Origin: Escherichia coli
GTDB lineage: Bacteria; Pseudomonadota; Gammaproteobacteria; Enterobacterales; Enterobacteriaceae
Assembly (NCBI RefSeq): GCF_046105845.1
Contig: NZ_CP151004.1
DNA: 64,000 nt
Strand: one strand, 5' to 3'
Shown here: positions 1 to 64,000 of the stretch, one piece after another
How the letters are laid out: each line of letters starts with the position of its first letter
Numbering within the stretch: the stretch's first letter is position 1
The notes under the pieces: model-generated
Databases searched by the model: none
What the model saw: only the letters and a program-made list of their open reading frames with translations
What the model was told of the DNA's origin: nothing
Made by a program: the position numbers and the translations under genes

Positions 1-504
1 TTAGCCGGAGAAAAAGCATTACAAGAGCATTGTGCGAAGCACCTTATTTTCCGTACCAGCTGGGTCTATGCAGGTAAAGGAAATAACTTCGCCAAAACAA
101 TGTTGCGTCTGGCAAAAGAGCGTGAAGAATTAGCTGTTATTAACGATCAGTTTGGCGCACCAACTGGCGCAGAGTTGCTGGCTGATTGTACGGCACATGC
201 TATTCGTGTTGCACTGAAAAAACCAGAAGTCGCAGGCTTGTACCATCTGGTAGCCAGTGGTACCACAACCTGGCACGATTATGCTGCGCTGGTTTTTGAA
301 GAGGCGCGCAAAGCAGGCATTCCCCTTGCACTCAACAAGCTCAACGCAGTACCAACATCAGCCTATCCTACACCAGCTCGTCGTCCACATAACTCTCGCC
401 TTAATACAGAAAAATTTCAGCAGAACTTTGCGCTTGTCTTGCCTGACTGGCAGGTTGGCGTGAAACGAATGCTCAACGAATTATTTACGATTACAGCAAT
501 TTAA
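1..504 (+). CDS. rfbD: dTDP-4-dehydrorhamnose reductase, 3' portion (5' end lies upstream of the window)
   Basis: ORF track 100..504 is the C-terminus; frame 1 stays open back to position 1 (LAGEKALQEHCAKHLIFRTSWVYAGKGNNFAKT...), matching RmlD/RfbD as I recall it. Confidence 0.9.
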   Translation, partial: LAGEKALQEHCAKHLIFRTSWVYAGKGNNFAKTMLRLAKEREELAVINDQFGAPTGAELLADCTAHAIRVALKKPEVAGLYHLVASGTTTWHDYAALVFEEARKAGIPLALNKLNAVPTSAYPTPARRPHNSRLNTEKFQQNFALVLPDWQVGVKRMLNELFTITAI

Positions 505-561
505 TAGTTTTTGCATCTTGTTCGTGATGATGGAGCAAGATGAATTAAAAGGAATGATGAA

Positions 562-1437
562 ATGAAAACGCGTAAAGGTATTATTTTAGCGGGTGGTTCT
601 GGTACACGTCTTTATCCTGTGACTATGGCTGTCAGTAAACAGCTATTACCTATTTATGATAAGCCGATGATCTATTACCCGCTCTCTACACTGATGTTGG
701 CGGGTATTCGCGATATTCTAATTATAAGTACGCCACAGGATACTCCTCGTTTTCAACAACTTCTGGGTGACGGGAGCCAGTGGGGCCTGAATCTTCAGTA
801 CCAAGTGCAACCGAGTCCGGATGGACTTGCACAGGCATTTATCATTGGTGAAGAGTTTATTGGTGGTGATGATTGTGCTTTGGTACTTGGTGATAACATC
901 TTTTACGGTCACGACCTGCCGAAGTTAATGGACGCAGCTGTTAACAAAGGAAGTGGCGCAACGGTATTTGCTTATCATGTAAATGATCCTGAACGCTATG
1001 GTGTCGTTGAGTTTGATAAAAAAGGTACGGCAATTAGCCTGGAAGAAAAACCGCTACAGCCCAAAAGTAATTATGCGGTAACCGGGCTTTATTTCTATGA
1101 TAACGACGTTGTCGAAATGGCGAAAAACCTTAAGCCTTCTGCCCGTGGTGAACTGGAAATTACCGATATTAACCGTATCTATATGGAACAGGGGCGTTTA
1201 TCTGTTGCCATGATGGGCCGTGGTTATGCATGGCTGGACACGGGGACACATCAAAGCCTAATTGAGGCAAGCAACTTCATTGCTACAATTGAAGAGCGTC
1301 AGGGCTTGAAAGTTTCCTGTCCGGAAGAAATTTCTTACCGTAAAGGATTTATTGATGCTGAGCAGGTTAAAGTATTAGCTGAACCGCTGAAAAAAAATGC
1401 TTATGGTCAATATCTGCTGAAAATGATTAAAGGTTAG
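562..1437 (+). CDS. rfbA: glucose-1-phosphate thymidylyltransferase
   Basis: 291 aa; N-terminal [14 protein letters not shown] nucleotidyltransferase motif; position after rfbD. Confidence 0.95.
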
Positions 1438-1444
1438 TAATAAA

Positions 1445-1996
1445 ATGAACGTAATTAAAACAGATATTCCAGACGTATTAATTTTCGAACCGAAAGTTTT
1501 TAGGGATGAGCGCGGTTTCTTTTTCGAGAGTTTTAACCAAAAGGTTTTTGAGGATGCGGTAGGTCGCAAAATTGAGTTTGTCCAAGATAATCATTCGAAG
1601 TCATGTAAAGGGGTTTTACGTGGACTGCATTATCAGTTAGAACCTTATGCACAAGGAAAATTGGTGCGCTGTGTTGTTGGTGAGGTTTTTGATGTTGCGG
1701 TGGATATTCGTAAGTCTTCGCCTACGTTTGGTAAATGGGTTGGGGTGACTTTATCTGCGGAGAATAAGCGTCAGTTGTGGATCCCTGAAGGATTTGCACA
1801 TGGATTTATAACATTGTCAGAGTTTGCAGAGTTTCTTTATAAAACAACTAGTTTTTATTCCCCAAAACATGAAGTTTGTATTCGGTTTGATGATGAAAAA
1901 ATAGGGATAGAGTGGCAGTGTGCAGAGTATATGAAACTCTCAGAAAAAGATTCAAAAGGGATATCTCTCGATGAATACGTGCGCACGGTGGTATGA
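1445..1996 (+). CDS. rfbC: dTDP-4-dehydrorhamnose 3,5-epimerase
   Basis: 183 aa cupin-type RmlC-like sequence directly after rfbA. Confidence 0.92.
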   Translation: MNVIKTDIPDVLIFEPKVFRDERGFFFESFNQKVFEDAVGRKIEFVQDNHSKSCKGVLRGLHYQLEPYAQGKLVRCVVGEVFDVAVDIRKSSPTFGKWVGVTLSAENKRQLWIPEGFAHGFITLSEFAEFLYKTTSFYSPKHEVCIRFDDEKIGIEWQCAEYMKLSEKDSKGISLDEYVRTVV

Positions 1997-2002
1997 TAGA
2001 TT

Positions 2003-2917
2003 ATGAACAAAGTTAGCATATTAATGCCTGTTTATAATGTAGAAAAATATATTAGAGCTGCGATTGGTAGTATATTAAACCAAACATATCCGAATATAGA
2101 GTTAGTAATTGTAGACGATGCGTCTACTGACAATACATTACTCATTATAGATGAAATTGCGCAAAAAAATAATAACATAATTATTGTTCGCAATGATGTA
2201 AACTCTGGAATAACCGTAGCGCTAAACAAAGGTCTTAAATATTGTAGCGGTGATTATATAGCTCGAGCTGATGGTGATGACATACAAGATCCTTTACGAA
2301 TTCAAAAGCAAATAGACTTTCTAAAGGAGAATCAAGAATATGGATTGGTTGGATGTTGGATAAAAAACATAGATGAGTCAGGAAAACAAATAGCTTCATG
2401 TAAATATCCGGTTTCAGACTTAGAAGTGAGACAATGCGTTAGCTATACATCTCCCGTACTTCATATATGGTTAGCAAAGAAAGAAGTTTACGAAAAACTG
2501 AATGGATACAGGAATACAAATCCAGCTGAAGATTATGATTTTATTTTAAGATGTTTGGATTATGGTATAAGAATAGGGAACGTTCCGTATTATGGTTCAA
2601 TGATACGTTTACGTTCAGGGAGTACATTAACTGAATCTTCTTTAAAACAACGGGTTATATCAAACTATCTGTGTAAAAAATTTAAAAAAGGCATTATTAA
2701 TACAATTGATATCGAATCTGAACTACCTAAAACAAATGAACTTAAAATTATTACTAAATTGCATTCTTGGTCATGTTTCTTTTTAAAAAAAGCAATAGAG
2801 AACAAAAGGTCGTTAAAAGGGGCAGCTTATTTATGTTTGTCGCTTATAAGTCCTTTTACAGTTCAAAATATAATAAAGAGGCAGATTTTTAAAAGAAAAT
2901 GTAACAAGGGTTATTAA
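2003..2917 (+). CDS. family 2 glycosyltransferase (O-antigen)
   Basis: 304 aa; N-terminal SILMPVYNVEKYI...VIVDDASTD and ADGDD motifs typical of GT-A fold GT2; very AT-rich. Confidence 0.75.
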   Translation: MNKVSILMPVYNVEKYIRAAIGSILNQTYPNIELVIVDDASTDNTLLIIDEIAQKNNNIIIVRNDVNSGITVALNKGLKYCSGDYIARADGDDIQDPLRIQKQIDFLKENQEYGLVGCWIKNIDESGKQIASCKYPVSDLEVRQCVSYTSPVLHIWLAKKEVYEKLNGYRNTNPAEDYDFILRCLDYGIRIGNVPYYGSMIRLRSGSTLTESSLKQRVISNYLCKKFKKGIINTIDIESELPKTNELKIITKLHSWSCFFLKKAIENKRSLKGAAYLCLSLISPFTVQNIIKRQIFKRKCNKGY

Positions 2918-2918
2918 A

Positions 2919-3962
2919 TTGATAAAAATAGCAATAATATTACCATCATTGAAAAACGTTGGACCGAATAGAGTTGCACATACTCTTATTAACAAACTAA
3001 GTGATAAAGAAGGTGTATACCTAAAGGTTTTTTATATAAAAAAAGAATTAGGATTAAATTTTACTTGTGATACAGAACTTTTGACTTTAGTTAATGTACG
3101 AAAATTATATGCCTTCGATGTCTTGCATTCACATATGCTTAGGCCAGATGTCTTGGTTGGGCTACTTCCATTTTACAAAGGCCTTAAAATAAGCACAATC
3201 CATAATATAGTGACAGAAGATATACAATATACACATGGTAGTGTGATATCTAAAATTGTCTCTGAATTATGGTTTAGGATTTGGAATAGATTTGATAAGA
3301 TAGTCGTGCTATCAAAAGTAGCAAAAAAATACTATCTGGGACATGGGCTAAAATCTAAAAAATTAGAGATCATATATAATGGAATTGATCTGGATATAGG
3401 AAGTAATATCAATTATGAAGATAAGAAAATAATAGAGGAGTTTAAAGGAGACAGTACTCTTCTGGGAACACTTTGTTTAGCAAATCACAGGAAAGGTATA
3501 GAACAGATTCTTTATGCCTTGCCATTCTTACCTAATTATAAATTTATAATTATTGGTGATGGACCTGTAAGAGAATATTTAGAAAATTTAGCTATAAGTC
3601 TGAATGTAAGAGATCGATTTTTTATTCTGGGCTATAGAGAAAACGCTAAAGATTTACTAAAATATATCGATATTTATCTAATGCCAAGTAGATCGGAAGG
3701 ATTTGGTCTCGCATTGCTTGAGGCTGTTGCAGCAAAAATAACAGTAGTTTGCTCAAATATTCCAATATTTAAAGAAATCTTTACTGAACGACAAGTGTCT
3801 TTTTTTGAATTGGATAATACAAACTCACTTATTCAAGCGATACAGAACTCAATAAGTAATGATATAAATGACGCGTATATAAGGCTAAAACAAAATTATA
3901 GCTCAGATACGATGGCTCGATTATATCATGAATTATATATGACTTGTAAGGAAGTAAAATGA
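2919..3962 (+). CDS. family 1 (GT4-type) glycosyltransferase (O-antigen)
   Basis: 347 aa; C-terminal SRSEGFGLALLEAVAAK motif of retaining GT-B enzymes; TTG start inferred from ORF track. Confidence 0.7.
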   Translation: MIKIAIILPSLKNVGPNRVAHTLINKLSDKEGVYLKVFYIKKELGLNFTCDTELLTLVNVRKLYAFDVLHSHMLRPDVLVGLLPFYKGLKISTIHNIVTEDIQYTHGSVISKIVSELWFRIWNRFDKIVVLSKVAKKYYLGHGLKSKKLEIIYNGIDLDIGSNINYEDKKIIEEFKGDSTLLGTLCLANHRKGIEQILYALPFLPNYKFIIIGDGPVREYLENLAISLNVRDRFFILGYRENAKDLLKYIDIYLMPSRSEGFGLALLEAVAAKITVVCSNIPIFKEIFTERQVSFFELDNTNSLIQAIQNSISNDINDAYIRLKQNYSSDTMARLYHELYMTCKEVK

Positions 3963-4741
3963 GGCTTTTCATATCAGTTGTATCACATGGACACGGGGAA
4001 TTAATTGAGTCATTAGGGTGTTTAGAAAAACTTTCGAAAAAATTTAGTGTTGTGCTTAAAGATAATAAAAATGAGTCCAACCTTAAAGAGTATTGCAAAC
4101 ATAATAATATAACCTACTTAAGTAGCGATATTCCTAGAGGATTTGGGGAGAATAATAATATTATATTTAACCATTGCTCATCAGAATTAGGCATGCAACC
4201 AGATGATATATTTGTAGTAATGAATCCAGATCTGATTATTGAAGAAAATGAATTGATAAAACTTAAAAATAGGATGATGTGTGAAAATATAGACTTTGCA
4301 ACTATAAATCTTTATAAAGATAGGGACTATCAAATATATGATCCATCAATCAGGAATTATCCGGGCATTCTTGACTTTGTAAATAGTTATCTTGGTTTCT
4401 CAAATAAAACAATAATAAATAAATCGGTAATTAAATCAAATACCCCGGTGCCATGGGCTGCAGGTTCATTCTTGGCATTAAAGTCTTATCTCTATAAAGA
4501 AGTTGATGGTTTTAATATCAGATATTTCATGTATTGCGAAGATATAGATATATGTATGAGGGTAGGTTCTTATGGTTATAAATTAATTTATATACCAACA
4601 ATAAAAGCCATACATCTAGCACGGCACAATAATCGACGTTTTTTATCAAAACATTTTTATTGGCATTTACGTAGTATGCTTATATATCTATCGGAAAAAA
4701 GAAAGTATGTCGCTAAAAAAAATAAGTGCTACACTAATTAA
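3959..4741 (+). CDS. WbbL-like rhamnosyltransferase (GT2 family)
   Basis: 260 aa; ISVVSHGHGELI N-terminus and YFMYCEDIDICMR segment resemble E. coli WbbL as I recall it; overlaps previous gene by 4 nt. Confidence 0.65.
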   Translation: MRLFISVVSHGHGELIESLGCLEKLSKKFSVVLKDNKNESNLKEYCKHNNITYLSSDIPRGFGENNNIIFNHCSSELGMQPDDIFVVMNPDLIIEENELIKLKNRMMCENIDFATINLYKDRDYQIYDPSIRNYPGILDFVNSYLGFSNKTIINKSVIKSNTPVPWAAGSFLALKSYLYKEVDGFNIRYFMYCEDIDICMRVGSYGYKLIYIPTIKAIHLARHNNRRFLSKHFYWHLRSMLIYLSEKRKYVAKKNKCYTN

Positions 4742-5936
4742 AGTGATCGGTGGAAATGCATTAGCTCAGATTATTGTCATATTAGGCACTCCTTTACTTA
4801 CGAGAATGTACCAACCGAGTGATTTTGGTATATATTCGACCATTATGGCAGTAGTTTTAATAGTGGGAATTATTGCATGTGGTAGATATGACCAGATAAT
4901 GTATAACTTCAATGACAAATATTCTTGGTATAAATGTTTTTGCAATGGGGTTGTTATAGCAACATATATATCTCTGTTCTGCTTAATTGTAACCAGTATA
5001 CTGTTTTTTTTATTTGAATTTGATGTGACTTACTTTATAATTGCACCTTCAGTGTTGACATTTGCGATTTTACAGTTATATACATCTTATTTTAGCTTAT
5101 ATGCCTATTACAGAATAATAATAATATTAAATATCATTCGTTCTTCAAGTTTAATTGTATTACAATTGATGTTGTTTAAAGTTATTGCAAATGGACTTGT
5201 CGTGAGCTTTCTAATATCGCAAATAATATGCGTTTTGTTTTGCTTAAGCTTCGCGGGGAAACTGAACAAAAATTTTAATTTTGAATTTAAAGTGGTTTTT
5301 ATTAAAGCTAGAGAAGCTGGATTGAGTTCTGTACAATCTCTTGCTAATTCCTTTTCATCACAATTACCTGTTCTTTTTATTCCTAGCCAATATGGGTATT
5401 ATACCGTTGGTCTATATGGATTAGCTGTGAGGTTGACTCAGATACCAATTATTTTTTTTACAAATGCAGTTAGGCCATATATATTAGGAGAATTAAATAA
5501 AAAGAAAAATGATTATCGTCTTTTATCAAAAATCCTATGGAGAAGTTCGGCTTTATTATTGATTTTAAGTATTCTTGGGATAGTTCTCATTAATTTATTT
5601 GCGGAAGATTTTTTTAAGTTTTATGCTGGTGATGAATGGAAAGACGCAGGTAAAATAGCCTCTGTTTTGTCATGGTGGCTATTAATTGCATTCGCTAATG
5701 TTACGTCGACTTCATATCTAACTGTTGTGGGGCGATTTAAATCGTTATTTATCTATGATATGCTTCTATTGGTATTCAGATTAATGTCAGTATGCTATAG
5801 TTTTTATGCGGATTTATCATTCTTAAACTTTATATATATTTATTCAATACTTGGTATGTTTTTTAATCTAGGTATTATAGGTTATGCAATAAAATGTGGA
5901 ATTCAAGATGCAAAAAATATTAATTGTTACAGCTGA
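4707..5936 (+). CDS. wzx: O-antigen flippase Wzx (MOP-family polytopic membrane protein)
   Basis: 409 aa, hydrophobic throughout with many predicted TM segments; position within O-antigen cluster. Confidence 0.7.
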   Translation: MSLKKISATLIKVIGGNALAQIIVILGTPLLTRMYQPSDFGIYSTIMAVVLIVGIIACGRYDQIMYNFNDKYSWYKCFCNGVVIATYISLFCLIVTSILFFLFEFDVTYFIIAPSVLTFAILQLYTSYFSLYAYYRIIIILNIIRSSSLIVLQLMLFKVIANGLVVSFLISQIICVLFCLSFAGKLNKNFNFEFKVVFIKAREAGLSSVQSLANSFSSQLPVLFIPSQYGYYTVGLYGLAVRLTQIPIIFFTNAVRPYILGELNKKKNDYRLLSKILWRSSALLLILSILGIVLINLFAEDFFKFYAGDEWKDAGKIASVLSWWLLIAFANVTSTSYLTVVGRFKSLFIYDMLLLVFRLMSVCYSFYADLSFLNFIYIYSILGMFFNLGIIGYAIKCGIQDAKNINCYS

Positions 5937-6933
5937 GAACGGTTGGTTTGCGCAGGGTAAATTCCCTTGGGAAAGTATGGATATTGAAAGGATAAAGAGA
6001 AGGTTGGAAAGTAATAATAAAATTGTTAATGTGACTACTTTTCAATTTCTCAAAGATAATATTGCCTCGCTGAAAGATTACATAATAATATATACATCAT
6101 CTCAACGACTGGAACATAAATATTACATACAAGATATAATGTTCTTATTAAAAGATAACAATACTCTTATCCCTAACTATGAATCACTTTTGGCGCATGA
6201 AAACAAAGGATTTCAAAGTTTACTTGATAAGAAATATAATTTGGGTTTAATAAAGTCTGAATATTATTGCGATATTTGTGAAGTAAAGAATATTAAAAAT
6301 TTGAATTATCCCCTCGTTTATAAATCTGTGAATGGCGCATCATCAATGGGGGTAAAAAAAGTCCACAACACAGAAGAAATGTATAAATATGTTAAACAAC
6401 CTTGCTCAATTTCATTGGAATTATTGAAAAGAAAACTAAAAAAATATATTTTTAAAAGCAAATATAATCATCAGTGGGAGAAATATCTGTCATTTGCGCA
6501 ACAAAGATTTATTATTCAAGGTTTCATTCCTGATTTACAATATGATTTTAAGGTGTTGATTTTTGGTAAAAAATATTATCTCTTAAAGAGGTTCGTCGCT
6601 GAGAATGATTTTAAAGCTAGTGGCAGTGGGTTGCATTCGAGAAATATTGGTAGTGATTTGAAAATCGTGTTAGATTTCGCAAGAGGTATTAAAAATAAAT
6701 TTAGATCGCACATATATTCTTTAGATATTTGTGTGAAAAATAAAGAACCACACCTTATTGAGTTTCAAATGACGCACGTTGGTCCTGTTACGTTGAGTGA
6801 ATCTGATCACTATTTTATTTACAACGCAACAACAAATAACTGGGAAAAGGTGTTTTCTTTAAGTTCTCTTGAAGATGAATTTTCTAATGCAGTAGAAGAG
6901 TATATAAATGAAAGTGATTCATATAGTGCATAA
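5896..6933 (+). CDS. hypothetical protein, possible ATP-grasp-like enzyme (O-antigen modification?)
   Basis: 345 aa soluble ORF inside the O-antigen cluster; weak motif-level resemblance to ATP-grasp (KSVNGASSMGVKKV, FIIQGFIP, LIEFQMTHVGP); alternative start at 5908. Confidence 0.45.
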   Translation: MEFKMQKILIVTAENGWFAQGKFPWESMDIERIKRRLESNNKIVNVTTFQFLKDNIASLKDYIIIYTSSQRLEHKYYIQDIMFLLKDNNTLIPNYESLLAHENKGFQSLLDKKYNLGLIKSEYYCDICEVKNIKNLNYPLVYKSVNGASSMGVKKVHNTEEMYKYVKQPCSISLELLKRKLKKYIFKSKYNHQWEKYLSFAQQRFIIQGFIPDLQYDFKVLIFGKKYYLLKRFVAENDFKASGSGLHSRNIGSDLKIVLDFARGIKNKFRSHIYSLDICVKNKEPHLIEFQMTHVGPVTLSESDHYFIYNATTNNWEKVFSLSSLEDEFSNAVEEYINESDSYSA

Positions 6934-7966
6934 TTATTATGGATTTAGCGGTGCATCTCTTCAGGCAAAAAATTTAGCAAGGGCTTTGAATAATTATAGT
7001 CCGCATATTGAACAAATATTTGTGACTAGATGTCAGTGTTGTATTTCAAAATTAAATGACCATGATCAATTTAAGGTGATAGAGATACCGATATCATATA
7101 AACGACTTTGGCATTTTTTTCTCCTGTGTAAATCAATTAAGCCGGATGTTGTACATTTTCATGGGGCTGATTTCGGTCTGCTAAGTATTTGTGCTATTCT
7201 AAAAATACCAGTTTATTGGAAATCAACTCTATTAGATAGTGATGATTTTTATACATTATTGCATCGTGGTTCTTTGAGGAAATTTAAGTTTTGGTTGTTG
7301 AAGTTCATCTCCATAAATAACACGTTAACTAAGCAAATATATAAAGTTAACCGCCAATATATTCCTACAACTAAATTAGTTACGATTCCAAATGGTGTAA
7401 GCATTTCTTGTTGTACACACAGGAATGAGCTGAAAAAAGAAAAAAATGTTTTAATAATATCTGCAATCATACCAAGAAAAAAGATTATCGAAGGGATAAG
7501 ATTTTATAAAGATAACTTTGAAAACAAAGGATATAAACTTTTGATAATTGGCCCTGATAATGAAGAACTTGATGGTTTCGAAGCAAACTACGTAACGAAA
7601 TGTAAGAGTTTAAGTAATAATAATATCCATTTTTTAGGTAAATTGAAACATCAAAGCGTAAATGAAATAATGTGTCGCTCTCAATTTTTAATCCATTTAT
7701 CTGAGCGAGAAGGCATGCCAAACGTTGTATTGGAGGCGCTGGCCAGTGGTGTCTATCCGATTATAGGAGAAATGGGTGGACTTGCTTATGAGATTATTGA
7801 AAATGAATCGTATGGTTTTATTTTTAATAACAAAAACAAGTTTGATTTAAATAAATACACTGGTGTTAATATAATGGGGATGGATATAATTGATAAAAAA
7901 TATTCATTCGATGTGATTTCAAAAAAAACAGTTAATATATATACGAAACTTATTGGTGGAAAATGA
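6908..7966 (+). CDS. family 1 (GT4-type) glycosyltransferase (O-antigen)
   Basis: 352 aa; SEREGMPNVVLEALASG motif; AT-rich. Confidence 0.7.
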   Translation: MKVIHIVHNYYGFSGASLQAKNLARALNNYSPHIEQIFVTRCQCCISKLNDHDQFKVIEIPISYKRLWHFFLLCKSIKPDVVHFHGADFGLLSICAILKIPVYWKSTLLDSDDFYTLLHRGSLRKFKFWLLKFISINNTLTKQIYKVNRQYIPTTKLVTIPNGVSISCCTHRNELKKEKNVLIISAIIPRKKIIEGIRFYKDNFENKGYKLLIIGPDNEELDGFEANYVTKCKSLSNNNIHFLGKLKHQSVNEIMCRSQFLIHLSEREGMPNVVLEALASGVYPIIGEMGGLAYEIIENESYGFIFNNKNKFDLNKYTGVNIMGMDIIDKKYSFDVISKKTVNIYTKLIGGK

Positions 7967-9084
7967 AAGAAGAAAGTCATGATAATGATAAAGGAGTCTC
8001 TTTTATCGGTTTTTTATGGCTACTGGCATGTGGGTTATATATAACAAGGATAACTGCTATTAGTCCTGTTTATCTGGTTTTTATTCTCGCATTAATGTTA
8101 GCTATTCTTACAAATATTAATTGCGGGAAATATAAGGTTTCTGTTTTTACACTACTAAGTTTAATAATACTATTACTTTCAATATTTCTTTTTTTTAATT
8201 CACAAATACCTCTCGTAATTAATCTGTTGATAGTGTTACTATCACCAATGCTAGTGGATTCTTATTATAAGAGGCGATATATTACAAAACAAAATTTATT
8301 GAATGTGTTTTTATTTTATTCCTTGGTTTTCATTCTTGATGGTTTTTGGCGAATTAAACATCCCTATCTTGAACATGTAGATAAACTAGAAGAACTGGGC
8401 ATCGGCTTTCAAATATATAAAGTGAATTCATTCATGTATTCAGATTCTAATTTTGTTGGCCTGGAAGCTGTTTTTATACTATCTTGTTTTCTTTACATGT
8501 TTAAAGGTGTTCGACGGACTGGATTACTTCGGATAAAATATTTTTTCGTTTTTTGTGCTTTATTTTTGGGGGTTCTGTTAACTTTTTCTAGGGCTGCTAT
8601 CATAGCAATGATTTTACTTTTTATATTTTTCATTTTGATGAGGAGTAAATTTATTAAAACTGTTTCGTATATGTTAGCGCCAGTATTACTTGTGGTTTTT
8701 TCATGGTTTATATATAAGAGATTTACGGATGATATAAGTTTTGAGAGTAAATTTAATTTAATTAGGTATACTCTTGAATACATTAAAGATAGTGATATTG
8801 ATATGATATTGCTAGGTGTTGGTCTGGGAAATGCAGTCGAAGTAATTGGTATGGGGGCACATAATCTATTTTTGACTTTCTTAATCGAAACTGGTGTTAT
8901 TGGTTTAGTATTGTTTTTAGTTTTATTATGCATTATGTGGTTCTATCTCAAAGAAGATGCAATCATCATCATGCTTCCATTTCTAATAGCATCAATGTCG
9001 CTCGGGACAACCGCAGTACCTTACTTTTTTACCTTTACTTGGTTATGTATTCTTTACAAAAGAAAATTGTTTAATGTCGTCTGA
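7963..9084 (+). CDS. wzy: O-antigen polymerase Wzy (polytopic membrane protein)
   Basis: 373 aa, extremely hydrophobic with multiple TM segments; only remaining membrane protein in the cluster besides wzx. Confidence 0.6.
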   Translation: MKEESHDNDKGVSFIGFLWLLACGLYITRITAISPVYLVFILALMLAILTNINCGKYKVSVFTLLSLIILLLSIFLFFNSQIPLVINLLIVLLSPMLVDSYYKRRYITKQNLLNVFLFYSLVFILDGFWRIKHPYLEHVDKLEELGIGFQIYKVNSFMYSDSNFVGLEAVFILSCFLYMFKGVRRTGLLRIKYFFVFCALFLGVLLTFSRAAIIAMILLFIFFILMRSKFIKTVSYMLAPVLLVVFSWFIYKRFTDDISFESKFNLIRYTLEYIKDSDIDMILLGVGLGNAVEVIGMGAHNLFLTFLIETGVIGLVLFLVLLCIMWFYLKEDAIIIMLPFLIASMSLGTTAVPYFFTFTWLCILYKRKLFNVV

Positions 9085-9102
9085 CATTGGATAGGAAACA
9101 GT

Positions 9103-10110
9103 ATGAATATTTTAGTTACCGGTGGCTTAGGATATATAGGCTCTCATACTTTAATTCGATTGATTGAGCTTAAGCATAACATCATAGTGGTTGATAACCT
9201 TTCAAACTCTAAAGCAAGTGTGATCGAGCGAATAAAATCACTGAGTGGTGGAGACTTTATATTTTATAACTGTGATATTTGTAATGCTAAGTGTCTGCAA
9301 GAGATATTCTCTAAACATAATATCAATAAAGTCATTCATTTTGCCGGATTGAAATCAGTTTCAGAGTCAGGTAAGGCACCTCTAACATATTATCACAATA
9401 ATGTAGTTGGAACGTTAAATTTATTGAAGGTAATGTATTCAAATGGAATAAAGGATATTATATTTAGTTCTTCTGCAACTGTATACGGGGTGCCAGATAT
9501 TATACCTTTGACTGAAAAATGCGTAACTGGAGGAACTACAAATCCTTATGGAACCAGTAAACACATGGTCGAGCAAATCTTAATGGATTTAATTAAGTCT
9601 GATGGCGATTGGAATATAACAATTCTTCGATATTTTAATCCTATTGGAGCCCATCCTTCAGGAGAGATTGGGGAGGACCCGCAAGGAGTACCTAATAATT
9701 TAGTACCTTACGTAACTAAAGTCGCAATTGGAGATTTACCTTTTTTAACCATTTATGGCGATGATTACAGTACTCCTGATGGAACAGGAATCAGAGATTA
9801 TATTCATGTTTGTGACTTAGCTGAAGGGCATATAGCTGCATTGAACAATAAAGAAATAAGTGGTTTGCATATCTATAATTTAGGCACAGGTGTTGGCTCA
9901 TCTGTATTAGATATAATAAATACATTTGAGCAAGTTAATCATGTTTCGATTCCTTATCGTATATCTAAAAGGCGAGAGGGAGATGTCGCGCAATGCTGGG
10001 CTGACCCAACATTGATTCAAACTAAGTTAAATTGGCGTGCAAAATATAATCTTGAGGACATGCTTAAGCATGCTTGGCTTTGGCAACTCAAAAACAAGGG
10101 ATATGTTTAA
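9103..10110 (+). CDS. UDP-hexose 4-epimerase (GalE/Gne family, NAD-dependent)
   Basis: 335 aa; VTGGLGYIGSH Rossmann motif, YGTSK catalytic motif; placed just before gnd. Confidence 0.85.
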   Translation: MNILVTGGLGYIGSHTLIRLIELKHNIIVVDNLSNSKASVIERIKSLSGGDFIFYNCDICNAKCLQEIFSKHNINKVIHFAGLKSVSESGKAPLTYYHNNVVGTLNLLKVMYSNGIKDIIFSSSATVYGVPDIIPLTEKCVTGGTTNPYGTSKHMVEQILMDLIKSDGDWNITILRYFNPIGAHPSGEIGEDPQGVPNNLVPYVTKVAIGDLPFLTIYGDDYSTPDGTGIRDYIHVCDLAEGHIAALNNKEISGLHIYNLGTGVGSSVLDIINTFEQVNHVSIPYRISKRREGDVAQCWADPTLIQTKLNWRAKYNLEDMLKHAWLWQLKNKGYV

Positions 10111-10217
10111 TTGAGATGATACCTTTATTTGTGCATTAATTTTACAGTTACAAAGATGTATGCTTACATCATTTGAAATGTCATAATCAAAGCAGTGTCC
10201 CCTGACAGGAGTAAACA

Positions 10218-11624
10218 ATGTCAAAGCAACAGATCGGCGTCGTCGGTATGGCAGTGATGGGGCGCAACCTTGCGCTCAACATCGAAAGCCGTGGTTATAC
10301 CGTCTCTATTTTCAACCGTTCCCGTGAAAAGACGGAAGAAGTGATTGCCGAAAATCCAGGCAAGAAACTGGTTCCTTACTATACGGTGAAAGAGTTTGTT
10401 GAATCTCTGGAAACGCCTCGTCGCATCCTGTTAATGGTGAAAGCAGGTGCAGGCACGGATGCTGCTATTGATTCCCTCAAGCCATACCTCGATAAAGGTG
10501 ACATCATCATTGATGGCGGTAATACCTTCTTCCAGGACACCATTCGTCGTAACCGTGAGCTTTCTGCCGAAGGCTTTAACTTCATTGGTACCGGTGTCTC
10601 CGGTGGTGAAGAAGGCGCGCTGAAAGGTCCTTCCATTATGCCTGGTGGGCAGAAAGGAGCCTATGAACTGGTTGCACCGATCCTGACCAAAATCGCCGCA
10701 GTGGCTGAAGACGGTGAGCCATGCGTTACCTATATTGGTGCCGATGGCGCAGGTCACTATGTGAAGATGGTTCACAACGGTATTGAATACGGCGATATGC
10801 AGCTGATTGCTGAAGCCTATTCTCTGCTTAAAGGTGGTCTGAACCTCACCAACGAAGAACTGGCGCAGACGTTTACCGAGTGGAATAACGGTGAACTGAG
10901 CAGCTACCTGATCGACATCACCAAAGATATCTTCACCAAAAAAGATGAAGACGGTAACTACCTGGTTGATGTGATTCTGGATGAAGCAGCAAATAAAGGT
11001 ACGGGCAAATGGACCAGCCAGAGTGCGCTGGATCTCGGCGAACCTCTGTCGCTGATTACCGAGTCTGTGTTTGCACGTTATATCTCTTCTCTGAAAGATC
11101 AGCGCGTTGCCGCGTCTAAAGTTCTCTCTGGCCCGCAAGCGCAGCCAGCTGGCGACAAGGCTGAGTTCATCGAAAAAGTTCGTCGTGCTCTGTATCTGGG
11201 CAAAATCGTTTCTTACGCCCAAGGCTTCTCTCAGCTGCGTGCTGCGTCTGAAGAGTACAACTGGGATCTGAACTACGGCGAAATCGCAAAGATTTTCCGT
11301 GCTGGCTGCATCATCCGTGCACAGTTCCTGCAGAAAATCACCGATGCGTATGCCGAAAATCCGCAGATCGCTAACCTGTTGCTGGCTCCTTACTTCAAGC
11401 AAATTGCCGATGACTACCAGCAGGCGCTGCGCGATGTCGTCGCTTACGCAGTACAGAACGGTATCCCGGTTCCGACCTTCGCTGCTGCGGTTGCCTATTA
11501 TGATAGCTACCGTGCCGCTGTTCTGCCTGCGAACCTGATCCAGGCACAGCGTGACTATTTCGGTGCGCATACTTATAAGCGCATTGATAAAGACGGTGTG
11601 TTCCATACCGAATGGCTGGATTAA
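10218..11624 (+). CDS. gnd: 6-phosphogluconate dehydrogenase, decarboxylating
   Basis: 468 aa; near-identical to E. coli Gnd as I recall it. Confidence 0.98.
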
Positions 11625-11654
11625 TCTGATTTAAATCAATTAATCAATGCAAGG

Positions 11655-11680
11655 CCCGGAGAAACCCTCCGGGCTTTTTT
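11655..11680 (+). terminator. intrinsic terminator downstream of gnd
   Basis: GC hairpin cccggag...ctccggg followed by T-run. Confidence 0.7.
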
Positions 11681-11872
11681 ATTATACAAAGCGGCAGGTT
11701 AGGGCTTTTTTTTATAATTTATAGTTAAAAACGCGATATAATACAGCGCCGCACAGCAGGATCGCTGCCTTGACAGTTCATCTACATCAGCGTTAAAAAT
11801 CCCGCAGTAGATGAAGTTGTGGTGGTGGATTAATGACCACTCTAAATGTTTAACCGGAAGAAGTCAGAGCTA

Positions 11873-13039
11873 ATGAAAATAACAATTTCAGGAACAGGTT
11901 ATGTTGGTCTTTCAAATGGTATTCTGATTGCGCAAAACCACGAAGTGGTTGCACTGGATATCGTTCAGGCCAAAGTGGACATGCTTAACAAGAAGCAGTC
12001 ACCGATTGTTGATAAGGAGATTGAAGAGTATCTGGCGACTAAAGATCTCAATTTCCGCGCTACGACAGATAAGTATGACGCGTATAAAAATGCCGATTAC
12101 GTTATTATTGCCACACCTACCGATTATGATCCGAAAACAAATTATTTTAATACCTCAAGTGTGGAAGCGGTCATTCGTGATGTGACAGAAATTAATCCCA
12201 ACGCGGTAATGATTATAAAATCAACTATCCCTGTTGGTTTTACAGAGTCCATTAAAGAACGGTTTGGTATTGAAAATGTGATCTTTTCGCCGGAGTTTTT
12301 GCGCGAAGGGAAAGCACTTTATGATAACTTGCATCCATCACGCATTGTGATTGGTGAGCAATCCGATCGCGCTGAACGTTTTGCAGCGTTATTACAGGAA
12401 GGCGCTATTAAGCAAGACATACCAACATTGTTTACTGACTCAACCGAGGCTGAGGCGATTAAACTTTTTGCCAACACTTATCTGGCTATGCGTGTAGCGT
12501 ATTTCAATGAACTTGATAGTTATGCTGAAAGCCTGGGGCTTAATTCACGCCAGATTATTGAGGGCGTATGCCTTGACCCGCGTATCGGTAATCACTACAA
12601 CAACCCGTCATTCGGTTATGGTGGTTATTGTCTGCCGAAAGATACCAAGCAGTTACTAGCAAATTACCAGTCTGTGCCGAATAACCTGATCTCGGCAATT
12701 GTTGACGCCAACCGCACGCGCAAAGATTTTATTGCCGATTCTATCCTTGCACGTAAACCGAAAGTTGTTGGCGTCTATCGTTTGATTATGAAGAGTGGTT
12801 CAGACAATTTCCGTGCTTCCTCGATTCAGGGTATTATGAAGCGAATCAAAGCGAAAGGCGTGCCTGTAATCGTTTATGAGCCAGCTATGAAAGAGGACGA
12901 TTTTTTCCGGTCACGCGTGGTACGTGATCTGGATGCATTCAAACAAGAAGCTGATGTTATTATTTCTAACCGTATGTCTGCCGATCTGGCTGATGTAGCA
13001 GATAAAGTTTATACGCGCGACTTGTTTGGCAATGATTAA
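11873..13039 (+). CDS. ugd: UDP-glucose 6-dehydrogenase
   Basis: 388 aa from ATG at 11873 ([16 protein letters not shown]); ORF-track start at 11846 is an upstream in-frame extension. Confidence 0.96.
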
Positions 13040-13061
13040 TTATTTTGTTTCATTCTAAGAA

Positions 13062-13085
13062 AAGGCCCTAATAAATTAGGGCCTT
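13062..13085. terminator. bidirectional hairpin between convergent ugd and gla-like gene
   Basis: aaggccctaa...ttagggcctt stem flanked by A-run and T-run. Confidence 0.6.
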
Positions 13086-13104
13086 TTCTTATGGTTTTGT
13101 AAAA

Positions 13105-14109
13105 TCAAACTTTATAGAAGTTACGATACCATTCTACAAAGTTCTTTACCCCCTCTTTAACTGACGTTTCAGGTTTGAATCCTATTACGTCATACAGTGC
13201 TTTTGTATCAGCACTGGTTTCCAGTACATCACCGGGTTGGAGAGGCATCATATTTTTGTTGGCTTCAATACCCAGAGCCTCTTCTAAGGCATTGATATAG
13301 TCCATCAACTCCACAGGCGAACTATTACCTATGTTATAGATACGATATGGTGCTGAACTTGTTGCAGGCGAGCCTGTTTCTACAGCCCACTGTGGATCTT
13401 TTTCTGGAATAACATCCTGTAAGCGAATAATAGCTTCGGCAATATCATCAATATAAGTAAAGTCACGCTTCATTTTGCCGAAGTTGTAAACATCAATGCT
13501 TTTACCTTCCAGCATGGCTTTAGTAAATTTAAATAATGCCATATCCGGACGTCCCCATGGACCATAAACCGTAAAGAAACGCAGCCCTGTGGTCGGTAAG
13601 CCATACAAATGAGAATACGTATGGGCCATGAGTTCATTCGCTTTTTTAGTTGCTGCATAAAGCGAAACAGGATGATCTACAGAGTCATCTGTAGAGAAAG
13701 GCATCTTGCGGTTCATGCCATAAACAGAACTGGAGGAAGCGTAAAGTAGATGTTGAACATTATTATGGCGGCATCCTTCCAGTATGTTCAGGAATCCAAT
13801 CAGGTTTGCATCTGCATATGTATTGGGATTTTCAAGGGAGTAACGTACACCTGCTTGCGCAGCGAGGTTTATTACGCGATCGAACCGCTCGTCTGCAAAT
13901 AGTGCCGCCATTTTCTCACGATCGGCCAGGTCAATTTTATAAAAACTGAAATTGTCGTGCTTGAGTAAATCAAGTCGTGCTTGTTTGAGGTTGACATCGT
14001 AATAATCATTTAAGTTATCAATGCCTACAACCTGATGACCAGCTGCAAGAAGCCGTTTACTTACATAGAAACCGATAAAGCCAGCAGCTCCCGTAACCAG
14101 AAATTTCAT
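13105..14109 (-). CDS. gla: UDP-glucuronate 4-epimerase (NAD-dependent epimerase, Gla-like)
   Basis: 334 aa; [21 protein letters not shown] Rossmann N-terminus and overall resemblance to UDP-GlcA 4-epimerases. Confidence 0.75.
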
Positions 14110-14280
14110 TTATAATCCTCACTCAGGCTAGAATATAGCCAATCTTCATCTGGCATAACTGAAAGTTAAATCATACCGTTAGACAAGAAAAAAAGATAAT
14201 CGGTATCAGTTCTAAACCTGGCTGTTTTTTCTGGTAACGTGCTCATTTTGCAATCATAGCTGTTCTAAGCTGACTATTAG

Positions 14281-14388
<108 letters not shown>

Positions 14389-14397
14389 CATCCTGTT

Positions 14398-14420
14398 ATC
14401 AGGGCGATTTTCGCCCTGAT
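14398..14420 (+). terminator. hairpin after the ugd 3' fragment (likely ancestral ugd terminator)
   Basis: atcagggcgattttcgccctgat perfect stem-loop. Confidence 0.5.
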
Positions 14421-14534
14421 TCTCTTATGTTCCCTTTGTAATAATTCATTATTTTTATCATTTATCCTATAGCATTCATGGCGATTATCGCTAAACTATG
14501 GCGACTTAAAATTATTTCGTCCGTTAGGGTAATG

Positions 14535-15512
14535 ATGAGAGTAGAAAATAATAATGTTTCTGGGCAAAACCATGACCCGGAACAGATTGATTTGATTGAT
14601 TTACTGGTGCAGTTGTGGCGTGGCAAGATGACAATTATCATCTCTGTCATTGTTGCTATTGCCCTGGCTATAGGGTATCTGGCCGTTGCCAAAGAAAAGT
14701 GGACTTCCACAGCTATCGTTACTCAACCTGATGTGGGGCAAATCGCTGGTTATACCAACGCGATGAATGTGATTTACGGATCGGCTGTACCGAAAGTCTC
14801 CGACATTCAGGCTTCACTTATCGGACGTTACAGCACTGCATTCTCAGCATTAGCGGAAACGCTGGATAACCAGGAAGAAGCAGAAAAGCTGACCATTGAG
14901 CCTACCGTCAAAAATCAGTCATTACCTTTAGCAGTTTCTTATGTTGGTGAAACACCTGAAGGTGCGCAGAAGCAGCTGGCGAAGTATATCCAGCAAGTTG
15001 ACGACCAGGTAAATGAAGAACTGGAAAAAGACCTGAAAGATAACATCGCGCTGCGTATGAAAAACTTGCAGGACTCTCTGAAAACCCAGGAAGTGGTTGC
15101 GCAGGAGCAGAAAGATCTGCGTATCCGTCAGATTCAGGAAGCGTTGCAGTATGCGAATCAGGCGCAGGTGACAAAGCCACAGGTTCAGCAGACTGAAGAT
15201 GTGACGCAAGATACGTTGTTCCTTTTGGGGAGCGAAGCGCTGGAGTCGATGATTAAGCATGAGGCGACCCGTCCGTTGGTGTTCTCACCAAACTACTATC
15301 AGACACGTCAAAACCTGCTGGATATCGAAAGCTTAAAGGTTGATGATCTTGATATTCATGCTTACCGTTATGTGATGAAACCCACGTTACCTATTCGTCG
15401 CGATAGCCCGAAAAAGGCAATTACCTTGATTCTGGCGGTGCTGTTGGGTGGCATGGTTGGCGCTGGGATTGTGCTGGGGCGTAATGCTCTACGCAATTAC
15501 AACGTGAAATAA
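14535..15512 (+). CDS. wzzB: O-antigen chain-length determinant
   Basis: 325 aa from MRVENNNVSGQNH; matches E. coli WzzB as I recall it; ORF-track start is an in-frame extension. Confidence 0.95.
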   Translation: MRVENNNVSGQNHDPEQIDLIDLLVQLWRGKMTIIISVIVAIALAIGYLAVAKEKWTSTAIVTQPDVGQIAGYTNAMNVIYGSAVPKVSDIQASLIGRYSTAFSALAETLDNQEEAEKLTIEPTVKNQSLPLAVSYVGETPEGAQKQLAKYIQQVDDQVNEELEKDLKDNIALRMKNLQDSLKTQEVVAQEQKDLRIRQIQEALQYANQAQVTKPQVQQTEDVTQDTLFLLGSEALESMIKHEATRPLVFSPNYYQTRQNLLDIESLKVDDLDIHAYRYVMKPTLPIRRDSPKKAITLILAVLLGGMVGAGIVLGRNALRNYNVK

Positions 15513-15534
15513 TCTTTGCAGCTTTAAAGAAAAT

Positions 15535-15567
15535 GGGCAGGGTGGTGACACCTTGCCCGTTTTTTTT
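15535..15567 (+). terminator. intrinsic terminator downstream of wzzB
   Basis: gggcagggtggtgacaccttgccc hairpin followed by nine T. Confidence 0.75.
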
Positions 15568-15568
15568 T

Positions 15569-15596
15569 GCCGGATGCGACAACAATATCGCATCCG
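15569..15596 (-). terminator. hairpin downstream of hisI (his operon 3' end)
   Basis: gccggatgcga...tcgcatccg stem-loop immediately 3' of hisI on the minus strand. Confidence 0.45.
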
Positions 15597-15609
15597 CTTA
15601 CCCCGCAAC

Positions 15610-16214
15610 TCACTGATGCCGTTTACGCAGGTTCTCAATTACCGTAGTTAAATCCAGATCCTGATCCTGCAACAGCACCAGCAGGTGATACATCAAATCA
15701 GATGCCTCGTTGGTCAGCTCAAAGCGGTCATGTACCGTTGCTGCCAGCGCAGTTTCCACGCCTTCTTCGCCCACTTTCTGCGCAATGCGCTTGGTGCCGC
15801 TGGCGTACAGTTTGGCGGTATAGGAGGTTTCCGGGTCGGCAGATTTGCGCTCGGCGAGCAGTTGTTCTAGTTGATACAGGAACAGCCACTGGTGAGCGGT
15901 GTTGCCGAAGCAGCTGCTGGTGCCTTTGTGGCAGGTCGGGCCGATGGGATTCGCCAGCACTAATAAAGTGTCGTTGTCGCAGTCCGGCGCAATGCTCACT
16001 ACGTTGAGGAAATTGCCCGACGTTTCGCCTTTGGTCCACAGTCGCTGTTTAGTGCGCGAGAAGAAGGTGACTTTGCCGCTTTCGATGGTTTTATCTAAGG
16101 CTTCCGGGTTCATATAGCCCAGCATTAACACTTCACCGGATACCGCGTGTTGCACAATCACCGGCATCAGTCCGTCGGTTTTTTCCCAGTCCAGTTCGCG
16201 ACGTTGTTGTTCTG

Positions 16215-16221
<7 letters not shown>
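15610..16221 (-). CDS. hisI: bifunctional phosphoribosyl-AMP cyclohydrolase / phosphoribosyl-ATP pyrophosphatase
   Basis: 203 aa; matches E. coli HisIE. Confidence 0.98.
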
Positions 16222-21738
<5,517 letters not shown>

Positions 21739-21743
21739 GGCGA

Positions 21744-22643
21744 TCACTCCATCATCTTCTCAATCGGCAGGACCAGGATTGAACTGGCACCCAGCGCTTT
21801 CAGTTTTTCCATCGTTTCCCAGAACAGGGTTTCGCTACTGACCATGTGCATCGCTACGCGTTGTTGGTCACCCGCCAGCGGCAGAATGGTTGGGCGTTCG
21901 GCACCTGGCAGCAGGGCGATGACTTCATCCAGACGTTCGGTCGGTGCGTGCATCATGATGTATTTTGATTCGCGCGCCTGGATCACCCCCTGAATACGGG
22001 TCAGCAGTTTGTCGATCAGTTGCTGTTTGGATTCTTCCATTTCGCCATCGCGCTGGATCAGGCAGGCTTTCGAGCGGTAGATAACTTCGACTTCGCGCAG
22101 GCCGTTAGCTTCCAGCGTGGCACCGGTGGAAACCAGATCGCAAATCGCATCCGCCAGTCCGGCACGCGGGGCAACTTCGACAGAACCGTTCAGTAAACAG
22201 GATTTAAAAGAGATGCCTTTCTGGTCGAGATAACGCTTGAGCAGGTGAGGATAAGAGGTGGCGATACGTTTACCGTTTAAGGAGAGCGGGCCATCCCAGG
22301 CTTCATCAACCGGCGTTGCCAGTGAAAGTCGGCAGCCGCCGAAATCCAGACGACGCAGGGTAAAGTAGCGCGGATCTTCACCCTGGGCTCGGCGGTTAAG
22401 CAGCTCTTCTTCCAGCACGTTTTCGCCGATAATCCCGAGGTCAACCACGCCGTCCATTACCAGACCGGGAATGTCGTCATCACGTACGCGCAGAATATCA
22501 ATCGGCATGTTTTCTGCCATCGCGATCAGGCGCTGGGTGTGAAGATTGATTTTAATGCCACAGCGCGCCAGTAATTCGCGTGAGTCATCACTTAAACGGC
22601 CGGATTTCTGCATAGCTATGCGTAAACGAGTGTTGTCTGTCAT
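21744..22643 (-). CDS. hisG: ATP phosphoribosyltransferase
   Basis: 299 aa from [17 protein letters not shown]; ORF track extends 13 codons upstream. Confidence 0.97.
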
Positions 22644-22691
22644 TTTCTTATTCCTCTTTAAACCTGTCTGAACCGTTATCAACCGCGCAAT

Positions 22692-22729
22692 AAAAAAGCC
22701 CCCGGAAGGTGATCTTCCGGGGGCTTTCT
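22692..22729 (-). terminator. his operon attenuator terminator
   Basis: agcccccggaag...cttccgggggct hairpin followed by U-run on the minus strand, between hisL and hisG. Confidence 0.8.
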
Positions 22730-22788
22730 CATGCGTTCATGCACCACTGGAAGATCTGAATGTCTTCCAGCACACATCGCCTGAAAGA

Positions 22789-22839
22789 CTAGTCAGGATG
22801 ATGGTGATGATGGTGGTGTTTAAATTGAACGCGTGTCAT
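22789..22839 (-). CDS. hisL: his operon leader peptide
   Basis: Minus-strand translation MTRVQFKHHHHHHHPD* with seven consecutive His codons. Confidence 0.92.
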   Translation of the reverse strand: MTRVQFKHHHHHHHPD

Positions 22840-23062
22840 AAAAGTCTCTGTGAATGTTTATTCAACTGATGTCTTTTAACCTAAACCACTTTCACGTTAG
22901 AAAGCAAGGGCTTTTTTATATATTTTATGGCGATGGATTTGTTTAATGAATGAGCGGGGCAAGGTGGGTGCCTGGAGTGACTACGTTAGAAAAGAAATCG
23001 TGAAAATATGTCTTTAAAACCCTCAAGAACATTGTGTTCTGTAACTAAAGTGGGCTTTGTTC

Positions 23063-23099
23063 CTGCCGGATGCGGAGTGAATGCCTTATCTGGTCTACA
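23063..23099. repeat. REP-like palindromic element
   Basis: gcctgccggatgcggagtgaatgccttatctggtctaca resembles the REP consensus. Confidence 0.5.
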
Positions 23100-23131
23100 A
23101 ATGTTGCGTAAATTCAATATATTGATGTTTT

Positions 23132-23163
23132 TGTAGGACTGATAAGCGGAGCGCATCAGGCAA
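23132..23163. repeat. REP-like palindromic element (inverted relative to the first)
   Basis: tgtaggactgataagcggagcgcatcaggca; pairs with the preceding REP as a BIME-like unit. Confidence 0.5.
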
Positions 23164-23265
23164 TGGTATATTTGCTAACCGTTTCGATTTCATTCATAGA
23201 ATGAATTGTCAGTTTTGATACGCTAGCGTAGCCTTATAGATCTAAGGTGTATCAGGAGATAACGG

Positions 23266-24090
23266 ATGAAAAAGGTCGCAATTGTCGGGTTAGGGTGGTT
23301 AGGCATGCCGCTGGCAATGTCACTTTCAGCGCGAGGCTGGCAAGTCACCGGGAGTAAAACCACACAAGATGGTGTCGAAGCGGCCCGAATGAGTGGCATT
23401 GATAGCTATCTGCTTCGCATGGAGCCTGAGTTAGTTTGCGATTCTGACGATCTGGATGCCCTGATGGATGCCGATGCGCTGGTCATTACGCTTCCGGCAC
23501 GTCGTAGCGGCCCCGGCGATGAGTTCTATTTACAAGCGGTACAAGAGTTAGTGGATAGCGCGCTGGCCCATCGTATTCCCCGAATTATTTTTACCAGCTC
23601 AACATCTGTCTATGGCGACGCGCAAGGCACGGTTAAAGAAACTACCCCGCGTAATCCGGTAACCAACAGTGGACGAGTATTAGAAGAACTCGAAGACTGG
23701 CTGCACAATTTACCCGGTACTTCGGTCGATATTCTGCGTCTTGCGGGCCTGGTCGGACCGGGACGTCATCCCGGACGCTTCTTTGCCGGAAAAACCGCCC
23801 CTGATGGTGAACATGGTGTTAATTTAGTCCATTTAGAAGATGTTATTGGCGCTATCACTCTGTTGTTACAGGCACCTAAAGGCGGACACATCTATAATAT
23901 ATGTGCGCCAGCTCACCCTGCGCGTAATGTTTTCTATCCGCAGATGGCCCGTTTACTGGGGCTGGAACCTCCGCAGTTCAGAAATAGTCTGGACAGCGGC
24001 AAAGGTAAGATTATTGATGGCAGTCGGATTTGTAATGAACTGGGGTTTGAATACCAGTATCCCGATCCGCTGGTAATGCCGCTGGAGTAA
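23266..24090 (+). CDS. yeeZ: NAD(P)-binding epimerase/dehydratase-family protein
   Basis: 274 aa; VAIVGLGWLG Rossmann N-terminus; synteny with E. coli. Confidence 0.88.
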   Translation: MKKVAIVGLGWLGMPLAMSLSARGWQVTGSKTTQDGVEAARMSGIDSYLLRMEPELVCDSDDLDALMDADALVITLPARRSGPGDEFYLQAVQELVDSALAHRIPRIIFTSSTSVYGDAQGTVKETTPRNPVTNSGRVLEELEDWLHNLPGTSVDILRLAGLVGPGRHPGRFFAGKTAPDGEHGVNLVHLEDVIGAITLLLQAPKGGHIYNICAPAHPARNVFYPQMARLLGLEPPQFRNSLDSGKGKIIDGSRICNELGFEYQYPDPLVMPLE

Positions 24091-24135
24091 ACGATCACGC
24101 CAGCAGGACGCCGCATACACTGCAAGGGGGCGTGT

Positions 24136-25065
24136 ATGAAACCACTGCTGGATGTGTTGATGATCCTCGATGCCTTAGAAAAAGAAGGCAGTTTTGCGGC
24201 GGCGTCGGCCAAACTCTACAAGACGCCGTCCGCTCTGAGTTACACCGTTCACAAGCTGGAAAGCGACCTTAATATTCAATTGCTTGATCGTAGCGGTCAC
24301 CGCGCTAAATTCACCCGCACCGGAAAAATGTTATTAGAGAAAGGGCGGGAAGTTCTGCATACCGTGCGAGAACTGGAAAAGCAGGCTATCAAACTGCATG
24401 AAGGCTGGGAAAACGAGCTGGTGATTGGCGTGGACGACACGTTTCCTTTTTCTCTGCTTGCGCCTCTCATTGAAGCTTTTTATCAACATCATAGCGTGAC
24501 GCGCCTGAAGTTTATCAATGGCGTACTCGGTGGTTCCTGGGATGCCCTGACTCAGGGGCGAGCGGATATTATTGTTGGCGCGATGCATGAGCCACCATCT
24601 TCCAGTGAGTTTGGTTTCTCGCGGTTGGGCGATCTTGAACAAGTCTTTGCGGTCGCGCCTCATCATCCGTTAGCCCTGGAAGAAGAGCCGTTAAATCGTC
24701 GTATTATTAAGCGATATCGGGCGATTGTGGTGGGGGACACTGCACAGGCCGGCGCTTCTACGGCCTCACAACTTCTCGACGAACAAGAAGCTATTACCGT
24801 TTTCGATTTTAAAACCAAGCTGGAGCTGCAAATTAGCGGTCTTGGTTGCGGCTATTTACCCCGTTATCTGGCGCAACGTTTTCTCGATAGTGGCGCGTTA
24901 ATTGAGAAGAAAGTGGTCGCCCAAACCCTCTTTGAACCCGTCTGGATTGGCTGGAACGAACAGACCGCAGGGCTTGCCAGCGGTTGGTGGCGAGATGAAA
25001 TTTTAGCAAATAGTGCGATCGCCGGTGTTTATGCAAAATCTGATGACGGAAAATCAGCCATTTAA
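24136..25065 (+). CDS. yeeY: LysR-family transcriptional regulator
   Basis: 309 aa; N-terminal HTH plus LysR substrate-binding region. Confidence 0.88.
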   Translation: MKPLLDVLMILDALEKEGSFAAASAKLYKTPSALSYTVHKLESDLNIQLLDRSGHRAKFTRTGKMLLEKGREVLHTVRELEKQAIKLHEGWENELVIGVDDTFPFSLLAPLIEAFYQHHSVTRLKFINGVLGGSWDALTQGRADIIVGAMHEPPSSSEFGFSRLGDLEQVFAVAPHHPLALEEEPLNRRIIKRYRAIVVGDTAQAGASTASQLLDEQEAITVFDFKTKLELQISGLGCGYLPRYLAQRFLDSGALIEKKVVAQTLFEPVWIGWNEQTAGLASGWWRDEILANSAIAGVYAKSDDGKSAI

Positions 25066-25331
25066 AGAAAAATTATTATGACAAGCCTCTCATTCTCTTG
25101 TCATTTCCCCCCCATTTAGGCACAATGCGCCGCTGTCAAAAAATGACTAAAAACCGACGTTTAATTAGCGTCGGTTATTTTTTGCTTCAAACCAATCATT
25201 CATACCAAGAGGCCGGGCTTCGTACCGGATAGATATTTACTAAAAATCGACAGTTGTTGTCGCTGAGGAATCCAAAAAAATGGGGCAATTTTTTGCTTAC
25301 GCGACGGTTATCACCGTAAAGGAGAATGACC

Positions 25332-26690
25332 ATGTCGCATAACGTTACTCCAAACACCTCTCGCGTGGAATTGCGTAAAACGCTTACGTTAGTTCCGGTT
25401 GTAATGATGGGTCTTGCCTATATGCAGCCGATGACGCTGTTTGATACTTTTGGTATCGTTTCAGGCCTCACGGATGGTCATGTGCCGACAGCCTATGCGT
25501 TCGCATTGATTGCGATCCTGTTTACGGCTCTGAGCTACGGGAAGCTGGTTCGCCGCTATCCTTCTGCTGGCTCTGCATACACTTACGCCCAGAAATCCAT
25601 TAGCCCGACTGTCGGCTTTATGGTGGGTTGGTCTTCTCTGCTCGACTATCTGTTCGCGCCGATGATCAACATTCTGCTGGCGAAAATCTATTTTGAAGCT
25701 CTGGTGCCTTCCATCCCATCGTGGATGTTTGTGGTGGCGCTGGTGGCCTTTATGACCGCCTTTAACCTGCGTAGTCTGAAATCCGTAGCGAACTTCAACA
25801 CTGTAATCGTCGTGTTGCAGGTAGTGCTGATCGCGGTGATTCTGGGCATGGTTGTTTATGGCGTATTTGAAGGTGAAGGCGCGGGTACGCTGGCGAGCAC
25901 TCGTCCGTTCTGGTCTGGCGATGCGCATGTTATCCCGATGATTACCGGGGCGACAATCCTGTGCTTCTCCTTTACCGGCTTTGACGGCATCAGCAACCTG
26001 TCGGAAGAAACCAAAGATGCAGAGCGCGTGATCCCGCGTGCGATTTTCCTGACCGCGCTGATTGGCGGCATGATCTTCATCTTTGCAACTTACTTCCTGC
26101 AACTGTATTTCCCGGATATCTCTCGCTTTAAAGATCCGGATGCGTCACAGCCTGAAATCATGCTGTACGTGGCAGGTAAAGCATTCCAGGTTGGTGCGCT
26201 GATCTTCTCCACCATTACCGTACTGGCGTCCGGTATGGCGGCGCACGCAGGCGTTGCGCGTCTGATGTACGTAATGGGTCGTGACGGCGTGTTCCCGAAA
26301 AGCTTCTTCGGTTATGTACACCCGAAATGGCGTACTCCGGCGATGAACATCATCCTGGTTGGCGCGATTGCCCTGCTGGCAATCAACTTCGACCTGGTAA
26401 TGGCAACGGCGCTGATTAACTTTGGTGCGCTGGTGGCGTTCACCTTTGTTAACCTGTCGGTCATCTCGCAGTTCTGGATCCGTGAGAAGCGTAACAAGAC
26501 GCTGAAAGATCACTTCCAGTATCTGTTCCTGCCGATGTGTGGTGCGCTGACCGTTGGTGCGCTGTGGGTTAACCTGGAAGAAAGCTCAATGGTTCTGGGT
26601 CTGATCTGGGCTGCTATCGGTCTGATTTACCTGGCTTGCGTAACCAAGAGTTTCCGTAACCCGGTTCCGCAGTACGAAGACGTAGCATAA
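25332..26690 (+). CDS. plaP: putrescine importer (APC-family amino acid/polyamine permease)
   Basis: 452 aa from [16 protein letters not shown]; polytopic membrane protein; matches PlaP/YeeF. Confidence 0.92.
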
Positions 26691-26707
26691 TCATCTTTTC
26701 TAATAAT

Positions 26708-26746
26708 AAACCGGAGTCGAATGAACATTTGGCTCCGGTTTTTTTA
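26708..26746 (+). terminator. intrinsic terminator downstream of plaP
   Basis: aaaccggagtcga...ggctccggttt hairpin followed by T-run. Confidence 0.7.
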
Positions 26747-26868
26747 TTCTTTTTTATCGAAATCCTCATTAATAACCATTTGTTCTAATTTAGAGAATTT
26801 GGTTATTGGTCTGCATTCCACCAGTCATGAATAATTTCCCCATTAACATTCATCTGGTTAATTAATTT

Positions 26869-27927
26869 ATGTTTTCAATGATATTAAGCGGGCTAATTTG
26901 TGGTGCTCTGCTGGGATTTGTCATGCAGCGTGGGCGTTTTTGCCTGACTGGTGGTTTTCGCGATATGTATATCGCGAAAAATAATCGCATGTTTTACGCC
27001 TTGCTGATTGCAATTTCGGTACAAAGCGTGGGGGTTTTTGCGTTAATTCAGGCGGGCCTACTGACTTACGAAGCCGGGGCGTTCCCGTGGCTTGGTACTG
27101 TTATAGGTGGGTATCTTTTCGGGCTGGGAATTGTTCTGGCGGGTGGATGTGCCACCGGGACCTGGTATCGCGCGGGTGAGGGATTGATCGGCAGTTGGAT
27201 CGCGCTTTTCACTTATATGGTGATGAGTGCGGTGATGCGTTCTCCACACGCCAGTGGTTTAAATCAAACCTTGCAGCACTACACTACTGAACATAACTCT
27301 ATTGCTGATACTTTTAATTTGTCTGTGTGGCCGTTGGTTGCCGTTTTGCTGGTGATAACGCTCTGGGTGGTGATGAAAGAGTTGAAGAAGCCAAAACTCA
27401 AAGTCGCGACCTTACCGCCGCGCCGAACCGGGATCGCTCATATTCTGTTTGAAAAACGCTGGCATCCCTTTGTCACAGCTGTACTCATCGGTTTGATTGC
27501 GCTTTTAGCCTGGCCCCTGAGTGAAGCAACCGGACGTATGTTTGGGTTAGGCATCACTTCCCCAACGGCCAATATTCTGCAATTTCTGGTCGCGGGTGAC
27601 GTGAAATACATTAACTGGGGCGTTTTCCTGGTGTTAGGGATCTTCGTGGGGTCATTTATTGCCGCCAAAGCGAGCCGTGAGTTCCGCGTTCGCGCTGCTG
27701 ATGCACAAACAACATTACGTAGCGGGTTAGGTGGTGTACTGATGGGCTTCGGTGCCAGCATTGCAGGTGGTTGCTCTATCGGTAATGGACTGGTCATGAC
27801 TGCAATGATGACCTGGCAGGGCTGGATTGGCCTTGTATTTATGATTCTCGGAGTCTGGACTGCGTCCTGGCTTGTGTATGTTCGACCGCAGCGTAAGGCG
27901 CGACTGGCAACTGCTGCGGCAAATTAA
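26869..27927 (+). CDS. yeeE: YeeE/YedE-family inner membrane transporter (thiosulfate uptake)
   Basis: 352 aa polytopic membrane protein with internally repeated halves. Confidence 0.88.
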   Translation: MFSMILSGLICGALLGFVMQRGRFCLTGGFRDMYIAKNNRMFYALLIAISVQSVGVFALIQAGLLTYEAGAFPWLGTVIGGYLFGLGIVLAGGCATGTWYRAGEGLIGSWIALFTYMVMSAVMRSPHASGLNQTLQHYTTEHNSIADTFNLSVWPLVAVLLVITLWVVMKELKKPKLKVATLPPRRTGIAHILFEKRWHPFVTAVLIGLIALLAWPLSEATGRMFGLGITSPTANILQFLVAGDVKYINWGVFLVLGIFVGSFIAAKASREFRVRAADAQTTLRSGLGGVLMGFGASIAGGCSIGNGLVMTAMMTWQGWIGLVFMILGVWTASWLVYVRPQRKARLATAAAN

Positions 27928-27940
27928 GTAAGGTGTAAAG

Positions 27941-28168
27941 ATGGCGATTAAAAAGCTGGATGTGGTGACGCAGGTCTGTCCGTTTCCACTCATAGAAGCA
28001 AAAGCAGCACTGGCAGAAATGGCCAGCGGCGATGAGTTGGTAATTGAGTTTGATTGCACCCAGGCAACTGAAGCAATCCCACAGTGGGCGGCAGAAGAAG
28101 GGCATGCCATCACCGATTATCAGCAGATTGGCGATGCAGCGTGGAGCATCACCGTTCAAAAAGCCTGA
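27941..28168 (+). CDS. yeeD: TusA-like sulfurtransferase
   Basis: 75 aa; CPFPL active-site cysteine motif. Confidence 0.9.
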   Translation: MAIKKLDVVTQVCPFPLIEAKAALAEMASGDELVIEFDCTQATEAIPQWAAEEGHAITDYQQIGDAAWSITVQKA

Positions 28169-28179
28169 CTCAAAATTGT

Positions 28180-28204
28180 CCTCCGCCGTACCAGCGGCGG
28201 AGGC
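28180..28204. terminator. bidirectional hairpin between convergent yeeD and sbcB
   Basis: tcctccgccg...cggcggagg stem-loop. Confidence 0.55.
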
Positions 28205-28210
28205 TTCACA

Positions 28211-29638
28211 TTAGACAATCTCTTCCGCGTACTGCCAAAGTGCTTTTAACAGCGCCACTTTCTCTTTGTCATCGGCATATTGTTGTGCCAGCATCTGCAA
28301 TTCATCAGCATAGCCCTGCAAAAACTCTGGCGTGAAGACCTGGCGGCGGTGCTCCAGCCAGCGTTGCTGCTCGGCATAATCCAGCGTCCCCGGGAAGTTG
28401 CGTGCCCGATAATTGAACAACAGCTTTTCAATCCGTTTATCAACAAAAGTGATATCCAGTGCCGGTAAATTACGCGGCTCGGTTTCAAGCACAATTTTCA
28501 TTGCTGCACGATCGGCGTCACTGAAAAAACCATTATAAAGCTGTGCATCCACGTTATCTGAAGGCGTAAACGGTTCGGCTTCCGCGAATATCGCCACCAC
28601 TTTTTCACGCACTTGCGGATTTTCACGCAGAATTTTCAGGTTATCGAGGCAATGCTGACGATTAATTCCCAGTCGGTCGGCATCTTCCGGGCGTAGCGTA
28701 TTCGCCTGGGCCAGCACCGGACATTTATTGATATGCACCAGCTTAACCGGAACGGCGGCGTTATCGCCAAGATCGGTTTTTGCGGTATATAAACGCTCGC
28801 GCAATGTGTCGCTATCCAGTTCCAGTAATGGCGAAATGTCTCCTGCCAAATCCACCATAATTACGGCATTGCGATTTTCAGGATGCCACGCCAGCGGTGC
28901 CACCCAGCTGGTGTTGCCGCGCCATGCCCCAAACATTCCGGAAACGTGAACCAGGGGTTTCATCTGCGGAACATCAATCAACGCCATTAGTTTGTGTTTA
29001 TTGCGATGGGTAAAGAGATAATCAAACAGGCGTGGCTGACGCGTTTTTACCAGCTTTGCCATCGCAATAGTGGCGTACACATCAGCCATCGCATCGTGGG
29101 CGTTGCTATGTTCAATACCATTCGCTTTGGTTAAATGCTCAAGGCGAAAGCTCGGTAGACCGTCATCATTTTCAGGCCAGTTTATTCCTTCCGGGCGCAG
29201 GGCATAACAGGCACGCATAACATCCAGTAAATCCCAGCGCGAGTTATCATGCTGCCAGCTCCAGGCGTAAGGATCGTAGAAATTACGATAAAAAACGTTG
29301 CGTGTGACTTCGTCGTCGAAACGCACATTGTTGTAGCCCAGAATACAGGTCTTCGGTACGGTAAAAAGCGAGTGAATACGGGCGGCAAACGCGGCTTCGT
29401 TTTCTCCTTTCGCCCGTGCCTCCTGCGGGGTAATACCGGTAATTAATACTGCTCCAGGCTGGGGTAAATAGTCATCCGCGGGCTTGCAGTAAAAGACTTC
29501 GGGTTTGCCGATGACATTGAATTCGTTATCAGTGCGAATGGCTGCGAACTGTGCAGGGCGATCTAACGCGGGGTGCGTTCCAAAGGTTTCGTAATCGTGA
29601 AACAAAAAGGTAGATTGTTGCTTACCGTCATTCATCAT
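28211..29638 (-). CDS. sbcB: exodeoxyribonuclease I
   Basis: 475 aa from MMNDGKQQSTFLFHDYETFG (DEDDh exonuclease motif); ORF track extends 16 codons upstream. Confidence 0.97.
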   Translation of the reverse strand: MMNDGKQQSTFLFHDYETFGTHPALDRPAQFAAIRTDNEFNVIGKPEVFYCKPADDYLPQPGAVLITGITPQEARAKGENEAAFAARIHSLFTVPKTCILGYNNVRFDDEVTRNVFYRNFYDPYAWSWQHDNSRWDLLDVMRACYALRPEGINWPENDDGLPSFRLEHLTKANGIEHSNAHDAMADVYATIAMAKLVKTRQPRLFDYLFTHRNKHKLMALIDVPQMKPLVHVSGMFGAWRGNTSWVAPLAWHPENRNAVIMVDLAGDISPLLELDSDTLRERLYTAKTDLGDNAAVPVKLVHINKCPVLAQANTLRPEDADRLGINRQHCLDNLKILRENPQVREKVVAIFAEAEPFTPSDNVDAQLYNGFFSDADRAAMKIVLETEPRNLPALDITFVDKRIEKLLFNYRARNFPGTLDYAEQQRWLEHRRQVFTPEFLQGYADELQMLAQQYADDKEKVALLKALWQYAEEIV

Positions 29639-29840
29639 TAGGTTAAATCCGTTGTTTCTGCTGTCTGCCAGAGTATCAAATATCACCGTGCTAATCAGCT
29701 TTAGCGCGACAATTTGGCAGCGAGTGACAACAGATCATGTCAGATAAAAATGAGATAGTAGTCACATTTTCTTGCACTTTATTCCAGCCAGTTCATAAGT
29801 ATTTCCGTAAAAAGAACAGCTATTTGAAACTCCTGAGGGT

Positions 29841-31013
29841 TTGCTGTTGAAACGCCGTCTTATTATTGCTGCTTCTTTGTTCATTTTTAACTTATCGTCT
29901 GGTTTTGCGGCGGAAAACATTCCTTTTTCACCTCAGCCTCCAGAGATTCATGCCGGGTCCTGGGTATTGATGGATTACACCACCGGTCAGATTCTCACCG
30001 CGGGTAATGAGCATCAACAGCGCAATCCCGCCAGCCTGACAAAGCTGATGACGGGCTATGTCGTGGATCGCGCTATCGATAGTCATCGCATTACGCCAGA
30101 CGATATTGTCACCGTGGGGCGCGATGCGTGGGCGAAAGATAATCCGGTATTTGTCGGTTCTTCACTGATGTTTCTGAAAGAGGGCGATCGCGTATCGGTA
30201 CGTGATTTAAGCCGTGGTTTAATTGTGGATTCCGGAAATGACGCTTGTGTTGCTCTGGCTGACTATATTGCCGGTGGGCAACGGCAGTTTGTTGAAATGA
30301 TGAACAACTATGCCGAGAAGCTGCATCTCAACGATACGCATTTTGAAACAGTGCATGGTCTGGATGCACCAGGCCAGCATAGCTCGGCTTATGATTTAGC
30401 TGTGCTTTCTCGCGCTATCATCCACGGCGAGCCCGAGTTTTATCATATGTACAGTGAGAAAAGTCTCACCTGGAACGGTATCACCCAGCAAAACCGTAAC
30501 GGGTTATTGTGGGATAAAACCATGAATGTTGACGGCCTGAAAACGGGTCATACTTCTGGTGCCGGGTTTAATCTCATTGCTTCGGCTGTCGATGGGCAGC
30601 GTCGTCTCATTGCAGTGGTAATGGGGGCTGACAGTGCAAAAGGTCGTGAGGAAGAGGCTAGAAAATTACTGCGTTGGGGGCAACAAAACTTTACTACGGT
30701 GCAAATTTTGCACCGTGGGAAAAAGGTCGGAACGGAACGCATCTGGTATGGCGATAAAGAAAATATCGACCTGGGAACGGAACAAGAGTTCTGGATGGTG
30801 CTACCGAAAGCCGAAATTCCACATATCAAAGCCAAATATACCCTTGATGGTAAAGAACTCACCGCGCCAATTAGCGCCCATCAGCGGGTAGGGGAAATTG
30901 AACTTTACGACCGTGATAAACAGGTGGCGCACTGGCCGCTGGTTACCCTGGAATCTGTCGGGGAAGGCAGCATGTTTTCCCGCCTGAGTGATTATTTCCA
31001 CCATAAGGCCTGA
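29841..31013 (+). CDS. dacD: D-alanyl-D-alanine carboxypeptidase (PBP6b)
   Basis: 390 aa; signal peptide, SxxK (ASLTK) and SGN motifs; TTG start, alternative TTG at 29847. Confidence 0.93.
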   Translation: MLLKRRLIIAASLFIFNLSSGFAAENIPFSPQPPEIHAGSWVLMDYTTGQILTAGNEHQQRNPASLTKLMTGYVVDRAIDSHRITPDDIVTVGRDAWAKDNPVFVGSSLMFLKEGDRVSVRDLSRGLIVDSGNDACVALADYIAGGQRQFVEMMNNYAEKLHLNDTHFETVHGLDAPGQHSSAYDLAVLSRAIIHGEPEFYHMYSEKSLTWNGITQQNRNGLLWDKTMNVDGLKTGHTSGAGFNLIASAVDGQRRLIAVVMGADSAKGREEEARKLLRWGQQNFTTVQILHRGKKVGTERIWYGDKENIDLGTEQEFWMVLPKAEIPHIKAKYTLDGKELTAPISAHQRVGEIELYDRDKQVAHWPLVTLESVGEGSMFSRLSDYFHHKA

Positions 31014-31099
31014 CCTTTCTTTTGCAGCAGACTGGCAGGAGTGCGAGTCTGCTCGCATAATCAACACTCATTCCTTGTGGTTTTAATATTGCAACTATG

Positions 31100-31115
31100 C
31101 TGTATATAAAAACAG
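31100..31115 (+). promoter_or_regulatory. LexA (SOS) box upstream of sbmC
   Basis: ctgtatataaaaacag fits the CTGT-N8-ACAG consensus, 17 nt upstream of the sbmC start. Confidence 0.65.
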
Positions 31116-31131
31116 TGTTAATGGAGGCGTC

Positions 31132-31605
31132 ATGAACTACGAGATTAAGCAGGAAGATAAACGTACCGTTGCAGGTTTCCATCTCGTTGGCCCGTGGGAG
31201 CAGACGGTAAAGAAAGGTTTTGAGCAGTTGATGATGTGGGTAGATAACAAAAATATTGTGCCGAAGGAGTGGGTTGCTGTCTATTACGACAATCCAGATG
31301 AAACACCCGCCGAAAAATTACGCTGCGACACCGTCGTGACGGTACCGAATAACTTTACGCTCCCCGAAAACAGTGAGGGCGTCATTCTGACAGAAATTTC
31401 AGGTGGTCAGTATGCGGTTGCGGTGGCTCGTGTAGTCGGTGATGATTTTGCTAAACCCTGGTATCAGTTCTTTAATAGCCTCTTGCAGGACAGTGCTTAT
31501 GAAATGTTACCAAAGCCCTGCTTCGAGGTTTATTTGAACAATGGCGCGGAAGAGGGGTACTGGGATATCGAAATGTATGTTGCGGTGCAGCCAAAACATC
31601 ACTAA
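31132..31605 (+). CDS. sbmC: DNA gyrase inhibitor
   Basis: 157 aa; matches SbmC/GyrI. Confidence 0.95.
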
Positions 31606-31803
31606 TTCATCTCAGGGCGGTGTGTTAACGCGAAGACCACTCTTTTTTTTGAAAGCGAAAAGAGTAAGATGCGCCTTTCAATTTTTTCGCTCCTGCCGGG
31701 AAATTACACTGTTCCCGGTTTGTCCGTCGGATAATTCAGAGGCGCGCCTTCTGGCCGACAGATGTGTTATGAGCGCTTTTAATCTTCATTACGGAGTTTC
31801 TGC

Positions 31804-32862
31804 GTGCGTGCCGATAAGTCATTAAGCCCGTTTGAAATCCGGGTATACCGCCATTACCGCATTGTGCATGGTACTCGGGTCGCGCTGGCATTCCTGCTCA
31901 CTTTTCTCATTATCCGCCTGTTTACTATCCCGGAAAGCACCTGGCCGCTGGTCACCATGGTGGTGATTATGGGGCCAATCTCGTTCTGGGGTAACGTTGT
32001 CCCTCGTGCCTTCGAACGTATTGGCGGTACGGTGTTGGGGTCGATTTTAGGTCTTATCGCTCTGCAACTGGAGTTAATCTCGTTACCGCTGATGTTAGTC
32101 TGGTGCGCGGCGGCGATGTTTCTTTGCGGTTGGCTGGCGCTGGGCAAGAAACCGTATCAAGGTTTATTGATTGGGGTGACGCTGGCAATTGTTGTTGGTT
32201 CCCCGACAGGTGAAATTGATACGGCGTTATGGCGAAGCGGCGATGTGATCCTCGGCTCTTTACTGGCAATGTTGTTTACCGGTATCTGGCCACAACGAGC
32301 GTTCATCCACTGGCGCATTCAACTGGCAAAAAGTCTGACCGAGTATAATCGGGTCTATCAATCTGCATTCTCACCGAACTTACTCGAACGCCCACGTCTG
32401 GAAAGCCATCTACAAAAACTCCTGACCGATGCCGTGAAAATGCGTGGGCTGATTGCGCCCGCCAGCAAAGAAACCCGTATTCCAAAATCGATATATGAAG
32501 GTATCCAGACCATTAACCGCAATCTGGTTTGTATGCTGGAGTTGCAAATCAATGCGTACTGGGCCACGCGCCCCAGCCATTTCGTGTTATTGAACGCGCA
32601 AAAACTTCGTGATACCCAGCACATGATGCAGCAAATACTGCTGAGCCTTGTTCATGCGTTGTATGAAGGTAATCCGCAGCCGGTTTTTGCCAATACGGAA
32701 AAATTGAACGATGCTGTGGAAGAGCTGCGTCAGTTGCTCAATAACCACCATGACCTGAAGGTTGTGGAAACACCAATCTATGGTTATGTGTGGCTGAACA
32801 TGGAAACGGCACATCAGCTTGAGTTGCTATCGAATCTGATTTGCCGGGCCTTGCGCAAATAA
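31804..32862 (+). CDS. yeeA: FUSC-family inner membrane protein
   Basis: 352 aa; N-terminal TM helices; GTG start inferred. Confidence 0.88.
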   Translation: MRADKSLSPFEIRVYRHYRIVHGTRVALAFLLTFLIIRLFTIPESTWPLVTMVVIMGPISFWGNVVPRAFERIGGTVLGSILGLIALQLELISLPLMLVWCAAAMFLCGWLALGKKPYQGLLIGVTLAIVVGSPTGEIDTALWRSGDVILGSLLAMLFTGIWPQRAFIHWRIQLAKSLTEYNRVYQSAFSPNLLERPRLESHLQKLLTDAVKMRGLIAPASKETRIPKSIYEGIQTINRNLVCMLELQINAYWATRPSHFVLLNAQKLRDTQHMMQQILLSLVHALYEGNPQPVFANTEKLNDAVEELRQLLNNHHDLKVVETPIYGYVWLNMETAHQLELLSNLICRALRK

Positions 32863-33033
32863 TTCCTGAACTTCAGAATCATCTTGCTGCTGCTTCGATT
32901 CAGCAAGGATAAAGGGTATGATAGTGAAAAGGGATAAAAGCATTGTCATCTGCGGCAGCTATGAGTAATGTTGGCCCTAACGAATAGCGGTTGCTTAAAC
33001 GAATCCGACTCTCACATTATCAGGGGTATAAAA

Positions 33034-33363
33034 ATGGAAACTACCAAGCCTTCATTCCAGGACGTACTGGAATTTGTTCGTCTGTTCCGTCGTAAGAACA
33101 AACTGCAACGTGAAATTCAGGACGTTGAGAAAAAGATCCGTGACAACCAGAAGCGCGTCCTGCTGCTGGACAACCTGAGCGATTACATCAAGCCGGGGAT
33201 GAGCGTTGAAGCAATCCAGGGCATCATCGCCAGCATGAAAGGTGACTATGAAGATCGCGTTGACGATTACATCATCAAAAATGCCGAGCTCTCCAAAGAA
33301 CGCCGCGATATCTCCAAAAAGCTGAAAGCTATGGGCGAAATGAAAAACGGCGAAGCGAAGTAA
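33034..33363 (+). CDS. yeeX: DUF496-family protein
   Basis: 109 aa from [14 protein letters not shown]; ORF track includes a 22-codon upstream extension. Confidence 0.9.
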
Positions 33364-33378
33364 TTCCTGTTTTATTCA

Positions 33379-33403
33379 ATGAGGGTTGCCCGGCAACCCT
33401 CAT
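33379..33403. terminator. bidirectional hairpin between convergent yeeX and pduV
   Basis: atgagggttgcccggcaaccctcat perfect palindrome. Confidence 0.6.
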
Positions 33404-33463
33404 TGCTCATTGATTCTTTTCTGTGCATCACCGTCATCATTCTCATCTGAGAACCTGTCGAAA

Positions 33464-33907
33464 TTAGCGACAGCCTTCTTCTGTATGCAGCAAGGCTAAA
33501 AGTTCTGCAACTCCATTGTTATTAACCACACTGGTTACTAACACGTTGTGCGCTCCAGCTTCCCGTAACCAACATTTCACCAAAGATAGTTGTTCCATGT
33601 TGGCTAAATCTGCTTTGGTTACTACTCCAATGACCGGGCGATTCATTGACGAGGTAAAGCCTGGCGAAAAAGGTGACCACGGTGCGTCCGCATTAAGCAC
33701 CAGCGCGATAATGTCCGCTTCGCAGGCACTGACCAACAGTGCACTGTAGAGGCTGCGGTTTTCGAGGTATTCGCCTGGTGTATCAATGGTGGTCGGGGAC
33801 CAGACGATTGCCTGCGTTTTCTGATAATGAATATTTTCGCCACGCAGACATTGCGTGAGTGACGTTTTTCCGCACTGGCTGGGGCCGATGAGCATCATAC
33901 GTTGCAT
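33464..33907 (-). CDS. pduV: propanediol-utilisation microcompartment GTPase (EutP/PduV family)
   Basis: 147 aa; P-loop GPSQCGKTS; last gene of the pdu operon. Confidence 0.9.
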
Positions 33908-33911
33908 AACG

Positions 33912-34262
33912 TCAGGTTCGCGTAATGGGGCAGGCGGTAAAGCGCATCATTTCACCCAGCGTACGGGTAACCTGGCTAAGTGCATATTCGATCGCAGAAA
34001 CATCACCAGTCAGCACTACGGCACCGGTAAAACGATCAAGAAAACCGATCTCTACAGAGCCTGATTTTGTGGCGATATCACATGCGATGATAGATGCTTC
34101 GCTGGGGGTAATTGTAAGAATACCAATAGCGGAAATGGTGTCTGGTAAACCCAATTTCTTAAACAGATCCTTCCCTGGATTGGCGATGACATGTGCCAGC
34201 GTGACCTGCTTACCAGGGACATATTCCTGAATCATCCGTTCAGTTGTGTGCTGAGTTGTCAT
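33912..34262 (-). CDS. pduU: BMC shell protein PduU
   Basis: 116 aa from [20 protein letters not shown]; start overlaps the pduT stop by 1 nt; ORF track is longer by 8 codons. Confidence 0.9.
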
Positions 34263-34816
34263 TATCCCTCCACCATCTGACGCCACATGGCTCCATGTGG
34301 ACGGGCAATCACTGACCGATAGACCAACAAACCTTTTTCCCCCGCACGCTCGCTGGCGACAGAGACCGCGTTATTAACATCTGAAATATCGCCAGCAACC
34401 ACCATGTAGCATTTACCACCAATGCCAAAAGCCATATGTACGCGAACGAGAATGACATTCGCAGCTTTGACAGCACAATCGGCAGCGTCAATGCAGGCGG
34501 CGACACCCCAGGTTTCGACTACGCCGACAGCCCGGTGCTGTTCAACATGGTTAAGTCCGCTGATTGCAGAAAGGAGGCTGGGATGAATATTCGGCAGGAC
34601 AAGACTGTCGACCAGCATTTCACCAGCAAGGGACGCTCCGCTGTTGATGGCCTGTTGCACCGCGCCCACATCGCCACCGAGCATCAGCAGAAATTTTCCG
34701 GGGCATAGCGTTTTGCTGACCAGTAACTCAACGTTGGCGCTTTTCAGCATGGCGTCGCCGGTTTCCATCCCTTTCGCGATACTGCTAAGTTCTAAAATAC
34801 CTACCGCTTTCGACAT
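34262..34816 (-). CDS. pduT: tandem-BMC-domain shell protein PduT
   Basis: 184 aa with two BMC domains. Confidence 0.92.
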
Positions 34817-34818
34817 CG

Positions 34819-36162
34819 TTAACCTCTCACAAGCGTAATCGCGTTTTCTGTCACATCGCTGACCATGCCATCAATACTGGCATGAATGGGGGCACCTAAT
34901 GTGCCGTGTGGAATTTGACCTACATATTGCCCATGAACGACGCGATCGCCTTTTTGTACACACGCAATTGCGCTGGCACCGATGTGCTGGCGTAACAATA
35001 ACGTCACTTTTTCGGGTTGAGGCACCTGTTCAGACAATGGCGCATCCTGATACCACGGGATTAGGCCCAGTCTGGTTACCAGCCGTTTTACGGGAATCAG
35101 TCGATAATTTGCCATGGGATCAGCAGGATTTAAGGCACCTTCGTAGCGGAGATTTTGTGCGCGTAATTCCTGCTTAAGCAGACGGTTTATGCGCATTGGT
35201 GAAATTCCTACCGGACAGGCGACGCTGGCGCAGACGTTGCACTCCGAACAGGTGAGCGCCGTCAGTAACAGTTGTGGCGTAGCGAGCTGTTGGTAGTTAA
35301 CCGCACGTACTAATAAATGGGGGGCCAGTTCGTGACCGACTAAATGACGTGGGCAGAGATCGGTACACAAGCGGCATTGCTCACAAACAGTTTTCGCGAC
35401 GGCAAGTACGCTGCGGTCATTCTGCATTCGACGTTGGATCAGTGAATGAGAGTTGGGTAAAACCAGCAAGCCGCCAGTGGTTTTGCTGACTGGTGTGTCG
35501 AGCGATGTGATCAAACTTCCCATCATCGGCCCGCCATTGATAAAACCAGGAGCATCCACTGTTGCGCCGCCCGCCAGCGCCAGGACTTCACGTAAAGACA
35601 TGCCGATGGGGACGGTTACCGTTATTGGTTTCGCCACTGCACCATTAACGGTGAGTGTGCGGCGCGTCACTGGATACTGTTGCTCGACGGCTCTGGCAAT
35701 ATTAAGTACGGTTTGAACATTATTGACCACCACACCGACGCTAACGGGTAATGCAGCGGGTGGAACGCGGCGACCAGTTGCCATCCAGATGGTCAGCACT
35801 TCGTCTCCTGCGGGGTAAACATCGGGAAAAATATGCAGGCGGATATCCGGTGGTAATAGGGGTGTGAGTGCGTTTATTGCCAGTTGATATTTCTCTTTCA
35901 GCGCGATGATTCCGCTACTGGCCCCGGTGGCTTTCATCGCATAGTGAACACCGCGAAGCAGGCGGCTGGCTTGCTGCGCCATTAACTGTTGATCCACTTT
36001 CAACATGGGTTCGCATTCCGCCGCATTCACCAGGAACGTGTCAACACGCGCTTGTAGCTTAATATGGGTTGGGAAACCTGCGCCGCCAGCACCCACGACA
36101 CCTGCTGCCTGTACTCGCTCGCGGATGGTCTGGTCGTCGCAGGAGGTTAACTCGACGTTCAT
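34819..36162 (-). CDS. pduS: cobalamin reductase PduS (RnfC/NuoF-like flavo-iron-sulfur protein)
   Basis: 447 aa; two CxxCxxCxxxCP ferredoxin-type motifs ([25 protein letters not shown]). Confidence 0.92.
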
Positions 36163-37271
36163 AACAACTCCTCGAGCAGTTCTGCAATAGCGGTGGCATC
36201 AGCCGCACGCGGGTTGGTACGCAACGTTGCATCCGCCAGTGCCGCCTGAACCATATCTGGTATGCGTATTGACCATTCTGCTTTTTTTTCTTTCAGCACA
36301 TTGGTAAGAGTCGGTAGCTTACAGGTTGTTTTAAGCTGTTCAATATGTTGAATAAGTGCATTCAGGCTGGCGGTGTCATTGGCGTTGTCCGGGCATAAAT
36401 GGCACGTTTTCGCCAGCCGGGCGTAGCGTTTGGCAGCGCGCGGATCGCCAGCATTAAAGCGGATAACTGCCGTGAGCAGGAGCGCATTCGCCAGGCCGTG
36501 TGGCAGATGAAACTGTCCGCCGAGTTGATGAGCAATTGCATGGTTTAAACCGAGTCCGGCCTGGCTAAAGGCCATTCCTGCAAGCGTCGATGCATTATGC
36601 ATTTTGCCACGGGTGGCAAGACAATTGCCTTTTTTCACTGCAGTGGGCAGGTATTGAAAAACAATTTGCACGGCTTTTTCGACCAGTGCATCCGTGAAGT
36701 CGCTGGCGCGAGGAGAAACATAAGCTTCAAGCGCATGGGTTAAAACATCCATCCCGGTATTGGCCGTTATCGCCGGTGGCACGCTGACGATCAGAGATGG
36801 ATCAAGGATCGCGATATCCGGATAAAGTGCATTATCGAAAAGGGGATATTTAATCCCTTTCTCAGGATCGCTGATGACACAAGCACTGGTCACTTCGGAA
36901 CCGGTACCGCTGGTGGTAGGAATGGCTACGCAGGTTTCAATTTCAATGCCACACTGGCGACCGAACCAGACAATCGCTTTTGCGGCGTCCAGGGCAGAAC
37001 CGCCGCCAAAACCGATAACCACATCCGGGCGTAAAGTCTGCATTTGCGCAATGCCTTTCACCACGGTCTGGATAGTTGGGTCGGGCGTTATTTCGCTAAA
37101 AATACTAAGACGATTACTGTCGGGCAGCGCCTGATGCAACGTGTCAATAAGTGGTGAGCGTGCCAGAAAGGCATCGCAAATAATCCAGATGTGTCTATGA
37201 GAGAAACGGCTAAGTACCTTGAGACTTCCTGGTCCGCTGTATAAACGCGTCTGCAGTGAAAAAGTATTCAT
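36159..37271 (-). CDS. pduQ: 1-propanol dehydrogenase (iron-containing alcohol dehydrogenase)
   Basis: 370 aa; Fe-ADH family (GGGSALDAAK motif). Confidence 0.92.
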   Translation of the reverse strand: MNTFSLQTRLYSGPGSLKVLSRFSHRHIWIICDAFLARSPLIDTLHQALPDSNRLSIFSEITPDPTIQTVVKGIAQMQTLRPDVVIGFGGGSALDAAKAIVWFGRQCGIEIETCVAIPTTSGTGSEVTSACVISDPEKGIKYPLFDNALYPDIAILDPSLIVSVPPAITANTGMDVLTHALEAYVSPRASDFTDALVEKAVQIVFQYLPTAVKKGNCLATRGKMHNASTLAGMAFSQAGLGLNHAIAHQLGGQFHLPHGLANALLLTAVIRFNAGDPRAAKRYARLAKTCHLCPDNANDTASLNALIQHIEQLKTTCKLPTLTNVLKEKKAEWSIRIPDMVQAALADATLRTNPRAADATAIAELLEELL

Positions 37272-37281
37272 TTCCGTTTCT

Positions 37282-38667
37282 CTAGCGAATTGAAAAGCCG
37301 CTGGTTAACACGCAGCGTCGTGAGCGGGCAAAAGTCCGTGCTGACGTTGTCCCTTCTCCGGTCGGTGTTGCAATGGTAAAGGTCGTAAAGCCTTCGCCGC
37401 CGACGCCAATACCCGCCCAGGAGGGGCCGTTTTTGACAAAGATTGAGGTTTGCATAACGCGTGCGGCAAGGTTGAGCCGTGAGACGTTCTGCGAGTGCAT
37501 AATTGCCGTGTGGTGCAAGCCGTCTTCCACTTTCAGCGCCAGGGTGAGAGCGCTATCAAAATCGTTGACCTTCACAATGGGCAGCATTGGCATCAGTTGT
37601 TCACAAGTAACCCAACTATCATTGGCGTCGACAACAGCAATCAGTAGGCGCGGCGCTTTTGCGGGCAAAGGGAGGCCTGCCGCTTCCAGCAAGGCTGATG
37701 GGCTTTTCCCAACCAGTTTTTTGTTGGCGCTACCGTCTGGCAGGCAAATTGCACGCAATTTCTCCGTTTGCTCATAGTTAAGAAGAAGCGCGCCAAAACT
37801 TTGCATCTGCTGAATTAAATACTCTGCCACTGATGCTACGACAATCAGGCTTTTTTCAGCGATACACGGCAGGTTGTAATCAAATGAAGCGCCGTTGATG
37901 ATATCTTCGGCGGCTTTCACAATATCCGCCGTTTCATCGACGATACACGGAGGGTTACCCGCTCCGGCACCAATCACTTTCTTGCCACTTTTCATTCCCA
38001 TGGCGACGATCCCCGGACCGCCGGTAATCGCCAGAACGCTGATTTTAGGGTGCGCCATCATCTGTTCGGTAGCAGCAAAGGTCGGTTCAGATACGGTAAC
38101 GATCAGGTTATGAATGCCACTACAGCGAAACGCGATGTCTTCGATTATGGTAATCAGTTTTAACGAAACGTTTTTGGCTCCCGGGTGTGGACTGAAGTAG
38201 ACGCTATTACCTGCTGCCAGCATGCTGATGCTGTTGTTAATGATGGTTTCCGTGGGGTTGGTGCTTGGCGTGACCGAGCCAATCACCCCAAACGGAGAGT
38301 ATTCAAACAAAACCATGCCACCATCACCGGTCAGTGCTGTGGTGGTTAAATCTTCAATTCCAGGCGTGTTATCAAGTGCCGCTTTGTTTTTTAGGTACTT
38401 ATCTTCTTTATTTCCCATCCCCGTTTCTTTGGCGCTTTCTTCTGCCAGTTCGGTCAGGCGGGGCATTAATTCTTCGCGAATGGCGCTGATAATGGCGCTA
38501 CGGGTTTTAAGCGGGCACTGTTGAAAGCGTAAAAAGGCCTGGTGTGCTGCGCAGACCGCTTCATCAACAGTCTGGAAAATAGCGTTTCTTTGCGCTCGTT
38601 GCGTAGCGGGGGCAAGCTGCTCACGCAGAATATTGCGGATCAGTGTTTCTAATTCAGAGTTATTCAT
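37282..38667 (-). CDS. pduP: CoA-acylating propionaldehyde dehydrogenase
   Basis: 461 aa aldehyde dehydrogenase with amphipathic N-terminal extension MNNSELETLIRNILREQLA. Confidence 0.93.
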   Translation of the reverse strand: MNNSELETLIRNILREQLAPATQRAQRNAIFQTVDEAVCAAHQAFLRFQQCPLKTRSAIISAIREELMPRLTELAEESAKETGMGNKEDKYLKNKAALDNTPGIEDLTTTALTGDGGMVLFEYSPFGVIGSVTPSTNPTETIINNSISMLAAGNSVYFSPHPGAKNVSLKLITIIEDIAFRCSGIHNLIVTVSEPTFAATEQMMAHPKISVLAITGGPGIVAMGMKSGKKVIGAGAGNPPCIVDETADIVKAAEDIINGASFDYNLPCIAEKSLIVVASVAEYLIQQMQSFGALLLNYEQTEKLRAICLPDGSANKKLVGKSPSALLEAAGLPLPAKAPRLLIAVVDANDSWVTCEQLMPMLPIVKVNDFDSALTLALKVEDGLHHTAIMHSQNVSRLNLAARVMQTSIFVKNGPSWAGIGVGGEGFTTFTIATPTGEGTTSARTFARSRRCVLTSGFSIR

Positions 38668-39671
38668 TGGTTTACTCCCACGTTAATTGCCGCCATTGCG
38701 CTTTGGGCAATATCCATGTCTTGTTCAACGCTACCACCGCTGATGCCAAGCCCCCCGAGCAATATTCCGTCACGCCAGAGGGGGAAGCCGCCACCAAAGG
38801 TGACGACTTTGCCTTGCATATGGCTTTCGAGCCCATAAAGCGGCGCGCCGGGTTGCACGGTATCAGCAAGCTTGTGGGTTGCTGTTTTCATCGCCACGGC
38901 GGTCCAGGCTTTTTTCGGTGCCAGTTCACTGCTGACCAACAGGGCATCAGGCATCCGCCAGGTAACACTTTCTGTTCCGTTGGCATCAACAATGCTGATG
39001 ACAACGGGAATATGCAGTTCATCCGCGCGCATTGCCGCACTACGAATGAGCTGGTGAAGATCCTGAAATGTGAGCGGCATTGTGCGTTCCTTCAATGCTG
39101 GTGTGTGGTTGGCTTCGTGATAACGTTTTGTGATTTCCTGAATCATCAGGTTTTGATGAGCAACGTTGTCTTCCACTCGGGCGAGGGCATACAGGCAATC
39201 GGAAAGTCGGTTGATATAGTGCAGCAAAACATTCCGGACGTTGGTTTCCGTTGTCAGTTCAACCAGACGTCTTTCAGCCCGTCGAGCCACTGTGCGGGCG
39301 AAATGCATGTGGCTTGCGGCTTCAGATCGACCAGGCAGAATGAAGCTGTGAACTGGGGGGACGGCGTTCATTGCGCTATCGATCGCGTTTTCCAGCGCAG
39401 CAATTTCTTCCGTACTGATGTAACGCTGCTTCGCTGACGGCTGTTCGCTTTCACTCGCGAGTTCGGCGCTAAACCAAAATATCTGTTGTTGAATGGCTTC
39501 CAGTAAGATGCGATGGCTTTCGATGGCGGTGGCGCAATAACACAGACTGAGTGTCGCGTTCAGTTCATCCAGCGTGCCATAGGTTTCGACACGTAGATGA
39601 GTTTTGCTGACGCGCTGTCCGGTAAATAAAGACGTACTTCCTGAATCACCTGTTCGGGTATAAATTGCCAT
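38664..39671 (-). CDS. pduO: ATP:cob(I)alamin adenosyltransferase PduO
   Basis: 335 aa; N-terminal MAIYTRTGDSGSTSL PduO-type ATR domain plus C-terminal domain. Confidence 0.93.
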   Translation of the reverse strand: MAIYTRTGDSGSTSLFTGQRVSKTHLRVETYGTLDELNATLSLCYCATAIESHRILLEAIQQQIFWFSAELASESEQPSAKQRYISTEEIAALENAIDSAMNAVPPVHSFILPGRSEAASHMHFARTVARRAERRLVELTTETNVRNVLLHYINRLSDCLYALARVEDNVAHQNLMIQEITKRYHEANHTPALKERTMPLTFQDLHQLIRSAAMRADELHIPVVISIVDANGTESVTWRMPDALLVSSELAPKKAWTAVAMKTATHKLADTVQPGAPLYGLESHMQGKVVTFGGGFPLWRDGILLGGLGISGGSVEQDMDIAQSAMAAINVGVNQ

Positions 39672-39682
39672 CTTTCAGCTCC

Positions 39683-39958
39683 TTAGCGCGAAAGCGTATC
39701 GACAATGCCGACCACTGCCAGGTCGATGGCTTCGTTAGGGCCGGAAAACACATGTCTGGCGCTGGAACCACTGCTGAGGAGTACCAACTCACCAACGCCT
39801 GCGCCGACGGAATCAACGGCAACTTCGTCGCCAGTTAATGGCGTGAGAGGCAGTTCGCCGTCAGCACTGACCCGGCGAACCAGCAGCAGTTTTTTCCCGA
39901 TCAGAGAAGGTGATTTTTGCGTGGATACTACCGCGCCAGTGACTCGAGCCAGATGCAT
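39683..39958 (-). CDS. pduN: BMC vertex (pentamer) protein PduN
   Basis: 91 aa EutN/CcmL-family. Confidence 0.9.
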
Positions 39959-39961
39959 AGG

Positions 39962-40453
39962 TTACTCCTGCCTGATTAACTGAATATTTCGGGTAATTGC
40001 CGCTTCACGAGCCAGTGCGGTCACACAACATTTCCGCTGTAACACCAATATTCCCGAGCTTAACTGTGCGATATCGACATAACTTAAAAGTCGATCATGA
40101 TGTAGGTAGATCGGTTGCCCTTGTTCGTCGCACCAGCTTAGCGGTAGACGGGCGAGAGTCTTCAATTCAATGGCGTTCAGGAAATGACGCTGCAACGCCA
40201 ATTGAATGTGCATTCCCCAGGCTAACGCTTCGTGTATCTGGATTGCTGCTCGATCTGACGTTTCGTTCTCCGCAAGTTGTCGCAGCAGCGGCAGATCGAC
40301 ATATCGGATTTGTAATGACGCATACTGATGAACGCTCTCTTGAACGCTGGCGTCTCGCAGTTGAAAAACAGTCAGCACGAGTGTTTTTCCCGCACGTTGT
40401 TTAAGGCGAAAAACCACTTCGTCAACAATACGTTGCATCAGTATGTTATTCAT
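39962..40453 (-). CDS. pduM: microcompartment structural protein PduM
   Basis: 163 aa; position between pduL and pduN; overlaps pduL stop. Confidence 0.85.
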   Translation of the reverse strand: MNNILMQRIVDEVVFRLKQRAGKTLVLTVFQLRDASVQESVHQYASLQIRYVDLPLLRQLAENETSDRAAIQIHEALAWGMHIQLALQRHFLNAIELKTLARLPLSWCDEQGQPIYLHHDRLLSYVDIAQLSSGILVLQRKCCVTALAREAAITRNIQLIRQE

Positions 40454-41082
40454 GGCATTGACACCAGTGTGGCAAAAACGTCAGGGCTATCAGCCCCTGC
40501 GGCGTTGGCCTCATCGGTATCAATATGCATTTCAAGACGCATATCCGGAGAGACGCGAACAGCGACGTTTTCGAATATCAGTCGTCGCTCATCACCTTCA
40601 ATGGCAACCGCCACTTTTTCGCCATGCGTAACGCCATAAATCAGGGCATCCAGCGGAGACATATGAATATGCCGTTGCGCGACAATGACGCCAGATGTGA
40701 TCTCCAGTTCCGCAAATGGACTTATCAAACGAATCCCCGGAGTGCCGCTGAGATCGCCTGACATGCGTAGCGGGGCGGTGATCCCTAACGTTCTGGCGTC
40801 CGTCCGGGAAATTTCCACCTGACTTGCATTGCGTAGCGGCCCCAACAAGCGAACGTTGTGCAATTTACCTTTTGGTCCCTCCAGCGTAACAACCTGTTCA
40901 GCAGCGAATTGGCCAGGTTGCATTAACGGCTTTTTCTCGCTAATCGGTTGTTCAGGAAAAAGACGCAAATAATCCGCTGTTGAAAGATGAATATGACGAC
41001 TGGAAACACCCAGAGGGATAGGGCGCTCACGCATCTCATCCAGAATCTGGCTCACTGTTTCCTGCAAGGTTTGTTTATCCAC
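40450..41082 (-). CDS. pduL: phosphate propanoyltransferase PduL
   Basis: 210 aa; PduL/EutD-type phosphotransacylase with N-terminal amphipathic peptide. Confidence 0.92.
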   Translation of the reverse strand: MDKQTLQETVSQILDEMRERPIPLGVSSRHIHLSTADYLRLFPEQPISEKKPLMQPGQFAAEQVVTLEGPKGKLHNVRLLGPLRNASQVEISRTDARTLGITAPLRMSGDLSGTPGIRLISPFAELEITSGVIVAQRHIHMSPLDALIYGVTHGEKVAVAIEGDERRLIFENVAVRVSPDMRLEMHIDTDEANAAGADSPDVFATLVSMP

Positions 41083-41084
41083 TG

Positions 41085-41507
41085 CTACTCCCCTCGCTTA
41101 TTGGTGTGCAGGCAAAGTGAGCGGGGCTCACCTTTTTGCCGCTGACATGCCGGGTCAAGACACAAATTACAACTGATAATCTCTGAGGTGACGGTTGTTG
41201 CTGGTGTTTCGCTTGTTTCAACCGTCCCAGTCAATGCTTCAGTTGTGTGGGGCAGAATGCCGTCTCCCGGGCGGGCAATTACTTTGTGTGCGACAAGGCT
41301 ATTTCGCTGTCCGGCGAAACTGGCTCCCGTCGCGATCGCCGCATTAACCGAGGCGACGTCACCGGTGATTTTGATGAGCGTCCAGCCTGAGCCATTGGTC
41401 TTCTCAAGGCCAACCAGCATGATAGACGCGGCTTTTGCCATAGCGTCTGCGCAACTGATGGCGAGAGCCAGACCACTGACTTCAAGTAATCCCAGTGATT
41501 GCTTCAC
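41085..41507 (-). CDS. pduK: BMC shell protein PduK
   Basis: 140 aa; N-terminal BMC domain plus Cys-containing C-terminal tail. Confidence 0.88.
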   Translation of the reverse strand: MKQSLGLLEVSGLALAISCADAMAKAASIMLVGLEKTNGSGWTLIKITGDVASVNAAIATGASFAGQRNSLVAHKVIARPGDGILPHTTEALTGTVETSETPATTVTSEIISCNLCLDPACQRQKGEPRSLCLHTNKRGE

Positions 41508-41530
41508 GCTGTGCTCCTTAGCAAATGGGG

Positions 41531-41806
41531 TTATGCCGATTTAGGTAAAATAGCCTCAACATCACTGTGTGGGCGCGGGATGACATGGCAGGATTTCACT
41601 TCGCCAACTGCGCTTGCCGCAGCGCTCCCCGCATCCACGGCGGCCTTTACTGCACCAACATCACCGCGGACCATCACCGTAATCAGACCCGAACCAATCT
41701 TTTCATAGCCAACCAGTTGCACGTTGGCGGATTTAACCATGGCATCTGCAGCTTCAATTGCGCCAACTAACCCTTTTGTTTCAACCAGTCCTAGTGCGTT
41801 GTTCAT
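41531..41806 (-). CDS. pduJ: BMC shell protein PduJ
   Basis: 91 aa canonical BMC hexamer protein, close paralogue of PduA. Confidence 0.93.
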
Positions 41807-41825
41807 ACTGCTTTTCTCCTGTGGA

Positions 41826-42176
41826 TTATGAGTGGAGTTCCCGGAAGGGAATCCCTTTTACCAGGCGGGCAGCGTTAGAGCCAATGCTGCGCCGGGCATG
41901 GTTATCTTGTTGATACATCAGCGTAAACAGTGGCGCTGATGCCGGTAAGTTTTTGTAATGCACAATCAGTTTTTCCTGATCGCAGGCAATGCCAACCAAC
42001 AGGGGAGATTGACGAGCAGCCAGCCAGGCGCTATCGATAACTTCACCTGACGGAATGTGTTGAATGCGAAAGGGAATACCTTCCTCTTCAATGCCAAGAA
42101 GCACCTCATCCCATATAGTGATGCAGTTACCGATCTCCATGACGACGATGGCTGGTGCTCGCTCTTTACTTTCCAT
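41826..42176 (-). CDS. pduH: diol dehydratase reactivase small subunit
   Basis: 116 aa; follows pduG with an 11-nt overlap. Confidence 0.9.
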
Positions 42177-43998
42177 GAATCGACTCCTTGTGCCAGGCGA
42201 TGAGTAGCCCAGTAGCTACCGCGTTGCGCGGACCTTCGCTACCACGGATATTCCCCCGTCCGGCGACCAATCGATAATGCGCCAATGCATCGGTGACTAA
42301 CTGCGGTACTTCGAAATCCAGCGAAGAACCGCCCACCAGAACGACGAACGGAATATCGCGAATATTTCCTGCAGGGCTTACCTGACGTAGCGCGCGCAGG
42401 GCATTGGTTACGAAGACACGCTCTTTCGCACTGCGACGGACAGCGCGTACTTTTTCCAGCGTCAAATCACCGGGAATAGGCACCAGTTCGTCGGGTTTCA
42501 CTACACAGACGCGGGCAAATACATGGGGGGATAGGGGAGTAGGGAAGAACTGAACGCTGCCATCTTCATGGCGTAAGTGGAACAGGCTTTCTACTTTTGC
42601 CAACGGGTACTTTTTGATTTCTTCTGCCAGATAACGATCATTTAAGCCCAGCTCACGAACGATAATCATCGTTACCATGTCGCCCGCACCCGCAAGGTGA
42701 GTGGCAACAATTTCCCCTTTCTGATTGATGATGGAGGCATCGGTAGAGCCTGCACCTAAGTCCAGAATTGCCAGTGGACGTGTGGTTCCAGGGGTAGTCA
42801 AGGCCCCCTGAATGGCGGCTTCTGCTTCTGCGCCTCCTACCTGAACATCAACATGCAGTTTTTGCTTAATTTCACTGGCGATCATTGCCATTTGCAGACG
42901 GTCGGATTTCACCATAGAGGCAATACCCACAGCCTGTTCCAGTGAAAATTCACCTGCCAGACCGCCGGTTACGCTGACGGGGACAGAGGTATCTATCGCC
43001 AGCAAATCCTGAATAAAAATTTCGTTGCTGGGTTTGTTGGTCAGTTCCGCCATGGTCTGGCGAACATGTTCCAGCATTCCGCCGATGTTGGTGCCTGGTT
43101 CTCCCGTCACGTTTTCCAGTTTTGGGCACTCACCGACCGCTTTCATAATGGCATCGGCACCAGCAGCTACATCAACGCGCGTTGTGCGCCCGGCAGAAAG
43201 CAGTTCGATATTTCCGGCGGGTATCGAACGGGCTTTAACGTCGCCAGAAGGCGTTTTCACTACCACTGCTGAACGGTTGCCGATTAGCGCCCGCGCGACA
43301 GGAACAATATTTTTAGTCTCTTCAGCATTGAGGGCGAAAACGGTGGCAATCCCATACGGGTTAGATAGGGTTTCGATAACTTTCCCGGGAACGGCAACTT
43401 CAATTGCAGCCAGCATGCCGAGCGGAATACGATCGATGTAGAGGACTTCATCAACAATAGGTAGAGGAATTTCCAGGCGGTTATTGACCAGTACGCCATC
43501 GTCGCGTTGCAGAATAACGCCAGTCAGCTGATATCCGGCGCGTACGGAGGCGTTTATCATCGTCGCGATATCGGCAAAATCAAATGCCGATGACACCACC
43601 AGGATGTAAGGTGTGTCCGCCGGGCGTGTTAATAACTCTTGCGGAGTGATGGTGAGCCCTACGCCCAGCCCCACTCCGCCCGGAGTTTTCGGGTTGTGAC
43701 CGATCATGGTTGATTCGGTGATGATGGTTTCAGTGATGGTTTCCATCGCCACATCACCAATGACCGGAGTTGCTTCGTTGATACGAATAAGCGAAATATC
43801 GCTAACATTGATGCCGACTTTTTTCGTTGCCTGTGCGAGCGCCTCCTGAATACCATGGACGTTACGCAACGTACCTTTAATTCCGGTGGTTTCCGCCAGG
43901 GCGCTACTTACGAACGACAACTCTCCAGTTGCACTGAGCGTTGCCAGCGCAATCTCTGTTGATGAGTTACCGATATCAATGCCTGCTATATATCGCAT
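42166..43998 (-). CDS. pduG: diol dehydratase reactivase large subunit
   Basis: 610 aa; actin/Hsp70-like ATPase fold, N-terminal MRYIAGIDIGNSSTE. Confidence 0.95.
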   Translation of the reverse strand: MRYIAGIDIGNSSTEIALATLSATGELSFVSSALAETTGIKGTLRNVHGIQEALAQATKKVGINVSDISLIRINEATPVIGDVAMETITETIITESTMIGHNPKTPGGVGLGVGLTITPQELLTRPADTPYILVVSSAFDFADIATMINASVRAGYQLTGVILQRDDGVLVNNRLEIPLPIVDEVLYIDRIPLGMLAAIEVAVPGKVIETLSNPYGIATVFALNAEETKNIVPVARALIGNRSAVVVKTPSGDVKARSIPAGNIELLSAGRTTRVDVAAGADAIMKAVGECPKLENVTGEPGTNIGGMLEHVRQTMAELTNKPSNEIFIQDLLAIDTSVPVSVTGGLAGEFSLEQAVGIASMVKSDRLQMAMIASEIKQKLHVDVQVGGAEAEAAIQGALTTPGTTRPLAILDLGAGSTDASIINQKGEIVATHLAGAGDMVTMIIVRELGLNDRYLAEEIKKYPLAKVESLFHLRHEDGSVQFFPTPLSPHVFARVCVVKPDELVPIPGDLTLEKVRAVRRSAKERVFVTNALRALRQVSPAGNIRDIPFVVLVGGSSLDFEVPQLVTDALAHYRLVAGRGNIRGSEGPRNAVATGLLIAWHKESIHGK

Positions 43999-44007
43999 AG
44001 TTCGTCC

Positions 44008-44526
44008 TTAATCGTCGCCTTTCAGTTTTTTGCGCTCGACATAAAGCTCCGCAGCTTCACGGACAAATGCAGCACAAATTTTGGCCTGATAACGCCGTTC
44101 AAGATCGTCAGCAATGGCAATGAGTTCTTGCTTAGTCGAACGATAAGGGCGTAACGCATTGTAGATTTCGAGGATACGATCATCCGGTACTGAGGTAAGC
44201 TCAGCGGCGCGTTCAAAATTCATCGCCAGACGATCGCGACCAGCATCTCTGGCAATCGCAGCCTGAATACGCAATGTTTCAGGGGTAATGCGCATATCCT
44301 GGGCGGTGACGTTATCGCTTAGCACATTTTCCAGAGTGAAATCGTCGAGCGTTTTATTGGTTGCTGTTTTAACCCATTCCGGATGTTTATTTGCCAGCGG
44401 ATAATCCGTCACTTTGGCGCTCTGTATTGACGCGCTGGGGACCGCAGAAACAGGAGCTGCATCCTGTAAACTGTTCATGCGATTCAACACGTCCCTGACC
44501 ATCGACTCAATTGCATCGGTATTCAT
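44008..44526 (-). CDS. pduE: B12-dependent diol dehydratase small (gamma) subunit
   Basis: 172 aa. Confidence 0.93.
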   Translation of the reverse strand: MNTDAIESMVRDVLNRMNSLQDAAPVSAVPSASIQSAKVTDYPLANKHPEWVKTATNKTLDDFTLENVLSDNVTAQDMRITPETLRIQAAIARDAGRDRLAMNFERAAELTSVPDDRILEIYNALRPYRSTKQELIAIADDLERRYQAKICAAFVREAAELYVERKKLKGDD

Positions 44527-44540
44527 GAAGATTTCCTTTG

Positions 44541-45209
44541 TTAAAACGTCACGCGCAGTTCTTGCGGTTTTTTGCCAGTGACCACGTACTTCGTCTCTTT
44601 GATATGCAAAATGGCAGATTTAGCCTGGTATTTCGGCCGCGCCATTTGATCGTTGAGGGTCGGCACCGGTTGTGGAGACTCACGCTTTGCATAACGCGCG
44701 GCGTTTTTGCCAATCTGACGATAAGTTTCCAGCGTCAACAAAGGCGCTTGTGGGAATAGTTCCAGGTTAGACAAGGGAGGAAGACCCTGCTGGTGGATAA
44801 CCGTTGTGCCTTTCGACTGAATACCGATAGCAATACCTGAACCACTAAGACGATCGCCTTCGACTGCTACGAATGCGACATCGGACGATTTAAAGCAGCG
44901 AATCACACGGGCTTTAATGCCTTCTTCTTCAATACCAGCAATCACTTCGCGCAAGATGTTTTTATGCGGAATACCGATGATATTGACGGTTTGCGCCAGG
45001 CCGAACGCCGGGCCTACAGCAATAATGACTTCATCTTGCTGAGTGCCTTGTTGGGCTTCGCCAATTTCGGTCAGAAAATTTCCGGTATCTGGCGCGGAAG
45101 AGGCAGTTGCAGAGACAGGTGCGCGAAATGAAACGGGCTTGTCGCTGGTTTGCATTTCTGCCAGCACGTCTTCGATAATCTGACGCAGTAATTTTTCGTT
45201 AATTTCCAT
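44541..45209 (-). CDS. pduD: B12-dependent diol dehydratase medium (beta) subunit
   Basis: 222 aa with N-terminal amphipathic extension [19 protein letters not shown]. Confidence 0.93.
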
Positions 45210-45218
45210 GTCTCACCC

Positions 45219-46883
45219 TTAGTCAATTTCGTTGGGATCAAGTGCACCGGGAATATTTTTGATCTCTTCCCAGCGTTCCCCTTGCAGGCGGTAACCTGTA
45301 GCCGGTCCGGCGTAATCATTGACGTCATTGACCGCAGAGAGCACTTGTCCGTCATCGACGATGATGGCTGAGGTATGGAGATAATCGCCGGTCAGTTTTG
45401 CTTTTTGCATGTTGAGCATGTCCTGGGCGACATCGGTAAAACCGCCTTGCGCCAGGGCTTTCACCACTTCCAGGCTGTTCCGGTTTTTATTGATAATCTC
45501 CTGGGCGAACTTGATGTCTTCCACAATATTGCGCTCAGGCATATCTTTTGAACCGTGGGCATAGGTTGCCGCTTCGACTTCTTCATCGGTAATAGGCGGT
45601 AGTCCCATACCGGCAAAGACAGCCTGTAAAGCGCGAGCGGCTTTATTGCGGATAGCGATAACATCTTCTTCGCGTACTGGTCGCAGGCCGCCATCAACCT
45701 TCAGGTCACGCTGAATGACGTTGTAATCATCGAAGTCTTCAGCATCTTCGTTTGAACCAGCAAACATGTTGTCATAGTTCGGCACAGCGGAAAAACCGGA
45801 AGAGATAAAGTCGGTACCTGGCAGAAACTGCATCAGGAAACGTGCGGTACGGCGCATATCCGAGTGGGTAAAGGTCTGGTCATTACTGGAGGCGCATTCC
45901 AGATCCAGCGATGAGCAAATTAAGTTTTCCGCTAATACTGCGCGGATGCCTGATGGCACAGCTGATGGAACACCGATGCAGCTTACCGAACCATTCTGCA
46001 GGCCCTGAACGCCTGCGGCTTTGGTGATGTAAATGCAACGAGCCTCGAGATAAAGCATTGATTTGCCTTCCGCGTAACCCATCTGTACTTCAGAGCCGGA
46101 GCCGGAAGTAAAGCGCATTTTTAAGCCGCGAGACGCATAGGATGACGCGAGAAATCCTTTTGACCACGGGGTGTCATCGCCATCGGTGAAAACAGGTTCT
46201 GTACCATAGACAGAAATTGTTTCGGCGTAACAGGTGTGGCCTAACATACCGAGTTTCAGTTCGGTGGCTTCTTCCAGTGAACACTGGGTCAAGACGCCCG
46301 GACGTCCCACCTGTGAGCCGACCAGCAGGGCGATGGCGTTGAACGGGGCATAGCGAGCAACGGCAACGGTGGTTTCCTGTTCATCAAACCCGCGCCATGC
46401 GCCTTCAGCTGCGTCGGCGGCAATTTGTACCGGGTTATCTTTGACGTTGGTGACGTGAGCCTGTTGTGATGGTGTTCGACGGGCGCGCATTTTCTGCATC
46501 GCCATCATCATCTCTACCACGTTCATCAGCGAAACAACTTCGACGATTTTTGCAGGCGTCATTGCTGTGGTAAGGGGAACGATATTGCTACGTTTGACAT
46601 TTGGATCGCACAACATATTGGCAAGTTTTACCGAATCCATCGCGATGACTTCTTCTGCGCGCGCGAGATTGATGCCGTAGCGGGCGATAAAGTGGTCGAT
46701 CAGGTCAAACTGGCTGGCGGGTTTTCCATCCAGTTCGGTAACGACGCCGTTAACAATTTTGATTGATGGTTTAGGATCGTTCGGGCTTTCCATCGCAATG
46801 AAGCCTTCTTCAATCCACTCTTTAACGAAACCGTCCTGGTTGACCGGGCGTTTTGCCAGTGCTTCAAATCTTTTCGATCTCAT
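45219..46883 (-). CDS. pduC: B12-dependent diol dehydratase large (alpha) subunit
   Basis: 554 aa; matches PduC throughout. Confidence 0.97.
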   Translation of the reverse strand: MRSKRFEALAKRPVNQDGFVKEWIEEGFIAMESPNDPKPSIKIVNGVVTELDGKPASQFDLIDHFIARYGINLARAEEVIAMDSVKLANMLCDPNVKRSNIVPLTTAMTPAKIVEVVSLMNVVEMMMAMQKMRARRTPSQQAHVTNVKDNPVQIAADAAEGAWRGFDEQETTVAVARYAPFNAIALLVGSQVGRPGVLTQCSLEEATELKLGMLGHTCYAETISVYGTEPVFTDGDDTPWSKGFLASSYASRGLKMRFTSGSGSEVQMGYAEGKSMLYLEARCIYITKAAGVQGLQNGSVSCIGVPSAVPSGIRAVLAENLICSSLDLECASSNDQTFTHSDMRRTARFLMQFLPGTDFISSGFSAVPNYDNMFAGSNEDAEDFDDYNVIQRDLKVDGGLRPVREEDVIAIRNKAARALQAVFAGMGLPPITDEEVEAATYAHGSKDMPERNIVEDIKFAQEIINKNRNSLEVVKALAQGGFTDVAQDMLNMQKAKLTGDYLHTSAIIVDDGQVLSAVNDVNDYAGPATGYRLQGERWEEIKNIPGALDPNEID

Positions 46884-46901
46884 AAATCTGCCTCAGAGAA
46901 T

Positions 46902-47714
46902 TCAGATGTAGGAAGGGCGATCGTTTTTCGGTGTATCGCCGAGAGTCGAAAGCACGGTTTTACCGATTTCGCGTGCAGAGATGACCGCCTGGCGGACTGC
47001 GCCGGAGTCACCCGAGATAATCAGAATGACTTCATTGCTGTAGCTGGTGCCTTGAGCGGGGGAGCTGTATGCCACAACATCCACATTGGCGGACTTCAGC
47101 GCGGTGTCGGCCATCAGAACACCCACAGCAGCCGGAGCGCCGACAATAACGCCGCAAGCCCGTCCCAATGGTGCACCAAACGCTTTTTCCAGTGCATAGC
47201 TGGCGCGGGCGGTATATTGCAGCTCAAGATGTCCGGCTTCGTTGGCATAGACATCGCCAAAGGTCCGATCGAGTTCTTTCAGGGCGACTTCAATACCGCG
47301 TTTCACGTCGGAAACATCGTTGCCACCTAAGAGGATCAATGAGCCATGTCCGGCACCGCCTTTAGTATCCCGAGGAAGTTCAATGCTAATAACTTCAGTG
47401 TTGGTGGCTTTTACCGCTTCATCAGCGGCCATAATGTGTGGCCCTGCGCCAATACGCGCACCCAGAATGCCAATGGAACGATAGCGTTTTTCAAGTTTCA
47501 TTGCGTCCAACAGGGCGCTATCAACGTTCGCAATGACCAGACCTACAGTGTCGCCAATAGCGGTGCCAACAAATTCTGTTAACGTGCAGCTTTTTTCTGC
47601 CATAGCCGTCTCTCGTATTTGATGAGTGGTTTTCGGGAGAACCTCATGCTCTGGCGTCGCTACGCGAGCGATGACCTGCGCCATGATCTGTTTGACCAGT
47701 TCATTGCTGCTCAT
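46902..47714 (-). CDS. pduB: BMC shell protein PduB (tandem BMC domains; internal start gives PduB')
   Basis: 270 aa; in-frame internal Met at residue 38 (codon 47601..47603). Confidence 0.95.
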
Positions 47715-47995
47715 GGGTTAATTCCCTTTGGTAAGATTTTTTCGACATCGGTATGTGGGCGGGGAATAATGTGCACGGCTTTTACTTCGCCGACGTTACG
47801 CGCAGCTGCGGCACCTGCGTCTGTTGCCGCTTTTACCGCCCCGACATCACCACGAACGATGACGGTCACCAGCCCGGAACCTATTTTTTCGTAGCCGACC
47901 AGCAAAACATTTGCCGACTTCACCATGGCGTCTGCGGCCTCTATGGCGGCAGTTAAGCCTTTGGTTTCTACCATTCCTAACGCTTCTTGTTGCAT
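47711..47995 (-). CDS. pduA: BMC shell protein PduA
   Basis: 94 aa canonical BMC hexamer protein; first gene of the pdu operon. Confidence 0.96.
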
Positions 47996-48506
47996 AAAGA
48001 CCTCGCCTGGATTTTTTTGACGATATGACTATAAAAAAAAACGAGGAAAAAGAATGGCTGACTTAATCGGCTAATCAGAAAAATTAATAGAGAACAAATA
48101 TTATAAAATTGCTTTTATGAACTATATGTTGTTAATTTATTAGTTGTTTTGTGGATATTTCAATGTGAATTAATTGCGTTGGCTAGTGAGTTTAATCGCG
48201 AGTAATATTTCGTTGAGTTTGGTTCGAGGAAGGAACTGTGATATTTGTTTCAATTTTATTATGTCATGATGGCAATTTTTTACTGTAAAAGTTTGGTGGA
48301 AATTATTACTTTCAACACTGATTAACGCTGTGTTGCATGATTCGGCAATGACAATAATTTGTTATGTTAGCACGATTTTTACACGAGTCTGTCATGCATG
48401 TTAGCAATATTTTCTGCAGAGCAATTTTTTATAGTTGCGCTCGATATACACAACAATCAGCGCATAGTTGGCTGATAAAGAAAAACTCCGTAAAGAAGGT
48501 GTCACT
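47996..48506. promoter_or_regulatory. divergent pdu / pduF-pocR control region
   Basis: About 510 nt AT-rich non-coding DNA between divergently oriented pduA and pduF; in Salmonella the equivalent region carries the PocR-dependent pdu promoter. Confidence 0.5.
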
Positions 48507-49316
48507 ATGAATGATTCACTCAAGGCGCAATGCGTTGCCGAGTTTTTGGGCACCGGACTGTTCCTCTTTTTTGGCATTGGTTGTTTGTGCGCCCTGAAAC
48601 TTGCCGGGGCAAGTCTGGGACTGTGGGAAATTTGTATCATTTGGGGGTTAGGGATTTCGCTTGCTGTTTACCTTACGGCAGGTATTTCCGGCGCTCATCT
48701 CAACCCGGCTGTTACCATTGCTCTGTGGCTGTTTGCCTCTTTCCCTGCCCGTAAAGTGCTGCCATTTTGTGTGGCGCAATTAGCGGGTGCCTTTGGTGGT
48801 GCGGTTCTGGCATATTTTCTCTACAGCAGTTTGTTTACCGATTTTGAATCTGCTCACAATATGGTGCGTGGTAGTGCAGAAAGTTTACAACTCGCCAGTA
48901 TCTTCAGTACTTATCCGGCAGCGGCGATTAATGTATGGCAAGCTGCGTTGGTCGAAGTGGTCATAACGTCCATGTTAATGGGGTTGATTATGGCGTTGAC
49001 CGATGACGGTAATGGCGTACCCAAAGGACCGCTTGCGCCTTTACTTATTGGTATTCTGGTTGCTGTTATTGGTGCTTCTACCGGACCATTAACCGGTTTT
49101 GCCATGAATCCAGCGCGTGATTTTGGACCTAAAATTTTCACCTGGCTTGCGGGTTGGGGGGAAATTGCGATGACTGGTGGACGCAATATTCCTTATTTCA
49201 TTGTACCCATTATTGCACCGATCATTGGCGCATGTGTTGGTGCGGCGATTTATCGCTATCTCATTGCAAAGAATTTACCTGTCAATAGTGTAACGCCTAA
49301 AGAAATTAGCGAATAA
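48507..49316 (+). CDS. pduF: propanediol diffusion facilitator (MIP/aquaglyceroporin family)
   Basis: 269 aa from MNDSLKAQC; two NPA motifs (HLNPAVT, MNPARD); ORF-track start 13 codons upstream. Confidence 0.93.
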   Translation: MNDSLKAQCVAEFLGTGLFLFFGIGCLCALKLAGASLGLWEICIIWGLGISLAVYLTAGISGAHLNPAVTIALWLFASFPARKVLPFCVAQLAGAFGGAVLAYFLYSSLFTDFESAHNMVRGSAESLQLASIFSTYPAAAINVWQAALVEVVITSMLMGLIMALTDDGNGVPKGPLAPLLIGILVAVIGASTGPLTGFAMNPARDFGPKIFTWLAGWGEIAMTGGRNIPYFIVPIIAPIIGACVGAAIYRYLIAKNLPVNSVTPKEISE

Positions 49317-49518
49317 CGAAATAATCTGGCAGTTATAAACGTTTATTTTTTTACTGTTTGTGATCTGCTTTCCGAACTTATTAAAAAGTCTCCCGCTTCA
49401 CGGAGGCTTTTGTTATTGTCCTTTGTGCTTCTCGTCAGTAAATCATCAGGGATGATGTGAAGATTAAATGTAAAACAATTGTTTTGCTATAACAATAAAT
49501 TAACTGGGAGGTTTTATC

Positions 49519-50433
49519 ATGATTTCTGCGGCGACACTTAATTCAGAACTCATTAATAAAATCGCGCAGGATTTTGCGCAGGCGACCAGCCTTGCGGTTG
49601 TCGTGGTCAATATTCACGGCGATGAAATTTCCGAGCTGTTTAACTTCACTCCATTTTGTCAGATGATGCGGCAACACCCTCAGCTAAGCACTCGATGTCG
49701 CATGAGCGATCGTTGTGGGGGCTTGGAAGCCTCTAAATCCGATCAGCCTTGTATTTATCGCTGTCATGCCGGATTAACCGATTTCTCTATTCCACTGGTA
49801 ATCGCCGGGCATTTAGTCGGTTTTGTATTGTGCGGGCAAGTTCGTCTGCGTAATGATGATGTCGATTTGGTCGATATTCTGAATGTCGATGATTGCTGGC
49901 AGGCAGATCCCGAATTACTTAATGAATTCCGCAAAGTTCCTGAGATGGATTACTCAAGAGTTATGGCCTCTGCTGATTTGTTGAAGTTGATTGTGGAAAA
50001 TTGCCTCAAAAAACAACTCAATTTTGTGGTTATTAAAGAGAACAAATCTCAGTCAGATTCGGTGCGCCAGACTCGTGCGCCTAATCCCCACGACAATAAA
50101 ATGAAAAAAGCTTTACGCTATATTGATGCGCATTTATCAGACGATTTGCGTCTGGAAGATGTCGCCTCACACGTTTATCTAAGCCCTTATTATTTCAGTA
50201 AGTTATTTAAGAAATACCATGGAATCGGGTTTAATGCGTGGGTAAACCAACAACGGATGGCCAGCGCTCGTGAGTTACTGTGCCATAGTGACTGGAGCAT
50301 CGCCAGCATTGCGCGTAATTTAGGTTTTTCACAAACAAGTTATTTTTGCAAAGTTTTCCGTCAGACTTATCAGGTTACGCCGCAGGTGTATCGACAGCAA
50401 GTGAGTGATAATGCGGCGATGGAAACGGTATAG
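49519..50433 (+). CDS. pocR: AraC-family activator of pdu/cob regulon
   Basis: 304 aa; C-terminal AraC HTH; matches Salmonella PocR as I recall it. Confidence 0.94.
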   Translation: MISAATLNSELINKIAQDFAQATSLAVVVVNIHGDEISELFNFTPFCQMMRQHPQLSTRCRMSDRCGGLEASKSDQPCIYRCHAGLTDFSIPLVIAGHLVGFVLCGQVRLRNDDVDLVDILNVDDCWQADPELLNEFRKVPEMDYSRVMASADLLKLIVENCLKKQLNFVVIKENKSQSDSVRQTRAPNPHDNKMKKALRYIDAHLSDDLRLEDVASHVYLSPYYFSKLFKKYHGIGFNAWVNQQRMASARELLCHSDWSIASIARNLGFSQTSYFCKVFRQTYQVTPQVYRQQVSDNAAMETV

Positions 50434-50544
50434 AGTAAATGCCCCAAAAAAAGAGGACGGTTTAAATAAACTCTGCAATGAATAATTAACGTTATTTACC
50501 TGTTATGGGAAAAGTGAAATCAGCTCATAACATACGCTGACAGG

Positions 50545-50760
50545 TGTGGCACATTTGTGCCTGGGAAGAGGGTGAAAATCCCTCGCAGCCCCCGCTGCTG
50601 TAATGCTGACAAACCCGAAAATGCCACTGATCGCGAGATTGGGAAGGTCGGGAGAGGATGACGCTAAGCCAGAAGACCAGCCAGTCAGTCAATACCAACA
50701 ACTTCGGTGGGAAGTGGGTTGCCCGGAAGCGTCCGGTAGAGTACCGGCGCGTCTTTATAC
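50545..50760 (+). promoter_or_regulatory. cobalamin (B12) riboswitch-like leader
   Basis: Contains GGTGAAAATCCC, GCAGCCCCCGCTGCTGTAATG, B12-box GCCACTG, GGGAAGG and AAGCCAGAAGACC elements in the order typical of cobalamin riboswitches. Confidence 0.6.
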
Positions 50761-50917
50761 CCCTACCACCCTGAAAGGATCAGGGTATGGCGGCATCATT
50801 TAGTTCTTTCATCGCAGTGCCGACAGGCACCAGGGCTGCACTTAAGGTGTGGCAATCTTGTTTCATGGCTCATCAACCAGACCGCCATTACAGGAAACTA
50901 AGTGGAGGGCGAGAGGC

Positions 50918-51355
50918 ATGAAAACGATAAAACCCGAATCGATAGCTCTTTTTTGCCTCTTATCTGGAGATGTGGATCTGGCGAAATATCTGGCTGAAAT
51001 ATTGCCAATAACCTGTTTTGTTGGTGAGGACTGGCAGCAAGATTTCCAGCCTCTTGATGGTGGGTCTGTGCAATCGTTATCAGATGTGTATGGCGATTAT
51101 TCAGTGCTGCTATTGATAGCAGCTGAAAGCGAGATATCCGTACCAGAATGGCTCGCTCATTCTGAAGGAACGACGGTAATTGTGATTGCAGAACACAATG
51201 CCCGTTTGCTGACTGGTCCGGCTGGTGGGGCTGTAGCATTGATCCATTATCTGAATGAAATCTGTCATTCCAGAGAAACCGCTGTCAATGACGCATTTTG
51301 TCGTACGTTAACACGAGGAAGTCTGGCTATTCCGCAATGCCATCTTCTTTCGTAA
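50918..51355 (+). CDS. hypothetical protein downstream of the B12 leader (possible cbi remnant or novel ORF)
   Basis: ORF 50849..51355; internal ATG at 50918 preceded by GGAGGG; no family recognised by eye. Confidence 0.3.
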   Translation: MKTIKPESIALFCLLSGDVDLAKYLAEILPITCFVGEDWQQDFQPLDGGSVQSLSDVYGDYSVLLLIAAESEISVPEWLAHSEGTTVIVIAEHNARLLTGPAGGAVALIHYLNEICHSRETAVNDAFCRTLTRGSLAIPQCHLLS

Positions 51356-51488
51356 TGGATTGAGAATGCTGGATTTTTAATTATATTACGCGCAGTATTA
51401 ATCGCGTAAATGTTTTGCGGTCAGCAACGGTGGGGGATCCATTGTTCTGTTCAATGAATACCATCATACAATTGAATCAGGAGTCGGT

Positions 51489-52034
51489 ATGATGATTTTG
51501 GTGACAGGTGGAGCACGGAGCGGGAAGAGTCGCCATGCAGAGGCGCTTATTGGGGACTCTTCACAGGTTCTGTATATCGCCACCTCGCAAATCCTTGATG
51601 ATGAGATGGCTGCACGGATAGAACATCATCGGAAAGGCCGCCCGGCGCACTGGCGCACGGTGGAGCGTTGGCAACATCTTGATGAATTAATTCATGCAGA
51701 CATTAACCCGCATGAAGCTGTGTTGCTGGAATGCGTTACCACAATGGTGACTAATCTGTTGTTTGATTATGGCGGAGATAAAGACCCTGATGAATGGGAT
51801 TATCAGGCGATGGAACAGGCAATTAATGCTGAGATTCAGTCGTTGATTGCTGCCTGCCAACGTTGCCCCGCGAAGATTGTATTAGTGACTAACGAAGTGG
51901 GAATGGGGATTGTGCCGGAGAGTCGTCTGGCACGACATTTTCGTGATATTGCCGGGCGGGTAAATCAGCAACTGGCCGCTGCGGCAAATGAAGTGTGGCT
52001 GGTGGTTTCGGGTATTGGAGTAAAAATCAAATGA
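51489..52034 (+). CDS. cobU: adenosylcobinamide kinase / adenosylcobinamide-phosphate guanylyltransferase
   Basis: 181 aa; P-loop GGARSGKS. Confidence 0.96.
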
Positions 52035-52774
52035 GTAAATTATTTTGGGCGATGCTCTCTTTTATTACGCGTCTGCCTGTGCCGCGTCGCTGGTCCCAGG
52101 GACTGGATTTCGAGCATTATTCTCGCGGTATTATTACTTTTCCTTTAATTGGTTTATTGCTTGGCGCGATTAGCGGGCTGGTCTTCATGGCGTTGCAGGC
52201 ATGGTTTGGCGTACCACTGGCGGCACTGTTTAGCGTGCTGGTGCTGGCGCTGATGACCGGGGGATTCCACCTGGACGGCCTCGCCGATACCTGTGATGGC
52301 GTATTTTCTGCACGTAGCCGCGATCGCATGTTGGAAATCATGCGTGATAGTCGTTTAGGCACCCACGGCGGTCTGGCATTGATTTTTGTTGTACTGGCAA
52401 AGATTCTGGTGTTAAGCGAATTGGCTCTGCGTGGCGAACCGATCCTTGCATCGCTGGCGGCAGCATGCGCGGTTAGCCGCGGGACTGCCGCATTATTGAT
52501 GTATCGTCATCGTTATGCCCGGGAAGAAGGGCTTGGCAATGTGTTCATTGGCAAAATTGATGGGCGACAAACCTGCGTCACACTCGGCTTAGCCGCTATT
52601 TTTGCTGCCGTATTATTGCCGGGTATGCATGGTGTGGCTGCTATGGTGGTGACGATGGTGGCGATTTTCATCCTCGGTCAGCTTCTCAAACGTACGCTGG
52701 GCGGGCAAACCGGCGATACGCTGGGAGCAGCCATAGAGCTTGGTGAACTGGTCTTCCTGCTGGCACTGCTATAA
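52031..52774 (+). CDS. cobS: cobalamin 5'-phosphate synthase
   Basis: 247 aa membrane protein from MSKLFWAML; ATGA overlap with cobU stop. Confidence 0.95.
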
Positions 52775-52785
52775 AGAGACGTGAC

Positions 52786-53865
52786 ATGCAAACACTTGCC
52801 AATTTACTGAATACGATCCCTGCCATCGATCCTGCCACTATGTCGCGTGCACAACGGCATATTGACGGGTTACTCAAACCTGTTGGTAGCCTGGGAAGGC
52901 TGGAGGCGCTTGGCGTACAACTGGCGGGAATGCCGGGGTTGAATGGCATACCGCATGTGGGCAAAAAAGCGGTACTGGTTATGTGTGCCGATCACGGCGT
53001 CTGGGAGGAAGGGGTCGCTATTTCCCCAAAAGAAGTCACAGCCATTCAGGCTGAAAATATGACCCGCGGAACAACCGGCGTGTGTGTGCTGGCAGCACAA
53101 GCGGGCGCTAACGTCCACGTAATTGATGTTGGTATTGATACTGCTGAGCCTATCCCCGGGCTTATCAACATGCGTGTCGCACGAGGTAGCGGCAATATTG
53201 CTTCAGCTCCGGCAATGAGTCGCCGTCAGGCTGAAACGTTGCTTTTGGACGTCATATGCTATACGCGGGAGCTGGCAAAAAACGGTGTCACGCTGTTTGG
53301 TGTAGGTGAACTGGGGATGGCAAACACGACACCGGCAGCGGCGATAGTGAGCACAATCACTGGCCTGGATCCTGAAGAAGTGGTTGGGATTGGCGCAAAC
53401 CTGCCGACAGATAAACTGGCTAATAAAATTGATGTTGTGCGACGGGCGATTACGTTGAATCAACCAAATCCGCAGGATGGCGTTGATGTCCTGGCAAAAG
53501 TGGGTGGATTTGATTTGGTCGGAATGGCTGGCGTGATGTTAGGCGCTGCGTCCTGCGGTTTACCGGTGTTGCTGGATGGATTTCTTTCTTATGCTGCCGC
53601 GCTCGCAGCCTGCCAGATGTCTCCTGCAATCAAACCGTATCTCATTCCTTCTCACCTGTCGGCAGAAAAAGGGGCGCGTATAGCGCTGTCGCATTTGGGG
53701 CTGGAGCCTTATCTCAATATGGATATGCGTTTAGGTGAGGGAAGTGGCGCAGCTCTGGCGATGCCCATCATCGAAGCTGCCTGTGCGATATACAACAGCA
53801 TGGGCGAACTTGCTGCCAGTAATATTGTTCTACCGGGGAATACGACTTCTGATTTGAACAGTTAA
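52786..53865 (+). CDS. cobT: nicotinate-nucleotide:dimethylbenzimidazole phosphoribosyltransferase
   Basis: 359 aa; matches CobT. Confidence 0.96.
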
Positions 53866-53926
53866 AAACGAAAAGTCTGATAAAAGCTATACTTAACTGA
53901 TAGCTTTCGCGACTTAGGAAAGGGAC

Positions 53927-54853
53927 ATGATGCGTCGTGTAAATATTTTTTGGTCATTTGCTCTACTTTTTGCCAGCCATAATAGCCTGGCGGTAACTTA
54001 TCCATTACCTCCAGAGGGTAGCCGTTTAGTGGGACAGTCGCTTACTGTAACTGTTCCTGATCACAATACCCAGCCGCTGGAGACTTTTGCCGCACAATAC
54101 GGGCAAGGGTTAAGTAACATGCTGGAAGCGAATCCGGGCGCTGATGTTTTCTTGCCGAAGTCAGGCTCGCAACTCACCATTCCGCAGCAACTGATTTTGC
54201 CCGCCACTGTTCGTAAAGGGATTGTGATTAACGTCGCTGAGATGCGTCTTTATTACTACCCACCAGACAGTAATACTGTGGAGGTTTTTCCTATTGGTAT
54301 CGGCCAGGCTGGGCGAGAAACCCCGCGTAACTGGGTGACTACCGTTGAACGTAAACAAGAAGCACCAACCTGGACGCCAACGCCGAACACCCGGCGCGAA
54401 TATGCGAAACGAGGGGAGAGTTTGCCCGCATTTGTTCCTGCGGGGCCCGATAATCCCATGGGGCTGTACGCGATTTATATTGGCAGGCTATATGCCATCC
54501 ACGGTACCAATGCCAATTTTGGTATTGGGCTCCGGGTAAGTCAGGGCTGTATTCGTCTGCGCAATGACGATATCAAATATCTGTTTGATAATGTTCCTGT
54601 AGGTACTCGTGTTCAAATTATTGATCAGCCAGTGAAATACACAATGGAACCGGATGGTTCAAAGTGGCTGGAAGTTCATGAGCCGCTGTCGCGCAATCGT
54701 GCAGAATATGATTCTGACCGAAAAGTGCCATTGCCGGTAACCCCATCTTTGCGGGCGTTTATCAACGGGCAAGAAGTTGATGTAAATCGCGCAAATGTTG
54801 CGTTGCAACGTCGATCGGGAATGCCTGTGAATATCAACCGTAACGGATTTTGA
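53927..54853 (+). CDS. ldtA: L,D-transpeptidase (YkuD domain)
   Basis: 308 aa; signal peptide; catalytic SQGCIRL motif; position after cobT matches erfK/ldtA. Confidence 0.92.
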
Positions 54854-55014
54854 CATTCAAAACGTCTGGTTTGTCGGTCTGTGTAAGCATTCCGTCATGC
54901 AGAACAGGTTGTTTCGAATCATACAAATGATAATTTTCTTCTCATATGCGCATCTCTTATGAGCATAAACGTTATACTCTTCTGATTTATACATGTTTGC
55001 GGATGACATGATCA

Positions 55015-55992
55015 ATGGAAAAGAGAATGACGAAACAGAATAAAAACAGCCGTTGGCAGGGTTACGATCCTCGTTACATATACTCGCTCGTGGTCAGACG
55101 CTATTTTGCGGATATGAAAACCAAGATTGAGATTGCTGAGGAGCTTGGCGTTTCCCGCTTTAAAGTTGCCAGATTGATCGATGAGGCGATCGAACAGGAT
55201 TACGTGAGGTTTATCTTCCCTAAGCAGCAAGCGATGGATGAAGAAATCGCCAATAATCTACGGAAAAAATTTCATCTGGAAGATGCAATTGTTCTTTCAG
55301 TTGCTGAATCATGGACGACGCAAGAAGAACTCAATCACAAATTGGGTGAAGTCACCGCTGAATATCTTACGCAATCTCTTCATGAAGGTATGAAAGTGGG
55401 GATCGCCTGGGGACGTGTATTATCAAGTACGGTCAGTAAGTTGAGCAAGCTGCCTCCTTTAGACGTTGTGCAGTTATCTGGCGTACATCCGGGGATTGAG
55501 TTTAGTCAAGGGCCAATAGATCTTATTCATAAGATCGCTGCCATTTCGCAGGGAAAAGCGCACCCAATGTACGTGCCGATGTGGGTCGATGACGAAGAGC
55601 TTGCTGCCAGACTGGCAGGTGATCCTGCGGTATTAGATACACAGCAATATTACTCACAGTTGGATGTGGTTATCACCGGGATAGGTGACTGGAAATCAGG
55701 TTCTTCAAGCTTGTGTAAAATATTTCCGGATACCTGGTGCGAAGCTTTGTTTCAACAAGATATCGCTGCGGATGTGTGTATCTCGTTGGTCAGCAGGGAA
55801 GGGAAGATTCTTCATAGTCCTATTGAACGTCTGGGATTTGGCATTTCGACGGATCAACTACAAAAAGCCAAAAAAGTGATTGGTGTCGCCGGAGGGGAAG
55901 AGAAATATGAAGGCATTCTTGCTTCGCTGAAATCTGGACTTTTGAATGTCTTAATTACTGATTTTGATACGGCCATTAAACTTCTGGATTAA
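55015..55992 (+). CDS. SorC-family transcriptional regulator (sugar-binding domain)
   Basis: 325 aa; N-terminal HTH (IAEELGVSRFKVARLI) and C-terminal sugar-binding domain. Confidence 0.8.
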   Translation: MEKRMTKQNKNSRWQGYDPRYIYSLVVRRYFADMKTKIEIAEELGVSRFKVARLIDEAIEQDYVRFIFPKQQAMDEEIANNLRKKFHLEDAIVLSVAESWTTQEELNHKLGEVTAEYLTQSLHEGMKVGIAWGRVLSSTVSKLSKLPPLDVVQLSGVHPGIEFSQGPIDLIHKIAAISQGKAHPMYVPMWVDDEELAARLAGDPAVLDTQQYYSQLDVVITGIGDWKSGSSSLCKIFPDTWCEALFQQDIAADVCISLVSREGKILHSPIERLGFGISTDQLQKAKKVIGVAGGEEKYEGILASLKSGLLNVLITDFDTAIKLLD

Positions 55993-56043
55993 TAGCCGTA
56001 TCTGTGAAGAAAGGGCAGTACCGCTGATTCTGCCCTTTTAATT

Positions 56044-56502
56044 TCAGGATGCTGCGAGCGTATCCTCTACATATTTAGCCACGCGCGTTGCAGGTAAATT
56101 GCGGCAAGTCTCAACAAAGGCGTTATCCTGAAACAGTGTGAATAAACGACGCAATATCGACATATGTTGATCACTGGTGGCAAATGCCAGGTTAAACATA
56201 ATGCTACAATCAACTGTTAAAGCAGCATCTTCCATCTGTCCGAAAGTGACATCATTGGAGAAACGAACAATACTGATGCTGTTTACATTTACCAGCGTGT
56301 AATCGGCATGGGGAATGGCGATACCCTGACCGTTTGCCATCATTAATCCTGTCGGATAGCTTTTTTCACGTTCCAGACAGGCGTCAATGTATTCTGCAGT
56401 GATGTAGCCTTTTTCCAATAATTGCGTACCAGCAAAGGTGATCGCCGTTTGATAGTCGTTGATGCTGTTATCAACATCATTTACCAGAATTTCAAATTTC
56501 AT
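56044..56502 (-). CDS. PTS EIIA component (type 2)
   Basis: 152 aa; conserved phosphorylatable His in GIAIPHAD. Confidence 0.85.
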   Translation of the reverse strand: MKFEILVNDVDNSINDYQTAITFAGTQLLEKGYITAEYIDACLEREKSYPTGLMMANGQGIAIPHADYTLVNVNSISIVRFSNDVTFGQMEDAALTVDCSIMFNLAFATSDQHMSILRRLFTLFQDNAFVETCRNLPATRVAKYVEDTLAAS

Positions 56503-56512
56503 TGCACACCTG

Positions 56513-56797
56513 TTATTTCAGTATCTCTTCTTTAACTGCAGCGAAAATCTCATCTTCGCCCAGACCAGTCAGTAATCCAGCGCCAACGATGACACGAGTA
56601 GTAATGGCCGGGTTATCGAGTTTGGTCGATGAAACCACCAGGTCATAGCTGTTGAAGGTATCGCTGGTGCATGCCATTAACGAAGATTTATCGACTTGCG
56701 CTTCAATTTTCTCTTCTTTCAGTAAGTCCTGCAGTACAGAGACCATGATGGAAGATGAGGCAATTCCGTTTCCGCAAACTACTAAGATTTTTTTCAT
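56513..56797 (-). CDS. PTS EIIB component (galactitol-type)
   Basis: 94 aa; active-site Cys in KILVVCGNGIASS. Confidence 0.85.
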   Translation of the reverse strand: MKKILVVCGNGIASSSIMVSVLQDLLKEEKIEAQVDKSSLMACTSDTFNSYDLVVSSTKLDNPAITTRVIVGAGLLTGLGEDEIFAAVKEEILK

Positions 56798-56820
56798 TTG
56801 ATTATTCCTCTGTAAAAGAT

Positions 56821-58191
56821 TTAAAGCGCTTTTTCTAAATCCGTTTCAATCTGGCGACGTGATTTTTGTTTAATTAAGTATCCAATAGATAACAAAAGGA
56901 TACCTGCCATCACATAGCCAATGATTCCAACATGGCTCAGGGCGGCAAACAGACCAGTAAATGGATTCGCAGACGGGTTAAGCGAAGAGTACATCACGCT
57001 GGCATCCGGGTTTGTACCAAACTTCTGGAAGACTTCGTTGGTAGCCGGTGCCATCCACGATGCAATATACAGACCACCACCGAACAAAATGATCGAGGTC
57101 ACCCAGGTGCGAATAATGTTGCCATTGAAAACAGGCACCATGCAGGCAATGAAAAACACAAACTGAGAGAGGTCACCCAGTGGCATAACGCGGTTGCCGG
57201 GCAAGATCACTGCGAGGATCACAATCACCGGGATCAGTAATAATGCCGGGGCGATAACTGACGGATGACCCACAATCAGGGCAGTGTCCATTCCAACAGT
57301 GATTTGACGATCCGGGAAACGTTTGACCAGTTTTTTGCGTGCCACGTTGGAAAGCGGAACAAGCCCTTCCATCATGATAGAGGTCATACGTGGCAACAGA
57401 AGCATGACTGCAGCCAGATACATCCCTAACTGTAGGCTGGCAATTATGGTGTGGTAGGGGGATTTCCAGCCATAACCACAAAAGCCCAACAAAATACCAA
57501 TAATAAAACCAACCATAGTTGGATCGCCCAGAATGCCAAACCGTTTTTGAATAGTTTCGGCGGTCACATTCAGATTACGGAAGCCTGGGATGCGATCATA
57601 AATCCAGTTGAATGGATAAGCGAAAAGTAAGTAGGTATTGGCAACCGGGTGAGAGATCGCAACACCTTTTGGCAGGTTAAAGAATTTTTCGTTATTTTTA
57701 GCACCGAGATCGGCAGCGATCAGCGCCCAGACATGGAATAGCGCGGCGGTCAATGCGCCATACAGGAAGCTACCAGAATAGACGCCAACAATTGCCCCCA
57801 TTGACGCATTTTGATGAAGGTTGAAAACATCAACGTTAACACAGTCAGTCAGGCGGGCGACCAGCATTGCAATATTTACCGCAACACAGAGGGGAATAAT
57901 GATAGCGCCCATGCTGGAGCCAAATCCCATCACTGCAGTCGCTGCGCCACCAACATCGATGGCACTGAGCGAGGAACCTGTTGCTTCTGCTAATCCGGTG
58001 ACTGCCGGTTGCATTTTTTCCAGCATCAGTTTGATGGTCATGGTTAGCGCAATGAAACCAATGCCGACTTTGATGGCGGAGGAGATACATTCTGAAAGAG
58101 GACGGCCAAGTATCTTCATCAGTACCAGAAAGATGACCGGGATAAATATAAAATTTCCCAGATCGTTTATAAATTGCGTGATCAGTTCCAT
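56821..58191 (-). CDS. PTS EIIC permease (galactitol family)
   Basis: 456 aa polytopic membrane protein. Confidence 0.85.
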   Translation of the reverse strand: MELITQFINDLGNFIFIPVIFLVLMKILGRPLSECISSAIKVGIGFIALTMTIKLMLEKMQPAVTGLAEATGSSLSAIDVGGAATAVMGFGSSMGAIIIPLCVAVNIAMLVARLTDCVNVDVFNLHQNASMGAIVGVYSGSFLYGALTAALFHVWALIAADLGAKNNEKFFNLPKGVAISHPVANTYLLFAYPFNWIYDRIPGFRNLNVTAETIQKRFGILGDPTMVGFIIGILLGFCGYGWKSPYHTIIASLQLGMYLAAVMLLLPRMTSIMMEGLVPLSNVARKKLVKRFPDRQITVGMDTALIVGHPSVIAPALLLIPVIVILAVILPGNRVMPLGDLSQFVFFIACMVPVFNGNIIRTWVTSIILFGGGLYIASWMAPATNEVFQKFGTNPDASVMYSSLNPSANPFTGLFAALSHVGIIGYVMAGILLLSIGYLIKQKSRRQIETDLEKAL

Positions 58192-58194
58192 ACA

Positions 58195-58731
58195 TTAACC
58201 CTCAGATTTTTCATCATCTGGTCGGAAACCCATATTCCAGCGTACATCAGCGGGCTTAACCAGCAATGCATTATCGTTACGTTCAGCTTCTAGTAAGTTC
58301 TTTTTAGAATTTTCTCTGGCGGTGGTGAAGTCGAATGGGTTATCCAACCATGCATCGACAATCATTTTGCTGTATTCGAGATCGTTGACCCGGCAACCCA
58401 GTCCAATAACTTGTGCGTTATTGCTGAGTCGCGCCCGCTTTGCGGAGTAGGGGTTAGTAACCGCAACGGCTCTTATGCCCCAGTGTTTGTTGATCTGACA
58501 AGTAAAGCCAATGCCAGTCCCACAAATGTAAATTCCCAGACGGCACTCATCGCGTTGAATAATGCCTGCCATTTCGTCGGCTAGACGCGCGAAGTTATTG
58601 ACACCTTGTTCCTTACATGTGACGGGATCGTACACGATCTCCATGTTTTTCTCTTCTATGAGGTATTTTTTTATCTCCTCTTTACGTGCAAAACCTACAT
58701 CATCGCTTGCGATAGCAATCTTCGTTTTCAT
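58195..58731 (-). CDS. RpiB/LacAB-family sugar-phosphate isomerase
   Basis: 178 aa; CGTGIGFTCQINKHWGIRAV and KMIVDAWL closely parallel RpiB motifs. Confidence 0.85.
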   Translation of the reverse strand: MKTKIAIASDDVGFARKEEIKKYLIEEKNMEIVYDPVTCKEQGVNNFARLADEMAGIIQRDECRLGIYICGTGIGFTCQINKHWGIRAVAVTNPYSAKRARLSNNAQVIGLGCRVNDLEYSKMIVDAWLDNPFDFTTARENSKKNLLEAERNDNALLVKPADVRWNMGFRPDDEKSEG

Positions 58732-59079
58732 TTCATTTTGCCTGTCGTTAAGTAACTAAAGCCAAGTATGCTGTTGGTAAATATTGGTTGTCAATTGAGA
58801 TCTAAATCACAAAATTTATAACTGATTGATTTTTATGATAAAAAAAACCAATAAAAACAAATAAAAAATAAATTAAGCCAATTGAGACAAATTGGGATTG
58901 TACAGTGGCGTTGTAATGAATAATAAAAACTCATTTATTATCAATCGGATATATGGTTTTTGAACTATTGTCTTTATTGGGTTTATTTGTACTTTCCACT
59001 GTTAGTGTTTGTTTTTGTTTGCATCATCTGTGCTATGCTTGGCGTTTTCTAAGATGGGTAATAGATTTCAGGAGGAAGG

Positions 59080-59835
59080 ATGTATCTGGTTGATGAAAGG
59101 CGAAAGTTAATACTTGAAGACTTAATGTCGGCAGGTACGGTCTATGTCAGTGATCTTGCACGAAAGTATGAAGTAACGTATGAGACCATCAGGAAAGATT
59201 TGACCCATCTTGAACAAAAAGGGCTGCTGATCAAAAGCCATGGTGGGGCGACTTTAAAGCAAAGGGCCATAGAGCATCCCTTTCAGGTCAGGGAAAAAGA
59301 AAATAACTCTTATAAGAAGGCGATAGCTCGTAAAGCGCTTGATTTCATTCCGCCTAATAGTTCGATGATTATCGGTACGGGCAGTACCACTTTTGAGCTG
59401 GCTAACCTGTTATGTATGAAGTCTGGGTTTAAAATCTTCACAGATTCGCTCCCCGTTGCCAGTGTGTTGATTGAATCTGACAATCAGGTTTTTCTCTTTG
59501 GCGGCGAACTGCGTAGAAAGAGTTCCTCAGTGTTTGGGGGGTGGGCGGTATCTATGATCAACGATATACATGTTGATCTCTGTTTCATTGGAACCGACGG
59601 TTTTAGTAACATGACTGGTCCATCGACGCCTTCTTCTTCTGATGCGTTTTTGGATCGCACGATAATTTCGCACTCAGACAAAAAATATATCCTCGGTGAT
59701 TACACCAAGTTTGAGCGCAGCAGTTTGTTTAAGATCTGCGACTGGTCGGAGATCACCGCCCTTATTACCAACGATCATGCCGACAAAGAGGGGATTGCCG
59801 AAGTCGCAAAATACACGTCAGTAATAACCTGTTAG
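59080..59835 (+). CDS. DeoR-family transcriptional repressor
   Basis: 251 aa; N-terminal HTH and DeoR C-terminal sensor domain; divergent from the isomerase-PTS operon. Confidence 0.85.
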   Translation: MYLVDERRKLILEDLMSAGTVYVSDLARKYEVTYETIRKDLTHLEQKGLLIKSHGGATLKQRAIEHPFQVREKENNSYKKAIARKALDFIPPNSSMIIGTGSTTFELANLLCMKSGFKIFTDSLPVASVLIESDNQVFLFGGELRRKSSSVFGGWAVSMINDIHVDLCFIGTDGFSNMTGPSTPSSSDAFLDRTIISHSDKKYILGDYTKFERSSLFKICDWSEITALITNDHADKEGIAEVAKYTSVITC

Positions 59836-60172
59836 AACTCACTACGACACGCCTTCTCTCTTCGAATCAGCTTTGCCAAATGTAATCATTTCATAATTAT
59901 CAAGTGAGCATCCATGGCGATGCTTGCTTAGCGCCCTCTATTGAATACATCCTCTACATATTGCCAGTTTCACTTCATTTTTAGCGACGAAATCATTTTT
60001 TGAATCACGATTTGCTCATATGAGCGTAAATAGTGTCGCCATTATGTGATTTTTTGTGATCTGGATTTAATTTCTCAGATCTCGTCATTTGTCCACAGGA
60101 TCGTTGTGCTATAACTGCTCATATGAAGGTTGTTCAATGCTCATGTGAGCATTGGGGGTGAGGGGGAAGGAT

Positions 60173-60616
60173 ATGATATCGATCAGTGTTGCCGATGGTG
60201 CGGGACTACAGAACTACGATGCCGTGCTTGAACATATTTATAACACGCATCGTGAAACGAATACGGTGAAAGAGAGCTGGCTCAATGCTATGCGTAAACG
60301 CGAAGCGGAATATCCGACAGGAATAGAACTGGAAGGTTATTCTATCGCTATACCACACTGTGATAGTGAACATGCGAATCAACCGGCTATTTACATCATC
60401 CGTCTGCCAGACGCAATACCTGTGAACAGGGCTGATGAAGATGGAATATTGTGGGTCAGACTGGTCGTTAATATCATTGTTACGGATCCTGCTGACCAGC
60501 TTCGATTGTTAAAGTCATTATTTAACCATCTCCAAAATGAAGAATTCTACCAAAACTTACTGACACTTCCCGTCGAGGATGCAAAAGCACTTTTTGTATC
60601 CAGGATAATCCAATAG
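60173..60616 (+). CDS. PTS EIIA component (type 2)
   Basis: 147 aa from the ATG preceded by AGGGGGAAGG; His in IAIPHCD; ORF-track TTG start lies 7 codons upstream. Confidence 0.8.
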   Translation: MISISVADGAGLQNYDAVLEHIYNTHRETNTVKESWLNAMRKREAEYPTGIELEGYSIAIPHCDSEHANQPAIYIIRLPDAIPVNRADEDGILWVRLVVNIIVTDPADQLRLLKSLFNHLQNEEFYQNLLTLPVEDAKALFVSRIIQ

Positions 60617-60634
60617 TAAAAACTGGAGTTTATT

Positions 60635-60928
60635 ATGATTAATATTCTTGTTGCTTGTGGTAGCGGTGTCGCTACATCTACGCTTGCTGCTGATGAAGTG
60701 AAGTCAGTATGTGCTGAATATGGTATTACGGCATTTAAAATCAACAAATGCAGTATGGCTGAACTTTCTTCTGAGATGGCTCATGCAGATATTGTACTCA
60801 CAACTAATAATTATAAAGGTGATATTGGGAAACCACATATGAGCGTTGCAGGTTTTGTAACGGGTATTAATGAAGGAGCATTACGCAAGAAATTAGGAGA
60901 GTTATTAACTGAATTAGCAAATAGCTAA
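60635..60928 (+). CDS. PTS EIIB component (galactitol-type)
   Basis: 97 aa; active-site Cys in ILVACGSGVATS. Confidence 0.85.
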   Translation: MINILVACGSGVATSTLAADEVKSVCAEYGITAFKINKCSMAELSSEMAHADIVLTTNNYKGDIGKPHMSVAGFVTGINEGALRKKLGELLTELANS

Positions 60929-60948
60929 ACCTGACAGGAATAATAAAA

Positions 60949-62202
60949 ATGGAAATGTTGAAAAATTTAATGGAAACAATCACCGGAATGGGGGCGACTG
61001 CAATACTGCCGCTGGTGATATTTATTTTAGGTCTGGTGTTCAGAATGAAACCAGGTGCCGCGATCAAGTCGGGCATCACCGTCGGTATTGGTTTTATTGG
61101 TTTAGGTTTAGTTGTTGGTTTATTAAATAGTTCATTACAGCCAGCTATCGAGTATTACTCAAAAGTAGGCAGTGGTTTTACGGTTGCAGATATTGGTTGG
61201 CCAGCAGTCGGTGCGGCTGCATGGGTAGCACCTTTTGCCGCATTAGTGATACCAGTTGGCATCGTACTTAACCTGATTCTGGTGCGCCTGAAATTAACCA
61301 AAACGTTAAATGTTGATATCTGGAACTATATGCATTTTTTAGTTCCGGGCGCTCTGGCATATTTTGTGTTCGACAGTTTTATCATCGGCTTCTCTGTCGC
61401 GGTGGCTTTGAGTATTGCGGCCCTGTTTATTGGCGATTTGATTGCGCCCAGATGGCAAAAATATTATGGACTCGAGGGAACAACCTGTACCACGATGATT
61501 CATATCGGCTGGACTCTACCGTTCGCCTGGGTAGTAAATAAAATCATTGATTACATCCCTGGGTTAAATAAGTTAGATGTTGACTTAAACAGTGTGCAAA
61601 AACGCCTGGGTGTCTTTGGTGAACCTGCAATTATCGGTGTTATCGTTGGCGCATTACTCGGAGTTTTAACGAAACAGGCAATTACCACAATTGTTCCCAT
61701 GGCGATGGGGGTTGCTGGTGTAATGGTATTGTTACCTAAAGTGGTCGGTGTGCTGATGGAAGGTCTTAACCCGATTGGGAAAAGTGCCAAAGAAATCATG
61801 CAAAAACAGATGGGTAAAGATGCTGAATTAAACATCGGTATGGATTGTGCACTGGCGTTGGGGGATCCGGCGACGGTCACCGTGACAGTCATTACCATTC
61901 CTTTAACTATGCTATGTGCTCTGGTATTGCCTGATATTAAGATCTTCCCAATTGGCGTATTGATGTCAATTATTTATATGACCACCATGACCGTAATGGC
62001 GAGCAACGGTAACGTGATTCGTTCGATTATCTCGACCTTGTTATTCTGCGTTGTAGTGATGTATTTAGGCGGTTATGTCGCACCAGGGGCAACGCAATTT
62101 TTAGCTGGAGCCGGTGTAGGCTTGCAAGGACAAGGTACTGATTTTGTATTAACCGGCCCGTGGGAAATTTTAACCTATTGGTTGAGCACCGTATTACATT
62201 GA
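60949..62202 (+). CDS. PTS EIIC permease (galactitol family)
   Basis: 417 aa polytopic membrane protein. Confidence 0.85.
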   Translation: MEMLKNLMETITGMGATAILPLVIFILGLVFRMKPGAAIKSGITVGIGFIGLGLVVGLLNSSLQPAIEYYSKVGSGFTVADIGWPAVGAAAWVAPFAALVIPVGIVLNLILVRLKLTKTLNVDIWNYMHFLVPGALAYFVFDSFIIGFSVAVALSIAALFIGDLIAPRWQKYYGLEGTTCTTMIHIGWTLPFAWVVNKIIDYIPGLNKLDVDLNSVQKRLGVFGEPAIIGVIVGALLGVLTKQAITTIVPMAMGVAGVMVLLPKVVGVLMEGLNPIGKSAKEIMQKQMGKDAELNIGMDCALALGDPATVTVTVITIPLTMLCALVLPDIKIFPIGVLMSIIYMTTMTVMASNGNVIRSIISTLLFCVVVMYLGGYVAPGATQFLAGAGVGLQGQGTDFVLTGPWEILTYWLSTVLH

Positions 62203-62224
62203 TTTAATAATCTGGAGTTTTAAC

Positions 62225-62869
62225 ATGGCAAAAATATTACCTTCTATATTTGGCGCGGATATTTTACGCCTGAAAGATGAAATTCATTTTCTGGAAGAGG
62301 AACAAACCGAAATATTGCACGTTGATTTAATGGATGGCACTTACGTCAGTAATATTGCCTTTGGCCCAAATCAAATTGCAGCAATGAAAAAAGCCAGTTC
62401 GATGATCTTTGACGTGCATATGATGCTGGCAAATCCTGAGCGACATATTGATGATGTAATCAATACCGGGGCGGAGATGATTTCTGTACATTATGAGTCG
62501 ACGCCACATGTGCATTATATTATTCAAAAAATCAAAAAAGCGGGGCGCAAAGCAGGTGTTGTGCTTAATCCTGGGACACCTGAATCTGTCATCGAGTATT
62601 TATTAGATGATATTGATTATATATTGTTAATGACAATTAATCCGGGGCAACTAGGCCAGACATTTATTCATAAAAGCCTGGAGAAAATCCGTAACACCAA
62701 AAAATTGATATCTGGCAGAGATATTCAAATTGAAGTGGATGGTGGCGTTAATCTTGATAATGTGAAACAAGTTAAAGAAGCGGGGGCTGACCTTATTGTT
62801 GTTGGCGGTGCATTATTTAACAAACAGCCTCATGAAAGTTATCAGGCATTAAAAATCGCTGTTCAGTGA
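62225..62869 (+). CDS. ribulose-phosphate 3-epimerase family protein
   Basis: 214 aa TIM-barrel epimerase signature (HVDLMDG, MTINPGQ). Confidence 0.85.
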   Translation: MAKILPSIFGADILRLKDEIHFLEEEQTEILHVDLMDGTYVSNIAFGPNQIAAMKKASSMIFDVHMMLANPERHIDDVINTGAEMISVHYESTPHVHYIIQKIKKAGRKAGVVLNPGTPESVIEYLLDDIDYILLMTINPGQLGQTFIHKSLEKIRNTKKLISGRDIQIEVDGGVNLDNVKQVKEAGADLIVVGGALFNKQPHESYQALKIAVQ

Positions 62870-62964
62870 TCATAATCTAAAAATTTTACATCCAGCTAAG
62901 TGAGGTTTTCGATTTCATATCGGGAGGAAAACCCCAACTAAAAAGTCTTTAATGGAGAAAAGTA

Positions 62965-63717
62965 ATGAGTAATTTTGCAGGTAAAGTGGTTTTAGTTACC
63001 GGAGGTGCTCACGGTATTGGCAAAGGGATAGCTAAACAATTTGCTGATCGTGGTGCACATACTGTTATTGTTGACTATAACGAAGAGAACGGCAAGGCCA
63101 CTGCAGCAGAGTTAACTTTTGGCGATGTTAAATCGCTGTTTGTTAAAACAGATGTCTCCGATCCACAGGCATTAGTGGATGTACGGGAAAAAGTATTTGC
63201 TACCTTTGGTCGTATTGATGTGTTGATATTAAATGCCGGTGTGGCATTTGCCAATAAAGTTAACAATATTTCTTTTGAGGAATGGAATAAGACTATCGCA
63301 ATTAACTTATCGGGATTATTTAATACCGTTAAGGCATTTTATGATGATTTCCTGACAAATAAGGGATCTATTGTTTATATCTCATCGGGATCAGCGCTTT
63401 CGGGGACTGGGGGCGGCGTGAGCTATCCTGCCAGTAAAGCGGGAGGCGAAGGATTGATTCGTGGTCTGGCAAAAGAGTTAGGACCAAAAGGCGTAAATGT
63501 TAATGCGATTGCTCCCCGCTTAATAGACACCGGAGATATGATGCGGGTCAACTATCCAACACAAGCCGATTTAGACGCTGTCCTGGAAAAAATACCCGTC
63601 CGTCGTCTGGGGACTATCGATGATGTGGCTAACCTGGCAATATTTTTGGCAGATAAAGATAACTCTTATATTCAGGGACAAACCATTTTAATGGATGGTG
63701 GCCGGACTATTGCTTAA
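62965..63717 (+). CDS. short-chain dehydrogenase/reductase (SDR)
   Basis: 250 aa; TGGAHGIGK NAD-binding motif and YxxxK catalytic motif (YPASK). Confidence 0.88.
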   Translation: MSNFAGKVVLVTGGAHGIGKGIAKQFADRGAHTVIVDYNEENGKATAAELTFGDVKSLFVKTDVSDPQALVDVREKVFATFGRIDVLILNAGVAFANKVNNISFEEWNKTIAINLSGLFNTVKAFYDDFLTNKGSIVYISSGSALSGTGGGVSYPASKAGGEGLIRGLAKELGPKGVNVNAIAPRLIDTGDMMRVNYPTQADLDAVLEKIPVRRLGTIDDVANLAIFLADKDNSYIQGQTILMDGGRTIA

Positions 63718-63731
63718 AAAGGGAGAGGAAA

Positions 63732-64000
63732 AATGAGTGTTCAGGAAAATACTCTTAATATTCTGCATGAATTAGAGAGTAATGCACTGAAGATTGACGA
63801 TGCTCAGGCTGCACAGTTTATTTCGCAAATCAGAAATGCCCGGCATATTTTTTTGCAGGGAGCTGGGCGCAGTGGCATTGCTATTCGCGCTTTTGCTAAT
63901 CGCTTGCTGCATTTAGGTTTTTCAGTAAGCGTTGTGGGAGAAATATCATCACCGCATACCCAACCTGGAGATCTATTAATTATTGGGTCAGGCAGTGGTG
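63732..64000 (+). CDS. SIS-domain sugar-phosphate isomerase, 5' portion (runs off window end)
   Basis: ATG at 63732; GAGRSGIA phosphosugar-binding motif typical of SIS domains. Confidence 0.7.

Follow-up and report, generated by a model that had tools for sequence, protein, structure and literature searches.

The window analyzed here is a 64-kb stretch of an Escherichia coli genome and carries an accessory sugar island, which is present in around 5% of the complete E. coli genomes (281 out of 5,426) and in several other Enterobacterales. The island encodes a SorC-family regulator of 321 aa (55027-55992, + strand, RefSeq annotation and Pfam PF04198) and a DeoR/GlpR-family regulator on the same strand (59080-59835). 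The latter is immediately upstream of the second PTS operon of the island, from which it is separated by a gap of 338 bp. Based on the open reading frames, the RefSeq annotation of the same island, and NCBIfam, this operon is predicted to extend on the + strand from 60173 to the end of the window at 64000. It comprises genes for PTS IIA (60173-60616), IIB (60635-60928), and IIC (60949-62202), a ribulose-phosphate-3-epimerase-like protein (62225-62869), an SDR dehydrogenase (62965-63717), and a 6-phospho-3-hexuloisomerase that starts around 63734 and is cut by the window end. Literature searches on this gene set returned no description of it, and a search with the motif string described below returned only an unrelated match.

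Reading of the sequence, together with motif and repeat searches, revealed three copies of GCTCAT(A/G)TGAGC in the 338-bp gap, hereafter O1 to O3, and a decayed fourth site, O0. The repeated palindromes reported by a previous sequence-only reading are therefore real. O3, the strongest candidate operator, is an exact match (GCTCATGTGAGC, 60139-60150) embedded in ATGCTCATGTGAGCAT (60137-60152), which ends 20 nt before the annotated ATG of IIA at 60173, as the sequence-only reading had described. Its putative weaker partner O2 (GCTCATATGAAG, 60117-60128) has a perfect left half and a degenerate right half, and the centers of the two sites are 22 bp apart in E. coli. Another exact match, the distal palindrome O1 (GCTCATATGAGC, 60014-60025), is found 103 bp upstream of O2. 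A search for a weak partner of O1, 21-22 bp away on either side, gave no convincing candidate, and this palindrome seems to stand alone. Finally, O0 (ATCAAGTGAGCA, 59898-59909) lies just past the stop codon of the deoR gene and has kept only its right half in E. coli. The coordinates previously given for TGCTCATATGAGC around O1 (60013-60025) are exact. Those of the two other elements were shifted by 1 nt: TGCTCATATGAAG is at 60116-60128 instead of 60117-60129, and ATGCTCATGTGAGCAT had been placed at 60138-60153.

Since simple consensus matches are not significant alone (12 strand-matches with up to two mismatches in the 64-kb window, for 7.9 expected), we dropped their count as evidence and used instead a cross-species weight matrix and a test of conservation. 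The six distinct sites with at most two mismatches are all within the island, five of them in non-coding DNA. The weight matrix was made from 26 sites, all from other genera, and scanned over the window. Its seven top matches are all within the island: O3 (25.6), O1 (23.3), O2 (13.0), two sites upstream of sorC at 54940 (12.6) and 54953 (12.4), one at 60833 (12.3), and O0 (10.6). The best score in the remaining ~58 kb is 8.8. Among 300 Markov-simulated windows used as background, the maximum score was 23.4 and around one match scoring at least 12 is expected per 64 kb. Therefore, the two strong sites are individually significant. For the weak ones, significance comes only from where they lie and how they are conserved. 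The match at 60833 is in the coding sequence of IIB and was rejected as a fifth operator, because it corresponds to Pro-His-Met-Ser codons and is lost where PYMN is encoded instead. This match is conserved in five genera. In total, we scanned the window and ~250 kb of related loci, and the latter have no strong sites outside sorC-linked regulatory regions, except for the same IIB codons. The lack of scattered strong sites in these loci, and of scores above 8.8 in the rest of the window, led us to reject a dispersed intergenic repeat of the REP/BIME type.

The three palindromes are islands of conservation inside a diverged spacer, both across genera and within E. coli. When E. coli is aligned with six other enterobacterial genera, 22 of the 36 columns of O1-O3 are invariant, against 18 of the 251 other intergenic columns (Fisher test, p = 3.6e-13). 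Within E. coli, the spacer is 87-95% identical, compared with ~98.7% for the flanking genes. O3 has 9 of its 12 columns invariant in the seven genera and is also present in Glaesserella (L013), Rouxiella (L014), and a Vibrio-like locus (L019). The left half of O2 and the following TGA are kept in all orthologous loci, and the spacing between O2 and O3 is 20-23 bp in 10 loci. For O1, 7 of 12 columns are invariant and the mean column identity is 0.94. In E. coli and five other genera, 103 bp separate it from O2; the Vibrio-like locus has a spacing of 94 bp, and both values are near whole numbers of helical turns. The position of O0 is occupied in other genera by GCTCATAAGAGC or GCTCATGTGAGC, with scores of 19-22 in five loci (L002, L003, L004, L007, L009). 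Overall, the palindromes are conserved from E. coli to Vibrio-like, Pasteurellaceae, and alphaproteobacterial loci.

A probable extended -10 element of the PTS operon, TGcTATAAC (60107-60115, + strand), matches the consensus and has 7 of 9 columns invariant across the seven genera; the -35 element is weak (ATTTGT, with a 17-bp spacer). A single nucleotide separates the -10 hexamer from O2, which should thus cover the transcription start, if the latter is positioned from the match to the -10 consensus. O3 is two helical turns further downstream. Around 47 bp upstream of the -10, conserved TGTGAT boxes (TGTGATTTTTTGTGATC, 60045-60070, + strand, 9 of 17 columns invariant) may include a half-site for CRP. 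Such a site is convincing in the Glaesserella ortholog, where TGTGATCTTGATCACA, at the equivalent distance, fits the CRP consensus perfectly; in E. coli, where the right half is poor, the assignment is a tentative one to a half-site. The Vibrio-like locus has TGTGATCACA, which lacks the 6-bp spacer. The palindromes themselves were rejected as CRP sites, since GCTCA-N2-TGAGC is unlike TGTGA-N6-TCACA and the TGTGA boxes lie separately upstream.

O2 and O3 might instead act in the mRNA, as a 5'-UTR hairpin located right before the ribosome-binding site and controlling the stability or translation of the transcript. They can form a 10-bp stem of -15.9 kcal/mol, and their central bases (TG in O2, CA in O3) are complementary in Citrobacter, Enterobacter, and Klebsiella. 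However, this fold is no better than those of shuffled sequences (z = -1.6, 18 of 200 shuffles fold as well), the central pairs are disrupted by one mismatch in L002 and by two in L009, and each site is itself palindromic, copies of a palindromic operator being complementary to one another by construction. A hairpin would also leave unexplained O1 and O0, which are upstream of the promoter, and the motif in the sorC promoter. A search of Rfam gave no match with E < 0.68. As stability, pairing changes, and Rfam all failed to support a structured RNA element, we rejected it and regard this type of control as very improbable. The operator interpretation of the sequence-only reading is supported by comparative footprinting across genera and within E. 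coli, by the position of O2 and O3 relative to the -10, and by the recurrence of this arrangement in independent loci.

The motif is also found upstream of sorC. The sequence-only reading had described there an inverted repeat, CTCATATG-N7-CTTATGAG, which is indeed present, at 54941-54963, three bases shorter than the reported end at 54966. Rather than a single site, it corresponds to two weak adjacent copies of the motif, TCTCATATGCGC (54940-51) and TCTCTTATGAGC (54953-64), whose scores (see above) were obtained with a matrix that was not trained on that region. Only the right TGAGC half-site (54960-64) is conserved across genera, being invariant in six of them. The spacings of these copies are 13 and 23-24 bp, unlike the geometry of O2/O3. 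In the Vibrio-like locus, sorC is preceded by GACTCATATGAGCT. Slightly downstream in E. coli, a block conserved in the alignment (TATACTCTTCTGATT, 54973-54987, + strand) includes TATACT, which resembles a -10 element and overlaps what may be a third weak site. Its matrix score is low in E. coli (5.4), and in Citrobacter, Enterobacter, and Klebsiella this putative element is the palindrome ACTCTTTTGAGT. Through the weaker sites in its promoter, sorC may be autoregulated.

Which regulator binds the palindromes? Both the DeoR- and the SorC-type proteins had been proposed, and the comparison of loci retains only the latter. All the loci with the palindrome (L002-L004, L006, L007, L009, L013, L014, L017, L018, and L019) carry an ortholog of sorC, and the palindrome is absent from L008 and L010, both lacking this ortholog. 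The O2/O3 pair recurs where the SorC-family ortholog adjoins sugar genes of the rpe/hxlB type. In Glaesserella, it consists of ACTCATATGATT and ACTCATATGAGC, 22 bp apart. In L017, where a kinase replaces the PTS, the two sites are 21 bp apart and score 19.2 and 13.7. The alphaproteobacterial L018 has GCTCAAATGAGC-N8-GCTCACTTGACG (score 18.4), the sole match in 17 kb, and the Gilliamella locus (L015), which also has no DeoR gene, shows outer half-sites separated by 21 bp. A weak pair, GCTCATAAGTAC...GCCATGTGAGTA, is also seen in L016, which encodes a SorC protein 58% identical along with kinase and HAD genes; it is below the matrix threshold and is not counted as support.

In favor of the DeoR-type regulator is its adjacency to the sites, which is observed in E. 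coli and in six other enterobacterial genera. In addition, O0 directly follows the deoR stop codon, and in Proteus (L005) a weak remnant resembling O0 is found after the DeoR ortholog. Yet, the palindrome pair accompanies the SorC orthologs of L013, L014, L017, and L018, where there is no DeoR gene in the available fragments (at most 19 kb). In the rearranged Vibrio-like locus, sorC is directly upstream of the operon with O1, O2, and O3, and its own promoter also contains a site. The DeoR gene of this locus is apart from the palindromes, its partners being RpiB-IIC-IIB-IIA and ACCAAT repeats. More generally, the DeoR-type ortholog accompanies the other PTS/RpiB operon, together with ACCAAT-N4-ACCAAT direct repeats, for which the three best matches of the window are in the rpiB-deoR divergent region. 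In the actinobacterium Thermophilibacter (L008), a DeoR ortholog 62% identical is found with an RpiB/PTS operon and six ACCAAT-N4-ACCAAT matches in its divergent region (0.21 expected), without any palindrome site scoring at least 9. The closest named relative of the DeoR-type regulator is AgaR, whose group binds direct-repeat-type sites. Hence, the palindrome follows the SorC ortholog and the DeoR ortholog follows the ACCAAT motif, which is why we chose SorC as the candidate binder and consider control of the downstream operon by the DeoR-type protein through these sites to be quite unlikely.

Alternatively, the palindromes might be bound by an unlinked or global transcription factor, the association with sorC resulting only from shared locus ancestry. 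This is unlikely in our view, even if the other genomes were compared as fragments and binding by SorC is itself deduced from the comparison. The sorC ortholog is the sole regulator gene common to six gene arrangements spanning Gamma- and Alphaproteobacteria, which include two kinds of PTS and a kinase combined with either an MFS or an ABC transporter. Furthermore, the motif is present in the promoter of sorC itself, and it is unlike the CRP consensus, which occurs separately in the same regions. Considering these results, we estimate at roughly three in four the probability that the palindromes are operators of the SorC-family regulator of the island.

The protein itself is compatible with this role. 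It has a short N-terminal HTH and a sugar-binding domain (PF04198, also annotated in all of its homologs), and its recognition helix SRFKVARLI does not vary among orthologs, even at 43% identity. It aligns over its full length, HTH included, to the solved structures of Klebsiella pneumoniae SorC (2w48) and Bacillus subtilis DeoR (8r7y). The best solved full-length relative is SorC of the sorbose operon (E = 2e-22), followed by E. coli LsrR (4l5i, E = 9e-15). These relatives are tetramers that regulate a PTS sugar operon and a phospho-sugar pathway. They are not orthologs of the island regulator: the LsrR model gives 77 bits for a cut-off of 486, and the genes that would be regulated in the island are others (rpe-like, SDR, hxlB, and a Gat-superfamily PTS). 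B. subtilis DeoR, of the SorC/DeoR subfamily to which we also assign the island regulator, has the same layout, a short homeodomain-like HTH with a sugar-phosphate-binding domain (E = 3e-17), and its gene is also beside a catabolic operon. It is however only ~25-30% identical (131 bits for an NCBIfam cut-off of 420) and concerns a different pathway.

Repressors of the SorC family bind as tetramers to two half-operators, one of which is often weaker (PMC11229326). Two putative half-operators on one face of the DNA are what we find for O2/O3 in 10 loci, and the same pairing is seen in L015, L017, L018, and L019. The dra-nupC-pdp operator of B. subtilis DeoR has two half-operators bound by a dimer-of-dimers tetramer, with a palindrome in the promoter (PMC11229326). 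Its half-site is TTCAA, instead of GCTCA/TGAGC, the operator is located at -60 to -21, whereas that of the island would be over and just after the -10, and the distal O1 and O0 are additional in the island. The gapA operator of B. subtilis CggR (SorC/CggR subfamily) is also made of a strong and a weak half, lies downstream of the transcription start, and belongs to a repressor whose gene is under its own control and whose effectors are sugar phosphates (PMC11229326). It differs by its sequence, its length and position (45 bp, +32 to +77), and the winged-helix DNA-binding domain of CggR, which has ~100 aa, against the short SorC/DeoR-type domain of the island regulator.

These elements suggest how the operon might be controlled. 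The 12-bp pseudo-palindromes O2 and O3 would together form a two-part operator of ~34 bp, with both sites on one helix face because their centers are 20-23 bp apart, and a SorC-type tetramer (dimer of dimers) would place one dimer of DNA-binding domains on each palindrome. As O2 is 1 nt past the extended -10 and O3 would be in the early transcribed region, RNA polymerase should be blocked when they are occupied, and the IIA-IIB-IIC-rpe-SDR-hxlB operon thereby repressed. Repression of this sugar-uptake operon through the palindromes is most likely the function of the SorC regulator, which would be released by a phosphorylated sugar intermediate of the pathway, as in other members of the family. 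The sites around the sorC -10 may provide autoregulation, and the conserved TGTGA box co-activation by CRP. O1 and O0 could be auxiliary sites that increase the local concentration of repressor or allow looping. The lac, gal, and E. coli deo systems, which involve other regulator families, similarly combine a promoter operator with distal copies, here at ~100 bp (O1) and ~220 bp (O0), with a CRP-like site in between; in the island, the conserved 103- and 94-bp spacings suggest that looping may occur. A role of O1 and O0 in activation may also be considered, because K. pneumoniae SorC is reported to act both as an activator and as a repressor.

These results assign a specific motif and a candidate regulator to an uncharacterised island, and split it into two regulatory modules: the SorC-type regulator with the PTS-rpe-SDR-hxlB operon, and the DeoR-type regulator with the PTS-RpiB operon. 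The palindromes are a sound but ordinary regulatory feature and alter no general principle. The weight matrix can be used to find the regulon elsewhere, and the conserved operator, with its strong and weak halves, offers a natural and simple way to test the recently solved model of SorC tetramers on DNA. A more speculative possibility, which we find rather doubtful, is that O1, and O0 where it has not decayed, are non-redundant and close a repression loop enclosing the CRP-like site, in a regulon that marks an uncharacterised widespread sugar pathway. The maintained distance between O1 and O2, near whole helical turns, would fit such a loop, which would be a new higher-order assembly for SorC-family tetramers, structurally known only on contiguous half-operators. 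The pathway, if real, would rely, outside methylotrophy, on a 6-phospho-3-hexuloisomerase and an Rpe/AlsE-like epimerase, and would be fed by PTS, MFS, or ABC transporters depending on the lineage.

The GCTCAT(A/G)TGAGC palindromes noticed in the sequence-only reading are real, since each of its elements is present in the window, although some coordinates had to be slightly corrected. Upstream of the IIA gene that starts at 60173, TGCTCATATGAGC lies at 60013-60025, as claimed, TGCTCATATGAAG at 60116-60128 (instead of 60117-60129), and ATGCTCATGTGAGCAT at 60137-60152 (instead of 60138-60153), ending 20 nt before the ATG. The inverted repeat CTCATATG-N7-CTTATGAG was found at 54941-54963. A repeat finder placed the three copies upstream of IIA, named here O1 to O3, in a single repeat family, whose members start 103 and 22 bp apart. 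Loose motif matching across the 64-kb window gave a count that is not significant (12 matches for 7.9 expected); all six distinct sites fall within the sugar island. We also derived a weight matrix 18 bp wide from 26 sites, exclusively from other genera, and kept the loci of Gilliamella (L015), of a kinase/MFS form of the pathway (L017), and of an alphaproteobacterial and a Vibrio-like contig (L018 and L019) out of the training. The top seven matches in the window are all in the island: O3 (60139, score 25.6), O1 (60014, 23.3), O2 (60117, 13.0), sites at 54940 (12.6), 54953 (12.4), and 60833 (12.3), and a decayed fourth copy, O0 (59898, 10.6). The best match elsewhere scores 8.8. Among 300 simulated windows the top score was 23.4 and about one match of at least 12 is expected per window, so that O1 and O3 are individually significant. 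The weak sites gain significance through position and conservation only. The motif-like site at 60833-60844 (CCACATATGAGC, within the IIB gene) is conserved in five genera; we rejected it as an operator because it encodes Pro-His-Met-Ser and vanishes where the peptide is PYMN, which makes it most likely a coding coincidence.

Of 5,426 complete E. coli genomes, 281 carry the accessory island, in every case chromosomally. According to the RefSeq annotation of the same island and our list of ORFs, it is ordered as ldtA, a SorC-family "sugar-binding transcriptional regulator" (55027-55992, plus strand), PTS IIA, IIB, and IIC with an RpiB-like isomerase (56044-58731, minus strand), a DeoR/GlpR-family regulator (59080-59835, plus strand), and a plus-strand operon of PTS IIA (60173), IIB, IIC, an Rpe-like epimerase, an SDR dehydrogenase, and a 6-phospho-3-hexuloisomerase. 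The SorC-type protein has the accession WP_001524950.1 and the DeoR-type protein WP_000281586.1. In the literature that we searched, this operon is undescribed and the motif is absent in this sense. With the DeoR-type protein as query, a search of 100,044 species genomes recovered the entire island in Entomohabitans, Citrobacter, Enterobacter wuhouensis, Klebsiella oxytoca, Enterobacter sp. EA-1, and Providencia. As for the host, its core genes (20000-24000, his operon region) are at most 98.0% identical to those of any of the 5,426 complete E. coli genomes, and the window thus comes from a somewhat divergent Escherichia lineage with no close representative among them.

The spacer between deoR and IIA is poorly conserved across genera (mean column identity of 0.61), and within it the values are 0.94 for O1, 0.85 for O2, 0.95 for O3, 0.94 for a TGnTATAAC extended -10, and 0.89 for the TGTGAT boxes. 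Invariant columns account for 22 of the 36 positions of O1-O3 versus 18 of 251 elsewhere in the spacer (p = 3.6e-13). In other genera O0 reads GCTCATAAGAGC or GCTCATGTGAGC, around 120 bp upstream of O1, and the E. coli copy is decayed, reading ATCAAGTGAGCA. Among E. coli, the spacer (59836-60172) is 87-95% identical, against ca. 98.7% for the 5.6-kb region and surrounding genes, and falls below 90% in 178 of the 225 matching genomes, which suggests distinct spacer alleles or recombination. Across six such alleles, the only changes in O1-O3 affect the central A/G and a single flanking base, and the stretch between O2 and O3 is free to vary in sequence while its length is constant. In one allele, 12 bp are missing immediately upstream of O1.

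It is possible that O2 and O3 pair as an RNA hairpin, which can be folded at -15.9 kcal/mol. However, this is no better than shuffled sequences (z = -1.6), the centre of the hairpin is broken in two genera, no Rfam counterpart was found, and such a structure would leave O1, O0, and the sites of the sorC promoter unexplained. The interpretation of the palindromes as repressor operators is supported by comparative footprinting across genera and within E. coli, and by their recurrence at loci encoding SorC orthologs.

We located homologs of the SorC-type protein on their contigs and compared the neighbourhoods. In Glaesserella (62% identical), sorC accompanies hxlB-SDR-rpe-IIC-IIB-IIA, with neither a DeoR gene nor a second PTS, and the region upstream of IIA carries a perfect CRP site, a -10, CACTCATATGATT and, 22 bp on, ACTCATATGAGCA, followed by a ribosome-binding site. 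In Rouxiella (61%), sorC lies within the operon and is preceded by TGCTCATGTGTT and TGCTCATATGAGCA, again 22 bp apart. The kinase/MFS locus (61%) has two sites separated by 21 bp (scores of 19.2 and 13.7) and a third directly before rpe (13.9). The alphaproteobacterial metagenome contig (43%), ordered SorC-SIS-kinase-ABC transporter-rpe, has GCTCAAATGAGC-N8-GCTCACTTGACG between sorC and the SIS gene as the sole match in 17 kb. Gilliamella (47%), with a mannose-type PTS, retains the outer half-sites ACTCAT and ATGAGC 21 bp apart. In the Vibrio-like contig (74%) the modules are rearranged: sorC is directly upstream of IIA-IIB-IIC-rpe-SDR-SIS, O1, O2, and O3 score 26.2, 14.5, and 21.3, the sorC promoter carries a good site (GACTCATATGAGCT), and RpiB-IIC-IIB-IIA is paired divergently with the DeoR gene. 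All these SorC orthologs share an unchanged recognition helix, SRFKVARLI.

The DeoR-type regulator follows another element. Its ortholog in the actinobacterium Thermophilibacter (62% identical) is accompanied by the RpiB/PTS operon only; a matrix scan of that locus found no palindrome, whereas its divergent region has six ACCAAT-N4-ACCAAT matches for 0.21 expected. The three best matches of the window to this repeat all lie in the rpiB-deoR divergent region, and the repeat is also present in that of the Vibrio-like contig. These direct repeats, with a 10-bp period, span 58773-58892 and 58972-59020 in the window, L008:6789-6931 in Thermophilibacter, and L019:8179-8410; they read ACCAATATTTACCAAC, ACCAATAAAAACAAAT, and GCCAATTGAGACAAAT, plus, by eye, GCAAACAAAAACAAAC on the minus strand. 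Conserved beside DeoR/GlpR-type orthologs from Enterobacterales to the Vibrio-like contig and Thermophilibacter, they are probably DeoR-type operators for the RpiB/PTS operon and the regulator's own gene. The contrasting distribution across loci, together with these repeats, indicates that the DeoR-type regulator has its own operators and that the palindrome goes with the SorC-type one. Hence, of the two binders proposed from the sequence, "DeoR or SorC", the second is retained and the first is not.

We propose that the palindromes form a putative two-part operator of the SorC-type regulator with auxiliary sites, an assignment that is computationally well supported for a well-known kind of regulatory element. 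K. pneumoniae SorC (2w48) and B. subtilis DeoR (8r7y) both align with the protein over its entire length, and its scores stay under every NCBIfam equivalog cut-off; it belongs to the SorC/DeoR subfamily as a distant member. SorC-family structures are tetramers (dimers of dimers) on two half-operators on one DNA face, one half-operator being often much weaker, and sugar phosphates loosen the assembly (PMC11229326). This fits the pair found here, with a weak O2, where conservation is limited to the left half and TGA, and a strong O3, 20-23 bp apart. Since O2 starts one base past the conserved extended -10, a tetramer bound to O2/O3 would cover approximately -8 to +32 and block initiation, with a predicted transcription start around 60121-60124. 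Binding at O1 may be cooperative or involve looping, with which the O1-O2 distance is compatible: E. coli and five genera have 103 bp, the Vibrio-like contig 94 bp, and the EA-1 assembly 100 bp, a value that is not trustworthy given its frameshifts. In this "complete" genome (CP025776.1) nearly all island genes are split into several frames, suggesting many indel sequencing errors.

At the sorC promoter, six genera share the TGAGC at 54960-54964 without change, and a conserved TATACT follows closely downstream. With the good site of the Vibrio-like sorC promoter, this points, at lower confidence, to candidate sites for autoregulation.

Other elements of the island deserve mention. At 58797-58812, the minus strand carries a good CRP-like dyad (TGTGATTTAGATCTCA), which shows little or no variation among six genera, beside a conserved TTGACA/CATACT promoter of the minus-strand rpiB-PTS operon. 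At 59902-59929, around 70 nt past the deoR stop codon, the decayed O0 half-site pairs with downstream sequence in an inverted repeat (AAGTGAGCATC / GATGCTTGCTT, 6 nt between arms) that does not vary among six E. coli alleles; it may form a hairpin at the end of the transcript, although no T-run follows it. In Proteus vulgaris (L005:800-900), a weak O0-like remnant (GCTCATTAGAGG) lies ca. 80 bp past a DeoR ortholog (88% identical) that has no PTS-rpe-SDR-hxlB operon after it, on a contig ending 47 bp upstream of the gene; this resembles the scar of a deletion or rearrangement. Finally, the DeoR-linked PTS/RpiB module, which lacks such a gene in E. coli, contains a second hxlB-like (SIS) gene in two other enterobacterial loci (L003:3360-4148 and L007:3359-3889), in EA-1 (L009, ca. 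3380-3880), and in Thermophilibacter (L008:3845-4381), so that the hexulose-phosphate isomerase step is seemingly fed by both modules.

Follow-up and report, generated by a model that had tools for sequence, protein, structure and literature searches.

A probable DeoR- and CRP-controlled back-to-back promoter region in an accessory sugar-PTS island of Escherichia coli

The 348-bp non-coding gap at positions 58732-59079 of the window (the whole 64-kb stretch of E. coli DNA analysed here) is probably the back-to-back promoter region of an accessory sugar-PTS island, under the control of a DeoR-family repressor and CRP, and we put the probability of this reading at about 0.7. The initial annotation had proposed a regulated divergent promoter pair in this gap, and the proposal was borne out by promoter-like elements conserved at both ends, by a CRP-like site, and by an operator-like motif which tracks the DeoR gene, while the two features on which it had been based, a direct repeat of caattgaga and a run of A-tracts, do not carry it. 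The general principle of such a region is unchanged by this analysis; what is added is a candidate operator, conserved across phyla, for an uncharacterised regulon, together with a testable regulatory map of an accessory E. coli carbohydrate island which comprises predicted promoters, the candidate DeoR operator, and putative sites for CRP and IHF.

The gap is bounded exactly by two divergent open reading frames. The first, on the minus strand, encodes an rpiB-like sugar-phosphate isomerase of the RpiB/LacA/LacB family (58195-58731, 178 codons, NCBIfam TIGR00689 above the cut-off) and is the first gene of rpiB-IIC-IIB-IIA (56044-58731, minus strand; hereafter operon 1), which was assigned to the Gat-family PTS by EIIC-GAT, IIB and IIA matches and by the RefSeq annotation of the orthologous locus. 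The Gat-family IIC, IIB and IIA genes follow the isomerase gene closely, with 3 to 23 nt between neighbours, so that the name isomerase-PTS operon is justified. The second reading frame, on the plus strand, encodes a DeoR-family regulator (59080-59835, 251 codons, preceded by a Shine-Dalgarno sequence AGGAGG at 59070-59075), the product of which matched Pfam HTH_DeoR (PF08220, E 1.5e-13) and the DeoRC sensor domain (PF00455, E 9e-42). The closest NCBIfam model was AgaR, with 170.7 bits against a cut-off of 260, and the UlaR model scored 87.9 bits against a cut-off of 244 bits; because all scores were below the cut-offs, the protein is considered an orthologue of neither AgaR, nor UlaR, nor the other named models.

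The island as a whole consists of a SorC-type regulator gene (55015-55992, plus strand), operon 1 on the minus strand, the DeoR gene, and a second operon, IIA-IIB-IIC-rpe-SDR (operon 2), and in the orthologous locus of ATCC 8739 the operon 2 genes are followed by hxlB. The same layout was found in Entomohabitans, Citrobacter, Enterobacter, Klebsiella oxytoca and Providencia. Within E. coli the island is accessory, being carried by 233 of 5426 complete genomes and lacking in the other 5193, and it adjoins cobUST-ldtA. The window also carries propanediol-utilisation genes upstream of cobUST, with positions 47000-50000 matching E. coli pduF, pocR, pduA and pduB at 99.1%; these are present in only 643 of the 5426 genomes, and ATCC 8739 keeps only a pduV-like remnant. 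Our search of the literature returned nothing specific on the proteins of the island or their regulation, the sole match being the gene list of a comparison of STEC lineages, in which island genes are listed between erfK and nac as present or absent by lineage (PMC5359238). An Rfam scan of 58500-59300 with E up to 1 gave zero matches, i.e., no riboswitch or known sRNA, and a terminator scan of the intergenic region found none. A 46-codon open reading frame (58953-59093) lies mostly inside the non-conserved middle of the gap.

We aligned the intergenic region of E. coli with those of six other enterobacterial genera, seven genera altogether. Most island genes at the locus of Enterobacter sp. 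EA-1 (L009) look split or frameshifted by tblastn, which suggests either a low-quality assembly or a decaying island, and its intergenic sequence was therefore used cautiously. The results showed two conserved blocks, at about 58757-58866 and 59007-59045, on either side of a drifting AT-rich middle (58867-59006) in which the second copy of caattgaga is located. In the left block, the promoter scan identified a minus-strand TTGACA-N18-CATACT, which agrees with the sigma-70 consensus at 10 of 12 positions with an 18-bp spacer and is the predicted promoter of operon 1. Its predicted -10 box CATACT (58765-58770) is read on the plus strand as AGTATG, invariant in the seven genera along with the adjacent AAGCCA, and its predicted -35 box TTGACA (58789-58794) as TGTCAA, also invariant in the alignment. 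In the right block, a predicted extended -10 element of the DeoR gene, TGcTATGCT (59031-59039, plus strand), is situated 41 nt upstream of the DeoR start codon within CTGTGyTATGmT, which is conserved in all seven genera, and similar TGnTAT... elements were read from the sequences upstream of the orthologues in Enterococcus faecalis, Paenibacillus and Streptococcus suis; the -35/-10 promoter scan did not pick up this extended -10 element.

The unit that is really repeated in the gap is CMAAY-N5-CMAAY, i.e., two CCAAT-type pentamers 10 bp apart, and the repeat finder placed CCAATAAAAACAAAT and CCAATTGAGACAAAT in one family with 10- and 20-bp spacings. Eight matches to the pattern were found in the window, four of them (candidate operators OA to OD) inside the 348 bp, compared to a mean of 0.05 matches in 2000 shuffles of the region, none of which reached three. 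The pattern was first defined on this very sequence, so that the within-window statistic is post hoc; it was for this reason tested in other loci, and these cross-lineage tests are independent of its definition.

The four candidate operators take defined places relative to the predicted promoters. OA (CCAATATTTACCAAC, 58773-58787, minus strand) lies between the predicted -35 and -10 boxes of operon 1, within the 18-bp spacer, and its offset from the rpiB ATG is 38-41 nt in the seven enterobacterial genera and 40 in Gilliamella. OB (CCAATAAAAACAAAT, 58848-58862, plus strand) lies exactly 75 bp from OA and matches the pattern strictly in all but one of the seven enterobacterial genera, at an offset of 113-116 (115 in Gilliamella), with the OA-OB distance constant at 75 bp; the site aligned with OB in Enterobacter wuhouensis, TCAACAAAAACAAAC, is one base off the pattern, and in Providencia the two halves are swapped (CAAAT..CCAAT). 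OC (CCAATTGAGACAAAT, 58878-58892, plus strand), located 30 bp from OB and containing the second caattgaga, is a full match only in E. coli, the other genera semi-conserving only its first pentamer, and in E. coli AW1.7 and HZDC01 its spacer is changed from TGAGA to TATGA with both pentamers intact. OD (CAAACAAAAACAAAC, 59007-59021, minus strand) lies over the -35 region just upstream of the predicted extended -10 element of the DeoR gene, 59-63 nt from the DeoR ATG in all seven genera, with CCAAT/CCAAC variants at the same place in Providencia and Enterobacter EA-1 (CCAAT..CAAAT in Providencia). Sequence turnover at these operator-like sites thus stays within the motif class. In each orthologous locus of about 12.7 kb, the intergenic region holds two to four matches, placed at fixed offsets, with no more than one in the rest of the locus. 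Between OB and OD, the AT-rich spacer (58893-59006) is variable in length, giving OB-OD distances of 159-193 bp among genera, and an inverted-repeat scan found in it a degenerate inverted copy of the operator, TTGTCTTTATTGG, at 58968-58982.

Relatives of the DeoR protein with 52-75% identity were found in E. faecalis, Paenibacillus, S. suis, Gilliamella and Thermophilibacter, and in all five loci (L008, L017, L018, L019 and L020, around position 5000-6000 of each) the DeoR gene and an rpiB-IIC-IIB-IIA(-SIS) operon are arranged divergently. Among the genes called or scanned around these five loci, there was none of the SorC type. In Thermophilibacter all four CMAAY-N5-CMAAY matches of the locus fall in the divergent intergenic region, the intergenic regions of E. 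faecalis and Paenibacillus carry CCAATCAAAACCAAT, and that of S. suis holds near-matches to the motif only. As read from the sequence, the motif in E. faecalis is located between TTGACA and TATTAT, as OA is in E. coli. We further carried out an unbiased enumeration of all dyads of the form 5-mer/gap/5-mer in seven divergent intergenic regions, from three phyla, which lie beside DeoR orthologues. ACCAA-N5-ACCAA occurred in six of the seven regions, in comparison to at most three in shuffled sets, and every dyad of non-low complexity shared by at least four of the seven overlaps a register of 10-bp-spaced ACCAA(T) repeats, sometimes with flanks. Because the motif co-occurs with the DeoR gene across lineages, the adjacent DeoR protein is the most likely binder, and OA to OD are probably bound by this neighbouring repressor.

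The same distribution, with regulators in these loci 62-74% identical to the E. coli protein, suggests that the whole cassette has spread horizontally across phyla. It is possible, with the odds somewhat against it, that the DeoR gene, the promoter carrying the operator within its spacer, and rpiB-IIC-IIB-IIA form one mobile cassette, which would have kept ACCAAT-N4-ACCAAT and the TTGACA-[operator]-(-10) arrangement through transfer among Firmicutes, Actinobacteria and Gammaproteobacteria, the enterobacteria having in addition acquired sites for CRP and IHF and an OA-OB repression loop of strictly 75 bp. If this were true, the cassette would represent an uncharacterised regulon with an unreported operator, and its promoter-repressor pair could possibly be used in both Gram-positive and Gram-negative hosts.

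The CRP-like site, TGAGAtctaaaTCACA (TGAGA-tctaaa-TCACA, 58796-58811), starts 1 bp beyond the -35 hexamer of the predicted operon 1 promoter and differs from TGTGA-N6-TCACA at a single one of the 10 half-site positions; the 64 kb contain only one other match to TGNGA-N6-TCACA. Its half-sites are invariant and its spacer variable, in the seven genera as well as within E. coli, and a perfect CRP site, TGTGATCAAGATCACA, occupies the same place in Gilliamella, with no CRP-like site visible in the Firmicute and actinobacterial intergenic sequences. The centre of the site is at about -45.5 from the predicted start, compared to the canonical -41.5 and -61.5. A weak promoter-like element on the plus strand, TTGTCA-N16-CAAAAT (58788-58815, 9 of 12), extends over the minus-strand -35 box and the CRP-like site, and could be a second, CRP-occluded promoter toward the DeoR gene. 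Further into the gap, positions 58819-58831 hold an IHF-like site (minus strand WATCAANNNNTTR, plus strand TAACTGATTGATT) whose 5' flank is rich in A/T and which coincides with the predicted bend maximum near 58814; six of the seven genera retain the IHF consensus, its N4 being variable, and TA...TTGAT does not vary in the alignment. The IHF-like site is given moderate confidence only, since the consensus is loose and has 7 matches in the window against 4.4 expected, and an alternative reading of the same positions is a lone degenerate DeoR half-site (ATCAAT).

The comparisons show where the motifs lie, that they are conserved and that they occur together, and from these elements a model can be built of how the region may work. 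The leftward promoter TTGACA-N18-CATACT, with a predicted start near 58758, would drive rpiB-IIC-IIB-IIA, and the rightward promoter, with its extended -10 element TGcTATGCT and a predicted start near 59046, would drive the regulator gene, the two being back to back about 290 bp apart. The DeoR-family protein would bind the pairs of CCAAT-like pentamers 10 bp apart and repress operon 1, with OA, inside the promoter spacer, blocking RNA polymerase. OB, at its fixed distance of 75 bp upstream, and in E. coli also OC, would stabilise this binding through either cooperativity or a small loop, which an IHF-type bend between OA and OB may help to form. The CRP site beside the -35 box would add catabolite control, and OD, as it overlaps the predicted rightward promoter, would provide autoregulation. 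For induction, we infer that a sugar phosphate made by the PTS releases the repressor. The OB-OD distance is out of helical phase among genera, which argues against a strict loop between OB and OD. Also counting against the model are the position of the CRP-like site at about -45.5 from the predicted start, the presence of only near-matches in S. suis, and the weak plus-strand promoter-like element at 58788-58815.

The composition of the region might also be read in another way, namely that AT-rich, curved DNA in a foreign island is coated by H-NS or StpA and both promoters are thereby kept off, with the A-tracts providing the curvature. The description of the gap as an AT-rich control region is accurate, as its GC content is 29.6% in comparison to 46.3% for the window, at the 4th percentile among all 348-bp windows, and this low GC content, in an island carried by 233 of the 5426 complete E. 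coli genomes, is in favour of xenogeneic silencing. Seven 348-bp stretches at about 2700-8800 of the window are lower still, with GC contents of 25.6-27.6%. The A-tract run is likewise present as described (58840-58874, plus strand), with A8, A5 and A6 starting at 58840, 58853 and 58863, and these three tracts are roughly in phase, which is also in favour of silencing. The run contains OB, however, and most of the A-tract sequence belongs to the A-rich spacer and flanks of this candidate operator. In the alignments with other genera and other E. coli the A5 tracts are conserved, while the A8 run (58840-58847) is unique to the window, five other E. coli and the other genera reading ATTAAAAACC. 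Compared with ATTAAAAACC, TT has become AA in the A8 run, so that two substitutions specific to this strain lie immediately 5' of OB.

The curvature that the initial annotation expected from the A-tracts was predicted with a wedge model. With the wedge parameters used here, a stretch of 105 bp around 58814 is predicted to bend by about 80 degrees, which is at the 98th percentile; the predicted bend is raised but not extreme, falling outside the ten strongest peaks of the window. Predicted bends were also raised in most orthologues, the majority with their maximum no more than about 120 bp from the start of rpiB, and a periodogram of AA dinucleotides in the intergenic region gave no clear peak at 10-11 bp. 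Against silencing as the main explanation, no match with up to two mismatches was found within 58732-59079 to TCGATAAATT, taken here as the high-affinity nucleation motif of H-NS. The predicted bend is moderate and the A8 tract strain-specific, and conservation is concentrated in discrete blocks which look like the sites of specific factors, while the most AT-rich part, the middle, drifts freely. The same architecture was moreover found in Firmicutes and in an actinobacterium, which are not known to have H-NS. Nucleoid-protein silencing, as the initial annotation had suggested it, was thus left with no specific support, and we consider it an unlikely explanation of the region, even though the AT-richness is compatible with H-NS binding, which could take place alongside the specific factors.

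The CCAAT-type repeats might also be sites for a factor other than the DeoR protein, such as the SorC-type regulator of the island or a global protein, or they might be only a compositional feature of the promoter. The enterobacterial island does encode two regulators, and the choice of the DeoR protein as binder comes from sequence comparison. The motif clusters are found, however, also where no SorC gene is near, as in Thermophilibacter, E. faecalis, Paenibacillus and Gilliamella, and the promoter of operon 2 is marked by a different palindrome, GCTCAYRTGAGC, exact copies of which were found only in SorC loci; with regard to composition, shuffled sequences failed to reproduce the dyad. We therefore regard another binder, or none, as less likely still than silencing, and the SorC protein is disfavoured for OA to OD in view of the separate palindrome which tracks SorC and operon 2.

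This 12-bp palindrome occurs in the operon 2 promoter region, between the DeoR gene and IIA2, in two exact copies (60014-60025 and 60139-60150) and one copy with two mismatches (60117-60128), and degenerate copies with two mismatches each are located upstream of the SorC-type gene (54940-54951 and 54953-54964). The copies in the operon 2 promoter region are conserved in the orthologous loci, the exact ones only where SorC and operon 2 are present. GCTCAYRTGAGC is therefore a candidate SorC operator, and its tracking of SorC and operon 2 would imply that the two regulators share out the island between them. In the same promoter region, a tandem TGTGA sequence, TGTGATTTTTTGTGATC (60046-60062), precedes the extended -10 element of operon 2, TGTGCTATAAC, and is conserved in all genera aligned; it does not fit a full CRP site.

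With respect to the direct repeat, the 64 kb contain exactly two copies of CAATTGAGA, 87 bp apart (58792-58800 and 58879-58887), where the initial annotation had located them. The first copy (plus strand) is composed of the last 3 nt of the -35 box, a single T, and the left half-site of the CRP-like element, and at its fourth base (58795) all but one of the six other genera have C in place of this T. The second is composed of the end of a CCAAT pentamer and the spacer of OC, so the contexts of the two copies differ. Of five further E. coli strains aligned, AW1.7 and HZDC01 have CAATTATGA in place of the second copy, and this copy is absent at the aligned position in the six other genera, where only CAAT is partly kept. 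Of the shuffles of the region that preserve dinucleotides, 57% contained a perfect direct repeat 9 nt or longer, and 14% contained one with at least three G/C. That the two copies form a functional direct repeat, as paired sites for one regulator, is thus very improbable: although they are the only exact copies in the window, repeats of this kind are at chance level in shuffles, the words are not conserved, and the copies overlap different conserved elements.

The operator motif that replaces this repeat could help in finding the regulon and its inducer, and it could also yield a sugar-inducible expression switch, as has been done with the tagatose system (PMC12226905).

Among known systems, the closest parallel is tagR-tagY of E. 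coli Nissle 1917, where dRNA-seq has located the transcription starts and TagR has been shown to repress, with AgaR cited as the model (PMC12226905). Both are accessory sugar islands of E. coli, with back-to-back sigma-70 promoters in a gap of about 340 bp, a DeoR-family repressor gene at one end (that of TagR in Nissle 1917), a CRP site predicted immediately ahead of the -35 box, and two or more operator repeats found by enterobacterial alignment. The transporter of tagR-tagY is, however, of the ABC type in comparison to a Gat-family PTS here, the operators are of the type CTTTCAAAATGAAAGTAAA in comparison to CCAAT-N5-CMAAY, and one candidate operator lies inside the promoter spacer in our region; the starts and the repression established for tagR-tagY are here predicted from sequence. 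Another parallel is the divergent region of ulaG and ulaABCDEF, which is controlled by UlaR, CRP and IHF (as summarised in 10.1101/2020.09.08.288738). It shares with the model proposed for our region a DeoR-family repressor over a PTS operon, activation by CRP, and the participation of IHF in repression, while the regulator here is not UlaR, the operators differ, and the IHF site here is a conserved consensus match only. H-NS-silenced islands are similar in their low GC content, A-tracts and accessory nature, and differ in that our region has no high-affinity motif, is conserved in a site-like manner, and shares its architecture with phyla not known to have H-NS. In E. coli K-12, the aga regulon is governed by AgaR through multiple A/T-rich operators with short-period repeats, plus CRP. 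The region studied here has candidate operators of the same kind together with a CRP-like site, and AgaR is the named NCBIfam model closest to its regulator, although at 170.7 bits, against the cut-off of 260, this regulator is not an AgaR orthologue.
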